Shown here one piece after another: positions 1 through 48,654 of a DNA stretch of 48,654 nucleotides. Both the position numbers and the translations under genes were made by a program. Each line of letters opens with the position of its first letter. Position 1 is the first letter of the stretch. Under the pieces are notes generated by a model. The model made no database searches. It was given only the letters and a program-made list of their open reading frames with translations, and was not told the origin of the DNA. Origin of the DNA: a bacterium (GTDB taxonomy: Bacteria > Patescibacteriota > Dojkabacteria > SC72); the NCBI GenBank assembly GCA_021108295.1, contig JAIORF010000102.1, forward strand, positions 176,027 through 224,680, in the 5' to 3' direction.

Positions 1-759
1 TTGGTGGCCGAGAATGTGGAAGCTGCCAAAAAGTATGAGCTTGGGAAGGATTATGTGGTTATTAATAATAAGTTAGCTAATACTTATCAACAGAGTACGT
101 ATGATAAATTCCTTTTGGGTATAGAAGATGGTAATTACCTTATTTCTATGCCTGATAGTGCAGAGTGTCCATTACCACTTGGGCCAGATAATGCTCCTGT
201 GATTGAGATTGTGACTCCTACAACAGGGCAGGAGGCTGCTCAAGGTAGTAATCTCATTATCTCAGGGAGTGTTAGAGTTCTGGATAGTGTTTCAGAGTTT
301 ACAGTGAGTATAGATGGTAATCCTATTGTAGGAGCTTCTATAAATGAGGATGATACATATTCTGTTACTTATGAGATACCATCTGATATGGTGTTGGGTA
401 ATCATACAGTAACTGTATGGGTAAAGGATAATTTAGAGAAGGAGGCTAGTAATCCTGTAGTGTTTAATGTTGTTGCAAGTGCATCCCCTATTACATTAGT
501 ATCACCTGCAGACGGTGTTAATATTGTATTTCCAGTTGCGTTGGAAGCGAGTGTAGTTGGTACTCCTTCTTCTGTTCAGTTCTTTATTAACAAGGTAGGT
601 GGGGGTTACTCTACTACGCTTGGTGCAGTAGAAAGTGGAGGTAGTTGGGTAGCTACGTGGGGAGACAGTGGTGGTGGTAATGGGGATTATACTATTCAAG
701 CAAGGGCTATTATTAGTGGTACTGCTTATGATAGTGCTATTTCTACAGTTACATACTGA
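1..759 (+). CDS. 5'-truncated extracellular protein with two C-terminal Ig-like (Big-type) beta-sandwich domains
   Basis: The ORF is open from the window edge. It has two beta-rich repeats (PVIEIVTPTTG...GNHTVTVWVKD and PITLVSPADG...GDYTIQARA) typical of bacterial Ig-like domains. The stop overlaps the pheT stop by 11 nt. Confidence 0.6.
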   Translation: MVAENVEAAKKYELGKDYVVINNKLANTYQQSTYDKFLLGIEDGNYLISMPDSAECPLPLGPDNAPVIEIVTPTTGQEAAQGSNLIISGSVRVLDSVSEFTVSIDGNPIVGASINEDDTYSVTYEIPSDMVLGNHTVTVWVKDNLEKEASNPVVFNVVASASPITLVSPADGVNIVFPVALEASVVGTPSSVQFFINKVGGGYSTTLGAVESGGSWVATWGDSGGGNGDYTIQARAIISGTAYDSAISTVTY

Positions 760-3238
760 TATCTATCTTTGCTATTTTCTTACTAATTCTTTCCCTTATC
801 TTCTGGTAGTCCTTATCTTTGAGAGTTTTTGTAGTATTGGTAATAGATATTCTAAGTGTGATATTTCTAGTATCATTTCCCTCTTTCATATATATATCGA
901 TACATTCAATATTGCTTTGGATGTTTTCTTTCTCTATTGCCTTCTTTACAGTCAAGAGGAGTTCTGCATATGTTACTTTTGTTGGTGTAACAAAGCAAAT
1001 GTCCTGTGTAATGTAAGGGAACTTAGAACTTTCCACATATTTTTTCGAGTGTGACTTTACTTGTAGTACAGATTCAAGATTGATTTCAAAAGCACAGGAG
1101 TAATCGTTTAGTGAGAGGTTGTGTTTAACTTCGTTATTTATCTCCCCTACTATACCGAGTACTACTTTTGTTTTGCCAACTACAGTTGATACTACTGCAC
1201 TGCTATTGCTCTCAAAGGAGTTTAGTAGTGTTTTAACCCATACTGGAGTTGAGTTGTAGTCAATGTCCGTAGCTAATTCATAGCTAAGATTCTTAATATC
1301 TATTTTGTGTAAAACTTGTTCTAAATATCTTTTTGATTGAAAGAAGGGACTGCCACTTAGTTTGTCGGTGTTGTCTGAGAATATGAAGCTTAGCTTCCAT
1401 TCTTCAAGTGGTAGTTCCTCTTTATCCAGATTGTCTTTTTGATGAGAGAGGCCAAGTTCAAAGATACCGAAGGAATTTATACCTTCTTGGGTATTAAGAA
1501 GTGTTTTCTCAAGTAAGGATATAAGTATGGATGGTCTCATGAGTTCTAGCTCTTTGGAGAGGGGGTTTTTAAGTTTAAGACAGATGTTTGGATCTTGGTT
1601 TGTTTTCTTGAGTAAATCCATACTTACAAAGTTGTAAGTTAGTAGTTCGTTACATCCTGAATTTGAGAGTATGTTTCGGATATTGTTTTTAAGGGTCATC
1701 ATTTTGGGAAGGGATGTTGCTGTTATTGCCTTTTCGGGTAATACAGGGATGATCTTTTCATATCCATATATTCTGGCTACATCTTCATATATATCTTCCT
1801 CTATCTCGATATCTTGTCGGAATACTGGGATTTGAAATGTAATATATTTGTCTTTTGAGTCTGTATTTTTGTATTCAATATTTTCTAGTAGTTTAATTAG
1901 TTCTTCTGAATTAAGATTTAGGCCTAATTTGGTGTTAAGTTTGTCAATATTGATACTTATTTGATCAACTTCTTCCTTTACAGGGTAGGAATCCATTAGG
2001 GTGCTTGAGATTTGACCATTACAGAGCTCTGTTATGAGCTCTACAGCATGTGAGAGTATAGGTAGGCACATTGAGGGGCTTTGTGATTTAGTGTAGCGTG
2101 TAGAGGCTTCTGTGATTATGCCTAATTCCATTGAGGAGTGTCTTAGGTTGTATCTATCAAAGTTTGCAGATTCTAGTATTATGTTTGTAGTATTCTTATC
2201 TATCTGTGTATCTATCCCACCTGTAATACCTGCTATGGCTATTGGGTGTTGGGAGTTGGCTATTACCAAGTTTCTATCGTTAAGTTCATAGATATTGCCG
2301 TCTAGGGCGTGGATTTTCTCTCCTGTTTTGGCTGTTCTTATTACAATATGTCCCATATCGGCCTGTTTGGTATCGTGTTTCATTACTTTGTCGAAATCAA
2401 AGGCGTGTACTGGCTGTCCAGTTAGAATCATGAGGTAGTTAGTAATGTCTACGATATTGTTAATTGGTTTAATATCAGATCTAAGTAATGCTGATTTAAG
2501 CCATGTTGGTGAATCCTCTACTTGGATATTGCTCATCGCAATGGCACAGTATCTTGGGCAGAGAGCTTTGGCTTGGTTATCTATGTCGAAGTTGAGACAT
2601 GTTTCTGAGGGTTGTAGTTCTATTTGTGTTTCTTTGTACCAGTTAGGGCTAGTGAATTGTAAGCCTTGGGAACCAGCGAGTTCTCTTGCAAGTCCAATTA
2701 TTCCAAAAAGGTCTCCCCTGTTTGTAAGGGCTTTGTTCTCTATTTCAACTACAGTATCGTTAAGTTCGTAGTAGTCAGAGAAGTTTTCTCCAATTGGAGC
2801 ATCTTGAGGTAGTTTGAGAACTTTCTCGTGGTTTGGTCCAATGTTTAGTTCTTTTTCAGAACACATCATACCGTTTGATGTGACACCTTTCATTTCGACA
2901 CTGTCGATTGTGAATGGTTTTTCTGTATTGTATGTGCTTGGTACAATTCCTTTTGGTTTAATGTATGCGACCTTGTCTCCTACTTCCAGAGTTTTGTCTC
3001 CTGCTACAACTTGAATGTTTTTATCGTTGTCTACTGAGATTTGGTATATTGCCAGTTTGTCTGCATCTGGGTGGTCGGACTTTTGCTTAATAGTAGCTAT
3101 TACAACATTTTTATATTTTTCTGAAATGTTGGAGTATGATTCTACCTCACCTACTCTACTTGCGAGTATTTCTACGGTTGTTTTTACTTCTTTTGGTAGC
3201 TTTGTGTATTGTTTAGCAATATTTAGTGGTAATTTCAT
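749..3238 (-). CDS. pheT: Phenylalanine--tRNA ligase beta subunit
   Basis: 829 aa with HPDADKL, GMMCSEKEL, NRGDLFGIIGLARE, FRQDIEIEEDIYEDVARIYGY and a C-terminal FDX-ACB domain (SKFPYITQD). Directly downstream of pheS. Confidence 0.97.
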   Translation of the reverse strand: MKLPLNIAKQYTKLPKEVKTTVEILASRVGEVESYSNISEKYKNVVIATIKQKSDHPDADKLAIYQISVDNDKNIQVVAGDKTLEVGDKVAYIKPKGIVPSTYNTEKPFTIDSVEMKGVTSNGMMCSEKELNIGPNHEKVLKLPQDAPIGENFSDYYELNDTVVEIENKALTNRGDLFGIIGLARELAGSQGLQFTSPNWYKETQIELQPSETCLNFDIDNQAKALCPRYCAIAMSNIQVEDSPTWLKSALLRSDIKPINNIVDITNYLMILTGQPVHAFDFDKVMKHDTKQADMGHIVIRTAKTGEKIHALDGNIYELNDRNLVIANSQHPIAIAGITGGIDTQIDKNTTNIILESANFDRYNLRHSSMELGIITEASTRYTKSQSPSMCLPILSHAVELITELCNGQISSTLMDSYPVKEEVDQISINIDKLNTKLGLNLNSEELIKLLENIEYKNTDSKDKYITFQIPVFRQDIEIEEDIYEDVARIYGYEKIIPVLPEKAITATSLPKMMTLKNNIRNILSNSGCNELLTYNFVSMDLLKKTNQDPNICLKLKNPLSKELELMRPSILISLLEKTLLNTQEGINSFGIFELGLSHQKDNLDKEELPLEEWKLSFIFSDNTDKLSGSPFFQSKRYLEQVLHKIDIKNLSYELATDIDYNSTPVWVKTLLNSFESNSSAVVSTVVGKTKVVLGIVGEINNEVKHNLSLNDYSCAFEINLESVLQVKSHSKKYVESSKFPYITQDICFVTPTKVTYAELLLTVKKAIEKENIQSNIECIDIYMKEGNDTRNITLRISITNTTKTLKDKDYQKIRERISKKIAKIDISM

Positions 3239-3239
3239 G

Positions 3240-4259
3240 TTAGTAATCTCTTAAGAATTTAATACTTCCAGCTCTGAGGTGTCTAATTTCTGGAATATTG
3301 TTTTTAATCATTGTAAGTCTATCAACTCCAAATCCCCATGCGAAGCCTGAGTATTTATCAGGGTCTATATTGGCAGATTTCAAGACATTGGGGTGTATCA
3401 TGCCACAGCCCATTAATTCAATCCAACCAGTGTATCCACAGGTTGAACAGCCTTTTTTATTGCAGAAGGGGCAACTAATTGCAAATTCGCAGTCTGGTTC
3501 TGTGAAGGGGAAGTATGCTGGTTGTATTTTAATATCGAATTTACTTTCTAGGTATGCTTCAAGAAATTCTTTGATAGTAGCTATCATATTTGCAACTGAG
3601 ACATTTTTATCGACATAGACACCTTCACATTGATAGAGGGTGTGTTCATGGCCTGCGTCTGTGGCTTCGTTTCTGTATACTCTCCCGGGTATTACTGTGC
3701 GTATTGGTGGGTTTTTACTTTTGAGTATTCTATTTTGCATAGTGGATGTATGTGCTGGTAAGACAAAACCATCTTCTGTCCAGAATGTATCAAACATATC
3801 TCTTGCAGGGTGTCCTTTGGGGAAGTTTAGACTTTCAAACATATGGTAGTCGTCGTCTACCTGTCTACATTCTACAATGTCAAAGCCCATGGATGTAAAA
3901 ATCTCATTAAATCGGTTTACTTCTTGCATTAGTATGTGTGAAGAACCTTGTAGATCAAGTATGTGTGGTCTTTTGTCAGTTTGTGTATTGCAATCAAATG
4001 GTGCTGTTGGATCTATTCTAGAAGATTTCTTTATCTTAGTTTCTGTTTTGGAATTATTTAATTTTTCATCAACTAGAGATTTGAGTTTGTTAATCCTTTT
4101 TCCAAATTTAGATTTCTGATTAGTGGGAACATTTTTAATGTTTGCAAATTCTTTTGTAAGGAGGCCTTCTTTTGAGAGATATCTCTTTTTAAGCTCCTGT
4201 GCATTTAAGGACTTTAAGTCTTTGTGTACCTGTGTTTCTAATTTAGAAAGGTTTGGCAT
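3240..4259 (-). CDS. pheS: Phenylalanine--tRNA ligase alpha subunit
   Basis: HPARDMFDTF, HTSTMQNR, PGRVYRNE, YFPFTEP, CPFC..CSTC Zn motif and GFAWGFGVDRL. Start placed at MPNLSK (4259) rather than the ORF-track 4325. Confidence 0.97.
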   Translation of the reverse strand: MPNLSKLETQVHKDLKSLNAQELKKRYLSKEGLLTKEFANIKNVPTNQKSKFGKRINKLKSLVDEKLNNSKTETKIKKSSRIDPTAPFDCNTQTDKRPHILDLQGSSHILMQEVNRFNEIFTSMGFDIVECRQVDDDYHMFESLNFPKGHPARDMFDTFWTEDGFVLPAHTSTMQNRILKSKNPPIRTVIPGRVYRNEATDAGHEHTLYQCEGVYVDKNVSVANMIATIKEFLEAYLESKFDIKIQPAYFPFTEPDCEFAISCPFCNKKGCSTCGYTGWIELMGCGMIHPNVLKSANIDPDKYSGFAWGFGVDRLTMIKNNIPEIRHLRAGSIKFLRDY

Positions 4260-4342
4260 GTTAATTTCTTTTTGAATTATATATTTATTATAGACAAAAA
4301 AAGACTCCTTGTAGAGTCCTTTCAAAAATCATAGTAGGATCT

Positions 4343-4681
4343 CTACAGACTTTTTACGATAAAGGTGAAGATTTCAGGGTTGTTCATAGCGATATCTGCT
4401 AATACTTTTCGGTTTAATTCTATCTTTTTTAAAGAGAGTTTGTTGATAAAGTGACTGTATTTCATATCATTGTTCTTACAAGCTGCATTGATTTTTGTAA
4501 TCCAAAGCCTTCTCATATCTCCTGCTCTTTTCTTTCTATCGTTGTATGAATATTGACCGGCATGCATGTATGCTTCGTGTGCTACTTTGTATAGCTTACT
4601 TTTGGTCATTCTATATCCTTTGGTAGCCTTTAGGACCTTTTTATGTCTTCTTTTTGTTACTTTTCCTGTTTTTACTCTCAT
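4343..4681 (-). CDS. rplT: 50S ribosomal protein L20
   Basis: MRVKTG..RRHKKVLKATKGY, LWITKINAA, LNRKVLADIA; canonical infC-rpmI-rplT order. Confidence 0.97.
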   Translation of the reverse strand: MRVKTGKVTKRRHKKVLKATKGYRMTKSKLYKVAHEAYMHAGQYSYNDRKKRAGDMRRLWITKINAACKNNDMKYSHFINKLSLKKIELNRKVLADIAMNNPEIFTFIVKSL

Positions 4682-4691
4682 TTTTTTATTT

Positions 4692-4904
4692 TTACAAATT
4701 TACAATTTTTCTATACATGTTCTTTTCGTTTGCACTAGAAACAATACGTTTGTTAGATTGTCTTCTTTTAGCCCTTCGAGATTTCTTGGTTTTTAAGTGG
4801 TTTTGGTGACTTTGTTTATACATAAGCTTACCCTTTTTCTTTCCTTTAGGGTTAGTGAGCTTAAATCTCTTTGCTGCTGTTTTATTTGTTTTTTGTCGTG
4901 CCAT
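4692..4904 (-). CDS. rpmI: 50S ribosomal protein L35
   Basis: From MARQKTNKTAAKRFKLT (start 4904): a 70-aa basic protein between infC and rplT, overlapping the infC end by 23 nt. Confidence 0.9.
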   Translation of the reverse strand: MARQKTNKTAAKRFKLTNPKGKKKGKLMYKQSHQNHLKTKKSRRAKRRQSNKRIVSSANEKNMYRKIVNL

Positions 4905-5433
4905 TCTTTTTATGAAATGTGATAAACATATTGCGTCCTTCTCGTTTAGGATCAGCTTCAATGCTACTATATTCACTAAAATTAGTCAATATTTTTGTGA
5001 AGACTTCTTTGGCTTGTTCACTTGATTGACGCCCTTTTCGAAACATTGTAATACGAACAGGGTGTCCCTTTTCCAAGTAGTCGAGCGCTCGTCTAACTCT
5101 GGTGTTTACATCTCCGACGTCAATTACAGGACTAAATTTGAACTCTTTCATATCTTTTTGTTTACTTCTGTTCTTATTGGACCTCTGTTTTTTCTTCTGT
5201 TGGTAAAGATACTTAGAGTAATCCATTATCTTACATACTGGAGGTTTTGCTTTGGCACCTACCTCTACTAAATCTAATCCTAATTCTTGAGCCTTTAACA
5301 ATGCATCTTTAGTATCCATTTCTCCGAGGTTGTCTCCATCGTCTGTGATTACTTGGACTCTTGGAACTTTGATCCATTCGTTTTTTCTAGGTCCAAAGTC
5401 TTTCTTCTTCGTGTATGTTTTGTAATACGCCAT
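4882..5433 (-). CDS. infC: Translation initiation factor IF-3
   Basis: RKNEWIKVPRVQVI, LDLVEV...PPVCKIMDYSKYLY, KEFKF, MFRKGR. ATG start with an in-frame stop two codons upstream. Confidence 0.95.
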   Translation of the reverse strand: MAYYKTYTKKKDFGPRKNEWIKVPRVQVITDDGDNLGEMDTKDALLKAQELGLDLVEVGAKAKPPVCKIMDYSKYLYQQKKKQRSNKNRSKQKDMKEFKFSPVIDVGDVNTRVRRALDYLEKGHPVRITMFRKGRQSSEQAKEVFTKILTNFSEYSSIEADPKREGRNMFITFHKKNGTTKNK

Positions 5434-5454
5434 TAATTAAAGTATTGTATTAAT

Positions 5455-7215
5455 TTATTTATTACCCTTGTTTCTAATCTCTTCTCTGAGATAGTCTATG
5501 AATTCTTGGTTTTTCATTAGTCCTAACTCCTTGTTTGAACGAGATCTTATTGATACAGTATTGGTTTCTATTTCCTTGTCTCCTACTATTGCGATGTAAG
5601 GTATTTTCATCTTCTCTGCATCTCGAATTCTTGATTGCATACTCTTATTCCTGTCATCAATCTTTACTCGAATATTTGAAGCTTTGAGTAATTCGTATAC
5701 CTCTTGTGCATATTCTGTATGGTTTTGGGAGATAGGGATGATTAGTGTTTGATCTGGTGCAAGCCAGAGAGGGAAGTCTCCACCGTGATGCTCTATTAAG
5801 AATGCAAAGAATCTTTCAAATGATCCAATTAAAGCTCTGTGTATAACGAATGGCTCTTGTTCTTTGCCTTCTTTATCTATGTATGTGATATCAAATTTCT
5901 CAGGGAGATTGAAGTCTAATTGGATTGTAGAGACAGTATCTTCTTTGCCGAAGACGTTTATAGCTTGTATGTCAATCTTTGGGCCGTAGAAGGCGGCGTC
6001 GTTAGGGACTTCTTCAAATTCTTCCTTTCTTTTTACTAGAACATTTCGGAGTGCTTCTTCTGCGATTTTCCATTTCTCGGGACTTCCAGAGTACTTTTTC
6101 GATTTACCTTCTGGGTCAGAGAGAGAGAGTCTGAATTTGTACTTGTCAAAGCCTACATCTTTGTAGAATTGGTCAAGTAGGTTCATGGTTTCGTTTAGAA
6201 CGTCGTCTAATTGTTCTGGAGTACAGAATATGTGGGCATCATTTTGAGTGAATCCTCGTACTCTTTGAAGGCCCTGTAGCTCTCCAGATTTCTCATATCG
6301 GTATACTGTACCTAATTCTCCCATTTTGAGTGGGAGTTCTCTGTAACTTTTTGGTTCGAGTTTGTAGATCATCATGGCTGCAGGGCAATTCATCGGTTTG
6401 AGGTAGAATAGTTCGTCATCAACTTTTATTGGTGGATACATTGAATCTTTGTAGAATTTGAGGTGTCCTGATTTTTCAAAGAGGACTTTTTTATGAATAT
6501 GTGGGGTAAGAACATGGATGTATCCTGCATCTTCTTCAAGTTTTATCATATATTGTTCTAGAATGTTCCTTATCTTGTATCCTCTAGGTAACCATACTGG
6601 TAAGCCTTGTCCAATTTCTGGGATTAGTGCGAAGAGTTTAAGTTGTTTGCCAAGTACTCTATGGTTTCTTTTTTTTGCTTCTTCTAAATTGTGAAGGTGT
6701 TTTGTGAGTTCGTCTTTAGTTTCAAAGGTTGTACCGTATATTCTGGTTAACATCTTATTCTTCTCGTCTCCTCTCCAGTATGCACCTGCGGTTTTAAGTA
6801 ATTTCAGGAATCCTACTCCTTTTGTACTTTCTAAATGTGGGCCTCTACAGAGATCTATGAAGTCTTTGTCTCCAGTTGTGTAGAAACTTAGTTCCTTGTC
6901 ATCAATGTCTTTAAGTAGTTCTAGTTTGTAACTTTGGTCTATTGCTTTAAGGTACTCAGTGGCTTCTTCTCTAGACATGAAGATTTGTTCGAATGGCAAA
7001 TTCCTTTTTCTTATATTTTTCATTTCTTTCTCAATCTTTTTAAGGTCTTCTTCTTCAATTGGTGTACTAAATTCAAAATCATAGTAAAACCCGTCAGCTA
7101 TTGCAGGTCCTATACCTAGTTTGGTGTCTGGGTAAAGGGTCAGTACTGCTTGTGCAAGTACATGGGATGCACTGTGTCTCATTTTTTCTAAATTAGAAAC
7201 TTCATCTTTTTTCAT
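5455..7215 (-). CDS. thrS: Threonine--tRNA ligase (short form lacking the N-terminal TGS domain)
   Basis: RHSASHVLAQAV, DLCRGPH, GAYWRGDE, LKPMNCP, RVRGFTQNDAH, AFYGPKID, IHRALIGSFERF. Confidence 0.98.
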   Translation of the reverse strand: MKKDEVSNLEKMRHSASHVLAQAVLTLYPDTKLGIGPAIADGFYYDFEFSTPIEEEDLKKIEKEMKNIRKRNLPFEQIFMSREEATEYLKAIDQSYKLELLKDIDDKELSFYTTGDKDFIDLCRGPHLESTKGVGFLKLLKTAGAYWRGDEKNKMLTRIYGTTFETKDELTKHLHNLEEAKKRNHRVLGKQLKLFALIPEIGQGLPVWLPRGYKIRNILEQYMIKLEEDAGYIHVLTPHIHKKVLFEKSGHLKFYKDSMYPPIKVDDELFYLKPMNCPAAMMIYKLEPKSYRELPLKMGELGTVYRYEKSGELQGLQRVRGFTQNDAHIFCTPEQLDDVLNETMNLLDQFYKDVGFDKYKFRLSLSDPEGKSKKYSGSPEKWKIAEEALRNVLVKRKEEFEEVPNDAAFYGPKIDIQAINVFGKEDTVSTIQLDFNLPEKFDITYIDKEGKEQEPFVIHRALIGSFERFFAFLIEHHGGDFPLWLAPDQTLIIPISQNHTEYAQEVYELLKASNIRVKIDDRNKSMQSRIRDAEKMKIPYIAIVGDKEIETNTVSIRSRSNKELGLMKNQEFIDYLREEIRNKGNK

Positions 7216-7343
7216 AGCAAAAATATATTAAAACTTATATGGTGAATGGGGAAACGAAAAGTAGCATTATCTGTGTGTTGTAAATACTATTTTAGTGATT
7301 TTCTCTTTTAATATGCCTAATCTTTTATACATTACTTTGTATT

Positions 7344-8078
7344 TTAAACTTTTTTAATTGTTTTTACAATGAATATCGTAATTGAGTTAAGCCCAAGTTC
7401 GTAGGTTTCGAATTTTTCAATGGATTTAAGTTTTAATCTTTCTAAGGGGTATCGTCTAGGATGTTTGATTATTACCACTCCCTTGAAACGTTTGTTTTCA
7501 ACAGGAAGGAGTTGTGAGGCTAGATTAATTGTGTTTTGCATTTTGTAAACACGTTTGGTGTTGAAGAGCTTGTATGGTGGGTCCATGAAGATGATGTCGT
7601 ATTTTTGTCCGGATTTAATTGCTTTGAAAAGGAATTCGTCTGTTTTAGATTTTACAACTTCGGCTTCAGCAAGAAATCCACAGACAGATACGTTGGATTG
7701 TAGAATATGGTAAGCGTTTTTGGCAGCGTCTACTAAGACTGCACTCTTGGCGCCTCTTGAGAGTGCTTCTAATGCAAAAGAGCCTGTTCCGGCGTATAGG
7801 TCAAGGATTGTTTTACCAGCAATGTCTTTATTGAGTATGTCAAAGATTCGTACTTTCATTCTGTCTGTAAGTGGTCTAGTGGTTTTGGGTATTTGAATCA
7901 TGATGTTTTTAGCACTACCACCAGTAATCCTTACTTTCCCTGGGATAGTTGGTTCTTTGCTTTGTAAGCGTTCTTTGAGAAATGTGTCTTCCATTTCTTC
8001 GTACTCTTCCCAGGAGTCCACTCTCCATTTGCTTTTGTTTTTTCTTAATTTTCTAAAGGATGTTTGTTTTAAACTCAT
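7344..8078 (-). CDS. rsmD: 16S rRNA m2G966 methyltransferase RsmD family, with N-terminal extension
   Basis: VRITGG, TRPLTDRMK, LDLYAGTGSFALEALSRGA, DIIFMDPPY. Confidence 0.85.
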   Translation of the reverse strand: MSLKQTSFRKLRKNKSKWRVDSWEEYEEMEDTFLKERLQSKEPTIPGKVRITGGSAKNIMIQIPKTTRPLTDRMKVRIFDILNKDIAGKTILDLYAGTGSFALEALSRGAKSAVLVDAAKNAYHILQSNVSVCGFLAEAEVVKSKTDEFLFKAIKSGQKYDIIFMDPPYKLFNTKRVYKMQNTINLASQLLPVENKRFKGVVIIKHPRRYPLERLKLKSIEKFETYELGLNSITIFIVKTIKKV

Positions 8079-8115
8079 AGGGTAATTATACTAGTTTGTA
8101 GTGGTTTCTTCCAGT

Positions 8116-8574
8116 CTAATCAATATCTCGAGTGGCTTGGTAGAGAATGATGCTGGCCGTGTTAGCAACATTGAGGGATTTCTTCATACCACGCATTGGA
8201 ATGTAGAGGGTGTCGTTACAGTTGTCTAAGATTTCCTTGCTTATTCCACTTTTCTCATGTCCGAAGATAATAGCGAATTTTTCTGGGTACTCAAATTTCT
8301 GAAAGTTCTTTGCGTCTTCTGTTAACTCTATTGCATAAATAGGAATATTTTGGTCTTCAATTTCTTCTATTGCTTCTAAAGTTGTGTCGTAGTGTTGGGA
8401 GTCGATCATCTCGATTGCTCCTAGAGCCGTTTTTTCAAGTTTAGGGTTGTCTGTATCTGTAGTCATTCCACAGAGATATATTTTTTCTACACTTCCAGCA
8501 CCGTCAGAGCTTCTGAATATGCTTCCTACATTAAATGCAGATCTTAGGTTATCTAAAACTACATGGATTTTCAT
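8116..8574 (-). CDS. TrmH/SpoU (SPOUT) family RNA methyltransferase
   Basis: VVLDNLRSAFNVGSIFRS, FGHEKSGIS, IPMRGMKKSLNVA. The start overlaps the recG stop. Confidence 0.85.
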   Translation of the reverse strand: MKIHVVLDNLRSAFNVGSIFRSSDGAGSVEKIYLCGMTTDTDNPKLEKTALGAIEMIDSQHYDTTLEAIEEIEDQNIPIYAIELTEDAKNFQKFEYPEKFAIIFGHEKSGISKEILDNCNDTLYIPMRGMKKSLNVANTASIILYQATRDID

Positions 8575-10583
8575 TTAAAAAGTTTCTTAGAGATCTTATT
8601 GAGTTTTGCATTATCTTCTAAAAGAAGTTTTCTTGCAACTTGTCTTGCTTTTGTGAGGAGTTCAATATTCCCAAGGTTTGCGATTTGAAATCTTGGGATC
8701 CCTGATTGTAATACTCCGTATACTTCCCCAGGGCCTCTTTGTTCAAGGTCGTATTGAGCGACGTCAAAGCCGGATTCGTGAGTTGTAAAGTAGTTGAGAC
8801 GTTCTAAGGTTTTTTCTCTTTCTTCTATATTCTCACTTGGGATGATGAAGCAGTACGATTGTAGATCTCCTCTACCTACTCTACCCCGAAGTTGGTGTAG
8901 TTGTGCTAGCCCAAATCTTTCTGCATTTTCGATTACGATGATGGTGGCGTCTGGAATGTCTATTCCAACTTCAATTACTGAAGTGGAGATTAGTATATTA
9001 GATTTCTTCTTTCTGAAGTCTTCAAGTATTTTGTTCTTGTCTTTGTCCTTCATCTTGCCGTGGAGTAATCCTACTTTGAGGTTACTAAAGTAAGAGTTGG
9101 TCAGATTTTCATATTGTGTCTTTACGGATTTGATATTTGTATCGTTGTCTTCGATTAAGGGGTAGATTATGAAGGCTTGTTCTAGGAAGTCGCTTTCGTG
9201 TATCTTTTTATCGATCCATTTGAAGCAGTCAATACGTTTTTTTGTTGGTACATACTTTGTTTCTATATCCAATCTGTTGGTAGGCATTTCTTTAATTGTA
9301 GAGACTTTTGTACTTCCGAAAACTACTTCAGTGAGACTTCGTGGGATTGGGGTTGCAGTCATTGTAAGGTAGTGTGGTGTATTTTCTCCGATATTAAGGA
9401 GTTGTTCTCTTTGTGTTACACCAAATCGATGTTGTTCGTCGATAATTATGAGATTAAGATCTTTTGGTAGATCTTTTTGAAAGAGTATTGCATGTGTTCC
9501 TACAATTAATTTGTTGTCAGCATCTGAGATTGTTTTTTCTGCTGAGATACAGAGTTCAACGTCTACTTTGAAGGGAGTGAGAAGTTGTGTAAGTGTTTCG
9601 AAGTGTTGTTTTGCAAGTACGGTTGTAGGTGCTAGTAGAATACTGGAGAAACCAGATTGAGTAACTTGGAGTATAGTGGAGGCAGCTACAACTGTTTTTC
9701 CACTTCCGACATCTCCGTTGAGTAGACGGTTCATGGGGTTGTTTTGCTCAATATCGTTGAATATTTCAGTGATGCATAGTTGTTGGTCGTTTGTTAGTTT
9801 GTATGGGAGACTTTTTAGAAATTTGTTTTGAAGAGTAGTGTCAATGGTAATGGGGAGGGATGTTTTTTTGGATTGCTCTTCTATTTGTGTCTCAATTTTG
9901 ATTGCAATTCTTAGCATTTCTTCAAAGGCAAGTCTTTCTCTTGCTAATTCTAAGGATTTTGTACTGTCTGGGAAGTGTACTTGGGTCAGGGCTTCTTCTA
10001 TTGGTATGAGTTCTTCTTCTTCAAGAATCTTTTTTGGTATATATTCTTTGATGAGTGTGGGTATGTCATTCTTTATTTGTAGGAGTAGTTTTCTAATTTG
10101 TCTTGAGGTTATTCCTTTTGTCTCGTGGTATGTGCCAAATATTTTTCCTAAAGTAACTTGCATGTTAGGGTCTCCTACATATTTCTCATATTTAGGGTTG
10201 TAGATGTTTTTGCGGTTTCCTTTAATTGTGATTTTACCGTCGAAGATGTACCAATCTCCAGGTTGAAAGGTGTTTGTTAGGTATGGTTGGCTGAAGTATG
10301 TTAGATTTGTTTTACTGTCATTGTCTGCGACTTTAACTGTGGTGAAGCTTTTCCCATACCTTGTAAAGACGTTCTTTACTTCTACAATTTGTGCAAGAAA
10401 GGTCCCAGTTTCGAGTTCTTTGAAAGTTTTGATATCCAGAATGTCTGTAGTGTCGCGATATTTGAAGGGTACAAACCTGATTAGGTCTCCTACGTTTGAA
10501 ATGTGTAGGGATTTGAAGTTGGATTGCATTTTCCCACCTACACCATTAAGTGTGGTTATATTTGATCTTGCTGATAGTCGCAT
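8571..10583 (-). CDS. recG: ATP-dependent DNA helicase RecG
   Basis: RLAFEE, LPYKLTNDQ, RLLNGDVGSGKT, IDEQHRFG, MTATPIPR, STSVIEVGIDIPDA, RFGLAQLHQLRGRVGRG, DLEQRGPGE. Confidence 0.96.
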   Translation of the reverse strand: MRLSARSNITTLNGVGGKMQSNFKSLHISNVGDLIRFVPFKYRDTTDILDIKTFKELETGTFLAQIVEVKNVFTRYGKSFTTVKVADNDSKTNLTYFSQPYLTNTFQPGDWYIFDGKITIKGNRKNIYNPKYEKYVGDPNMQVTLGKIFGTYHETKGITSRQIRKLLLQIKNDIPTLIKEYIPKKILEEEELIPIEEALTQVHFPDSTKSLELARERLAFEEMLRIAIKIETQIEEQSKKTSLPITIDTTLQNKFLKSLPYKLTNDQQLCITEIFNDIEQNNPMNRLLNGDVGSGKTVVAASTILQVTQSGFSSILLAPTTVLAKQHFETLTQLLTPFKVDVELCISAEKTISDADNKLIVGTHAILFQKDLPKDLNLIIIDEQHRFGVTQREQLLNIGENTPHYLTMTATPIPRSLTEVVFGSTKVSTIKEMPTNRLDIETKYVPTKKRIDCFKWIDKKIHESDFLEQAFIIYPLIEDNDTNIKSVKTQYENLTNSYFSNLKVGLLHGKMKDKDKNKILEDFRKKKSNILISTSVIEVGIDIPDATIIVIENAERFGLAQLHQLRGRVGRGDLQSYCFIIPSENIEEREKTLERLNYFTTHESGFDVAQYDLEQRGPGEVYGVLQSGIPRFQIANLGNIELLTKARQVARKLLLEDNAKLNKISKKLFK

Positions 10584-10693
10584 TAGAGATTGCTTAGGTT
10601 AAGAATTATGGGAATTGCCATTCCTCCAATTAGTGCTATTGCAATGAAAATGTTTAAGATTTTTTTAAGAACTTCCTTTGTCTTTTTCTTCAT
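10583..10693 (-). CDS. Unannotated 36-aa single-pass membrane miniprotein (MKKKTKEVLKKILNIFIAIALIGGMAIPIILNLSNL)
   Basis: Translated by hand. Basic N-terminus plus one hydrophobic helix. TAA overlaps the recG ATG (TAATG), and TACAAT lies 9 nt upstream of its ATG. Confidence 0.6.
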   Translation of the reverse strand: MKKKTKEVLKKILNIFIAIALIGGMAIPIILNLSNL

Positions 10694-10721
10694 GATTACT
10701 TTATTGTACAACATCTGAGGG

Positions 10722-12164
10722 CTATTTGATAGCACGGTTAATTTTTATTTTTGCGTTTTCAGAATTAGCACATCGGAGTAATTTAGCATTTGGGTAGAGT
10801 TTACCTTTCTGTGTAATTATTTCTACTACATCTCCTGTTTGTAGTATGTAATCAAGGCTTGAGGCTTTAGAGTTCACTTTTGCTCCAATCATGCTGTTGC
10901 CTACTTCCGTATGTAAGTAGTATGCGAAATCGGTTACAGTATTTCCTTTGTCTAAAAGCTTAATTTCTCCTTTTGGGGTTAATGGGTAGACTTCATCTGG
11001 GAAAATGTTTACAACGATGGGTATGGAGAAGTCTGTAGGAGAGTTTTTCTTGTTGTTTTCGATGTTTGTATGTATTTCTTGTATCCAATCGTATGTGCTA
11101 GATGCTTCTGCATTTCGTTTTCTACTTTCTTTGTATGCAATATGGGATGCGGGACCGAATGTGTTGTATATATACATTTCTTTGGAAAGGATTTGTATCT
11201 CAATGGGTAAATCCCCTACTTCAGGGAAAGAGATGGGGCCTTGCATTGCTTTGTAACCATTGGGCTTTGGGTGGGCGATGTAATCGTCAAATTCGTCTAA
11301 GAGAATATCTCCTTCCTCCCATAGGGTATCGAGTATTTTATAACATGTGTCACTGTCATTGGTGAGAATACGGAAACCGATTAGGTCTCTAATGTGGGCT
11401 ATTGGATTCAGGTGTCCTTCATCTATGTATTTTTTTGATTTAAGGTATGTACTGTATTTGCTCTTTATTCTTGATTGTATTTCTATTTCACCAAGGTATT
11501 CTTTTAGCAATTTCTTAAGGTAGGTGTTGTAGGAATTAAGAAGTTCTTGTGAGATGTTTTCTTTTTCGTAAAGTCGTGTTATGTAATCGTACTCTTCTTT
11601 TTGTGTAATTCTAAAGCATTCTTCTCTAATATCTCTTTCTATATCTCCAAACCCTAAATATTGTGCCAGTTTACTGTAAATATTAAAATTACGAAGAATA
11701 TCATTTTTGTCTTGTTCGTTATCTTCGATTGAGAAGAGAATATGGCTGTTGGATTGTGCACTTGCTATTTGAACGAGTACGGGTCTAAGGTCTTTCACTT
11801 TATTGAGGATGTATCTAGTGACAAAAAGGTATGATGTGTTTGAGCTTCTAACTACACTTTCGATTTCGTTGTAGGTTTGTAAAAGGTGAGAAACCTCTTC
11901 TGAAATGTTTTTGTTAATATATTCGAGATTAGTATTTGTCATTTCAATATGGTGGAGTAAGCCTGTAATCACAGTGGCATAGTCAAAGCCTTGTTCTTGT
12001 AATCGTAGTGCAGTATCTAGGCAGTGATCTAGATATTTGTCTCCAGTAGGTCTTAGAGAGGTTGTGTAGAGTTTTTGTGCAAATTCGAGAGATACATTCA
12101 AGATGTCTTGGAATTCTTTTGGACAGCTGCTTTTTAATTTGTTTATTGTTTTTGTGTTTCCCAT
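10722..12164 (-). CDS. relA: RelA/SpoT homologue: degenerate HD domain, (p)ppGpp synthetase and TGS; no ZFD/ACT
   Basis: RPTGDKYLDH, SRIKSKYS, DLIGFRIL, EFDDYIAHPKPNGY, EIQ, HIAYKE, and TGS TPKG..DFAYYLHTEVG. Confidence 0.88.
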   Translation of the reverse strand: MGNTKTINKLKSSCPKEFQDILNVSLEFAQKLYTTSLRPTGDKYLDHCLDTALRLQEQGFDYATVITGLLHHIEMTNTNLEYINKNISEEVSHLLQTYNEIESVVRSSNTSYLFVTRYILNKVKDLRPVLVQIASAQSNSHILFSIEDNEQDKNDILRNFNIYSKLAQYLGFGDIERDIREECFRITQKEEYDYITRLYEKENISQELLNSYNTYLKKLLKEYLGEIEIQSRIKSKYSTYLKSKKYIDEGHLNPIAHIRDLIGFRILTNDSDTCYKILDTLWEEGDILLDEFDDYIAHPKPNGYKAMQGPISFPEVGDLPIEIQILSKEMYIYNTFGPASHIAYKESRKRNAEASSTYDWIQEIHTNIENNKKNSPTDFSIPIVVNIFPDEVYPLTPKGEIKLLDKGNTVTDFAYYLHTEVGNSMIGAKVNSKASSLDYILQTGDVVEIITQKGKLYPNAKLLRCANSENAKIKINRAIK

Positions 12165-12172
12165 AATGAAAG

Positions 12173-12189
12173 AATCCCCTTAGGGGATT
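12173..12189 (-). terminator. Short hairpin after tyrS, just upstream of the relA start (possible terminator or RBS-occluding stem)
   Basis: AATCCCC-TAA-GGGGATT followed by CTTT on the minus strand. The 3-nt loop and short U tract make it weak. Confidence 0.35.
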
Positions 12190-12209
12190 GAATTTAAAAA
12201 TCTTTTCCC

Positions 12210-13451
12210 CTAGGTTCTCGGTTGATAGTTAACTCTTAAAAGTTTCTTGCCAACCTTGAGATTGATTGGATGAGTGAGGGAAATTCCCATGTTCCAATCT
12301 CCAATTTTTGTGTCGTCTATCTTTACTGCACCTTGTTCTACCAGTCTTCTTGCCTGAGATTTACTTGGAGCCAATTTAAGTTCTACCATTAGGTCTGTGA
12401 TAGGGTATTGCTCATTACTAAGAGAAACCTTTGTAAGCTCCGTATCTGTGGATTTTTTTTGGAAAACAGTTTCAAAATATTCCTGTGCGGAGTTTGCTTC
12501 TTCTTGGCTTTTGAGCTCAGAGGTTAGTCTGAATGCCAACTCTTTTTTGAGGGTCATGGGGTTCTCGTCCGAAGTTAGGCGCTTTTTAATTTCGGACACC
12601 TCGTCCATTGTTGCGCTAGTGAGTAGTTCAAATCCGTCTACAATTTGATTGTCAGTAAATGCCATAACTCTGCCATACATCTCTTGTGCATTATTACTCA
12701 GCTCTATCATATTTCCTTCACTTTTACCCATCTTGTCTCCTTGAGCTGTAGTTAGAAGTTTCCCGGTTACTACAATTTTTTCTTTGTTTAAGTGAGTTTT
12801 TACCATATCTCTGCCACTGAGCATATTAAAGAGTTGGTCGTTCCCGCCTAGTTCAACGTCTATGTCCATCATGACAGAGTCATATCCTTGCATCATTGGG
12901 TAAAGGAATTCGTTTAGGAATATTGGTTTGTTCTCTTCTATTCTCTTTTGAAACATACTTCGCTTTAGTAATTGTTGGACTGTAAACTCTGAAGCTAGTT
13001 TTATGATATCTGCAAAGTTTAGAGGTTCTAACCATGTACTGTTGTACATGACTTGTACAGGATTCCCCTTATTTTTGATGTCGATAATGGAGGAGGCTTG
13101 GTTGGTATATTCTTTCAGGTTGTTGTCAATCTCTTCCTTTGTTAGAATTTTTCTTGCAGAATCTCTAGCATCTGTTTTGTCTGAGGGATCCCCTATTCTA
13201 GCTGTGAAATCTCCGATGAGGAAGATTACATTGTGTCCGAGTTTCCTAAAGTCTTCGAGTTTTCTCATTGTGACAGTATGTCCTACATGGAGTGTAGGTG
13301 CTGTAGGATCAAAGCCTTGGTAGATATTAAGGCGTTCTCCAGAGTAGAGCTTCTTTTCAAGAGCTTCTTTGCTGGGAAGAATTTGCTCGACGGCCTTATT
13401 TAGGATCCTGTCAATTATTTCTTTATCTGTTTTTATTGTGATATTACTCAT
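12210..13451 (-). CDS. tyrS: Tyrosine--tRNA ligase
   Basis: GFDPTAPTLHVGH (HIGH), YPMMQGYD, GGNDQLFN, KMGKS (KMSKS) and C-terminal S4 domain SKSQARRLVEQGAV. Confidence 0.98.
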   Translation of the reverse strand: MSNITIKTDKEIIDRILNKAVEQILPSKEALEKKLYSGERLNIYQGFDPTAPTLHVGHTVTMRKLEDFRKLGHNVIFLIGDFTARIGDPSDKTDARDSARKILTKEEIDNNLKEYTNQASSIIDIKNKGNPVQVMYNSTWLEPLNFADIIKLASEFTVQQLLKRSMFQKRIEENKPIFLNEFLYPMMQGYDSVMMDIDVELGGNDQLFNMLSGRDMVKTHLNKEKIVVTGKLLTTAQGDKMGKSEGNMIELSNNAQEMYGRVMAFTDNQIVDGFELLTSATMDEVSEIKKRLTSDENPMTLKKELAFRLTSELKSQEEANSAQEYFETVFQKKSTDTELTKVSLSNEQYPITDLMVELKLAPSKSQARRLVEQGAVKIDDTKIGDWNMGISLTHPINLKVGKKLLRVNYQPRT

Positions 13452-13475
13452 ACAAGAAAATTATATCATATCCAG

Positions 13476-14681
13476 TTATGATATGTACTTGCGACTTTTT
13501 AGTTTGTCAGGTAAACACTGTTGATCTGATTTCTTGTTTGTTAGGTTGTGATCATATTGGTATCCTTTTCCATATCCAATATCTTTCATTAGTTTTGTAG
13601 GTGCATTGCGTATGTGTAATGGTACTGGAAGGTTGCCATATTGTTCAATGTCTTTCTTTATTTTACCCTCTGCCATATATGCACTATTGTCCTTTGGAGC
13701 TTTTGCTAAGTATATTGCTAGTTGTAGTAGTGCTACACTACATTCTGGCATACCTAATTTCTGACATGTCTCGTACACCGTATTCGCAAGGATTACTGCT
13801 TGAGGGTCTGCGTTTCCAATGTCTTCACTTGCAAATCTGAGTAATCTGCGGGCAACGTAGAGGGGGTCTTCTCCTGCTTGTAGCATTCGTTCTACCCAGT
13901 ATGCTGCTGCATCTGGATTGGAGGATCTCATAGATTTGTGTATTGCAGAGATGATGTTGTAGTGTTCGTCCCCGTTTTTGTCGTAATAGATTGGTTTTTG
14001 AACAGCATTTTCTAATATCTCATTTGTAACTTTGGTTTTCTTCCCCTCTTTTTGTTCAGAAAGGGCTAGTGTTGTAGTCATTTCAAGAATGTTTAATGCC
14101 GACCGTATATCTCCATTGGAGAGACCTGCCATTGTTTCTAATATTTTCTTTGTAATGGTGATTTCAGGATATTCTTCCTTCGCTATTCTTTTGAGTAAGT
14201 TGAATATGTCTTCCTCTGTGTGTTGGTTGAAGACAAAAACTTTTGTTCTTGAGAGTAATGCTGAGATTACGGTAAAGGAAGGGTTCTCGGTTGTGGCTCC
14301 TATCAGTATTATCACGCCCTTTTCTACGTATGGAAGTAGTGCGTCTTGTTGTGCTTTGTTCCATCTATGGATTTCGTCAAGAAAAAGGATTGTCTTTTTG
14401 TTGTATTGTTGATTAGCAAGTGCTTTGGCTACGATCTTTCTTAATTTGTCTTTACCACTGTTTACTGCTTGTAGTTTGTAGAAGTCGTAGTAGAGGTTTT
14501 GAGAGATGATGTAGGCTAGTGTAGTTTTCCCTGTACCAGGTGGTCCCCAGAATATCATGGATGGTATGCGCTCAAGTTCTAAAAATTTGCGAATAGGGCC
14601 TTTTGTTCCTATGAGGTGTTGTTGTCCTACAAAGTTGTCGAAGTCCTTTGGCCTATATTTTGATGCTAATGGTTCATTCAT
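13476..14681 (-). CDS. rarA: Replication-associated recombination protein A (MgsA/RarA)
   Basis: PLASKYRP, WGPPGTGKTT, LDEIHRWNKAQQD, GATTENPSF, ISAIHKSMR, ASEDIGNADP. Confidence 0.93.
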   Translation of the reverse strand: MNEPLASKYRPKDFDNFVGQQHLIGTKGPIRKFLELERIPSMIFWGPPGTGKTTLAYIISQNLYYDFYKLQAVNSGKDKLRKIVAKALANQQYNKKTILFLDEIHRWNKAQQDALLPYVEKGVIILIGATTENPSFTVISALLSRTKVFVFNQHTEEDIFNLLKRIAKEEYPEITITKKILETMAGLSNGDIRSALNILEMTTTLALSEQKEGKKTKVTNEILENAVQKPIYYDKNGDEHYNIISAIHKSMRSSNPDAAAYWVERMLQAGEDPLYVARRLLRFASEDIGNADPQAVILANTVYETCQKLGMPECSVALLQLAIYLAKAPKDNSAYMAEGKIKKDIEQYGNLPVPLHIRNAPTKLMKDIGYGKGYQYDHNLTNKKSDQQCLPDKLKSRKYIS

Positions 14682-14723
14682 ACATCATTATATTACAGTC
14701 TGGTATGGATTTGAAATATATAA

Positions 14724-15188
14724 CTAAAGAGGAGTAACTATTCTTACCTTTTTTCTTCTTTTTAGCTTCTTTAGGAAGTCTGCTTGTTTTTTACTAATGT
14801 TTGTTCCCCAATTAATATATACAACAGTAATATCTTCCAGATTTGCTTTCGTGAAATCTTCTGCATATATTTGAACTCTTTTGGTAAATGGGAAAAGTAG
14901 TGATTTTGACAAGTTTGCAATCATGAGGTGTATGGGTGATATCTCATACCCTACACATTTTACATCTTTGTATTTTCTAGCTACTTCAAACACTACTCTA
15001 CCATCTCCACAACCTAGGTCTGCAAAAATATCTTCTTTCTTTAGTTTCATTCTTCTTGCAGTATCTTTTAGTTTCTTTTTAGGTGTAGGTGTAGTAGAGA
15101 GGAAGAAGCTAAGGAGCATGCTTACGATGTATGAGAAGAGTAAAGCTAGTATTAAAATTGATATTGCTAATGCTAAACCATTTGGCAT
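14724..15188 (-). CDS. Membrane-anchored class I SAM-dependent methyltransferase
   Basis: N-terminal hydrophobic helix followed by ADLGCGDGRV, GYEISP and EDF motifs. Start set at MPNG (15188) to avoid a head-to-head overlap with truB. Confidence 0.75.
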   Translation of the reverse strand: MPNGLALAISILILALLFSYIVSMLLSFFLSTTPTPKKKLKDTARRMKLKKEDIFADLGCGDGRVVFEVARKYKDVKCVGYEISPIHLMIANLSKSLLFPFTKRVQIYAEDFTKANLEDITVVYINWGTNISKKQADFLKKLKRRKKVRIVTPL

Positions 15189-15222
15189 GTGCGATAATTG
15201 TGTATAATTTAGTGACTGATAT

Positions 15223-15903
15223 ATGATAGACGGTATTATACTAATAGACAAGGAGAAAGGAATTACATCTTATGATGTAATTAGAAAGTTGAAGAGAGAT
15301 TTTGAAAAAGGGACTAAAGTTGGGCATGCTGGAACACTAGATCCATTTGCTACAGGACTGCTCATTGTAATGGTGGGAAGGCAGGCGACTAAGCTGATGG
15401 AGAGGTTTCATACTTTAAAAAAGAGGTATGTGGTTGAAGCAGAGTTAGGGTTTAAGACAGATACTCAGGATATTACTGGGGAAGTAGTAAAGGAGAGTGT
15501 TGTGAAGGATACTCCAACAAAAGAAGTTATTGAGGAACTTATTGCCAAGGAATTTGTGGGCAAAATATCACAAACGCCTCCTCACTACTCTGCAAAAAAG
15601 ATTAAAGGTAGAAAATCTTATGAATTAGCTAGAGAGGGGAAGGAGTTTAAACTTTTACCTAAAGAGATTGAAATATTTGAGTGTAAGATACTAGAGTATG
15701 AATATCCGAAATTAGAGTTAGAGGTACTCTGCTCTACTGGTACATATATTCGTACTTTAGTAAATGATATTGGTGAGAGATTAGGTACATATGCCACGGC
15801 TGTGGAGTTAAGAAGGTTAAATATTGGGAAGTTTTCCGTAGAAGATGTAGGAAGTAGTATAATGGGGGTAGATAAAGTAATAGAGATGATAAATAATGGA
15901 TAA
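15223..15903 (+). CDS. truB: tRNA pseudouridine(55) synthase, short form without PUA
   Basis: IDKEKGITSYD, KVGHAGTLDPFATG, QTPPHYSAKK, CSTGTYIRTL. Confidence 0.95.
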   Translation: MIDGIILIDKEKGITSYDVIRKLKRDFEKGTKVGHAGTLDPFATGLLIVMVGRQATKLMERFHTLKKRYVVEAELGFKTDTQDITGEVVKESVVKDTPTKEVIEELIAKEFVGKISQTPPHYSAKKIKGRKSYELAREGKEFKLLPKEIEIFECKILEYEYPKLELEVLCSTGTYIRTLVNDIGERLGTYATAVELRRLNIGKFSVEDVGSSIMGVDKVIEMINNG

Positions 15904-16585
15904 AGGAAGATTGTACGTTGTAGCTACACCTATTGGCAATTTGAAAGATATGACATTTAGGGCTATCGAGATTCTTAAGGAGGTAGCCTTTATACTTGCT
16001 GAAGATACTAGAGAAACAAAGAAGCTACTTAATGAGTACAGTATTCATACTCAACTTGTGTCTTACAGAGATCAAAATCATATATGTATGATAGAAAAAG
16101 TTGTGGAGAAATTGGATATGGGTTTAGATTTAGCCTTAGTATCGGATTGTGGTACTCCATTGATATCTGATCCAGGGTATAAATTGGTGAGAGATTTAAG
16201 ATTGAAGGGGTATGAAGTAGTCTCTATACCTGGCCCAAGTGCACTAACGAGTGCAATGTCGGTGAGTGGATTGCCTACTGATATTTTTACATTCTTAGGG
16301 TTTCTACCAAAATCAGAGGGGAAGAGAAAGAAACTTCTTACGAAGTATTTTGCTTTAGAGAATACATTGGTAATATATGAGTCTCCGAATAGATTGTTTA
16401 AGCTATTAAGACTTTTGCAGGTGATAGATAGTACAAGTTTAGTAACTGCTATCCGGGATATTAGTAAAAAAAGGGAAAGGGCATACTTTGGGAGTGTGTC
16501 AGAAGTAATGTCTTCTTTGAGAGAAGATGGTTTAGAAGAAACTCCACACGGGGAATGGGTAGTAGTTGTTTCGAGGAAGAATTAA
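15896..16585 (+). CDS. rsmI: 16S rRNA (cytidine1402-2'-O)-methyltransferase
   Basis: LYVVATPIGNLKD, AEDTR, LVSDCGTPLISDPG, IPGPSA, YESPNR, PHGEWVVVV. Confidence 0.95.
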   Translation: MDKGRLYVVATPIGNLKDMTFRAIEILKEVAFILAEDTRETKKLLNEYSIHTQLVSYRDQNHICMIEKVVEKLDMGLDLALVSDCGTPLISDPGYKLVRDLRLKGYEVVSIPGPSALTSAMSVSGLPTDIFTFLGFLPKSEGKRKKLLTKYFALENTLVIYESPNRLFKLLRLLQVIDSTSLVTAIRDISKKRERAYFGSVSEVMSSLREDGLEETPHGEWVVVVSRKN

Positions 16586-17463
16586 CCAAAAACTCTCTCG
16601 TAATTCTCATCTGAAATATCTTCGAGCTTTTGAGCTGGCATATTCTTTATCTCTGCAGCGATTTCTATTATCTCCTTAATCTGTGCTGATCTTCCATATC
16701 TAATTAGAGCCTTCTTGTCTTTTCTAATACTTTGTACTGCAAGAAATGGGCCGTCTGTTTCGAAAAGGATTCTATCATTAGGGACTTTCTTTAAGATCTC
16801 TCTTACATTTTCTCCATTAGGATAGGTAATTATTGCATTGAACCCTATACAAAATCCTAAGTCTAAGATGTCGGATACTAGAGAGAGTTCTCCTGTGTAA
16901 CTATGAAAACTTCCGTTTACTAATCCCTTCCCGTTCTTAGCAACAAGTTCTAATACGTCATTTATACAATCTGTCTTATCAGGGAGTTCTCTAGCATGAA
17001 TGCTGAGTGGAAGGTTGTTTTCTTTTGCAAGTTTGATGTGTACTCTGAAGCTTTCCTTTTGCACTTGTTTAAGGGTTTCGATGAGTTCTCCATCGACTTT
17101 AGTATTGTACATCTCAAAGTAGTCTAGCCCTGTTTCTCCTACTGCACTTAATTTGTCTTTTTCTTGTTCAAATATTTCCACAAAACGAGTTAAGAGTTTC
17201 TTACTACCATTGAAGATGTTGTCGCAGTTATCCTTACAGAAGTTCTCCTGGAATATTGTAGGATGTATACCAAGCGCTATATCAACGATATCACCGAATT
17301 TTTGGTTGATCTTGTGGGCGACTTGAAATGTGTCGTTGAAGTCTTCTACGTCAGAGCCTTGAGTGAGAATTTTCTTTCCATTCATATTGATGAAGTCTTG
17401 AGTGTCTCTTTTCCAGTTGTCTCTAAGAGGATTTCGTGCTAGGTGTATGTGAGAATCATGCAT
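16582..17463 (-). CDS. tatD: TatD family metal-dependent hydrolase/DNase
   Basis: HDSHIH, GIHP, AVGETGLDY, PLSIHAR, HSY, FETDGPF. Confidence 0.88.
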   Translation of the reverse strand: MHDSHIHLARNPLRDNWKRDTQDFINMNGKKILTQGSDVEDFNDTFQVAHKINQKFGDIVDIALGIHPTIFQENFCKDNCDNIFNGSKKLLTRFVEIFEQEKDKLSAVGETGLDYFEMYNTKVDGELIETLKQVQKESFRVHIKLAKENNLPLSIHARELPDKTDCINDVLELVAKNGKGLVNGSFHSYTGELSLVSDILDLGFCIGFNAIITYPNGENVREILKKVPNDRILFETDGPFLAVQSIRKDKKALIRYGRSAQIKEIIEIAAEIKNMPAQKLEDISDENYERVFG

Positions 17464-17551
17464 AAAGAGATTGTATCATATTTCAGGAGTTAATTACGCT
17501 ATAGTGTGGAGTATACAACTTTGGACTTGTAATATGGTAGAATAACTCGTT

Positions 17552-18217
17552 ATGAATCGTAAATGGAGTCCTAACTGGTTAGTACTGTTTACCATGTGTT
17601 TACTAATTACTGCATTAACAATGTTTGCAGTGACTGTAAAAGATCAGTTGGGCTTTAAAAAATGTGTATATAGTGATGGGGAGTATGGTGTAGGCCAATC
17701 CATATCAGGTGAACCTAATTGTTATTGTAACGAAAAGGGGGTGGTTGTTTGTGATACAGGAGATGGGGACGAAAATACATTAGAATCTTCTGAGTACACC
17801 AACGAAGGTTTGAGTTTCTCTTCAAAGTTTTTAAATTACTTAGATGTGCAAACTGCTTTTGTCAGTGTAAGATTTAGTGAAGTCAGTAGTACTACTGACG
17901 GTTTAAGAATTGTAGTAGAAAGATTGAGTATGTGTAATGAGGACGAAGGACTTCCTCCTCAAATGGGTTACTATATGTTTTCCAATTCAGAATTGTATTT
18001 AACTACTTCTACTAATCTCTTGGCAGGGAGCTATGGTAAAGAGTGTATGGTTTCCAACATCTATTTGATTGATACGGATGTTGATATATCAAAGATATAC
18101 TACAAAGCTGAAGATATGGAGGTATACAGGGCTGATATTTGTATATTTGATGGTAAGGTTTACAACACAGGAGATGCATTTGTAGGAGAGAATGGCGAAG
18201 TTGTAGTGTGTGAATAG
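17552..18217 (+). CDS. Membrane-anchored Cys-rich surface protein with two VWC-like motifs
   Basis: N-terminal TM; CVYSDGEYGVGQ...CYCNEKGVVVC and CIFDGKVYNTGD; acidic extracellular part. TGGTAGAAT lies 8 nt before the ATG. Confidence 0.6.
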   Translation: MNRKWSPNWLVLFTMCLLITALTMFAVTVKDQLGFKKCVYSDGEYGVGQSISGEPNCYCNEKGVVVCDTGDGDENTLESSEYTNEGLSFSSKFLNYLDVQTAFVSVRFSEVSSTTDGLRIVVERLSMCNEDEGLPPQMGYYMFSNSELYLTTSTNLLAGSYGKECMVSNIYLIDTDVDISKIYYKAEDMEVYRADICIFDGKVYNTGDAFVGENGEVVVCE

Positions 18218-18221
18218 CTGT

Positions 18222-19250
18222 TTAGAGCAAACCTAAGTATATTCCTACTATACTTGCAAAAGCCGTAAACAACCAAAACCTCATGACAATTTTGTACTGT
18301 GGCCAACCTAGGGCTTGAAAGTGATGATGGAGAGGAGCTATCTTAAAAACTCTTCTCTTAAAGAACTTCAAGCTGACTAATTGAATCATACTTGAGAGCA
18401 TAATGACCCAAGTCATACCAGTAATTAGAAAGTAAGGGATTAAGTTGTCTGTAATTAGAGCAATAAAGAAAAAGATAAAACCCAAAGGTATTGCACTAGG
18501 GCCTCCATTCCAAAATCTTGCAGGGGGAATATTAAAATACAGATCAACGATAATGACTCCAAGGGTAATTGCTAGTATAGGGATAAATGTATAAAAGCCT
18601 TGTATAAGAAGGAGAACTATAAAAGCAATATCAACAATTGCAAAAATACCAATCATTAGACCGTCTAGACCATCAGATAGCTCTGCAGAATATACTGCAA
18701 ATTGACCTATTAAGCCAAGAATAATTATAAGAAGTGGAGAGATTGATAGGGAGATTATATTAAAAAATGAAAGAGAGTTAAGTTCTCCAGTATTATACAA
18801 AAGCGTTAGGACAAAGATATTAAGAAGTGTAGCAACTAAGAGCTTCCCTAATCTCCACGAAAAAGTTTCTTGAAAATTTCTCATCTTTGGATTGTTCCTA
18901 AAGCCGTTTGTGAAAATAGCAACATCTATAAACCCCCATAAGCCAAAAAGAGCAAAACCGATCATTAGGACTTCAATTATAGGAGTTAAATCTACCAAAA
19001 GATATGTTAGAAGAGGTACCAAAATCCAAACTATTATACCACCCATGTTTGGAGTACCATTGGTCTTTTGTGTATTCATAATACGCATAAAGAGGGCGTT
19101 TGTACCTTTACCTTCGGTAAGATTTGTTTTCTTAATCCCACTAACCTGATTGAATTTGTAAAGCAAGGATATCACAATTGGGACAAATATAATTGAGGCA
19201 AGAGTGCTTAGAAAGAGACCTTGTAGACTAAATTTTAATACTTCTGTCAT
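18222..19250 (-). CDS. mraY: Phospho-N-acetylmuramoyl-pentapeptide transferase
   Basis: KTNGTPNMGG, GFIDV, SDGLDGL, FNIPPARF, FKIAPLHHHFQALGW; follows ftsI. Confidence 0.9.
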   Translation of the reverse strand: MTEVLKFSLQGLFLSTLASIIFVPIVISLLYKFNQVSGIKKTNLTEGKGTNALFMRIMNTQKTNGTPNMGGIIVWILVPLLTYLLVDLTPIIEVLMIGFALFGLWGFIDVAIFTNGFRNNPKMRNFQETFSWRLGKLLVATLLNIFVLTLLYNTGELNSLSFFNIISLSISPLLIIILGLIGQFAVYSAELSDGLDGLMIGIFAIVDIAFIVLLLIQGFYTFIPILAITLGVIIVDLYFNIPPARFWNGGPSAIPLGFIFFFIALITDNLIPYFLITGMTWVIMLSSMIQLVSLKFFKRRVFKIAPLHHHFQALGWPQYKIVMRFWLFTAFASIVGIYLGLL

Positions 19251-19284
19251 TACTTCATTCTATATAAGTTAGTTCTCCATTATC

Positions 19285-21096
19285 TCAATTTTCTTTCTGG
19301 ATTTCTAGGTCATTTACAATATCTAAGAAAATATCGTTCCATAGAGGGACTACTGTGAGTGCAGCATACTCTGAAGTTTGAGGCTCGGAGAGTCTCACAA
19401 GCATAATCATCTTAGGATTAATACTTGGTGAGAAGCCAATGTAAGTGGTATTGGTTTTGTCTTCTTGGTAGCCTACTACACCCTCTTTGATGACTTGGGC
19501 TGTACCAGTTTTTGCTGATATCTCATAATCCTTTACACGCTTGGCTTCATAGTCTGGTATACCACCACCCTTTACAACTGTTTGCATCATCATGGCTGTT
19601 GTATTTGCCGTTTCTTTGGAAATTGGTTGTGAGAGAATTTGTGGTATTGTAATTTCCATATCATCTCCCTCAATCATTGCATCCACTATATATGGTTGCA
19701 TTCTTTCCCCGTCATTAGCTACAGTAGCGATTGCAGAAATTATTTGAAGAGGTGTAGCTGAGATACCTTGTCCGTATGAGGCAGTAATAAGGTCTAGCTT
19801 TGTCCATGTGTCAAAGGGTTTAAGATAGCTTGTTGATTCTTCTTGTAACCCAATATTTATGGAAGTACCAATACCAAATTCTTTCATCTTGGTGTAGTAA
19901 TATTCAAAATCTATTTCTAATGCAGTTTTAGCTATACAAGGATTGTTGGAGTTTGCGAACATTTGGGAAAAGTCTTGAGTACCACCTGGGAGTCTATTCC
20001 ATGTATAGATTTTTCTACCCTTCAGGTCTGCATATCCAGTAGCTTCATACAAATCTAACCAACCAGTACTGTCAGTGCAAGTGTAATCTTCTGGGATTCC
20101 AGATTCTATAGCGATTGATACTGTAATCGGTTTGTGTACTGAACCGTACTCATATACATCAGAGACTGCCAGATTTTTGTATATCCAAGGCTCCTGTGTT
20201 AGCCAGTATTCATTGGGATTGTAATCAGGGAAATTGGCCATAGCGATTATCTCTCCAGTTTTTGGATCCATCACAATAGCAGTCCCACTCTTAGATTGGG
20301 TGTCTTTTACTCCTTGTTCAAGTGCTTCCTCGACTTTGAGTTGGATATTAGGACGTATTGTTAATCTAAAGGTTTTACCAGAGCGTGCCTGTAGTGGGTC
20401 ATATTCTGCATTAAGAATTACATTACCACTTGAATCCTTTTCTCCTGTGAAATATCCAGCCTGGCCTTCGATGTCTGAGAAGTAGTAGCCTTCAATTCCA
20501 TATTGCCCTAAATATTCTCCCTCAGAGGTTTTCCCTATGAATCCGAGTATGTGGCTTGCTAGTGAGTTGTTTGGATATGTCCTTTTTATATCCTTCTCAA
20601 AATATAATCCAAGTGTGGGGATATTAAAAACATTTGTTGATTGTAATGCGCTTTTCTTTTCGTTGGAGACCCCTTCTGACAGTTTTACATATCTAAAATC
20701 GTCTGTAAGCTTAGAGTCAATCTCTTCGATGGTTAAACTGAGGATTGTAGCTATCTCTGCGACAAATTCAGCCTTTTTAGAAAAGAATTCTTCTCTTTCA
20801 GCTTTATCAGCGCTCAAACTTGCATATACGTTCCATATGGGTTCGTCTACTGCAAGAATGGTGTTATCAATTGCGAGTATCATACCTCTCTGTGGTAGTT
20901 CTTCTTGTGTATTTGTATATTGTTGAGCTGCCATTGCGACAAAATCATCTCCCTTTATTATTTGCCATCTGAAAGCTTGAAGTAGTACGAGTACTCCAAA
21001 GGAGAGAACTGTAACTACAACTACATTGTAGCCTGATTTGGAAATTTGTTTCTTACGACCTCTTTTTTTGGAATGTAAATGGTTGAGATTACTCAT
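19285..21096 (-). CDS. ftsI: Class B penicillin-binding protein (FtsI-like)
   Basis: N-terminal TM, RGMI, RTYP, GIEGYY, SxxK (GSVHK), SxN (SNN), KTGT; dcw position. Confidence 0.85.
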   Translation of the reverse strand: MSNLNHLHSKKRGRKKQISKSGYNVVVVTVLSFGVLVLLQAFRWQIIKGDDFVAMAAQQYTNTQEELPQRGMILAIDNTILAVDEPIWNVYASLSADKAEREEFFSKKAEFVAEIATILSLTIEEIDSKLTDDFRYVKLSEGVSNEKKSALQSTNVFNIPTLGLYFEKDIKRTYPNNSLASHILGFIGKTSEGEYLGQYGIEGYYFSDIEGQAGYFTGEKDSSGNVILNAEYDPLQARSGKTFRLTIRPNIQLKVEEALEQGVKDTQSKSGTAIVMDPKTGEIIAMANFPDYNPNEYWLTQEPWIYKNLAVSDVYEYGSVHKPITVSIAIESGIPEDYTCTDSTGWLDLYEATGYADLKGRKIYTWNRLPGGTQDFSQMFANSNNPCIAKTALEIDFEYYYTKMKEFGIGTSINIGLQEESTSYLKPFDTWTKLDLITASYGQGISATPLQIISAIATVANDGERMQPYIVDAMIEGDDMEITIPQILSQPISKETANTTAMMMQTVVKGGGIPDYEAKRVKDYEISAKTGTAQVIKEGVVGYQEDKTNTTYIGFSPSINPKMIMLVRLSEPQTSEYAALTVVPLWNDIFLDIVNDLEIQKEN

Positions 21097-21098
21097 AT

Positions 21099-21389
21099 TT
21101 ACCTTTCTGCCAGAACGTTGTCTGCCTGAATATAGAGAGTAGATTGAGCAGAGCCTTTGTCGAAATTAAGCTGTTTTTGTGCAAGTTCTTTTACTACAAC
21201 AATAGAGTTGAGTTTTGCTAATTGTTCATTGATGTTGTTGTTGACCTCCACAAGGTACTCTTTTTCACTGTTTAGGTTTTGTAGTTGTGTCCCTAGTGGG
21301 CTAAGGTTGGAATTAACAAAAAGTTGGGCGACAAAGAAAACAATGGTAGTTATTAGAAAGATTTTTTGTGTTGTATTTATATTGTGCAC
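21099..21389 (-). CDS. ftsL: FtsL-like cell division protein
   Basis: 96 aa with a GTG start, one TM and a coiled coil, lying between rsmH and ftsI. Largely a positional call. Confidence 0.55.
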   Translation of the reverse strand: MHNINTTQKIFLITTIVFFVAQLFVNSNLSPLGTQLQNLNSEKEYLVEVNNNINEQLAKLNSIVVVKELAQKQLNFDKGSAQSTLYIQADNVLAER

Positions 21390-21408
21390 TAGTTAAGTAG
21401 TAAATATA

Positions 21409-22293
21409 TTAAATTTTTATTATCGTTCTCAACTTCGCTGACGATGCTCTTGGATTCTTTTCCAATTCTTCTTTTGAAGATATAGCTATTTTCTTAAAAA
21501 GTAATGTGCCTTTTCCTTCATCAACTTGTTTGTCAAAAAATTCTTTGACAATACGGTCTTCCAAGGAATGGAAGGCAATTACAGAGAGTCTTCCATTTGC
21601 TGCTAAGAGCTCAAAAGACTTATCTAAGCCTTGTTTAAGGCTATTGAGTTCATCATTAACCGCAATACGCAGAGCTTGGAAAACCCTGCGTGATGGGTTC
21701 TTTTGGTTTGGTGCTGCCGGAACCGCCCCATAGATAAGTCTTGTAAGATCTCCAACGGTTTCTATTTCCGAGATGTTGTTCTTAATCTTTTTTGATATGG
21801 ATCTTGCGAAGCGTTCTTCTCCATATACCCTGAAGAGTTTTATGAGCTCTTTCTCACTTAAGGCTTTGAGCATATCAAGAGCGCTTACTCCTAGCTTTTG
21901 ATCCATTCTCATATCAAGAGGTTCGTTGTCTGCTTGGTAGCTAAATCCTCTGTTGTGTGAGTCTTCCAGCTGTCTGGATGAGAGGCCTAGATCCATAAGT
22001 ATTCCATCAGGTTCTTTGGTAATGCCTTTGTCAGTGAGTATTTGTGAAATCTTTGAGAAGTTACTGTTTACAAGTATCCAATTGGTAGGTACTTCATAGA
22101 AATCTTTTACAAAATCAATGGCATGTTGGTCTTGATCAATACTGAGAAGTAGCCCTTGGGATGAAAGTCGGGACAGCATCTTATAGCTATGGCCTCCATC
22201 TCCAAGGGTACAATCAATATAAAAACCTTCAGGTTTTATACTCAAAGATTCAAGACACTCCTCTAGTAGTACAGGAACATGTATTTTAGTCAT
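21409..22293 (-). CDS. rsmH: 16S rRNA m4C1402 methyltransferase
   Basis: HVPVLLEE, DCTLGDGGHS, DLGLSSRQL, PLDMRM, RVFQALRIAVNDEL, FHSLEDRIVK, NPRASSAKLR. Confidence 0.97.
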   Translation of the reverse strand: MTKIHVPVLLEECLESLSIKPEGFYIDCTLGDGGHSYKMLSRLSSQGLLLSIDQDQHAIDFVKDFYEVPTNWILVNSNFSKISQILTDKGITKEPDGILMDLGLSSRQLEDSHNRGFSYQADNEPLDMRMDQKLGVSALDMLKALSEKELIKLFRVYGEERFARSISKKIKNNISEIETVGDLTRLIYGAVPAAPNQKNPSRRVFQALRIAVNDELNSLKQGLDKSFELLAANGRLSVIAFHSLEDRIVKEFFDKQVDEGKGTLLFKKIAISSKEELEKNPRASSAKLRTIIKI

Positions 22294-22729
22294 TACTGTT
22301 TTTGTTCATCTTACTTATTTCTTGAGCAATCTGATCACTGTTTTTCTTTAAATACTCTATTCTTTTCTCCCATTTCCCCTTATCCCATACCTCTACCCAA
22401 TTGACCAATCCCACAAAGATAATTTCATCTTGTAAGTTTGCATGAGTGAATAGAGATTGTGGTATTACAAAACGTCCTTGTGAGTCTAAGTCTATTTCTT
22501 TTGCTCCACCGACTAAGAATCTGCTTGTATCTCGGATATTTTTATCTATAAAAGAGCCGTTTATTACTTCTGATGCTATTGTCTCCCACAATTTCTTGTT
22601 AACAATAATTAACGCATCTTCGTAGCCTCTTGTAAGAATTAGGTTGTTACCTAGTTCTTCTTTGAACTTACTTGGAAGTGATACTCTTTTTTTCTCCCCT
22701 ACTTTACTTGTGTATTCTCCGATTAACAT
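22286..22729 (-). CDS. mraZ: Division/cell wall cluster transcriptional repressor MraZ
   Basis: MLIGEY, KRVSLPSKF, LDSQGRFVIP, EVWD; upstream of rsmH. Confidence 0.95.
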   Translation of the reverse strand: MLIGEYTSKVGEKKRVSLPSKFKEELGNNLILTRGYEDALIIVNKKLWETIASEVINGSFIDKNIRDTSRFLVGGAKEIDLDSQGRFVIPQSLFTHANLQDEIIFVGLVNWVEVWDKGKWEKRIEYLKKNSDQIAQEISKMNKNSND

Positions 22730-22734
22730 TCCTT

Positions 22735-22805
22735 ACTATATCATCTTTCCCCACTTCTCGCCACTTCCTGCCACTAATATACAGCTAAATGCTCTGTATG
22801 GTCAA
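22735..22805 (-). promoter_or_regulatory. Putative mraZ promoters: TTGACC-18-TATATT (22805-22776) and extended -10 TGATATAGT (22743-22735)
   Basis: Motifs read directly from the sequence. The MraZ boxes lie between the two. Confidence 0.5.
22751..22774 (-). promoter_or_regulatory. MraZ operator: three GTGG boxes at 10-nt period
   Basis: The minus strand reads AGTGGCAGGA-AGTGGCGAGA-AGTGGGGAAA just upstream of mraZ, matching the known MraZ direct-repeat boxes. Confidence 0.8.
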
Positions 22806-22946
22806 GTGAGAAATACTACAAGACGGATGTTATTGCAGGAATGTTGTTGCACTGGGGTTGTTACAAAAGATAGTCAGGGGCTTGTAGTTTCTGTTATTGA
22901 TTTTGTGGTAATATTAACTATCTAAATTACAGAACAACTTGTTTGT

Positions 22947-24290
22947 ATGAATATTAAACTATCAATAATTAGGGATAGGTTACCAGAGTTTGAAATTATC
23001 AATTTTGAGGATGTAGAGATTACAGGAGTTAACTATGATACAAGGGAAATAAAGGGTGGAGAGATTTTCTTTCCTTTAAAAGGGGAGAATTTCGATGGGC
23101 ATGATTACATTTCTCAAGCGTTTGATGGTGGAGCTGTAGTTTCTCTGTGTGAGAGTGAGCATGTTGGGAGTGTATGTGACTTAGGGAAACCAATAATTGT
23201 TGTAGATTCAATAAAGGAAGGGTTGGAAAAAGTTGTGAATACCCTCTTCTCTGATATACCAGCCCCAATTGTTGCTATTACAGGTAGTACAGGGAAGACA
23301 ACGACTAGAGATATGTTGGTTTCCATATTAAAGGGAGAAGGTAGTGTACTAAGTACAGATACAAATCTTAATACTTTGTGGGGCAATGCTAAGGTTCTTT
23401 CAGAGTATGATGATCATAAGTATATTGTATTGGAATTAGGTATGGATAGTCCAGGAGAGATTGGCTGGGCATGTAGAGCTTTGGAGCCTGATCTTGGTGC
23501 GATATTAAATATTGGGTATGTACATGCTGAGAATGTGGGTGGTATAGAGAATGTTTATAAGGTTAAGAAGGATTTGGCAGATTACTTACATCGTACTGGT
23601 AAGCCTTTGGTATTGAATAATGATGATCAGTGGTTGAAAGAAATTGAGAGTAGCTACACACATCAACTTTTGACATATGGATACAGTGGGCAAGATTTTA
23701 GGTTGATAGATTCTAAGGTTTCTAAGGAGGGTACTACGTTTGTATTTATACATAAAGAGAGGGAGTATGAGTGTATAGTGGGTGTGTATGGTAAGGAGAT
23801 GGCTTACAATGCTCTCGCTGCTATCGCTTTAGCTGATTTGTTGGGTGTTAGCGTAGAGAAGTCTGTATTAGCGCTTGCTTCATACAAAGGTTTTGCTGGA
23901 AGATTTGAGATAGTGGATTTTAGTGAGAATGTTACAGTTGTCAATGATGCGTACAATGCAAATCCTACTTCTATGAGGATGGCAATTAATACATTTGATG
24001 AGGTGTTTGATAAGGGGGAGTATGAGAGGGTTGTGATATTGGGGGATATGAAGGAGTTGGGAGAGGTGTCTAGTGAGCAGCACAGATTAATTGGGGAGTT
24101 AGTCAATACAAAGGGTTTTGATAGAATACTTTATGTTGGAGATTTCTTTACAGAGTTTGGTGTAGGTGAGAGATTGGATAATTGGCAGGAGGCTAAGAAG
24201 GTGATAGAGGAACTCTCTGGTGATAATGAAGAATCTGTCGTATTAATAAAGGCTAGTCACGGGATTGGCCTTTACAATATAGTTGAGTAG
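22947..24290 (+). CDS. murF: UDP-N-acetylmuramoyl-tripeptide--D-Ala-D-Ala ligase
   Basis: YDTREI, GENFDGHDY, AITGSTGKTTT, LELGM, NDAYNANPTSM, ILGDMKELG, LIKASHG. Confidence 0.9.
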   Translation: MNIKLSIIRDRLPEFEIINFEDVEITGVNYDTREIKGGEIFFPLKGENFDGHDYISQAFDGGAVVSLCESEHVGSVCDLGKPIIVVDSIKEGLEKVVNTLFSDIPAPIVAITGSTGKTTTRDMLVSILKGEGSVLSTDTNLNTLWGNAKVLSEYDDHKYIVLELGMDSPGEIGWACRALEPDLGAILNIGYVHAENVGGIENVYKVKKDLADYLHRTGKPLVLNNDDQWLKEIESSYTHQLLTYGYSGQDFRLIDSKVSKEGTTFVFIHKEREYECIVGVYGKEMAYNALAAIALADLLGVSVEKSVLALASYKGFAGRFEIVDFSENVTVVNDAYNANPTSMRMAINTFDEVFDKGEYERVVILGDMKELGEVSSEQHRLIGELVNTKGFDRILYVGDFFTEFGVGERLDNWQEAKKVIEELSGDNEESVVLIKASHGIGLYNIVE

Positions 24291-24296
24291 ACTACT

Positions 24297-25589
24297 TTAC
24301 TCTACCCATTCAATATCAGCACCCAGTTTATTGAGATTTTCAATAAAGTTTGGATGTGCTCTTTTAATTGAGTCTGCATTATGAATTTTACTCTCTCCTT
24401 CTATCGTGAGTGCTAACATAAGAAGTGCTACGGTAGCTCTAATAATGTCTGGAGCATTTACAGTGGCAGGTTTGAGAGTTTTGTTTCCATATACAATTAT
24501 TCTGTGTGGATCACACATAATCGCTTGTGCACCGAATTTGACAAGTTCAGGTATCCAAAGAAAACCTCCTTCATAAAGCTTATTCCAGAACATTATGGAT
24601 CCATCTGCCTTAACCGCTAACGCTACCATTAATGGTAGTAAATCTGCAGGGAAATATGGCCATGGGGCAGCCTCAATTTTAGGTAACATATTCTTTGTAT
24701 AAGGAGAAAGTATCTCTAGTGTTTGATTCTTTCTTACAATTGCAGTATCTCCCTCGTACTCAATAGTGACTCCTAATTTCTTAAATACTTTGTTTATTAA
24801 TGGGAAATATTGTGGAATTGCATTAGTTACTTTCACTTCTCCACCTGTCATTGCACCTAATGCTAGTAGTGTGGTTATCTCATGATGGTCGGATGATATA
24901 GTAAAGTCTGTACCATGCAACTGCTCTACTCCATGCACAATCACTTTACAGGAGCCAATATTTTCAATGTTAGCTCCCATTTGTACTAAGAAATTACAAA
25001 GATCTTGTACATGTGGTTCAGATGCGGCATTAGTTAATGTGCTAGTTCCATTAGCTCTAGAAGCGGCCATTATGAAGTTCTCTGTGGTTGTAACAGACAT
25101 GTAGTCAGTCCAAATGTTGCCTCCTGTGAGACCGTCTGAGGTGTCTATGGTAATGTGCTGGTCAGTTGTAATCTTTGCACCAAGTGCTTTAAGGATATCA
25201 ATATGTGGGTCTAGTTCTCGGATACCAAGTGCACAACCTCCAATGTTGGTGTTAACTTCAATATGGTTCATTCTTACAGCTAAAGGACCAAGTAGGAGAA
25301 CTGCACCTCTCATACCTAGAGGGAATCCTTTGTCTCCTAAATCCTCTCTAAAAGCCTCATTGTTTATTGTTACTACCTTTTTATCTTTGTCCCAGTCAAT
25401 TTTAGAACCAAGAGATTTCATCAGGTCGATAAGTTGTATGACATCAAGTAGCTCTGGAATATTTCTAATGGTGACAGTTTCATTGGTGAGAAGTGTTGCA
25501 CAAAGGATTGGTAGTACTGCATTCTTATTTCCTGCAGGTGTTATTTCACCACTAAGTTTCTTTCCACCTCTAACTATTAGGTTTGCCAT
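24297..25589 (-). CDS. murA: UDP-N-acetylglucosamine 1-carboxyvinyltransferase
   Basis: GNKNAVLP, GGCALGIRELDPH (catalytic Cys kept), SVTTTEN, AASEPH, PYFPAD, PDIIRA. Confidence 0.95.
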   Translation of the reverse strand: MANLIVRGGKKLSGEITPAGNKNAVLPILCATLLTNETVTIRNIPELLDVIQLIDLMKSLGSKIDWDKDKKVVTINNEAFREDLGDKGFPLGMRGAVLLLGPLAVRMNHIEVNTNIGGCALGIRELDPHIDILKALGAKITTDQHITIDTSDGLTGGNIWTDYMSVTTTENFIMAASRANGTSTLTNAASEPHVQDLCNFLVQMGANIENIGSCKVIVHGVEQLHGTDFTISSDHHEITTLLALGAMTGGEVKVTNAIPQYFPLINKVFKKLGVTIEYEGDTAIVRKNQTLEILSPYTKNMLPKIEAAPWPYFPADLLPLMVALAVKADGSIMFWNKLYEGGFLWIPELVKFGAQAIMCDPHRIIVYGNKTLKPATVNAPDIIRATVALLMLALTIEGESKIHNADSIKRAHPNFIENLNKLGADIEWVE

Positions 25590-25598
25590 ATTATTATA

Positions 25599-26636
25599 TT
25601 AAAAAATTATATTAATCTCAGTGTTTAAAGTAATTCCAGTATTATCTAAGAAATCTTTTTGTATTGTACATATTAAATCATATATTTCTTTTCCACTAGC
25701 ATTCTCGTAATTAGTAACAATGAGTGGATGCCTTACCCAAGTACCACATTTACCAACTTTTCTATTTTTCCAACCCAGTTTGTCTAAAATATAGGCTGCT
25801 GGAATCTTTACAATATTTTTCATATTTGTATCGTAGCTTGGAAGGTCTGGATACTCTTTAAGTAGCTCTTGATACTTGTCTTTTGATATTAATGGATTAG
25901 CAAAAGTACTTCCACAAGAGCCATACTCCCCCACTCTTGGTAGTTTGTCATTTCGGATATCGTTCACTGCATCAAACACCATTTTTATTGTATATGGTTT
26001 TTCATATTTCTTTTCTAATATGTCTGTTATACCTTTGTATTTTAGAAACTCTTTTGGTATTGCCAAATCATCTTCCCATTTCTTGAGTTTGAATGTTATG
26101 GATGTAATTAGGGCACGATTCTTAAGCTCGTGTTTGAAAATGCTGTCTCTGTATGCAAAATTACAATTTTTATTTGAAATATTTTTGATAATACCTGTTT
26201 GAATATCAAAGTATTCAACTGAGAGAAGAAAGTCTTTAATCTCTACGCCATATGCTCCAATGTTTTGTATTGGACTTGCACCACAATCTCCGGGGATATT
26301 GGTTAAGTTTTGAAGTCCGAGGTAATTTTGCTCTACTGTCCAGAGTACAATCTCTTCCCAATTTTCTCCTGCTCCTACCTTTATTGTAACTGTTTTTGTA
26401 TCTTCGTTTAGGATTTCTCTTCCAAGTATGTTTGGATGTATTACAGTACCTTGGAAGTTGTTAACAAAAAGGGTGTTGGATCCTCCTCCAAGAATTAGAA
26501 ACTTCTTGTTGAAGACTTTTTGATTATATATTTCTGTAAGTTCTTCGATAGTGTCAATTTCAATGTATTGGTCTGTATAAAGATCTACTCCGAAAGTGTT
26601 GAGCTCTTGGAGAGATTTGTTTTTAGTAATCTTCAT
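25599..26636 (-). CDS. murB: UDP-N-acetylmuramate dehydrogenase
   Basis: LNTFGV, LGGGSNTL, GAGENW, IPGDCGASPIQNIGAYG, FAYRDSIFK, GSTFANP, LNTE. Confidence 0.95.
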   Translation of the reverse strand: MKITKNKSLQELNTFGVDLYTDQYIEIDTIEELTEIYNQKVFNKKFLILGGGSNTLFVNNFQGTVIHPNILGREILNEDTKTVTIKVGAGENWEEIVLWTVEQNYLGLQNLTNIPGDCGASPIQNIGAYGVEIKDFLLSVEYFDIQTGIIKNISNKNCNFAYRDSIFKHELKNRALITSITFKLKKWEDDLAIPKEFLKYKGITDILEKKYEKPYTIKMVFDAVNDIRNDKLPRVGEYGSCGSTFANPLISKDKYQELLKEYPDLPSYDTNMKNIVKIPAAYILDKLGWKNRKVGKCGTWVRHPLIVTNYENASGKEIYDLICTIQKDFLDNTGITLNTEINIIF

Positions 26637-27790
26637 GATGTAAAGATGTGTGAAAGTATTTGCTCTAAAGCTGTTGTTGGGAAAAGGGTTTTAATCTTTT
26701 TTTTGTTGACACCCAGTTCTCTACTTAGGAAATCTTTTATATATACTGAGATATTTATAGAATTAAGATCTTTTTCAGGTAGAATTTCGGATAGGCCTAG
26801 GCTTGCAAGTGTCTGTGCGTTCTTTGTTTGTTCGTCGTGTGTCACCCATGGGATTGGGATAAAGATAGAAGGTATTTGTAAGACTCCAATCTCATAGACG
26901 GTATTTGCTCCTGCTCTACCGATGTAGAGGTCTATGTTGTGGAAGACAAATCCCATTTCTTTCTCATAGAAGTATTTCACAGGAAGGAATCTCTCTTGGA
27001 TGTTAGGATTTAGTTGATTCCGAATCTTTTTTGCAAAATCATAGTCTTTGAAAACTTGGTTGTTTCCTATTTGCAAAATCACATTGTATTCTCTTAGTAA
27101 AAGGTCAAGATTTTCAAAAATGTATGTATTGAGAAGATGTGAACCAAGTCCTCCACCAGAAATATAGAGGATTGGGAGTTTGTTGTCTTTCATATTGCTA
27201 ATCTTTTCTATATTTTCTCCCTCTCCGTTTTTGTTGAGTATAGAAGTTCTAACTACATTGCCAGTTTGAATTACATTTTTCTTTTTGAAATATTGTTTAG
27301 AAGATTTAAAGGTAATGAATATCTTTTTAGCGAATTTGCTAACAATTTGGTTTGCTAATCCTACTGCTGCTGTTTGTTCGTGTAGATATATTGGTACTCC
27401 TCTTAACCATCCTGCTATACACACGGGTACGCTTACAAACCCTCCTGAGGAAAAGATGAGGTCTGGGTTTATATCTTTTACAAGTTTAAGAGAGTCCTTG
27501 AGCCCAAGGATTGTTCGTAGGGATAGTTTAAGAGAGGAGAATGAAAAACTTCTTTGTAGTTTCCCTGCTCTAATGTAGTGACATTTGAAATCTGCATCTT
27601 TGAAAATCTTTTGTTCAATAGATCTGCCATACTGTTCTCCTACCATTGCAAGGTCTCCACCTATGTATGTGAGATATTTGTAACTTTCAGGATACTTTTC
27701 TTTTATTCCTTCAATTAGCGCAGAAGCTACTGAAAGATGTCCTCCACTTCCACCACCTGTTACTAATATTTTTTTAACCTTTGTTTCCAT
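26633..27790 (-). CDS. murG: Lipid II GlcNAc transferase MurG
   Basis: TGGGSGGH, SSGGFVS, HEQ, GNVVR, GGGLGS, GRAGANT. Start set at METKVKK (27790). Confidence 0.93.
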   Translation of the reverse strand: METKVKKILVTGGGSGGHLSVASALIEGIKEKYPESYKYLTYIGGDLAMVGEQYGRSIEQKIFKDADFKCHYIRAGKLQRSFSFSSLKLSLRTILGLKDSLKLVKDINPDLIFSSGGFVSVPVCIAGWLRGVPIYLHEQTAAVGLANQIVSKFAKKIFITFKSSKQYFKKKNVIQTGNVVRTSILNKNGEGENIEKISNMKDNKLPILYISGGGLGSHLLNTYIFENLDLLLREYNVILQIGNNQVFKDYDFAKKIRNQLNPNIQERFLPVKYFYEKEMGFVFHNIDLYIGRAGANTVYEIGVLQIPSIFIPIPWVTHDEQTKNAQTLASLGLSEILPEKDLNSINISVYIKDFLSRELGVNKKKIKTLFPTTALEQILSHIFTS

Positions 27791-28979
27791 TGTTTTTTGT
27801 AAATCTTGATATATTAAGAAGTATAGCAATTCCGACTAAAGTTACAAGTGTGCTTGATCCTCCATATGTAAAAAATGGCAGTGGTATGCCTGTGAGTGGG
27901 ATTAGTCCTACATTTGCGCCCATGTTTAGAAATGCTTGTATAGTAAGCCAAATTACGATTCCCATTGCAAGAAGTCGACCTTCTTTGTCGGGAGCGTTTT
28001 GTGCTATTTTAAAACCTTTTAGAAAAAATAGAATCCATGCAAAGACTAATATGCTTCCACCTAGAAAACCTAGTTCTTCCAGTAGGATTGCGAATGTAGA
28101 GTCTGTAAATGCGGTGTTTTCTACTAGATATCCAAACCTTTGTCTTGATTGTCCAAAACCTTTCCCAAAAAAGCCTCCACTGCCAATTCCAATTAGGATT
28201 TGTTGTATTTGATAGCCACTTCCACGAGGGTCAGCTACTTCCCCTTTCAAGAGTAAGGTGAAGTATGTTTTGATTCTTTCTAGTCTGTATGGTTCGATAA
28301 CGGCTGCTACTGCACTTAACGGTATTCCTAAAAAAAACGCAGAGAAGACAGTCCCAACTGTGTGTATACGGTCTTCTCCAGAGACGAGAAACATTAGAAA
28401 TGAGGTGATACATATAATCATGGTAGTGCCTAAGTCTGGCTCAAGGAGGATTAGTAGTGCTATTGATCCTACAATTGCAGCAAAGCTCATTAGATGTTTA
28501 CCAAAACCGTCTCTGTATGCAGATGTGATGCTTTTATAATTGTACTTTTGTTTAGAAAGCCAGGATGAAAGGTAGAGAATCACTGCTATCTTGGCAAATT
28601 CTGCGGGTTGTATAGTGCCTAGCCCTCCGAGATCGAACCATCTCTTTGATCCGTTTATCTCTTCTCCAAAAAGTAGTACGAGTAGAAGTAATACTATCGT
28701 TATCACTAGTGCTGGAGCAGAGAGTTTAAGTAATTTGTGGTAATCCCAGAAATAGATAAGTGTTGCAATCCCAACCCCTATCACTAACCATTGTAGGTGT
28801 CTTACAAGAAAGTAATATTTGTCAAAGAATATCTGGTTTGCGACATACATACTTGCATCAAAAATCATCATTGCACCAAAAACTGCCATCAGTATGGCGA
28901 TGGACAGGATAAGTTTGTCACCATGACGAAGTTTCCTTCTGTGGTGGTTGTTTTTCTTTTTGCGTTTTCTCGACATCAT
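27774..28979 (-). CDS. ftsW: SEDS peptidoglycan polymerase FtsW
   Basis: GSKRW, IQPAEFAK, EPDLGT, GYQIQQ, FTDSTFA, EELG, IPLTGIPLPFFTYGGSS. Start set at MMSRK (28979). Confidence 0.9.
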   Translation of the reverse strand: MMSRKRKKKNNHHRRKLRHGDKLILSIAILMAVFGAMMIFDASMYVANQIFFDKYYFLVRHLQWLVIGVGIATLIYFWDYHKLLKLSAPALVITIVLLLLVLLFGEEINGSKRWFDLGGLGTIQPAEFAKIAVILYLSSWLSKQKYNYKSITSAYRDGFGKHLMSFAAIVGSIALLILLEPDLGTTMIICITSFLMFLVSGEDRIHTVGTVFSAFFLGIPLSAVAAVIEPYRLERIKTYFTLLLKGEVADPRGSGYQIQQILIGIGSGGFFGKGFGQSRQRFGYLVENTAFTDSTFAILLEELGFLGGSILVFAWILFFLKGFKIAQNAPDKEGRLLAMGIVIWLTIQAFLNMGANVGLIPLTGIPLPFFTYGGSSTLVTLVGIAILLNISRFTKNNGNKG

Positions 28980-29006
28980 ACTCCCTCTAATATACAATAT
29001 TACGAT

Positions 29007-29603
29007 ATGAATGACCAAAAAGTTTTAGTCGTTGGTGGTCCTGGTAGTAGCGGTTCTTCTACAATTGCTAAGCGTCTTGCAAAGTATTTCAATATTGAGA
29101 GAGTGTATGGTGGTGGGTTTTTCAGAAAGGAGGCTCAGTCAAGGGGGTATGATAGTTTGGAGGCTTTTTATAGAGAAGTTAAGGAGAGTGTGTTAAAGGA
29201 GATTGATGTTAAGGTTGATGAGAATTTCAGAGCGTTGGCAAAGAAAGGTGGGGTATTGATAGAGAGTAAGATCTTTGCAGCAATTGCTACCAAAGAGAAT
29301 ATCCCGTGTAATGCAAAGGTGTGGATTACAGCTTCGTTAGAGGTCAGGGTGAATAGGGTTTTAGGCAAGGAGAATATTTCTAATCCAGTGCAAAGTTTCT
29401 TAAGAAAGAAACAGATTAGAAAAGATTTGGAAAAGAGATGGGAATTGGATAGGAGAAGATACAAAGAGTTGTATGGAGTAGATTACACTGCTCAGGATAG
29501 GTACAATGATCTTGTCGTGGATAGCTCGGAGCAAAATGAGGATGAGACTTTTGATTTAATAGTGGGTTTTCTAGAGAAGAAAGGTATCGTGTGTGATAGG
29601 TAA
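29007..29603 (+). CDS. Cytidylate kinase-like P-loop protein (archaeal/CPR-type Cmk)
   Basis: Starts MNDQKVLVVGGPGSSGSSTIAKRLA; has GGFFRKEA, EID..VD, KVWITASLEVRVNR, DRRRYKELYGVD and DLVVDSS. The upstream 70 codons of the ORF-track call are an ftsW shadow. Confidence 0.7.
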   Translation: MNDQKVLVVGGPGSSGSSTIAKRLAKYFNIERVYGGGFFRKEAQSRGYDSLEAFYREVKESVLKEIDVKVDENFRALAKKGGVLIESKIFAAIATKENIPCNAKVWITASLEVRVNRVLGKENISNPVQSFLRKKQIRKDLEKRWELDRRRYKELYGVDYTAQDRYNDLVVDSSEQNEDETFDLIVGFLEKKGIVCDR

Positions 29604-29629
29604 GTGTTTAATTTGTAAGGATTTCTAAA

Positions 29630-29881
29630 ATGGAAGAAGTTAATAAAGCTAAGGTAATTATTCCTTCAAGTAGTGATACTACAGGGTCTGTGCCAGTAAA
29701 AGACGATTTTGTTAAGGGTAAGGAGTATGAGAATAATGAGCCTATTCCTGAAGATTTACAAGATAGATGGCTAAGGTGGAAATGTTTGAAGTGTGGTTTT
29801 GTTTATGAAGGTAGAAAGCCTCTTAACGTTTGTCCTAAGTGTGGTAATAATGATTTAGACATGTTTGGTGATGTAGCCTAG
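29630..29881 (+). CDS. Small rubredoxin-like (rubrerythrin C-terminal type) metal-binding protein
   Basis: WKCLKCGFVYEG-x5-VCPKCG paired CxxC motif. Confidence 0.7.
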   Translation: MEEVNKAKVIIPSSSDTTGSVPVKDDFVKGKEYENNEPIPEDLQDRWLRWKCLKCGFVYEGRKPLNVCPKCGNNDLDMFGDVA

Positions 29882-29885
29882 AAAA

Positions 29886-29969
29886 TGCCGAGGGGGGGAC
29901 TTGAACCCCCACTCTATTGCTAGAACGGGATTTTAAGTCCCGCGTGTCTGCCAGTTCCACCACCCCGGC
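29886..29969 (-). tRNA. tRNA-Leu (anticodon UAA), CCA not encoded
   Basis: GCCGGGG/CCTCGGC acceptor stem, CT-TAA-AA anticodon loop, long variable arm TCTA-GCAA-TAGA, GGGGG-TTCAAGT-CCCCC T arm. Confidence 0.95.
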
Positions 29970-29981
29970 TTGGAGTTATGT

Positions 29982-30015
29982 ATTTTAAGGTATTATTGAA
30001 AGGTTTTCAATAATA
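29982..30015 (-). promoter_or_regulatory. Promoter for tRNA-Leu(UAA): TTGAAA-17-TAAAAT, with an 11-bp inverted repeat over the -35
   Basis: -35 at 30010-30005 and -10 at 29987-29982; IR TATTATTGAAA-ggt-TTTCAATAATA at 29991-30015. Confidence 0.55.
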
Positions 30016-30032
30016 TAACAAGTAAATTTCTT

Positions 30033-30108
30033 TGGAGGTGACGATGGGACTCGAACCCATGATAGTGGTTTTGCAGACCACGGCCTTAACCAACTTGGCT
30101 ACGTCACC
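30033..30108 (-). tRNA. tRNA-Cys (anticodon GCA), CCA encoded
   Basis: GGTGACG/CGTCACC acceptor stem, CT-GCA-AA loop, ATGGG-TTCGAGT-CCCAT T arm. It starts 4 nt after the pyk stop. Confidence 0.95.
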
Positions 30109-30112
30109 AATA

Positions 30113-31537
30113 CTATTTATTACCTAGGAGATCTCCTACGGTAGCAATCTCAAGTATTGAGTTTGTATACTTGTTTTTTATAGAACTACCGCTAATAATA
30201 GCAATTTTATCGTCAAAATCCAACTCTCCGTATGAAAATACGACTTCAGTTGCTTTTTCTATACTCTCATCTCTGTCTTCTGACAAGAGTGGTGAATAGT
30301 AACACTTAACTCCACGAAGCATATTATCCTCTCTAATTCTCTTAATGTCATCTGTAACCTCATATATTGGAATTGATAATCTATGTCTTGAGAGAGAGTT
30401 AACACTCTTCCCGCTTCTTGATATGACTAGTACTCCTTTAAGATTAAGCGATTTAGAGAGATTAAATACACTCTTGCACAATTCATCTGTATTTTCTGAG
30501 GCTTGGGTTCGACCATATACAAGTTGTGGAGAAAGGATATCCTCTACAGAAAGGGCTATGGTATTCATAGTTGCTACACTCTTTATGGGATGTTTCCCAG
30601 TAGAAGTCTCTGCAGAAAGCATCACGGCATCAGCTCCGTCTATTACGCTGTTGGCTACATCGCTTACTTCTGCCCTGGTTGCTCTAATGTTGTGTCTCAT
30701 ACTTTCGAGCATTTGTGTAGCAACGATTACTGGTTTCCCTACAGCTCTGCATCTATATATTAATTGCTTCTGAATTATTGGAATTTGCTCAAAAGGTATC
30801 TCTACGCCCAGATCTCCTCTAGCAATCATTATTGCATCCGAGTGTTCTAATATGTCGTCAAAATTATCAATACCCGCTTGATTTTCAATCTTGGAGATTA
30901 TATTAATACCACTATCTCCGAGTAACTCTCTTGTAAGTTTTAATACTTCACTATTTTGTACAAAGGAAAGTGCAACAAAATCGTAGCCAAGTGTTACTGC
31001 GGATTGGATGTCGTCTTTATCCTTTTCTGTAAGTAATGGGAAATTAAGAAAGCAATTTGGAATGTTAACTGTTTTATTGGCATTTAGTACTGCATTGTTT
31101 TGAACAATACATATGACATCGGTATCGACAATGTCCTTTACCTTTAGCTCTATATTCCCGTCATCGAGTAAAATGATGGTGTTTCGAGTAATGTCTTTGT
31201 AGAGTTTGTCATAGGTAATTTGTATTTGATTATCATTTGTTAAATCTTTTGTAGAGGGAATTAGGGCAAGAGTTTGACCTTCCTTTAGTGTCTTTTGTGC
31301 TTCAAAGCCAGTAACTCTAATCTTGTTTCCCTTGGTGTCGAGTATGAGAGATATTCTTGATGAAATACTGCGTATTGTTTTTAGCACTCTCTCTAATTCA
31401 TTGAAGTCAGCGAATGAGGCATTAACTCTCGCTATATCAACTCCAGCTTCAATCATTTGTTTGAGAGTGTCTTTCTCCCAGCTTGATGGACCAATGGTAG
31501 CTACTATCTTTGTTTTACAAAACTTTTGGGCAGTCAT
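30113..31537 (-). CDS. pyk: Pyruvate kinase
   Basis: KTKIVATIGPSS, LDTKG, ALSFVQ, SKIEN, MIARGDLGVE, ATQMLESM, RAEVSDVAN, DAVMLSAETSTGKHP. Confidence 0.96.
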   Translation of the reverse strand: MTAQKFCKTKIVATIGPSSWEKDTLKQMIEAGVDIARVNASFADFNELERVLKTIRSISSRISLILDTKGNKIRVTGFEAQKTLKEGQTLALIPSTKDLTNDNQIQITYDKLYKDITRNTIILLDDGNIELKVKDIVDTDVICIVQNNAVLNANKTVNIPNCFLNFPLLTEKDKDDIQSAVTLGYDFVALSFVQNSEVLKLTRELLGDSGINIISKIENQAGIDNFDDILEHSDAIMIARGDLGVEIPFEQIPIIQKQLIYRCRAVGKPVIVATQMLESMRHNIRATRAEVSDVANSVIDGADAVMLSAETSTGKHPIKSVATMNTIALSVEDILSPQLVYGRTQASENTDELCKSVFNLSKSLNLKGVLVISRSGKSVNSLSRHRLSIPIYEVTDDIKRIREDNMLRGVKCYYSPLLSEDRDESIEKATEVVFSYGELDFDDKIAIISGSSIKNKYTNSILEIATVGDLLGNK

Positions 31538-31630
31538 ATTATTACAGTATATTGGATAGGTATGAGTTTTACAACCGTATTTAGATGTATTAAGATGTAG
31601 TAGAACTATTTAACCTTTTATACTGCCTAT

Positions 31631-32038
31631 ATGAAGGAATATGTATACAATCTATTACTTCTTTTACTTATTTTCTTCTTTACCACTATACTCTTTTGTG
31701 GAATCATTATGCCTGAGATAGAGTTGTATTATGTTGCTACGTTGTTAGTATTAAGTATGGGTGTAATGATTACAAAACCTCTTTTAAAATTCTTAACTAT
31801 CAAAGTGAATTTCCTCACCTATTTTTTAATGTCCTCTATATTGCTAGTTGGTATCTTTTTCTTGCTTGAAATCTTCATGACAGGATTCTTTATCGAAACT
31901 GTAATATTTGAGGGTATTAATTTAGATTTCTTGCAAATTAATGGATTTGAAGTTATACCAGTAATTACGATACTTCTAATTTCTGTATTAAGTTCATTTC
32001 TTAGTACAATCTTTTTTACTTTAGGAAAAAGTAATTAA
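31631..32038 (+). CDS. 4-TM membrane protein, YvlD/phage-holin-4 family-like
   Basis: Four hydrophobic segments; KPLLKFLTIKVNFLT resembles the family (R/K)PxLxxLTxPxNxLT motif. Confidence 0.55.
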   Translation: MKEYVYNLLLLLLIFFFTTILFCGIIMPEIELYYVATLLVLSMGVMITKPLLKFLTIKVNFLTYFLMSSILLVGIFFLLEIFMTGFFIETVIFEGINLDFLQINGFEVIPVITILLISVLSSFLSTIFFTLGKSN

Positions 32039-32057
32039 GGTGTAGTATAATGAGCAT

Positions 32058-32288
32058 ATGAATAATATTTACAATACTCTACTAATTGTTCAGATAGTTA
32101 CCTCTTCGTTGCTTGTTGTCTGTGTACTACTCCAAAACAGAGCAGAAGGTTTGGGAAAGATGTTTGGAGGAGGAGGAGAGGTTTTTAGAACTAAGAGAGG
32201 GTTGGAGAAGTTCCTTCACTATTTTACTGTTACACTGGTTGTAATATTAATGGTACTATCTCTTACTCTACTTAAATTAGGAGAGTAA
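32058..32288 (+). CDS. secG: Preprotein translocase subunit SecG
   Basis: Two TMs with VLLQNRAEGLGKMFGGGG..FRTKRGLEKFLHYFT. Confidence 0.92.
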   Translation: MNNIYNTLLIVQIVTSSLLVVCVLLQNRAEGLGKMFGGGGEVFRTKRGLEKFLHYFTVTLVVILMVLSLTLLKLGE

Positions 32289-32290
32289 AT

Positions 32291-34063
32291 ATGCCAAAAT
32301 TAAAGAAGAGAGATCAGGAAGTTGTGAGTATGAGAGAGGCTTTTACAAAAGTTTCTCCTAGGGTTGATGTTAAGAGTGATAAGAAGTCACGTAGGTTTTC
32401 AATTAGGGATTTTCTTTGGAATTATCCGGATAACCTTGTAACTTTTTTTAAGATTACTTCACCATTAAGTATAATTGTTGTTTTTGCATTTCTTGGTTTT
32501 GGTCTTTTTGTTCTTCTAAGAAGTGATATGTTTCTAGAGAGTATTACTTCAAAGAAATATACACAGTATGTTGAAGGACGTGTTGGTGCAATATCTACGT
32601 TTAATCCTCTTTTTAGTAATCAAAATGATGTAGACAAAGCTATTCAGGAATTAGTGTTTGAGAAGCTTGTATATATTGATATAGATGGGCAGATGACTCC
32701 TGGTATTGCTACTTCTTGGGAGATTAGTAAAGATGGAAAGGTCTATCAGTTTGACATTTCTCTTGATCATATGTGGAGTGATGGAGAATCATTGGTTGTA
32801 GAGGATGTCCTTTTTACATTTGAGACAGCAAAGAAGCTTTTCTCAGATCAAGGATATGACACTATTGGTTCTGCGTTGGTAGATGTGGAGATAGAGGTTG
32901 TAGATGAAGATACAATTAAGTTTGTTTTACCCCAGACAAATGCAACTTTCCCAGAGATAGTTTCTATGTATATTGTCCCCAAACATATATTAAAGGATGT
33001 AGGGCTTTCTGACATGCCTTTTAATATCTTTTCAAGAAGTCCGATAGGTTCTGGTCCGTATAGGGTGTATAGGAGTGAACCAAATCTTGTGTATTTGCAT
33101 TCCTCAGATTATTTTACTCCCCAGCTTACTATCCCAGAGATAGTGATTAGATTGTACTCTGATGTCTCAAAATTAGAGTCTGCATTTAGAAATGGGGTGC
33201 TGGATGGCATCGTTTTGTCTTTCGATAGTAGTTCAGAGTTCACAAAGGAGTATCCCTCATATGTCTCCCATGTCATAGATTTGCCATATAGGGAGAGAAT
33301 ATTATTTTTTAATTTGAGGAAGGATAAGTTTCAAAATGAAGAATTAAGGAGGGGAATTAGTTGTCTTATTGACAAAGAGTCTCTGTTGAATAATTCGGGA
33401 ATATCAGGGAATGTGATTTCTGGACCAATATATTCAGAGAATTGGGCCTACTCTTCTGATGCTGATTATCTTGTGTATGATTCTGAAAAGGCGTTAGCTA
33501 GTTTGAAGAACGCCGGGTATACACCAAATAGCCAAAATGGGTATTTGCAGACGGAGGATGGTAAATTATTGACTTTAACAATTAGTTTTTTGAATAATGA
33601 GACCAATATAAGATTGATGAATACTTTGAAGGAATTGTTGGATGGTGAGGGTATTATCCTCAATCTTGAACCTTTTACCTATTCTCAATTGACTAAGGAG
33701 ATTCTTGCTACTAGAAATTTTGAGGTTTTGATGTATGAGATAGAGATGAGTATAGATCCGGATCAGTACAATTTATGGCATTCTTTGCAAAAAGAGTATC
33801 CTAATTTAAATCTTTCAGGGTATGAGTATGATCGTGTAGATATTCTTCTAGAAGAGGCTAGAGGGCAGTTAGATCAGAAGGATCGTAAAGAGGATTATGT
33901 CCTATTTCAGAAGTATTTAGTGGAGGATGCTCCTGCAGTTTTCCTATTTAGGCCTTCGTACCTATATCTAGTGAGTGATGCATTGGAAGGGATTGATTTT
34001 GGAAATGTGGTTAGATTAGAGGACGTCTATAGGAGTGTACATCTTTGGGAGTTTGCAAAGTAA
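32291..34063 (+). CDS. Peptide/nickel ABC-type substrate-binding protein (family 5), TM-anchored
   Basis: TFNPL, WSDGESLVVEDVLFT, PIGSGPY, LRRGIS..IDK, SIDPDQYNLWHS, EDAPAVFLF. Confidence 0.85.
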   Translation: MPKLKKRDQEVVSMREAFTKVSPRVDVKSDKKSRRFSIRDFLWNYPDNLVTFFKITSPLSIIVVFAFLGFGLFVLLRSDMFLESITSKKYTQYVEGRVGAISTFNPLFSNQNDVDKAIQELVFEKLVYIDIDGQMTPGIATSWEISKDGKVYQFDISLDHMWSDGESLVVEDVLFTFETAKKLFSDQGYDTIGSALVDVEIEVVDEDTIKFVLPQTNATFPEIVSMYIVPKHILKDVGLSDMPFNIFSRSPIGSGPYRVYRSEPNLVYLHSSDYFTPQLTIPEIVIRLYSDVSKLESAFRNGVLDGIVLSFDSSSEFTKEYPSYVSHVIDLPYRERILFFNLRKDKFQNEELRRGISCLIDKESLLNNSGISGNVISGPIYSENWAYSSDADYLVYDSEKALASLKNAGYTPNSQNGYLQTEDGKLLTLTISFLNNETNIRLMNTLKELLDGEGIILNLEPFTYSQLTKEILATRNFEVLMYEIEMSIDPDQYNLWHSLQKEYPNLNLSGYEYDRVDILLEEARGQLDQKDRKEDYVLFQKYLVEDAPAVFLFRPSYLYLVSDALEGIDFGNVVRLEDVYRSVHLWEFAK

Positions 34064-34067
34064 TGTG

Positions 34068-34148
34068 TGCCAAGAGGGGGAGTTGAACCCCACCCATTGC
34101 TGGACTACGCTCTGAACGTAGCGTGTCTGCCAGTTTCACCATCTTGGC
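34068..34148 (-). tRNA. tRNA-Leu (anticodon CAG), CCA not encoded, imperfect T stem
   Basis: GCCAAGA/TCTTGGC acceptor stem, CTACG-TTCAGAG-CGTAG anticodon arm, variable arm CCA-GCAA-TGG. Confidence 0.9.
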
Positions 34149-34163
34149 TGAGGTTGTATTCTA

Positions 34164-35360
34164 TTACTTATTGGGTTTCTTCGATGTAAGTGATATTAGT
34201 ATTTCTTTTTTGTCCTTCTTGCTAGGTCCCCTACTTTCCTTCCCTTTGTCTGTATCTGGATCAAACTTTTTGAAATCTTTAAGAAAATCTTCCTTGGATA
34301 TTGTATTTCCTTTCTTTGTCGTCTTTCTCTTTGTTTTTCTTTTTGTCTGCTTCTCTTTCTTTTTTATAAACAGGCTTCTCTTCTTAGGTTTCTTTGAAGT
34401 TTTTGTTGATTTTGTCCCATCATCAGAGAAAATTTCTAGAAGGGTTTTCTCCTTTGTTTTGTTAGTTGTGTTGTTCATTTTCTTGGAGAATGCTTTACTA
34501 ACCTTCCCCTCTTCTTTTTTCTTAAGTAGTGTGATTAGGATAGCGGATATACTAGATCCAAGAAGTAAGAATCCAACAAAAGTTACTATTAAATCTGTGT
34601 TTTGACCAAGAATAGTCGGAATGTCTTCGAGAGAGATGTTATTAAAGGCGAAGGAAATTCCATTGTGGTTTTCTGATATTGTAGAGGTTTCTACATCGCC
34701 GTATGCGAGTACTGCACTTTCACTTGGGTTGCTTGCATATCCATCTTTTCTGGTATATGCGAATACTGTGTATATGCCGTCTACGACTGTGTCTAAGTTT
34801 ATAGAAGTATTCCAATTGCCCTCAGAGTCTATCGCTGTAATTTCTACGAAATTTGATGCGTTTACAGAGAGTGTTACTATCACTTCACTGTTAGCAAAGC
34901 CTGTACCTGAGATATGGAGGGTGTTGTTTTCGAATGTAGGGGCTTTTACAATTGGTGGCCTTGGAATGATGATTGTGTCATATTCTAGGAGTTTTGTAGA
35001 TCCAAGTGAGTCTACAAATCTAAATTTAAGATGGTGTTCTCCAATACCAAGAGATGGGAGTGAGTATGGGCTAGTAATGTCTTCGAAGCCTTTCTCATCA
35101 ATGTCAAGTTCAACACCTGCTTTTTCTTCTGAAGGGTCTACAAATGTAATTATGTGGCTTGGATTGTCTGTGTAGTCAGGTATTAATATATTTAGTTCAT
35201 TTTCTATTTCTTCGAGTCTTTCTTCTTCGTCTTGTTCTACCTGTTCTACATCCACGTTATCTGTATTGCCAAGTATATCGTCAACAGAGATTTCGTCTTC
35301 AGCAAAAATTGTAGAGGGGATTAAGAGGAGTAGTAGAATTGTAAAGAGATATTTTTTCAT
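34164..35360 (-). CDS. Exported Ig-like domain protein with a TM anchor and Lys-rich cytoplasmic tail
   Basis: Signal peptide, acidic beta-rich ectodomain (LGIGEHHLKFRF; TLHISGTGFANSEV), a TM and a polybasic C-terminus. Confidence 0.6.
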   Translation of the reverse strand: MKKYLFTILLLLLIPSTIFAEDEISVDDILGNTDNVDVEQVEQDEEERLEEIENELNILIPDYTDNPSHIITFVDPSEEKAGVELDIDEKGFEDITSPYSLPSLGIGEHHLKFRFVDSLGSTKLLEYDTIIIPRPPIVKAPTFENNTLHISGTGFANSEVIVTLSVNASNFVEITAIDSEGNWNTSINLDTVVDGIYTVFAYTRKDGYASNPSESAVLAYGDVETSTISENHNGISFAFNNISLEDIPTILGQNTDLIVTFVGFLLLGSSISAILITLLKKKEEGKVSKAFSKKMNNTTNKTKEKTLLEIFSDDGTKSTKTSKKPKKRSLFIKKKEKQTKRKTKRKTTKKGNTISKEDFLKDFKKFDPDTDKGKESRGPSKKDKKEILISLTSKKPNK

Positions 35361-35414
35361 TTGTAAAGATATTAATATTACTAATGATATTGTATAGATT
35401 GTTTGAAGAGATTT

Positions 35415-35903
35415 CTAGTCTACTGTTTTATCGATAAAGAGAATGCCTTCTAGATGGTCGTTTTCGTGTTGAACTACTCTTGCATTAATGTTGTTAAACC
35501 GTCTTTTTACCATAAGTCCATTCTTATCCATGTATTTCACCTTTATCTTATTATATCTTTCTACATTTTTTTCAATATTGGGTATACTTAGGCATCCTTC
35601 TATATCTATATTGGTTTTGATTCCGATATTTTGGATTTGTATATTCATAAGGAGTTCGAATTCTCCAGTGTCGTAGTTAAGGACGTATGCAACTTTTTTG
35701 TTTACTCCTACCTGTGGTGCTGATAGACCTCCTGCTTGTGCTCCTACCTGTTCTTCACTTGTGAGAGCTGTATGTAAAAGGTTGTCTAGGAATTGTTGGA
35801 ACTTTTCTGTTTTTAATTCTTCGAGTGTAACATCTGTGGAAAGAGCTCTTAGAACTTTCTCCTCTTTTGGGTCTTCTATTGTAAGGATTTTTAATTGCTT
35901 CAT
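35415..35903 (-). CDS. def: Peptide deformylase
   Basis: GGLSAPQVG, EGCLSIP, QHENDHLEG. Confidence 0.95.
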   Translation of the reverse strand: MKQLKILTIEDPKEEKVLRALSTDVTLEELKTEKFQQFLDNLLHTALTSEEQVGAQAGGLSAPQVGVNKKVAYVLNYDTGEFELLMNIQIQNIGIKTNIDIEGCLSIPNIEKNVERYNKIKVKYMDKNGLMVKRRFNNINARVVQHENDHLEGILFIDKTVD

Positions 35904-35950
35904 ATGTAAATTATATCAAAAATGTTGGAGAAATGATAAAATGTCGGACG

Positions 35951-36331
35951 ATGTTAGCCTTACAAGAAAAACAATTGCTAGATGAGAAGGTTCAAAACTC
36001 GCAGTTTATTCAACAAATGGTAGAGCGTACAGAAGATGAGTATCCCTTCTGTGCTTCCCAGTCTTGGTACGAAGAAGTTTTGGATGAGGAGATGATAAAT
36101 GATAAATATGGTCATTTCGATATCGATGAGTGTACTCTTGTGTGTGGTGGTGTAGTGTATACGATGTTTGAGACTGTAGATGAAGAGAGACATTTTGTTA
36201 AACGTTTTGTCTTTGACAGGAATGGAGAGTTGTTGGAGTCTTCACATTTAGTAGAGGCTTATGGGTATAATGTGGTGTATAACAGAAAGATTAGTCTGGT
36301 AGGTGTTCTTGAATCTAGGATATACACTTAG
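35951..36331 (+). CDS. Hypothetical acidic protein (126 aa)
   Basis: Clean ORF with plus-strand codon bias. TGATAAAAT lies 8 nt upstream of ATG 35951. No family recognised. Confidence 0.55.
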   Translation: MLALQEKQLLDEKVQNSQFIQQMVERTEDEYPFCASQSWYEEVLDEEMINDKYGHFDIDECTLVCGGVVYTMFETVDEERHFVKRFVFDRNGELLESSHLVEAYGYNVVYNRKISLVGVLESRIYT

Positions 36332-37596
36332 ATTCCTACTAATCCACTTTTACTACAGCCATTTATTTTGATGTTTTGTATACTCCCTTCTTCATATTCT
36401 TTCTCTAACAAAACTTCATGGTTGTAATATGTAATTCCTTTATTCTTAGTGATTACCAATACAGGTAGACTCTTCCCTATTAATTCTCTATGCTCCTTTT
36501 CTCTAACCTTGTTTACTAATTTCCTAATAACTTCTTCTCTGTTTTTCTTGATATTAAACTCCACATCGTCATTCATATCGTATGCCACGCTACCCCCCCT
36601 TGGTGAAAACTTTCCAATATAGACCATCTCAACTTTACACTCTTTAATCAAGGATATGGAATCATTAAAATCAGCTTCTGTTTCTGAAGGGAATCCCACA
36701 ATGACATCAGTTGTAATTCTAAAGTTAGGACAAGAGGTTTTAATCTTTTTACAAATATCTATGAATTTGTCTCTACTATATTTCCTGTTCATCAACTTAA
36801 GTATCCTGTTTGATCCTGACTGTGCTGCAATATGACAATGCTTTAGAAATTTGTCATGTGTTGTGATTAAATCGATTAACTCATCAGAGAAATCTTTGGG
36901 GTGTGAGGAGATGAAGTTAATCCAAAATTCTCCCTCTATCTGCTCTATTTCTTTTAGTAGGTCTACAATGTTCTCTCCGTTGTCTTCCCAACTATTTACA
37001 TTTTGACCTAGTAGGGTAATTAGTTTACCTTCATTATTTATGAAGTTTGTTACATCCTTAAGAATTTCTTTTTTTGGGATATTGCGTAGTTTCCCCCTTG
37101 TGTATGGGACTATGCAGTATGAGCAGAAGTTACTACAACCGTGGGATATGGAAAAAAGTCCTTGGTATTTATTATTCCTATCGTAGTTTATGCTCTCGTT
37201 TTGAACTAAATCATTATTCTCAATTCCTAATATGTTTGGTAGTTGTTCGATGTTCTGGATGTTGAGGAGGTGTGTAATCCAAGGAAATCTCTTTTGTAAA
37301 GTTTTTTCATATTCTCTTACTACTAGGTCGGAGTCTCTGTTGTATCTTTGAGCCATGCATCCAGTAAGCACGACAATCTTGTCTTTAAATATTTCTTCTT
37401 TTACTTTTATACCCCATCCTGCTACTTTGTCTTCTGCTTGTTGTCTAATACTGCAGGTGAGGAGTATGATTAGGTCTGCGTCTTTCCAACTAGAGACTTC
37501 TCTTAGTGAGTGTGTTTTGAGTAGGTTATGGATGGTATTGCTATCTGCAATGTTCATAGCACAGCCATATGTTTTGATGTAGAAGGTTTTTAGCAT
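36328..37596 (-). CDS. miaB: MiaB-like tRNA methylthiotransferase (radical SAM)
   Basis: YIKTYGCAMNIADS, TCSIRQQAE, TGCMAQR, CSNFCSYC, LLGQNVNS, AQSGSNRILKLMNR, TTDVIVGFP. Start 37596 supported by TGGTAGAAT 5 nt upstream. Confidence 0.88.
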   Translation of the reverse strand: MLKTFYIKTYGCAMNIADSNTIHNLLKTHSLREVSSWKDADLIILLTCSIRQQAEDKVAGWGIKVKEEIFKDKIVVLTGCMAQRYNRDSDLVVREYEKTLQKRFPWITHLLNIQNIEQLPNILGIENNDLVQNESINYDRNNKYQGLFSISHGCSNFCSYCIVPYTRGKLRNIPKKEILKDVTNFINNEGKLITLLGQNVNSWEDNGENIVDLLKEIEQIEGEFWINFISSHPKDFSDELIDLITTHDKFLKHCHIAAQSGSNRILKLMNRKYSRDKFIDICKKIKTSCPNFRITTDVIVGFPSETEADFNDSISLIKECKVEMVYIGKFSPRGGSVAYDMNDDVEFNIKKNREEVIRKLVNKVREKEHRELIGKSLPVLVITKNKGITYYNHEVLLEKEYEEGSIQNIKINGCSKSGLVGI

Positions 37597-37638
37597 AGGG
37601 TATTCTACCATGGTTGGTACTAGAAGCTTATGAAGCCG

Positions 37639-38652
37639 TTATCCTAGTAGTTCTCCAATTGATTGTCTAACATTGAGTCTATGTATTATCTCTGCAAAAT
37701 ATTCAGCTATAGATACTACCTCTATCCATCTGTGTTTCTTGAGTAATTCCTTTGGTATAAGTGCAGCATCTGTACAAATTATTTTGTCTAAGATCTTGTT
37801 GTTGTAGCATTTCTGAAGTTTAGTCACTGCATTGTTGTTAAATAGTGCAAAGGTTGTTATACCAATTACTTTCTTTGCGCCATTTTCTTTAGCAACTTCT
37901 AATGCTTTGCAGAAAGTCCCTCCAGAATCAATTATATCATCGATAATATAGACAGTTTTGTCTTTGATATCTCCCATTATTTCAATATCTTCTATACTAT
38001 TTGCCTTAGAGTAATTTCTAGTTTTGTATGTAAATGCTACCTCCGTATGTAGTTTCTGTGCATAGTAGTTGGCAGCAGTAGCTCCTCCAAGATCTGTGGG
38101 GATGATTACTGTTTCTTTAGGGTTAGATATTTCTTTTTGTATAAATGGGAGTAATACATGGCTGCCTCTGAGATTCTCTATTTGTGCTGACCTGAAGAAG
38201 CCTTGTATTGCGGTGTTATGAAGATCCATTGTGATTATATGATCTGCTCCCAAATCTCCTTCCAACTCCCACGCTATTCTAGCAGCTGTGATGTCTTCTC
38301 TTCCGCTTTGTTTGTCCTGTCTTGCGTAAGGGAATGATGGTATTACTGCTGTAATGTAGTTAGCATCACATCGTTTGCATGCTCCGATCATTGTATACAA
38401 AGCTCTAAGGTTCTCATCTACGCTCTTCCCGTTGTGATGATTCTCTACGTCTTGAATGATGAAGACATCTTTACCTCTTATACTTTCGTTTATTACAGCT
38501 TTTAGTTCTGTATTTGCAAAAACGACCTCTTCTGTATTGAGTATTTCTATATCTATTTGTCTTTTCTTGTTAACCTCCTTTAGAATCTTCTCTGCAAAGT
38601 GTAATCCAGAAGAGCAGGATATTAGACAGAGAGCTCCGTGGTAATGAGTCAT
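37639..38652 (-). CDS. prs: Ribose-phosphate pyrophosphokinase
   Basis: FANTE, INESIRGKDV, PYARQDK, DLHN.AIQGFF, IDDIIDSGGT. Confidence 0.95.
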   Translation of the reverse strand: MTHYHGALCLISCSSGLHFAEKILKEVNKKRQIDIEILNTEEVVFANTELKAVINESIRGKDVFIIQDVENHHNGKSVDENLRALYTMIGACKRCDANYITAVIPSFPYARQDKQSGREDITAARIAWELEGDLGADHIITMDLHNTAIQGFFRSAQIENLRGSHVLLPFIQKEISNPKETVIIPTDLGGATAANYYAQKLHTEVAFTYKTRNYSKANSIEDIEIMGDIKDKTVYIIDDIIDSGGTFCKALEVAKENGAKKVIGITTFALFNNNAVTKLQKCYNNKILDKIICTDAALIPKELLKKHRWIEVVSIAEYFAEIIHRLNVRQSIGELLG

Positions 38653-38726
38653 GAAGAAGAACTAAAAAGTTATTGATATAATATAGAGCTTTCTCTTAAG
38701 GGTATCAAGAGATATAATAGCTGACT

Positions 38727-40241
38727 ATGTTACAAATTAAAAACCTTTCTTACGAAGTAGGAGGTAAAACAATATTGAAGGATATTTCTCTTTTTCTAGG
38801 AAGAGGAGAAAAGGTTGGAGTAGTAGGAGTGAATGGTGCTGGAAAGTCTACCCTTCTTAAAACGATTGTAGGGAAGGTAGAGAAGGATAGTGGGGAGATT
38901 ACTATGAAAGGATCTTACTCATATCTTTCGCAGGAAATACATAAGGAGATAGGGTTTAAGTATGAGAGTTCCTCCCTAACTATTGCAGAGTATTTAATTC
39001 TAGATCAAGGTCTTGATATTGAAGAATGGGAGATTAATAAGTTTCTTAATAATCTTAATATGCAGGATAAGGATTGTGAGAGTGTGCTTGGAGAACTCTC
39101 CGGTGGACAGAAGATTAAGGTAGAGTTAATAAGGATACTTTTAGAGAGACCAGATATTTTAATATTAGATGAGCCTACAAACTTTCTTGATATCCCATCT
39201 TCACAGTGGTTGATGAAATATCTTATCAACTATCCTAATGCAGTATTGGTTGTATCACATGATCTTCGTCTTATGAATCGTGGTTTGAGTAAAATATGGT
39301 TTTTAAATGAGTTAAATCATAATGTGGAGGTCTACAAGGGTAACTATGACAAGTTCCTTAAGTTAAAGGCTATGCAAGATGCTTCTTTGGTTCGTGCAAT
39401 TACCAATATTACTAAGTCTGCTAAAAGATTAGAGAAGTCAGCTCAACAATTAGCAGGTAGACAGACCTACAAAGAGGCTAAACGAGCATCTAGAAGGTTT
39501 GAGAAGGTTGCAGAATTAAAGGTAGAGATTAGAAAGAAGGAGGCAATGTTGGCCAAGAGTAAGAGGATGAAGATAACGTTGCCTACTCCACAAAGGTGTT
39601 CTAGGAATGTTTTAGAGATAGAAGGGATATCTAAGGAGTATGGTGAGAACTCAGTACTTAGAAATGTTGACATGGAGGTAGAAAGAGGTCAGAAGGTTGT
39701 GGTAATTGGTAAGAATGGTGTTGGTAAAACTACCCTACTTAAAATACTTGCTGGGAAATTAGAGCAAACTAATGGTCATTATTTATGGGGTAAGGGTACA
39801 TTAGTTGGTTATTATGCGCAGGAGTATGAGAATTTGGATTACAGTAAGACTGTTTTAGAAAATGTCAGTAATTTATCAACATTAGACGGTTGGACTAATG
39901 AGTATTGGAGAAAGTTCTTGGGACGTTTTCTAATTAGTGGAGAGATGGTTTATCAAAAGGTTGGTACTCTTTCAGGTGGAGAGAAAACTAGATTGGCGTT
40001 GGCTAAACTTTTCTCACAGAACCTAAATGTTTTGCTTTTAGATGAACCTACTACATATCTGGATCCTTCTTCACAGGAGATACTTCTACAGGCACTGAGG
40101 GAGTATATGGGTACAGTCATTATGGTGAGTCATGAGCCTAAGTTTGTAGAGGGTTTGGGTGTAGATATGGTTTTGCTTATGCCAGAGGAGAAGTTTGTGT
40201 ATTACGATATTAAATATCTCCAAAGGGTTGGTTTGATGTAA
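38727..40241 (+). CDS. ABC-F family ribosome-associated ATPase
   Basis: Two ABC domains (GVNGAGKST/LSGGQ/LDEPTN and GKNGVGKTT/LSGGEK/LDEPTT) joined by a basic helical linker; no TM domain. Confidence 0.92.
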   Translation: MLQIKNLSYEVGGKTILKDISLFLGRGEKVGVVGVNGAGKSTLLKTIVGKVEKDSGEITMKGSYSYLSQEIHKEIGFKYESSSLTIAEYLILDQGLDIEEWEINKFLNNLNMQDKDCESVLGELSGGQKIKVELIRILLERPDILILDEPTNFLDIPSSQWLMKYLINYPNAVLVVSHDLRLMNRGLSKIWFLNELNHNVEVYKGNYDKFLKLKAMQDASLVRAITNITKSAKRLEKSAQQLAGRQTYKEAKRASRRFEKVAELKVEIRKKEAMLAKSKRMKITLPTPQRCSRNVLEIEGISKEYGENSVLRNVDMEVERGQKVVVIGKNGVGKTTLLKILAGKLEQTNGHYLWGKGTLVGYYAQEYENLDYSKTVLENVSNLSTLDGWTNEYWRKFLGRFLISGEMVYQKVGTLSGGEKTRLALAKLFSQNLNVLLLDEPTTYLDPSSQEILLQALREYMGTVIMVSHEPKFVEGLGVDMVLLMPEEKFVYYDIKYLQRVGLM

Positions 40242-41079
40242 GAGTTTTTTCTAGTTCACGAATATCTTTTATGATAGCAATCTTTACTCCTTGTTTCTTT
40301 AATTCCTTTATATCTTGTTCTTTGTCGTTGTCGTATAGTGATAGCCATATGATATATTTATATCCTGCTTCTACTGCAGGGAGGATGTCAGCATCAAAGT
40401 TGTCGCCCACGGCTATTAGTTTTTCTGGAGTTGAATTTGTTGTATTGGCTGCTTTAATCCATTCTGATGTGTTTTTGGGTTTATTTATATCAACATAGTA
40501 GGAGTATATATCAGGGATATTTTTATAGAGTTTTCTGTATCTTGATTTTAAAGAATCTGTTTTAATTTTAGTCCAATCCTTTCCAGAGTGTGTACATATT
40601 GCTACTTTTGTAAATGATAGCAGAGTATGTAGTAGTTCTAATGTCCCATCGAATGGGTCTGGTGAGAGTGTGTAGATTTCGGCAATATTTGGTGTAAATC
40701 TTTTTAGAATGTCTTCTTGGTCAATATTAAGATTTAGAGAAGTCGTTATCCATGATAGGGTGCTGGGGAATCTGGTAATAAAGTTCACACTACCATTATT
40801 GTAGTATTGGGCAACTTCAGCTTGGTGATATGCTTGGGCGAAATCATCTGTTTCAATAGTGAGGTTGTATGTCCTATTTATATAGGGGACTATTTCAGTG
40901 GCAAATCTTTTGTACATAAATATCAACCAAGTGCCTGTGTCTATTAATGTGTTGTCCAAATCAAACACTATACCTTCTATACTATTCTTTTCAAAAAAGG
41001 ATTCAATCTCGGTATTCATGTCCATTCCTTCTATACTATTCTCTTCAAAAAAGGATTTAATTTCGTTATTCATGTCCAT
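40210..41079 (-). CDS. HAD-superfamily hydrolase with a duplicated N-terminus
   Basis: VFDLDNTL (motif I), ICTHS (motif II), KPK (motif III), VGDNFDADI (motif IV). The real start may be Met3 (41073), 7 nt after TAGAAT. Confidence 0.88.
   Translation of the reverse strand: MDMNNEIKSFFEENSIEGMDMNTEIESFFEKNSIEGIVFDLDNTLIDTGTWLIFMYKRFATEIVPYINRTYNLTIETDDFAQAYHQAEVAQYYNNGSVNFITRFPSTLSWITTSLNLNIDQEDILKRFTPNIAEIYTLSPDPFDGTLELLHTLLSFTKVAICTHSGKDWTKIKTDSLKSRYRKLYKNIPDIYSYYVDINKPKNTSEWIKAANTTNSTPEKLIAVGDNFDADILPAVEAGYKYIIWLSLYDNDKEQDIKELKKQGVKIAIIKDIRELEKTLTSNQPFGDI
40972..41079. repeat. 54-bp tandem duplication (2 copies, 49/54 identical)
   Basis: Encodes MDMNNEIKSFFEENSIEG / MDMNTEIESFFEKNSIEG; copies at 40972-41025 and 41026-41079. 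Confidence 0.95.
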
Positions 41080-41111
41080 TATTCTACCCTATATCTTATT
41101 TGAATGGTATG

Positions 41112-41120
41112 TGTTATAAT
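41112..41120 (+). promoter_or_regulatory. Extended -10 promoter (TGTTATAAT) for the RRM gene, giving a ~90-nt leader
   Basis: Perfect TGnTATAAT 99 nt upstream of ATG 41220. Confidence 0.6.
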
Positions 41121-41219
41121 CTTCACGCTATTTGAGTGAGTGCGTTCTGCGTAACTGCTTAGAGTGTTAAGATCTCCCCGTGTGGTATAGCCAATTTTAA
41201 TTATTATTATTTACACAAT

Positions 41220-41489
41220 ATGGCAAAAAAGCTATTTGTAGGTAATCTTAGCTGGGGAATCAGTGATGAGCAGTTAAGAGAAGCATTCAGTGCATTCGGT
41301 ACTGTAGAAGAGGCTGTTGTTATTACTGACAGACAGTCCGGTAGATCCAAAGGTTTTGGATTTGTCACAATGTCTACTGAGGAAGAAGCACAGAAGGCAG
41401 TCGAAGGACTCAATGAGTCAGAACTTGATGGCAGAGCTATCAACGTTTCTGAAGCCAGAGAGAGAACCGAGGAGAGAAGAAGCTTCTAA
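41220..41489 (+). CDS. Single-RRM RNA-binding protein (Rbp-like)
   Basis: RNP2 KLFVGNL, RNP1 KGFGFVTM, and LDGRAINVSEA. Confidence 0.95.
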   Translation: MAKKLFVGNLSWGISDEQLREAFSAFGTVEEAVVITDRQSGRSKGFGFVTMSTEEEAQKAVEGLNESELDGRAINVSEARERTEERRSF

Positions 41490-41508
41490 GCTGATTTTTT
41501 CTAAGTTT

Positions 41509-41540
41509 AAAGGACAGGTTTTACCTGTCCTTTTCTTTTT
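41509..41540 (+). terminator. Intrinsic terminator of the RRM gene
   Basis: AAAGGACAGG-TTTTA-CCTGTCCTTT followed by TCTTTTT. Confidence 0.85.
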
Positions 41541-41571
41541 ATACATACTAATATTTGATATAGTTGTGAAT

Positions 41572-42276
41572 ATGATTAGTCAAATAAAAAAAGAGTTTAA
41601 GAAATATTCTTCGAAAGAGAAGGAAAAGGTTTATAGAAGATTCTTCAAAACAGGTGAAGGTGAATATGGTGAAGGGGATGTTTTTCTTGGTATTACTGCT
41701 CCTGAAATGAAATTAATAGTGAAGAAATTTAGGAAGGATATCTCAATTAAGGAGACCCTACTCTTTCTTCATGACCCTATACATGAGTATAGGGCTTTTG
41801 CATTAAATATATTGAGGTATATGTATGAGAAGGGAGATATGGTTGTTAAGAAAGAGATAGTGGGTATATATTTAGATAATATGGAGTATATAAATAATTG
41901 GGATTTAGTGGATTGCAGTGCACATTATATTGTTGGTGATTATTTATTGGATAAGGATAGGTCTCTTCTTTATGATTTAGCAAAGAGTAATCATTTGTGG
42001 CCTCAAAGAGTATCTATTATCTCTACATTTGCCTTTATTAGAAACAATGAGTTTAAGGATACTTTAAAGATATCAAAGATTTTACTTAGTCATGAGCATG
42101 ATTTAATGCATAAGGCTGTAGGTTGGATGCTAAGAGAGGTATGGAAAAGAGATAGTGTTGTTGTAGAGAATTTTCTTGTTGATAATTACAAGGATATACC
42201 TAGAACTACCTTAAGGTATGCGATTGAGAGAATGGAGGAAGGTAAGAGGAAAAGGTTTTTAAAGGGAGAGTTTTAA
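41572..42276 (+). CDS. DNA alkylation repair protein (AlkD-like HEAT repeat)
   Basis: FFKTGEGEYGEGDVFLGIT, HEYR, NNWDLVD, LWPQR, HDLMHKAVGWMLRE, PRTTLRYAIE. Start 41572 lies 7 nt after TGATATAGT. Confidence 0.9.
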   Translation: MISQIKKEFKKYSSKEKEKVYRRFFKTGEGEYGEGDVFLGITAPEMKLIVKKFRKDISIKETLLFLHDPIHEYRAFALNILRYMYEKGDMVVKKEIVGIYLDNMEYINNWDLVDCSAHYIVGDYLLDKDRSLLYDLAKSNHLWPQRVSIISTFAFIRNNEFKDTLKISKILLSHEHDLMHKAVGWMLREVWKRDSVVVENFLVDNYKDIPRTTLRYAIERMEEGKRKRFLKGEF

Positions 42277-42295
42277 TAATTATAGGAATATATTA

Positions 42296-42323
42296 TTGAC
42301 ATGATTGTGTATAGTGATATACT
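42296..42323 (+). promoter_or_regulatory. Near-consensus sigma70 promoter TTGACA-16-(TGn)TATACT pointing antisense into the mazF-like gene
   Basis: TTGACA at 42296-42301, TG at 42315-16, TATACT at 42318-23. No plus-strand gene follows until 44803. Confidence 0.7.
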
Positions 42324-42329
42324 TAAGTA

Positions 42330-42374
42330 ATTGGCATTAGCCACGACTCCCTCTATCTAGAGGGAGGTAATTTT
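42330..42374 (+). ncRNA. Candidate ~45-nt double-hairpin antisense sRNA overlapping the toxin 3' end
   Basis: TGGC-ATTA-GCCA (42332-43) and CTCCCTCT-ATCT-AGAGGGAG (42347-66), then GTAATTTT, immediately after the promoter. Expression is inferred. Confidence 0.4.
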
Positions 42375-42757
42375 ATGATATCTCTGATACTCTCTATGAC
42401 TTTTGTGTAGTCTCTTTCGTCTAATTCAGTATGTTTATATAGCATTCTTTTAGTACTAAAAACTCTTATTTGAGATGTGAGTGCAGAGATTGTCTTGTTT
42501 TTTACAGTAATGGGGATGTGATACTGATTGTTTTTCAGTTTTGTACTAAGTAGTACTCCAATAAAGGAGTGTTGATTAAACTTTTTTATTACTAGTACTG
42601 GTCTAGCATAGTCTTTTCCTTTCCCAAAAACTTCGTAACCGAGATTATATCCAATTGATATCCACCAAATATCGGATTCTTTGTAGTGTGGGATTGTGTG
42701 AAGACTAGAAGAAATCTTCTTTTTAATCTCATTCCATTCATCGTAGTTAAAATTCAT
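42353..42757 (-). CDS. PemK/MazF-family endoribonuclease toxin, orphan (no antitoxin ORF)
   Basis: YKESDIWWISIGYNLGYE..GKG..ARPVLVIKK..GVLLST..ALTSQIRVFSTKRM, a MazF-type fold pattern. It has its own TAGAAT 5 nt upstream and only 60 nt separate it from the typA stop. Confidence 0.85.
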   Translation of the reverse strand: MNFNYDEWNEIKKKISSSLHTIPHYKESDIWWISIGYNLGYEVFGKGKDYARPVLVIKKFNQHSFIGVLLSTKLKNNQYHIPITVKNKTISALTSQIRVFSTKRMLYKHTELDERDYTKVIESIRDIIKLPPSR

Positions 42758-42817
42758 CCCCTATTCTATATCCTTTTATCTTGGAGATTATGAACGAATG
42801 ATAATGATAATTAACTA

Positions 42818-44722
42818 TTAATCTATACCCATTTCTTGTTTAGCAAAAGCTGTAAGGTTTTTTCTATTTGCCCAAGTCCTCTGAGTTGCAGTAAGAAGTT
42901 TCTTTCTTAATCTAATACTCTTTGGTGTGACCTCTATTAGTTCATCATCATTGATAAAGGATAGTGCAAACTCTACAGTTAGGGGCATTGTAGCCTTAAG
43001 GCTTATCTCTGTAACCTCTGCCTGTGCCATACGTACATTAGTTTTCTTTCTGCTCTTACATGGGTTTACATCTAAATCTTGTTCATGATTATTAATCCCT
43101 ATTATCATACCTTCATATACCTCAGTAGAGCCCTTTATAAATAGTCTACCTCTCTCTTGTATTGAGGTTAGGGCGTATGCTAGTGCTGTACCTGTTTCAG
43201 TAGAAAGTATTACACCTTTTCTAAATAGCTCTTTGTGTTTTTTGAAAGGTACGTAGTCTTTAATATAGCTACTGACTAAAGCAGTTCCTTTTGTGGAGTT
43301 CATTAGTAATCTGTGTAGTCCTATTAAGTTTCTAGTTAGTATCTCGTATGTAAATGTACTTTGTCCATCTGTAGTTTCAATGTTTTTAAGTAATCCCTTC
43401 CTCTCACTGACCTCTTGTGTAATTGCACTTAGGTACTCTTCTGGAGCAAGAATTATTAATTCCTCTAGTGGTTCGCATAGTACACCGTCTACTTCTTGTA
43501 ATATGACTTCTGGCTTACTAAGTTGTAGCTCATATCCTTCCCTTCTTAGTTGTTCTACTAGTATTGAGAGTTGTAGCTCCCCTCTTCCTGATACGTAGTA
43601 TGTGTTTTCTGTACTGTTTTCAATCTTGAGTCCAATATTTAAGTTTCTTTCTTGGTCTAGTCGTTGGGCTAATTGTTTGGCAGTTACATATGTACCTTCT
43701 TTTCCTGAGAAGGGTGAACTGTTTGCTTGAAACTTTACTCTTACACTTGGTGGAGTTATCTTTATCTTAGGTAGTATTTCTTCATTACCTAAGCTACATA
43801 TGGTTGCTCCTATATCTGTAGATTCTACTCCTGCGATTGCTACAATGTCTCCTACGACTGAGTTAGGAGTACTTCCCCATACTAGACCGTTTTTGGTAAA
43901 GAGACCTCTTACACGTCCTTGGGTTTTTTCTATATTCCCATCACTATCTTTATGGAGTACTATTACTGGGTCGTCTTTCTTTACACTTCCTCTATTAATT
44001 TTTCCTATTAAATATCTTCCAAGATGACTGTCATATTCTAGTGAGGTTACTTGCATTTGAAATGTTCCATTGCTGTCTCCCTCTGGAGGGGGCATATGGT
44101 CTACTATTTCATCTAGTATTGGAGAGATATCTCCGTGTGTATTATTTGCAATTGTTAGATCTCCTTCTGGTAGTGCTTTAAATATTTTACCTTCTCTTGC
44201 AATCCCGTAGTAGACAGGAAATTCTAGTTGTTCTGTATCTGTAGCTAGTTCTAAGAAAAGGTCTTGCACTTTGTCTAGTGTTCTTTCGCAGTTTGCTAGT
44301 TTTTTGTCTATCTTGTTTATTATCAGTACTGGTTTAAGCCCTATCTCTAATGCTCTCTTGAGTACAAACTTTGTTTGTGGCATTACTCCTTCCTGTGCGT
44401 CTACGAGTAGTAGACAGCTGTCTGCCATGTTTAGGGTTCTTTCTACTTCTCCACCAAAGTCTGCGTGTCCTGGTGTGTCTATGATGTTTATTTTGGTATC
44501 TCTGTATGTGATTGAGATATTTTTTGCACTTATTGTAATCCCTTTTTCTCTTTCTAGTTCTCCTGTGTCTAGGATTCTTTCTTGTGTCATTTCTTCTTCG
44601 TTGTCTCTGAAGAGGTGTGTTTGTTTCATAAAGGCGTCAACAAGGGTAGTTTTACCATGGTCAACGTGTGCAATTATTGCTACATTTCTTATATTTTCTT
44701 GTTTTAGTTCTGTGTTGTTCAT
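42818..44722 (-). CDS. typA: Translational GTPase TypA/BipA
   Basis: RNVAIIAHVDHGKTTLVD, ELEREKGITI, DTPGHADFGGEVER, NKID, GRGELQLSIL, EVTPKSIRLRK. Confidence 0.97.
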   Translation of the reverse strand: MNNTELKQENIRNVAIIAHVDHGKTTLVDAFMKQTHLFRDNEEEMTQERILDTGELEREKGITISAKNISITYRDTKINIIDTPGHADFGGEVERTLNMADSCLLLVDAQEGVMPQTKFVLKRALEIGLKPVLIINKIDKKLANCERTLDKVQDLFLELATDTEQLEFPVYYGIAREGKIFKALPEGDLTIANNTHGDISPILDEIVDHMPPPEGDSNGTFQMQVTSLEYDSHLGRYLIGKINRGSVKKDDPVIVLHKDSDGNIEKTQGRVRGLFTKNGLVWGSTPNSVVGDIVAIAGVESTDIGATICSLGNEEILPKIKITPPSVRVKFQANSSPFSGKEGTYVTAKQLAQRLDQERNLNIGLKIENSTENTYYVSGRGELQLSILVEQLRREGYELQLSKPEVILQEVDGVLCEPLEELIILAPEEYLSAITQEVSERKGLLKNIETTDGQSTFTYEILTRNLIGLHRLLMNSTKGTALVSSYIKDYVPFKKHKELFRKGVILSTETGTALAYALTSIQERGRLFIKGSTEVYEGMIIGINNHEQDLDVNPCKSRKKTNVRMAQAEVTEISLKATMPLTVEFALSFINDDELIEVTPKSIRLRKKLLTATQRTWANRKNLTAFAKQEMGID

Positions 44723-44802
44723 ACAAGTTGTAATTCTATCATATTAAGATAGATTTAGTTAGGTTTATTGTAAAGAGTAAGTGGATTTTGTACAATATCG
44801 TT

Positions 44803-45426
44803 ATGATTGATAGAAAGAAGGTTGAGAAGAAGTTAGTGTTTGTATTTCCTTTTGTATTTGTTGTAGGTATGTGTGTGTTAAGGATTGTGTATTATCCTCT
44901 TTATGAGGTTATTGGTTTAGAGGATGGTTTGGTTGAGTGGTTACAGTTTTTCTTTTATCTTGTGTCTGGTATTTTAGCGTTTCAGGTTGCTTTAAGGAGT
45001 AGGATGGAGAGTAGGTTTGTGTTTGTTTTGTATTTATTACTTGCTTTGGTTCTAATATTTATTGCTTTTGAAGAGATTAGTTGGGGTCAGAGGTTATTTG
45101 AGGATAATTCACTTAGTGTTTTTGAGAGTAATGTTCAGGGTGAGAGTAATTTGCATAATATTGAAGGTGTTCATGGTTTAATTGGGTATGGATATTTGGG
45201 GGTTTGTTTTTATGGTTGTTTTAGTTGGTTGTTGTCTTTTGTTAGGATTAAAAGGGATTTGTTAAAATTTCTTATTGTTCCTCCTATTCTTATCCCCTAC
45301 TTTGTATTTTTAACTATTAATTTGTTAAATCCAGTATGGTTTGCTCCACAGGATTACGAGTTGGTAGAGTTAATATTGTCAATGGGGGTTGTGTTGTTTT
45401 TGTGGTATAGGTTAGAGGGGGATTAA
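44803..45426 (+). CDS. Polytopic membrane protein of unknown function (EDGxxE / EEISWGQR / QGExNLHN motifs)
   Basis: About 6 TM segments with conserved-looking polar motifs. Promoter TTGTAA-17-TACAAT lies 6 nt before ATG 44803. Confidence 0.7.
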   Translation: MIDRKKVEKKLVFVFPFVFVVGMCVLRIVYYPLYEVIGLEDGLVEWLQFFFYLVSGILAFQVALRSRMESRFVFVLYLLLALVLIFIAFEEISWGQRLFEDNSLSVFESNVQGESNLHNIEGVHGLIGYGYLGVCFYGCFSWLLSFVRIKRDLLKFLIVPPILIPYFVFLTINLLNPVWFAPQDYELVELILSMGVVLFLWYRLEGD

Positions 45427-46265
45427 TAGCTCGTGTCGTCTAGGGTTGTAATTATAAGTCTTTGATAGGGGTTACTTGTAAAATATATTAGTTGTCCAGA
45501 GATATTTTCTATGTATGGATAGTTAGTTTTGAAGAGTTCAAGATATTTTATTACTTGTTTGTAGTGAAGTGATTGTTGGTGTCTGGGGTAGTCGTTAGGG
45601 TCGCCTAGTTTGAATTCATATAGGGTTGCGGTTTTCTTAGAGTATTCAAGAGCATCACAGAATCCGCTTGTTAGTTTGATTTCTTCATTATCAATGAGTT
45701 TGCCTTTTAGGAACACATTGTTTTGCATTTCATCATTTTGTTCAAAATACCAGAGTAAGAAGCTAGTAAGGTATTCTTCTATATTGTTGTCAATATATGG
45801 TTTTAGATTTTCAATTTGTAGAAATCTTAAGATGGGGAAAAGGGGTGGTTGTAGTTCGGCTTTGTCTGGTTTTGGAAATTTTGTAGGATTAAAGTTTGGG
45901 TGTCCAAGGATATTCCATCCTTCTTGTTCGGTAGGATTATTGAGGAAACTTTGAGCGTATGGTGATGTGTAGTAATTTTGAGTAAGGATGTCTTCTAGGA
46001 AATGAGTAGGATTAAATCTAGGGTTTTGCCATTGTTGTTCAAAATCTTGATTGAATTCGCGAAGGGAGCCTATTTGGGATATTAGGTCGTTCATAAGTAG
46101 GGATAGCATTTGTTTGGGTTTAAGATGGTCTCCGTTGTTTTCTACTTCTTTGTTTGGGTCTTCACATGGGTATGGGTTATCTGGGTTTCGTGGTGGTCTT
46201 CGAGAGGGAGGGGGTGCTTTTGGTGTAGTATATTCTTTTGTTGAGAATAGTTCTGGCGTTGGCAT
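45423..46265 (-). CDS. Standalone PD-(D/E)XK (RecB-like) nuclease-domain protein with a Pro-rich N-terminus
   Basis: C-terminal SGFCDAL..TLYEFK..HYKQVIKY..GQLIYF pattern (GxxD, ExK, QxxxY). Confidence 0.65.
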   Translation of the reverse strand: MPTPELFSTKEYTTPKAPPPSRRPPRNPDNPYPCEDPNKEVENNGDHLKPKQMLSLLMNDLISQIGSLREFNQDFEQQWQNPRFNPTHFLEDILTQNYYTSPYAQSFLNNPTEQEGWNILGHPNFNPTKFPKPDKAELQPPLFPILRFLQIENLKPYIDNNIEEYLTSFLLWYFEQNDEMQNNVFLKGKLIDNEEIKLTSGFCDALEYSKKTATLYEFKLGDPNDYPRHQQSLHYKQVIKYLELFKTNYPYIENISGQLIYFTSNPYQRLIITTLDDTSY

Positions 46266-46307
46266 GTTGTAAGTGTTTGTCGGTTAATTTATTGTATGAG
46301 TGTTTCT

Positions 46308-46360
46308 TCTATACCCTTGTAGTGATGTTTGTAACAATTAGTTACATACAAGGGTATAGA
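46308..46360. repeat. Long bulged inverted repeat (14-bp outer and 6-bp inner stems)
   Basis: TCTATACCCTTGTA (46308-21) / TACAAGGGTATAGA (46347-60) is perfect; inner TGTAAC-AATTA-GTTACA; one-sided 8-nt bulge. Confidence 0.9.
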
Positions 46361-46377
46361 GGGTGGGGTCTTTGTTG

Positions 46378-46632
46378 TTATAGAGTTTCTATGTAGTCTT
46401 TAATATCTTGTTCTTCCCAGCGACAACCTCGAGTAATCTTTCCTGCAGGGTGTATCACCTGAGTTACTCGGCTTGGCAAGAGGAGGAGTATGTGACTTAA
46501 TATTGTGTGTATCTCATTAAGATCCTCGCTCCAATAAAAGCTGAGAGCAGGTTTTTCAAGAGCAGTTAACTGTGCTAGAAGGTTCTCCAGTCTTTCCTTT
46601 CTTAATTTCCGTGCTTTTCTTGACTCCTTCAT
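46378..46632 (-). CDS. Hypothetical 84-aa protein
   Basis: AGGAG Shine-Dalgarno 6 nt upstream of the ATG and a basic helical N-terminus. No family recognised. Confidence 0.5.
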   Translation of the reverse strand: MKESRKARKLRKERLENLLAQLTALEKPALSFYWSEDLNEIHTILSHILLLLPSRVTQVIHPAGKITRGCRWEEQDIKDYIETL

Positions 46633-46762
46633 TTTTTCTCCTATATCTATTTTTTAATGACCAATGATCAACAAAGAACTCCATCACATTATACTATAGG
46701 TTCTGTATAATTTCATCTTTTATATATTAAGATATCGTCGCCTAGTATGTTATCATATATCT

Positions 46763-47443
46763 ATGGATATTAAACCCTACTTTTATTTCATCGGTACTAC
46801 CATATTTTTACCCATATGGATTTTACTTTTTGTTAAAAAAGAAAACAGAAAAGATATGTTACTTGTAGGAATCCTTGCAGGGATAATGGCAATAATCGCG
46901 GATGAGTTGTACTCAAGTAAGGATTATTGGAACCCTGTGTCCATATTCTCTAAGTTCCCATTTGAATCTTTTTATTATGGTTTTATATTTGGTGGTATTG
47001 GAACAGAATTTTATGAATTAGTATTCGGAAAAAGAAACTCGAAAAAGAGGATGTATTCAACAAGAATAATATGGTTGTTGATTTTTGCTATTATTACTGT
47101 ATTATCATTTGTAGTAACAGTTAATATTCTTGGGTTAAACTCAGTAATTGCGTGTCTTGTAGCTCCTCTTATAAATGGTGTAATTGTCGCAGTGATTAGA
47201 AAAGATCTCTTTATCCCTCAGTTATGGAATGGCTTGTTTATAATGACACTTACATTTATTATGTTTCAAGTTTTGTTATTAATTAATTCTAACCTTTTTT
47301 CTGAATATTGGATGTTGGAAAATTTAAGTCAGATATTTTTATTAAATATACCTTTGGAAGAATATCTTTTTGGTTTCTTTGTTGGGTTTGGTACATGTAA
47401 TTTGTATGAGTTTTTATTTGGGTATTCGATAGTAAAGAATTAA
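46763..47443 (+). CDS. Membrane protein with tandem lycopene-cyclase (CrtYc/d-like) domains
   Basis: Two repeats: YWNP..FSKFPFESFYYGFIFG and YWML..FLLNIPLEEYLFGFFVG. TGTTATCAT lies 6 nt upstream. Confidence 0.7.
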   Translation: MDIKPYFYFIGTTIFLPIWILLFVKKENRKDMLLVGILAGIMAIIADELYSSKDYWNPVSIFSKFPFESFYYGFIFGGIGTEFYELVFGKRNSKKRMYSTRIIWLLIFAIITVLSFVVTVNILGLNSVIACLVAPLINGVIVAVIRKDLFIPQLWNGLFIMTLTFIMFQVLLLINSNLFSEYWMLENLSQIFLLNIPLEEYLFGFFVGFGTCNLYEFLFGYSIVKN

Positions 47444-47617
47444 TACATATGGGTTACCTAGAGAGATAGTAAAGAGAGGGAGTCATAAAAATCTAATGAA
47501 TGGTAGTGGTATAGATTCAGATTCTTGGAAGTTGCAAACAGAAGCAATGGGGAGATAGTACTGCGCATTTATTTATTATTTGTGTATACTTAAGTATTAA
47601 CTTTATACATATTATTT

Positions 47618-48349
47618 ATGAAAGAGTTTCTTAAGAAGCATAAAAAGCTTTTAGTTATCCTCCTTATTGTCTTTTTGGTAATTGGTACGGGAGTAGGAAT
47701 ATATTTCATTTTCTTTAATGATGTAGAGCTAGATAGTAACGTTGAGAAAGACTCTGTCGTTGTGGAAGATGCTACTCCAGAGGAATTAACTCCAGAACCT
47801 AGTTATGTTCTGAAATCTAGTAAAGATGCAATGCTTGCTACCTATACAGAAGCAAAGACATGGTCTAGTGATGTTAAGTTGTATGAATGTTCTGGTTTAA
47901 CTATTTCCTCGGTACAATATCCAGATGTCACATACTACTTTCTAGGTAGTGATAGTGGTAGCTATTCTAAATGGATTTGTACATACTACTCTAAGAGTAA
48001 AGGACAAACTTCAGCATATTTGTATGAAGAAGGTGTAGTGGATAGTAATGTGGAGCCAATGGATATTGGAGGGTTTGGTAGTTCTATATATGATTCTGTG
48101 TCATATCCAACCAATTTCGGAAATGTTGTGGATTCTACAGTGATATATGCTAGTGCAGTAGAGAATGGTTTGGATATAGAGAAGAATTTTGTCAATATGT
48201 ATTTGGGTGATGAGGTTGATCATGGCTATGTCTGGAAAGTAGATGAGAGGAGTAGGACAGAACAGGATGAGTTTGGTACAGGACTTCTTTTAAATACGTA
48301 TGTATTTGATATTTATAGTGGTAGTCTTAAGACTATCTTAAAAGACTAA
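47618..48349 (+). CDS. Membrane-anchored acidic surface protein, unknown function
   Basis: Basic N-terminus, one TM, acidic linker and a globular domain with two Cys. Confidence 0.65.
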   Translation: MKEFLKKHKKLLVILLIVFLVIGTGVGIYFIFFNDVELDSNVEKDSVVVEDATPEELTPEPSYVLKSSKDAMLATYTEAKTWSSDVKLYECSGLTISSVQYPDVTYYFLGSDSGSYSKWICTYYSKSKGQTSAYLYEEGVVDSNVEPMDIGGFGSSIYDSVSYPTNFGNVVDSTVIYASAVENGLDIEKNFVNMYLGDEVDHGYVWKVDERSRTEQDEFGTGLLLNTYVFDIYSGSLKTILKD

Positions 48350-48370
48350 GAAGACTGGAGGGGATAATTA

Positions 48371-48637
48371 TTATCTACCCCATTTCCATGTCACTTCTTC
48401 CTCTGTTCTGTTTTGCAGAATTGGATTTATTGCAAGCATAAAGATTATAAGATCAAGGACAAATCTAAAACCTTCTTTAGTAGTTGGTCCAGGATCTAGA
48501 TCAAAAAAGTTGTTTATGTATAAGGATAGAGCTAGTACAGCGATGATAATTAGTACACATATCCATCCCTCCCATGTTATTGGATAGTATCCATAACCGT
48601 AGGATTTTGGTATGAACCAGTATTTATTTAGTTTCAT
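48371..48637 (-). CDS. Small 2-TM membrane protein (WFxxKxYGxGxxPxTWEGW motif)
   Basis: Aromatic-rich N-terminal motif followed by two hydrophobic helices. Confidence 0.65.
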   Translation of the reverse strand: MKLNKYWFIPKSYGYGYYPITWEGWICVLIIIAVLALSLYINNFFDLDPGPTTKEGFRFVLDLIIFMLAINPILQNRTEEEVTWKWGR

Positions 48638-48654
48638 TTTATCGAAATATGAAA

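Follow-up and report, generated by a model that had tools for sequence, protein, structure and literature searches.

The 48,654-nucleotide stretch of DNA analysed here (hereafter referred to as the window) carries on its minus strand, at positions 42353..42757, an open reading frame (ORF) of 134 amino acids assigned to the MazF/PemK toxin family (Pfam PF02452). It is separated by a spacer of 60 nt from a TypA/BipA gene on the same strand (42818..44722) and by a spacer of 76 nt from a DNA-alkylation-repair gene that is convergent with the toxin and ends at 42276. Next to the toxin stop, on the plus strand, lie a promoter and the predicted gene of a small RNA (sRNA), the toxin and the sRNA together forming a module of ~560 bp. 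A preliminary description of this DNA had regarded the toxin as an orphan that leaves no room for an antitoxin ORF and had found no plus-strand gene beyond the promoter. Both statements hold, as an antitoxin ORF would not fit beside the toxin in spacers of just 60 nt and 76 nt and the first substantial plus-strand ORF is at 44788. The region upstream of the toxin (42758..42817, minus strand) is presumed to contain its promoter and translation start region, and in an alignment of five close loci the motifs GTTCATAAT (42795..42787) and GATATAGAATAGGGG (42772..42758) were found to be conserved there. It is plausible that the toxin has its own -10 box, as proposed earlier, with these two motifs as the candidates.

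The toxin protein

The toxin matches the PemK_toxin profile (PF02452) over profile positions 3-108 of 109 with a score of 42.9 bits (cut-off 23.1, E 6e-11), this being the sole family reported by Pfam, and also matches phrog_9567, a 'MazF-like growth inhibitor' (E 1.5e-22). In a profile search of the PDB it matches the MazF of B. subtilis (4mdx, E 2e-5), with R52 and S71 of the toxin aligned to the catalytic positions R25 and T48, respectively; among the homologues Arg52 is invariant and Ser71 nearly invariant. The AF2 model of the toxin has an overall pLDDT of 68.8 (79-88 in the core) and the top 50 Foldseek matches of this model are MazF structures without exception (50/50, TM 0.59-0.70 on target length). 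Judged by the Pfam and PDB profile matches, the MazF-only fold matches and the aligned catalytic Arg and Ser/Thr, the 134-aa ORF is a true member of the PemK/MazF family. An N-terminal helix, YDEWNEIKKK, is a family-specific extra of the toxin subfamily, and the C-terminal tail (LPPSR and the stop) is encoded within a hairpin of the sRNA. The activity of the window's toxin is not assured, since this protein has Leu in place of the nearly invariant Pro69.

The convergent sRNA and its promoter

The sRNA promoter on the plus strand consists of a -35 box TTGACA (42296..42301) and, after 16 nt, an extended -10 box TGaTATACT (42315..42323; TG at 42315-16 and TATACT at 42318-42323). Singled out previously as the most consensus-like promoter, it was recovered (42296..42323) with a score of 11/12 as the top of 33 promoter-like sites in 10 kb. 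These 33 sites compare with 37 expected from shuffles, that is, with no overall enrichment, and one such promoter could therefore be due to chance; it is taken as real because it is conserved in the homologous loci. An antisense-strand promoter scoring at least 10/12 within 150 nt of the toxin stop is present in 67% of 82 homologous loci, as against 6% for the toxin strand and 4% for random windows by the same criterion, and in the loci L001-L004 the position and spacing of the promoter are kept while its spacer sequence is variable.

The predicted sRNA (42330..42376, plus strand) is about 40-47 nt long, its start being placed ~7 nt past the -10 box and its 3' end either at the foot of the long hairpin or within the U tract (42368-42376). 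The two adjacent hairpins reported earlier were located in the DNA as TGGC-ATTA-GCCA (42332-42343) and CTCCCTCT-ATCT-AGAGGGAG (42347-42366), followed by GTAATTTTAT, with the toxin stop codon (42353-42355) inside the longer one. In the RNA, all on the plus strand, the 5' hairpin UGGC-AUUA-GCCA (42332..42343) forms part of a nearly invariant module, AUUGGCAUUAGCCACGAC; the single-stranded linker CGA (42344..42346) is conserved in the alignments and also found in other sRNA classes; the long GC-rich hairpin CUCCCUCU-AUCU-AGAGGGAG (42347..42366) extends over the final five toxin codons and the stop; and the tail GUAAUUUUAU (42367..42376) is a possible terminator U tract. This tail is A-rich (CAAAAU) in most relatives, not a U tract as in the window. 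The hairpin region has a predicted folding energy of -18.9 kcal/mol (z -3.8). The window sRNA shows perfect complementarity to the toxin mRNA 3' end, stop codon included; in most relatives the UAA stop of the toxin lies opposite the loop of the 5' hairpin, and in 13 of 55 pairs the overlap is limited to the toxin 3' UTR.

Conservation, covariation and strand

A covariance model (CM) of the window's RNA class, R1, was built from seven homologues and matches the window at 42327..42376 (+) with 54.9 bits (E 7e-21). The element is carried by all four of the nearest homologues, in syntenic as well as in differing contexts, and R1 matches were found solely at the 3' ends of toxin homologues on the opposite strand, lying exactly at the toxin 3' end in at least 25 genome loci. 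In the alignment, 98.2% of the cells pair and 12 of the 13 pairs change on both sides, with a covariation score of 0.662 compared to 0.203 for shuffles and 0.09-0.16 for slid controls. The 5' hairpin shows the compensatory variants UGCC/GGCA, UGGG/CCCA and GGAC/GUCC, while double-sided changes are seen at each of the nine modelled pairs of the long hairpin (27 distinct sequences), the loop of which is GNRA or UUCG on the sRNA strand in relatives. Conservation of the promoter and covariation of the hairpins in homologues, which the preliminary description had proposed as a check, were thus both found.

In the window, as in the loci L002 and L003, AUUGGCAUUAGCCACGAC is a non-coding module; it has hardly changed among Patescibacteria, Alphaproteobacteria, Bacteroidota, Verrucomicrobiota and Deinococcota, in which the toxins fall below 40% identity. 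Read on the sRNA strand, 16 G·U pairs were counted versus two A·C pairs, and hairpins with UUCG/GNRA tetraloops number 39 on this strand and two on the toxin strand. The better fold was obtained for the antisense strand in 52 of 83 loci and for the toxin strand in 29 (p 0.006). The G·U pairs, the tetraloops and the conserved promoter indicate that the functional strand is the one opposite the toxin. A search of Rfam 15 gave no match to the window element (41900..43100) even at E<=10, nor any match at the gathering threshold in 20 related loci.

Co-occurrence with the toxin and distribution

A reverse search, in which metagenomes were scanned with an 18-mer of the RNA and the matches filtered with the CM, yielded 39 true sites, all scoring at least 45 bits; the chance 18-mer matches, about half of the total and lying inside GC-rich coding DNA, scored at most 31 bits and were excluded. 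A convergent MazF-like ORF adjoins 37 of the 39 true sites, and one of the remaining two adjoins a toxin cut to its first ~20 codons. The RNA and the toxin thus co-occur almost obligatorily from either search direction. No recurring protein antitoxin family was identified among the 49 small ORFs flanking the toxin at 77 loci.

Over 548 homologues of the toxin were identified in species-representative genomes, the gene being solo at each locus examined. The subfamily is distributed in Patescibacteria, Campylobacterota, Alphaproteobacteria, Bacteroidota and other lineages, and is also present on plasmids and in prophages. Other classes of the sRNA are represented in Saccharibacteria, Paceibacteria and Campylobacterota. 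The RNA is single-copy at nearly all loci, with two tandem 45-nt units at L004 and a second copy at L036; upstream of some toxins (L010, L033, L106) there are extra sRNA copies with no obvious antisense target, and several copies of the module were observed per contig in L106, L109 and L142. At L151 the toxin is deleted and the sRNA intact, and orphan sRNA copies without a toxin occur on small Campylobacter plasmids, both being decay patterns like those of toxin-antitoxin (TA) modules. The locus pattern is confirmed to be real and well beyond chance. At the level of sequence, these comparisons establish a real sRNA gene, predicted to be transcribed opposite to the toxin and evolutionarily locked to the toxin family across phyla. 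The sequencing runs that contain the window sequence are DNA metagenomes only (cold seep, marine sediment).

A related pair on pVir of Campylobacter jejuni

A homologue of the toxin was found by tblastn on pVir of C. jejuni 81-176 at 30634..31038 (E 3e-17, ~40% identity), where it corresponds to the PemK-like ORF CJJ81176_RS08830 adjoining the old tag pVir0047/48. An sRNA of 77 nt, CJpv3, which is Northern-positive, has been mapped on the opposite strand at 31119->31043 (Dugar et al. 2013, PMC3656092, Table S12). The toxin stop is at 31038 and the 3' end of the convergent CJpv3 at 31043, 2 nt past its last hairpin. According to the articles that cite it (PMC10470494, PMC7826846), CjrA/CjpT is a type I pair of antisense RNA and protein toxin on pVir (Shen et al. 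2016, Mol Microbiol 101:909), and the PemK-like ORF with CJpv3 is probably this pair. As indirect support for this, CJpv2 and CjrA are separate entries in a list by the same research group; the name 'cjpT' is absent from the open papers searched. The idea of a solo toxin controlled by RNA is hence not wholly new, as publication of the type I pair CjrA/CjpT dates from 2016; for a broad multi-phylum toxin family with conserved RNA classes, no description was found in the searchable literature.

The pVir pair resembles that of the window in its toxin, which belongs to the same subfamily and has the N-terminal helix (DEWNEVKK) and the PemK Pfam domain, in having no adjacent protein antitoxin, and in its tail-to-tail sRNA with a strong promoter of its own and, at its end, a GC hairpin by the toxin stop. 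It differs in that the Campylobacter sRNA is 77 nt long with 3-4 hairpins, belongs to a different structural class and does not overlap the toxin CDS. At E<=1, R1 finds nothing at L080, the C. jejuni locus, and no RNA runs containing this locus were found.

Comparison with known toxin-antitoxin systems

MazF is the textbook type II toxin, and the window toxin shares its family, fold and catalytic residues with the type II systems MazEF and PemIK. Unlike these, the window has no MazE/PemI gene, an RNA gene taking the place of the partner, and the toxin subfamily has its extra N-terminal helix. No type II partner (MazE/PemI, of AbrB or RHH type) was found adjacent to the toxin in the window spacers or at the 77 loci.

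Type I systems are noted for their narrow distribution, and their toxins are usually small hydrophobic peptides, with SymE and RalR as exceptions. The 3'-overlap systems of B. subtilis (txpA/RatA, bsrG/SR4, yonT/SR6) resemble the window in that a convergent small RNA runs over the 3' end of the toxin mRNA and promoter asymmetry favours the RNA. Their toxins are small membrane peptides, whereas that of the window is a soluble 134-aa protein of MazF fold, and the very short window RNA, conserved in sequence and structure across phyla, is atypical for type I. An antisense RNA gene overlapping the toxin transcript, as expected of a type I system, is predicted in the window, and expression has been shown for the C. 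jejuni homologue.

ToxN, the toxin of type III systems, has a Kid/MazF-like fold. The type III systems ToxIN, CptIN and TenpIN combine an RNA antitoxin with an endoribonuclease of this fold, a pairing like that of the window, in which the antitoxin role of the RNA is putative, and the ~45-nt unit of the window and the two tandem units of L004 are also type III-like. The window toxin is, by sequence, PemK/MazF and not ToxN, and it is no member of the ToxN, AbiQ, CptN or TenpN families (Pfam PemK_toxin only; no PADLOC hit). The window RNA is single-copy, convergent and self-promoted, whereas a type III RNA is an upstream co-directional repeat array with a terminator before the toxin. The Rfam pemK motif, RF02913 (Weinberg et al. 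2017), is an RNA motif likewise tied to pemK genes. RF02913 was not matched in 41900..43100, even at E<=10, or at the gathering threshold in any of the 20 loci. In Firmicutes, this motif is reported to form hairpins that precede the pemK gene.

Probable mode of action

The preliminary description had proposed a MazF-fold nuclease under the control of a cis-encoded convergent sRNA, acting through either antisense pairing or binding of the protein, and such control now draws support from the conserved promoter, the covarying RNA, the co-occurrence with the toxin, the lack of a recurring protein antitoxin nearby and the expression of an sRNA at the equivalent position in C. jejuni. The locus is likely to encode a TA-like pair, in which a MazE-less MazF/PemK endoribonuclease is restrained by the convergent sRNA, most economically through pairing with the 3' end of its mRNA; the sRNA is most likely the missing antidote of the solo toxin. 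An abundant sRNA would hold the toxin in check by base-pairing with the toxin mRNA 3' end, as in the 3'-overlap type I systems, and the duplex could provide a substrate for RNase III, with removal of the stop codon or of a protective 3' hairpin, so that less toxin would be made. Direct recognition of the RNA by a conserved partner, plausibly the toxin, is further suggested by its 5' module, which does not encode protein and is nearly invariant.

Certain observations run against this reading. Conservation of the primary sequence is not required of a pure cis-antisense RNA, but the 5' module hardly varies across phyla, and closed tetraloops make poor kissing loops. To these may be added the upstream sRNA copies, the 13 of 55 pairs overlapping in the 3' UTR only, the different structural class of the Campylobacter sRNA and the Pro69 to Leu substitution.

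Alternatively, the folded sRNA, perhaps trimmed by the toxin, may act in a type III-like manner, binding the MazF-like dimer and blocking its active-site groove, with the complementarity to the mRNA as a by-product of the overlap. Such binding is a possibility to be entertained only tentatively. It would account for a non-coding AUUGGCAUUAGCCACGAC that stays near-unchanged across phyla while the toxins diverge below 40% identity, and the toxin is the only factor that always accompanies the RNA; the tandem units of L004 and the second copy of L036, the Kid/MazF-like fold of ToxN, and the upstream and orphan plasmid copies, which imply action in trans, are in keeping with it. Against it stand the single-copy state of the RNA nearly everywhere, its convergent rather than upstream co-directional orientation, the lack of a repeat array or an identified processing site, and the description of the published Campylobacter system, in the articles citing it, as type I. 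On a related and similarly doubtful reading, the locus would represent a very large unannotated class, distinct from TA types I-III, in which a genuine MazF/PemK RNase is neutralised on being bound directly by a structured RNA that is single-copy, convergent and self-promoted; the toxin would hold the AUUGGCAUUAGCCACGAC of this RNA, perhaps with its family-specific Lys-rich N-terminal helix.

Instead of being an antidote, the sRNA could also be one part of a ribonucleoprotein, serving a housekeeping MazF-fold RNase as cofactor, guide or dedicated substrate. The very tight coupling of toxin and RNA, the occurrence of the module amid core genes (TypA in the window; L33/SecE/NusG in L002) and its wide spread in reduced CPR genomes would agree with such a role, which is nevertheless improbable, because the module moves among unrelated genomic contexts, resides on plasmids and prophages, often has several copies on one contig (L106, L109, L142) and decays by loss of the toxin with retention of the RNA, all of which are typical of selfish TA modules. 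Slighter still is the chance that the toxin is neutralised by a conventional protein antitoxin from another part of the genome, with the sRNA just fine-tuning expression in the way that the antisense RNA aMEF modulates a canonical mazEF locus (PMC8749433), given the absence of a recurrent adjacent ORF at the 77 loci and the solo state of the toxin at each locus examined among the >548 homologues in species genomes. Finally, that the hairpins do no more than terminate both convergent genes and that AT-rich DNA has produced the promoter by chance is scarcely credible and effectively refuted by the R1 matches, covariation, promoter conservation and toxin co-occurrence: a terminator scan called the long hairpin with its T tract terminator-like and promoter-like sites are not enriched overall (33 versus 37 expected), but the element follows the toxin gene whatever the neighbour, a promoter at a fixed distance is conserved, conservation and covariation extend to the 5' hairpin and linker, and the U tract is missing in most relatives.

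Implications for annotation

Annotation pipelines label each member of the family as 'type II toxin-antitoxin system toxin', while a whole subfamily is found here without MazE and locked to an sRNA gene. If the RNA is the antitoxin, RNA antitoxins would extend beyond peptide toxins and ToxN-like enzymes, and type I-like control could have a broad phylogenetic range. An explanation would then be at hand for thousands of 'orphan' MazF genes, many of them in ultra-small uncultivated bacteria, and their loci would gain the missing gene annotation.

Other candidate features

An 11-codon ORF past the hairpin (AGGGAGGTAATTTTATG..., MISLILSMTFV) was dismissed as a chance occurrence, being missing in L001 and L002. 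Pairing of the sRNA with the ribosome-binding region of the toxin was likewise rejected on inspection by eye, the match being of 4 bp only in the window and not kept in L003. An integron attC-like element or a mobile-element end was ruled out by the conserved promoter, the RNA-specific tetraloops on one strand and the absence of arrays. DUF3800 was considered as a second partner of the sRNA at L106 and set aside, as the DUF3800 ORF ends 105 nt before the sRNA copy; this copy sits just upstream of the next MazF gene.

A conserved sRNA gene beside MazF-like toxins

Comparison of the related loci shows a genuine and conserved sRNA gene that is read towards the 3' end of the toxin gene and is tightly coupled to a MazF subfamily without MazE. 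In the window, the toxin gene lies 60 nt after TypA/BipA and is separated by 76 nt from a convergent DNA-alkylation-repair gene ending at 42276, which bears out the claim of the preliminary description that there is no space for an antitoxin ORF. Within this 76-nt spacer and the last codons of the toxin, the plus strand carries a promoter comprising a -35 box (TTGACA, 42296-42301), 16 nt and an extended -10 box (TGaTATACT, 42315-42323), followed by a short 5' hairpin (UGGC-AUUA-GCCA, 42332-42343), a CGA linker, a long hairpin (CUCCCUCU-AUCU-AGAGGGAG, 42347-42366) and, directly 3' of it, the tail GUAAUUUUAU. The promoter scores 11/12 with the extended -10 and was the top site in 10 kb in the promoter scan; the sRNA folds at -18.9 kcal/mol (z -3.8). 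The toxin ORF, the promoter and the hairpins had been accurately described beforehand, as judged by re-checking on the window.

The toxin ORF (42353..42757, minus strand; 134 aa) covers nearly the full Pfam PemK_toxin profile (E 6e-11) and matches the PHROGs family phrog_9567, 'MazF-like growth inhibitor' (E 1.5e-22); searches of NCBIfam and PADLOC gave no match for it. A profile of 23 toxin homologues matched the B. subtilis MazF/EndoA structures 4mdx, 1ne8 and 4me7 at ~2e-5, and in the profile alignment the catalytic Arg25 and the Thr48 of B. subtilis MazF correspond to an invariant Arg52 and a nearly invariant Ser71, respectively, of the toxin family. The top 50 PDB matches of the predicted AlphaFold model (mean pLDDT 68.8, core 79-88) are MazF structures only, and the earlier assignment of the ORF as MazF-like is upheld by the Pfam match, the aligned Arg and Ser and these structural matches. 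The family differs from canonical MazF in adding an N-terminal helix (YDEWNEIKKK, with W8 and K12 invariant). The window's toxin carries Leu in place of a nearly invariant Pro69 (VLLSTK vs IPLSTK in the family; codon 69, window 42550..42555), two residues ahead of the putative catalytic Ser71, so that the enzyme may be attenuated and its activity is not assured.

Conservation and covariation of the sRNA

The loci of four close toxin homologues (L001-L004) were compared. L001 is syntenic with the window (TypA, MazF, DNA-alkylation gene, RRM gene), the toxin module of L002 (Dojkabacteria) stands between rpmG and a VTT-domain gene, and those of L003 and L004 occupy still other contexts. No antitoxin-sized neighbour gene was found in these four loci, and all of them share with the window both hairpins, at or over the toxin stop, and the opposite-strand promoter; the sRNA element tracks the toxin gene, not the genomic neighbourhood. 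Compensatory changes among the close homologues occur in the long hairpin (CCCCCUCU/AGAGGGGG, CUCUCUCU/AGAGAGAG) and in the short one (GGAC/GUCC). The toxin stop shifts relative to the hairpins, with protein lengths of 128, 134 or 140 aa, which means that the hairpins are not conserved through constraint on the protein.

More than 548 toxin relatives were identified in species-representative genomes of Patescibacteria, Campylobacterota, Alphaproteobacteria, Bacteroidota, Verrucomicrobiota and Deinococcota by a search with the protein alignment, and 80 loci were retained. R1, a covariance model made from seven sequences and a structure set by hand, matches at least 25 of the retained loci, every one at the toxin 3' end and on the opposite strand; the window sRNA scores 54.9 bits (E 7e-21). 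The 28-sequence sRNA alignment has 98.2% of its cells paired and two-sided changes at 12 of 13 pairs, and its covariation score is 0.662 vs 0.203 for shuffles (0/500 reach 0.662) and 0.09-0.16 for slid partners, figures somewhat inflated by the fitting of the alignment to R1, with the same pattern seen in the raw sequences. In the R1-negative loci, the stop is still followed by two hairpins, one long and GC-rich and one short, and by a promoter on the reverse strand; there are therefore several sRNA classes, including three-hairpin and Campylobacterota forms.

Functional strand and overlap with the toxin gene

That the functional strand is the one antisense to the toxin is indicated by four independent lines of evidence. 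Paired positions on the sRNA strand include 16 G·U vs 2 A·C; in the segment from stop-25 to stop+70, the antisense strand is more stable in 52 of 83 loci and the other strand in 29 (Wilcoxon p 0.006; model-free); and of the UUCG/GNRA-closed hairpins, 39 are antisense to the toxin and two are on the toxin strand. Within 150 nt of the stop, 67% of 82 loci have a promoter of at least 10/12 antisense to the toxin; the toxin strand has one in 6%, and windows drawn at random from these loci give 4%. The median distance between the end of the antisense -10 box and the toxin stop is 56 nt. Covarying hairpins and a convergent promoter, the two features which the preliminary description had named to be checked in homologues, are both present.

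Among 55 distinct sRNA-toxin pairs, the toxin stop falls inside the first 17 sRNA-model positions in 36, and in ~31 of these it is a UAA opposite the AUUA loop of the sRNA, so that the coding region runs on across the long hairpin and has tails like ...LPPxxxxGRG. The stop lies within the long hairpin in six pairs, an arrangement shared by the window, and at or past the hairpin 3' edge in 13; the last codons and the stop are therefore usually covered by the sRNA. From 77 loci with sufficient flank, ORFs of 40-170 aa were collected that share the strand of the toxin and lie up to 200 nt before or after it; the 49 that reach 50 aa were compared by all-against-all BLASTP, which gave no recurrent small-ORF family beside the toxin in these loci, one syntenic pair being the sole match.

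Search from the RNA, and additional copies

Scanning metagenomes for ATTGGCRYTAGCCACGRC gave 80 loci, which were scored with R1. The scores were bimodal, with 39 sites at ≥45 bits and the remainder at ≤31 bits; the latter were rejected as sRNA genes, being on inspection chance 18-mers in GC-rich coding DNA. A convergent MazF-like ORF adjoins 37 of the 39 true sites, and the convergent pairing is upheld from the RNA side as well. One exception, L151 (919-1100), has the toxin deleted to its first ~20 codons (MDYVKDFDGWIEKKK...) with sRNA and promoter intact, and has thus lost the toxin but kept the RNA. The other, in L106, is an extra sRNA copy that precedes the next MazF gene by ~60 nt; a DUF3800 gene was rejected as its partner, as this gene ends 105 nt away.

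In L010 (2879-2930), L033 (12-63), L106 (881-932) and L009 (2490-2521), a second sRNA copy precedes the toxin start by ~60-85 nt and shares its strand with the downstream copy, so that the toxin gene is flanked by sRNA direct repeats; the upstream copies have no obvious transcript to be antisense to. Two tandem 45-nt units under a single promoter are present in L004 (3380-3480), their short hairpins differing by a compensatory change (GGAC/GUCC vs UGGC/GCCA); no other array-like arrangement was seen except in L036, which has a second copy at a distance of 90 nt. Several MazF-sRNA modules lie in tandem on the contigs of L106 (1-2310), L109 (9600-11200) and L142 (140-1700), those of L106 adjoining the DUF3800 gene (Pfam E 3e-15).

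Campylobacter plasmids and prophages

Searches of plasmids with tblastn located the toxin family on Campylobacter, Helicobacter and Nitratiruptor plasmids, including a homologue at 30634..31038 of pVir from C. jejuni 81-176. The 77-nt sRNA CJpv3 was mapped to the pVir minus strand (31119->31043) between pVir0047 and pVir0048 and detected by Northern blot (Dugar et al. 2013, PMC3656092, Table S12). Its coordinates are exactly those of the hairpin region that follows the pVir toxin stop, and a TGnTATAAT promoter lies upstream. CjrA, an antisense RNA, and CjpT, a protein toxin, have been reported to form a type I pair on this plasmid (Shen et al. 2016, as cited in PMC10470494 and PMC7826846); CjpT is probably the pVir PemK-like ORF.

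The pVir-type sRNA and its TGnTATAAT promoter also occur, at 93% identity, on small cryptic C. jejuni plasmids (3.8-5.2 kb) without any PemK gene, for example pCJ419 (NC_004997.1, L086; 1501-1595), where the sRNA looks like an orphan antitoxin and may serve as such or as an anti-addiction element. In C. jejuni CJIE4 prophages, the toxin family is found between terminase and portal, again with the convergent promoter and with a hairpin spanning the stop; in Campylobacter phage CJIE4-3 (L207, 1192-1720) the MazF-like gene is a moron that has the terminase large subunit on one side and the portal on the other, with a GC hairpin over its stop and a convergent TGATATAAT promoter ~95 nt downstream. 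The toxin-less plasmids and the prophage copies fit an antitoxin role of the sRNA.

Probable mode of action and relation to known systems

On these comparisons the sRNA is probably an RNA antitoxin, antisense action being rated somewhat ahead of toxin binding and a hybrid of both being possible. By the simplest route, the sRNA would pair with the toxin mRNA over the stop codon and 3' end, the duplex would become an RNase III substrate, and pairing would leave a non-stop or unprotected toxin mRNA. The type I label of CjrA/CjpT, as relayed by the citing papers, agrees with this route. Direct recognition of the sRNA, most plausibly by the toxin, would fit the data as well, and several features that cis-antisense action does not require point that way: the near-invariance, across phyla, of the non-coding 5' module AUUGGCAUUAGCCACGAC, the closed tetraloops of the sRNA, the copies able to act in trans only, and the tandem pair of units in L004.

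No Rfam 15 family, the pemK motif RF02913 included, matches the sRNA element, and no description of a multi-phylum MazF-sRNA family was found in the searchable literature. The aMEF antisense RNA, as outlined in PMC8749433, belongs to a canonical mazEF locus, unlike the MazE-less pair described here. The closest published relative of the window's locus is the pVir CJpv3/PemK-like pair; the locus itself is likely to be a toxin-antitoxin module with an RNA antitoxin, a variant on a known theme.

Other features of the window locus

Two conserved blocks, GTTCATAAT and GATATAGAATAGGGG, are shared by five close loci upstream of the toxin (42758..42795, minus strand); the latter directly adjoins the toxin ATG and could be a -10 box yielding a leaderless mRNA, or an operator. 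On the plus strand, the 3' arm AGGGAGG of the long sRNA hairpin is followed 7 nt on by the ATG of an 11-codon hydrophobic ORF, MISLILSMTFV (42360..42411), which is probably due to chance because the ATG is missing in L001 and L002. An RRM-type RNA-binding protein gene (89 aa, 41220..41489) lies ahead of a strong terminator hairpin of 11 bp (41509-41533). The 319-aa ORF called mechanically from 41317 is over-extended; Pfam covers its residues 90-306. The DNA-alkylation-repair gene probably starts near 41570.
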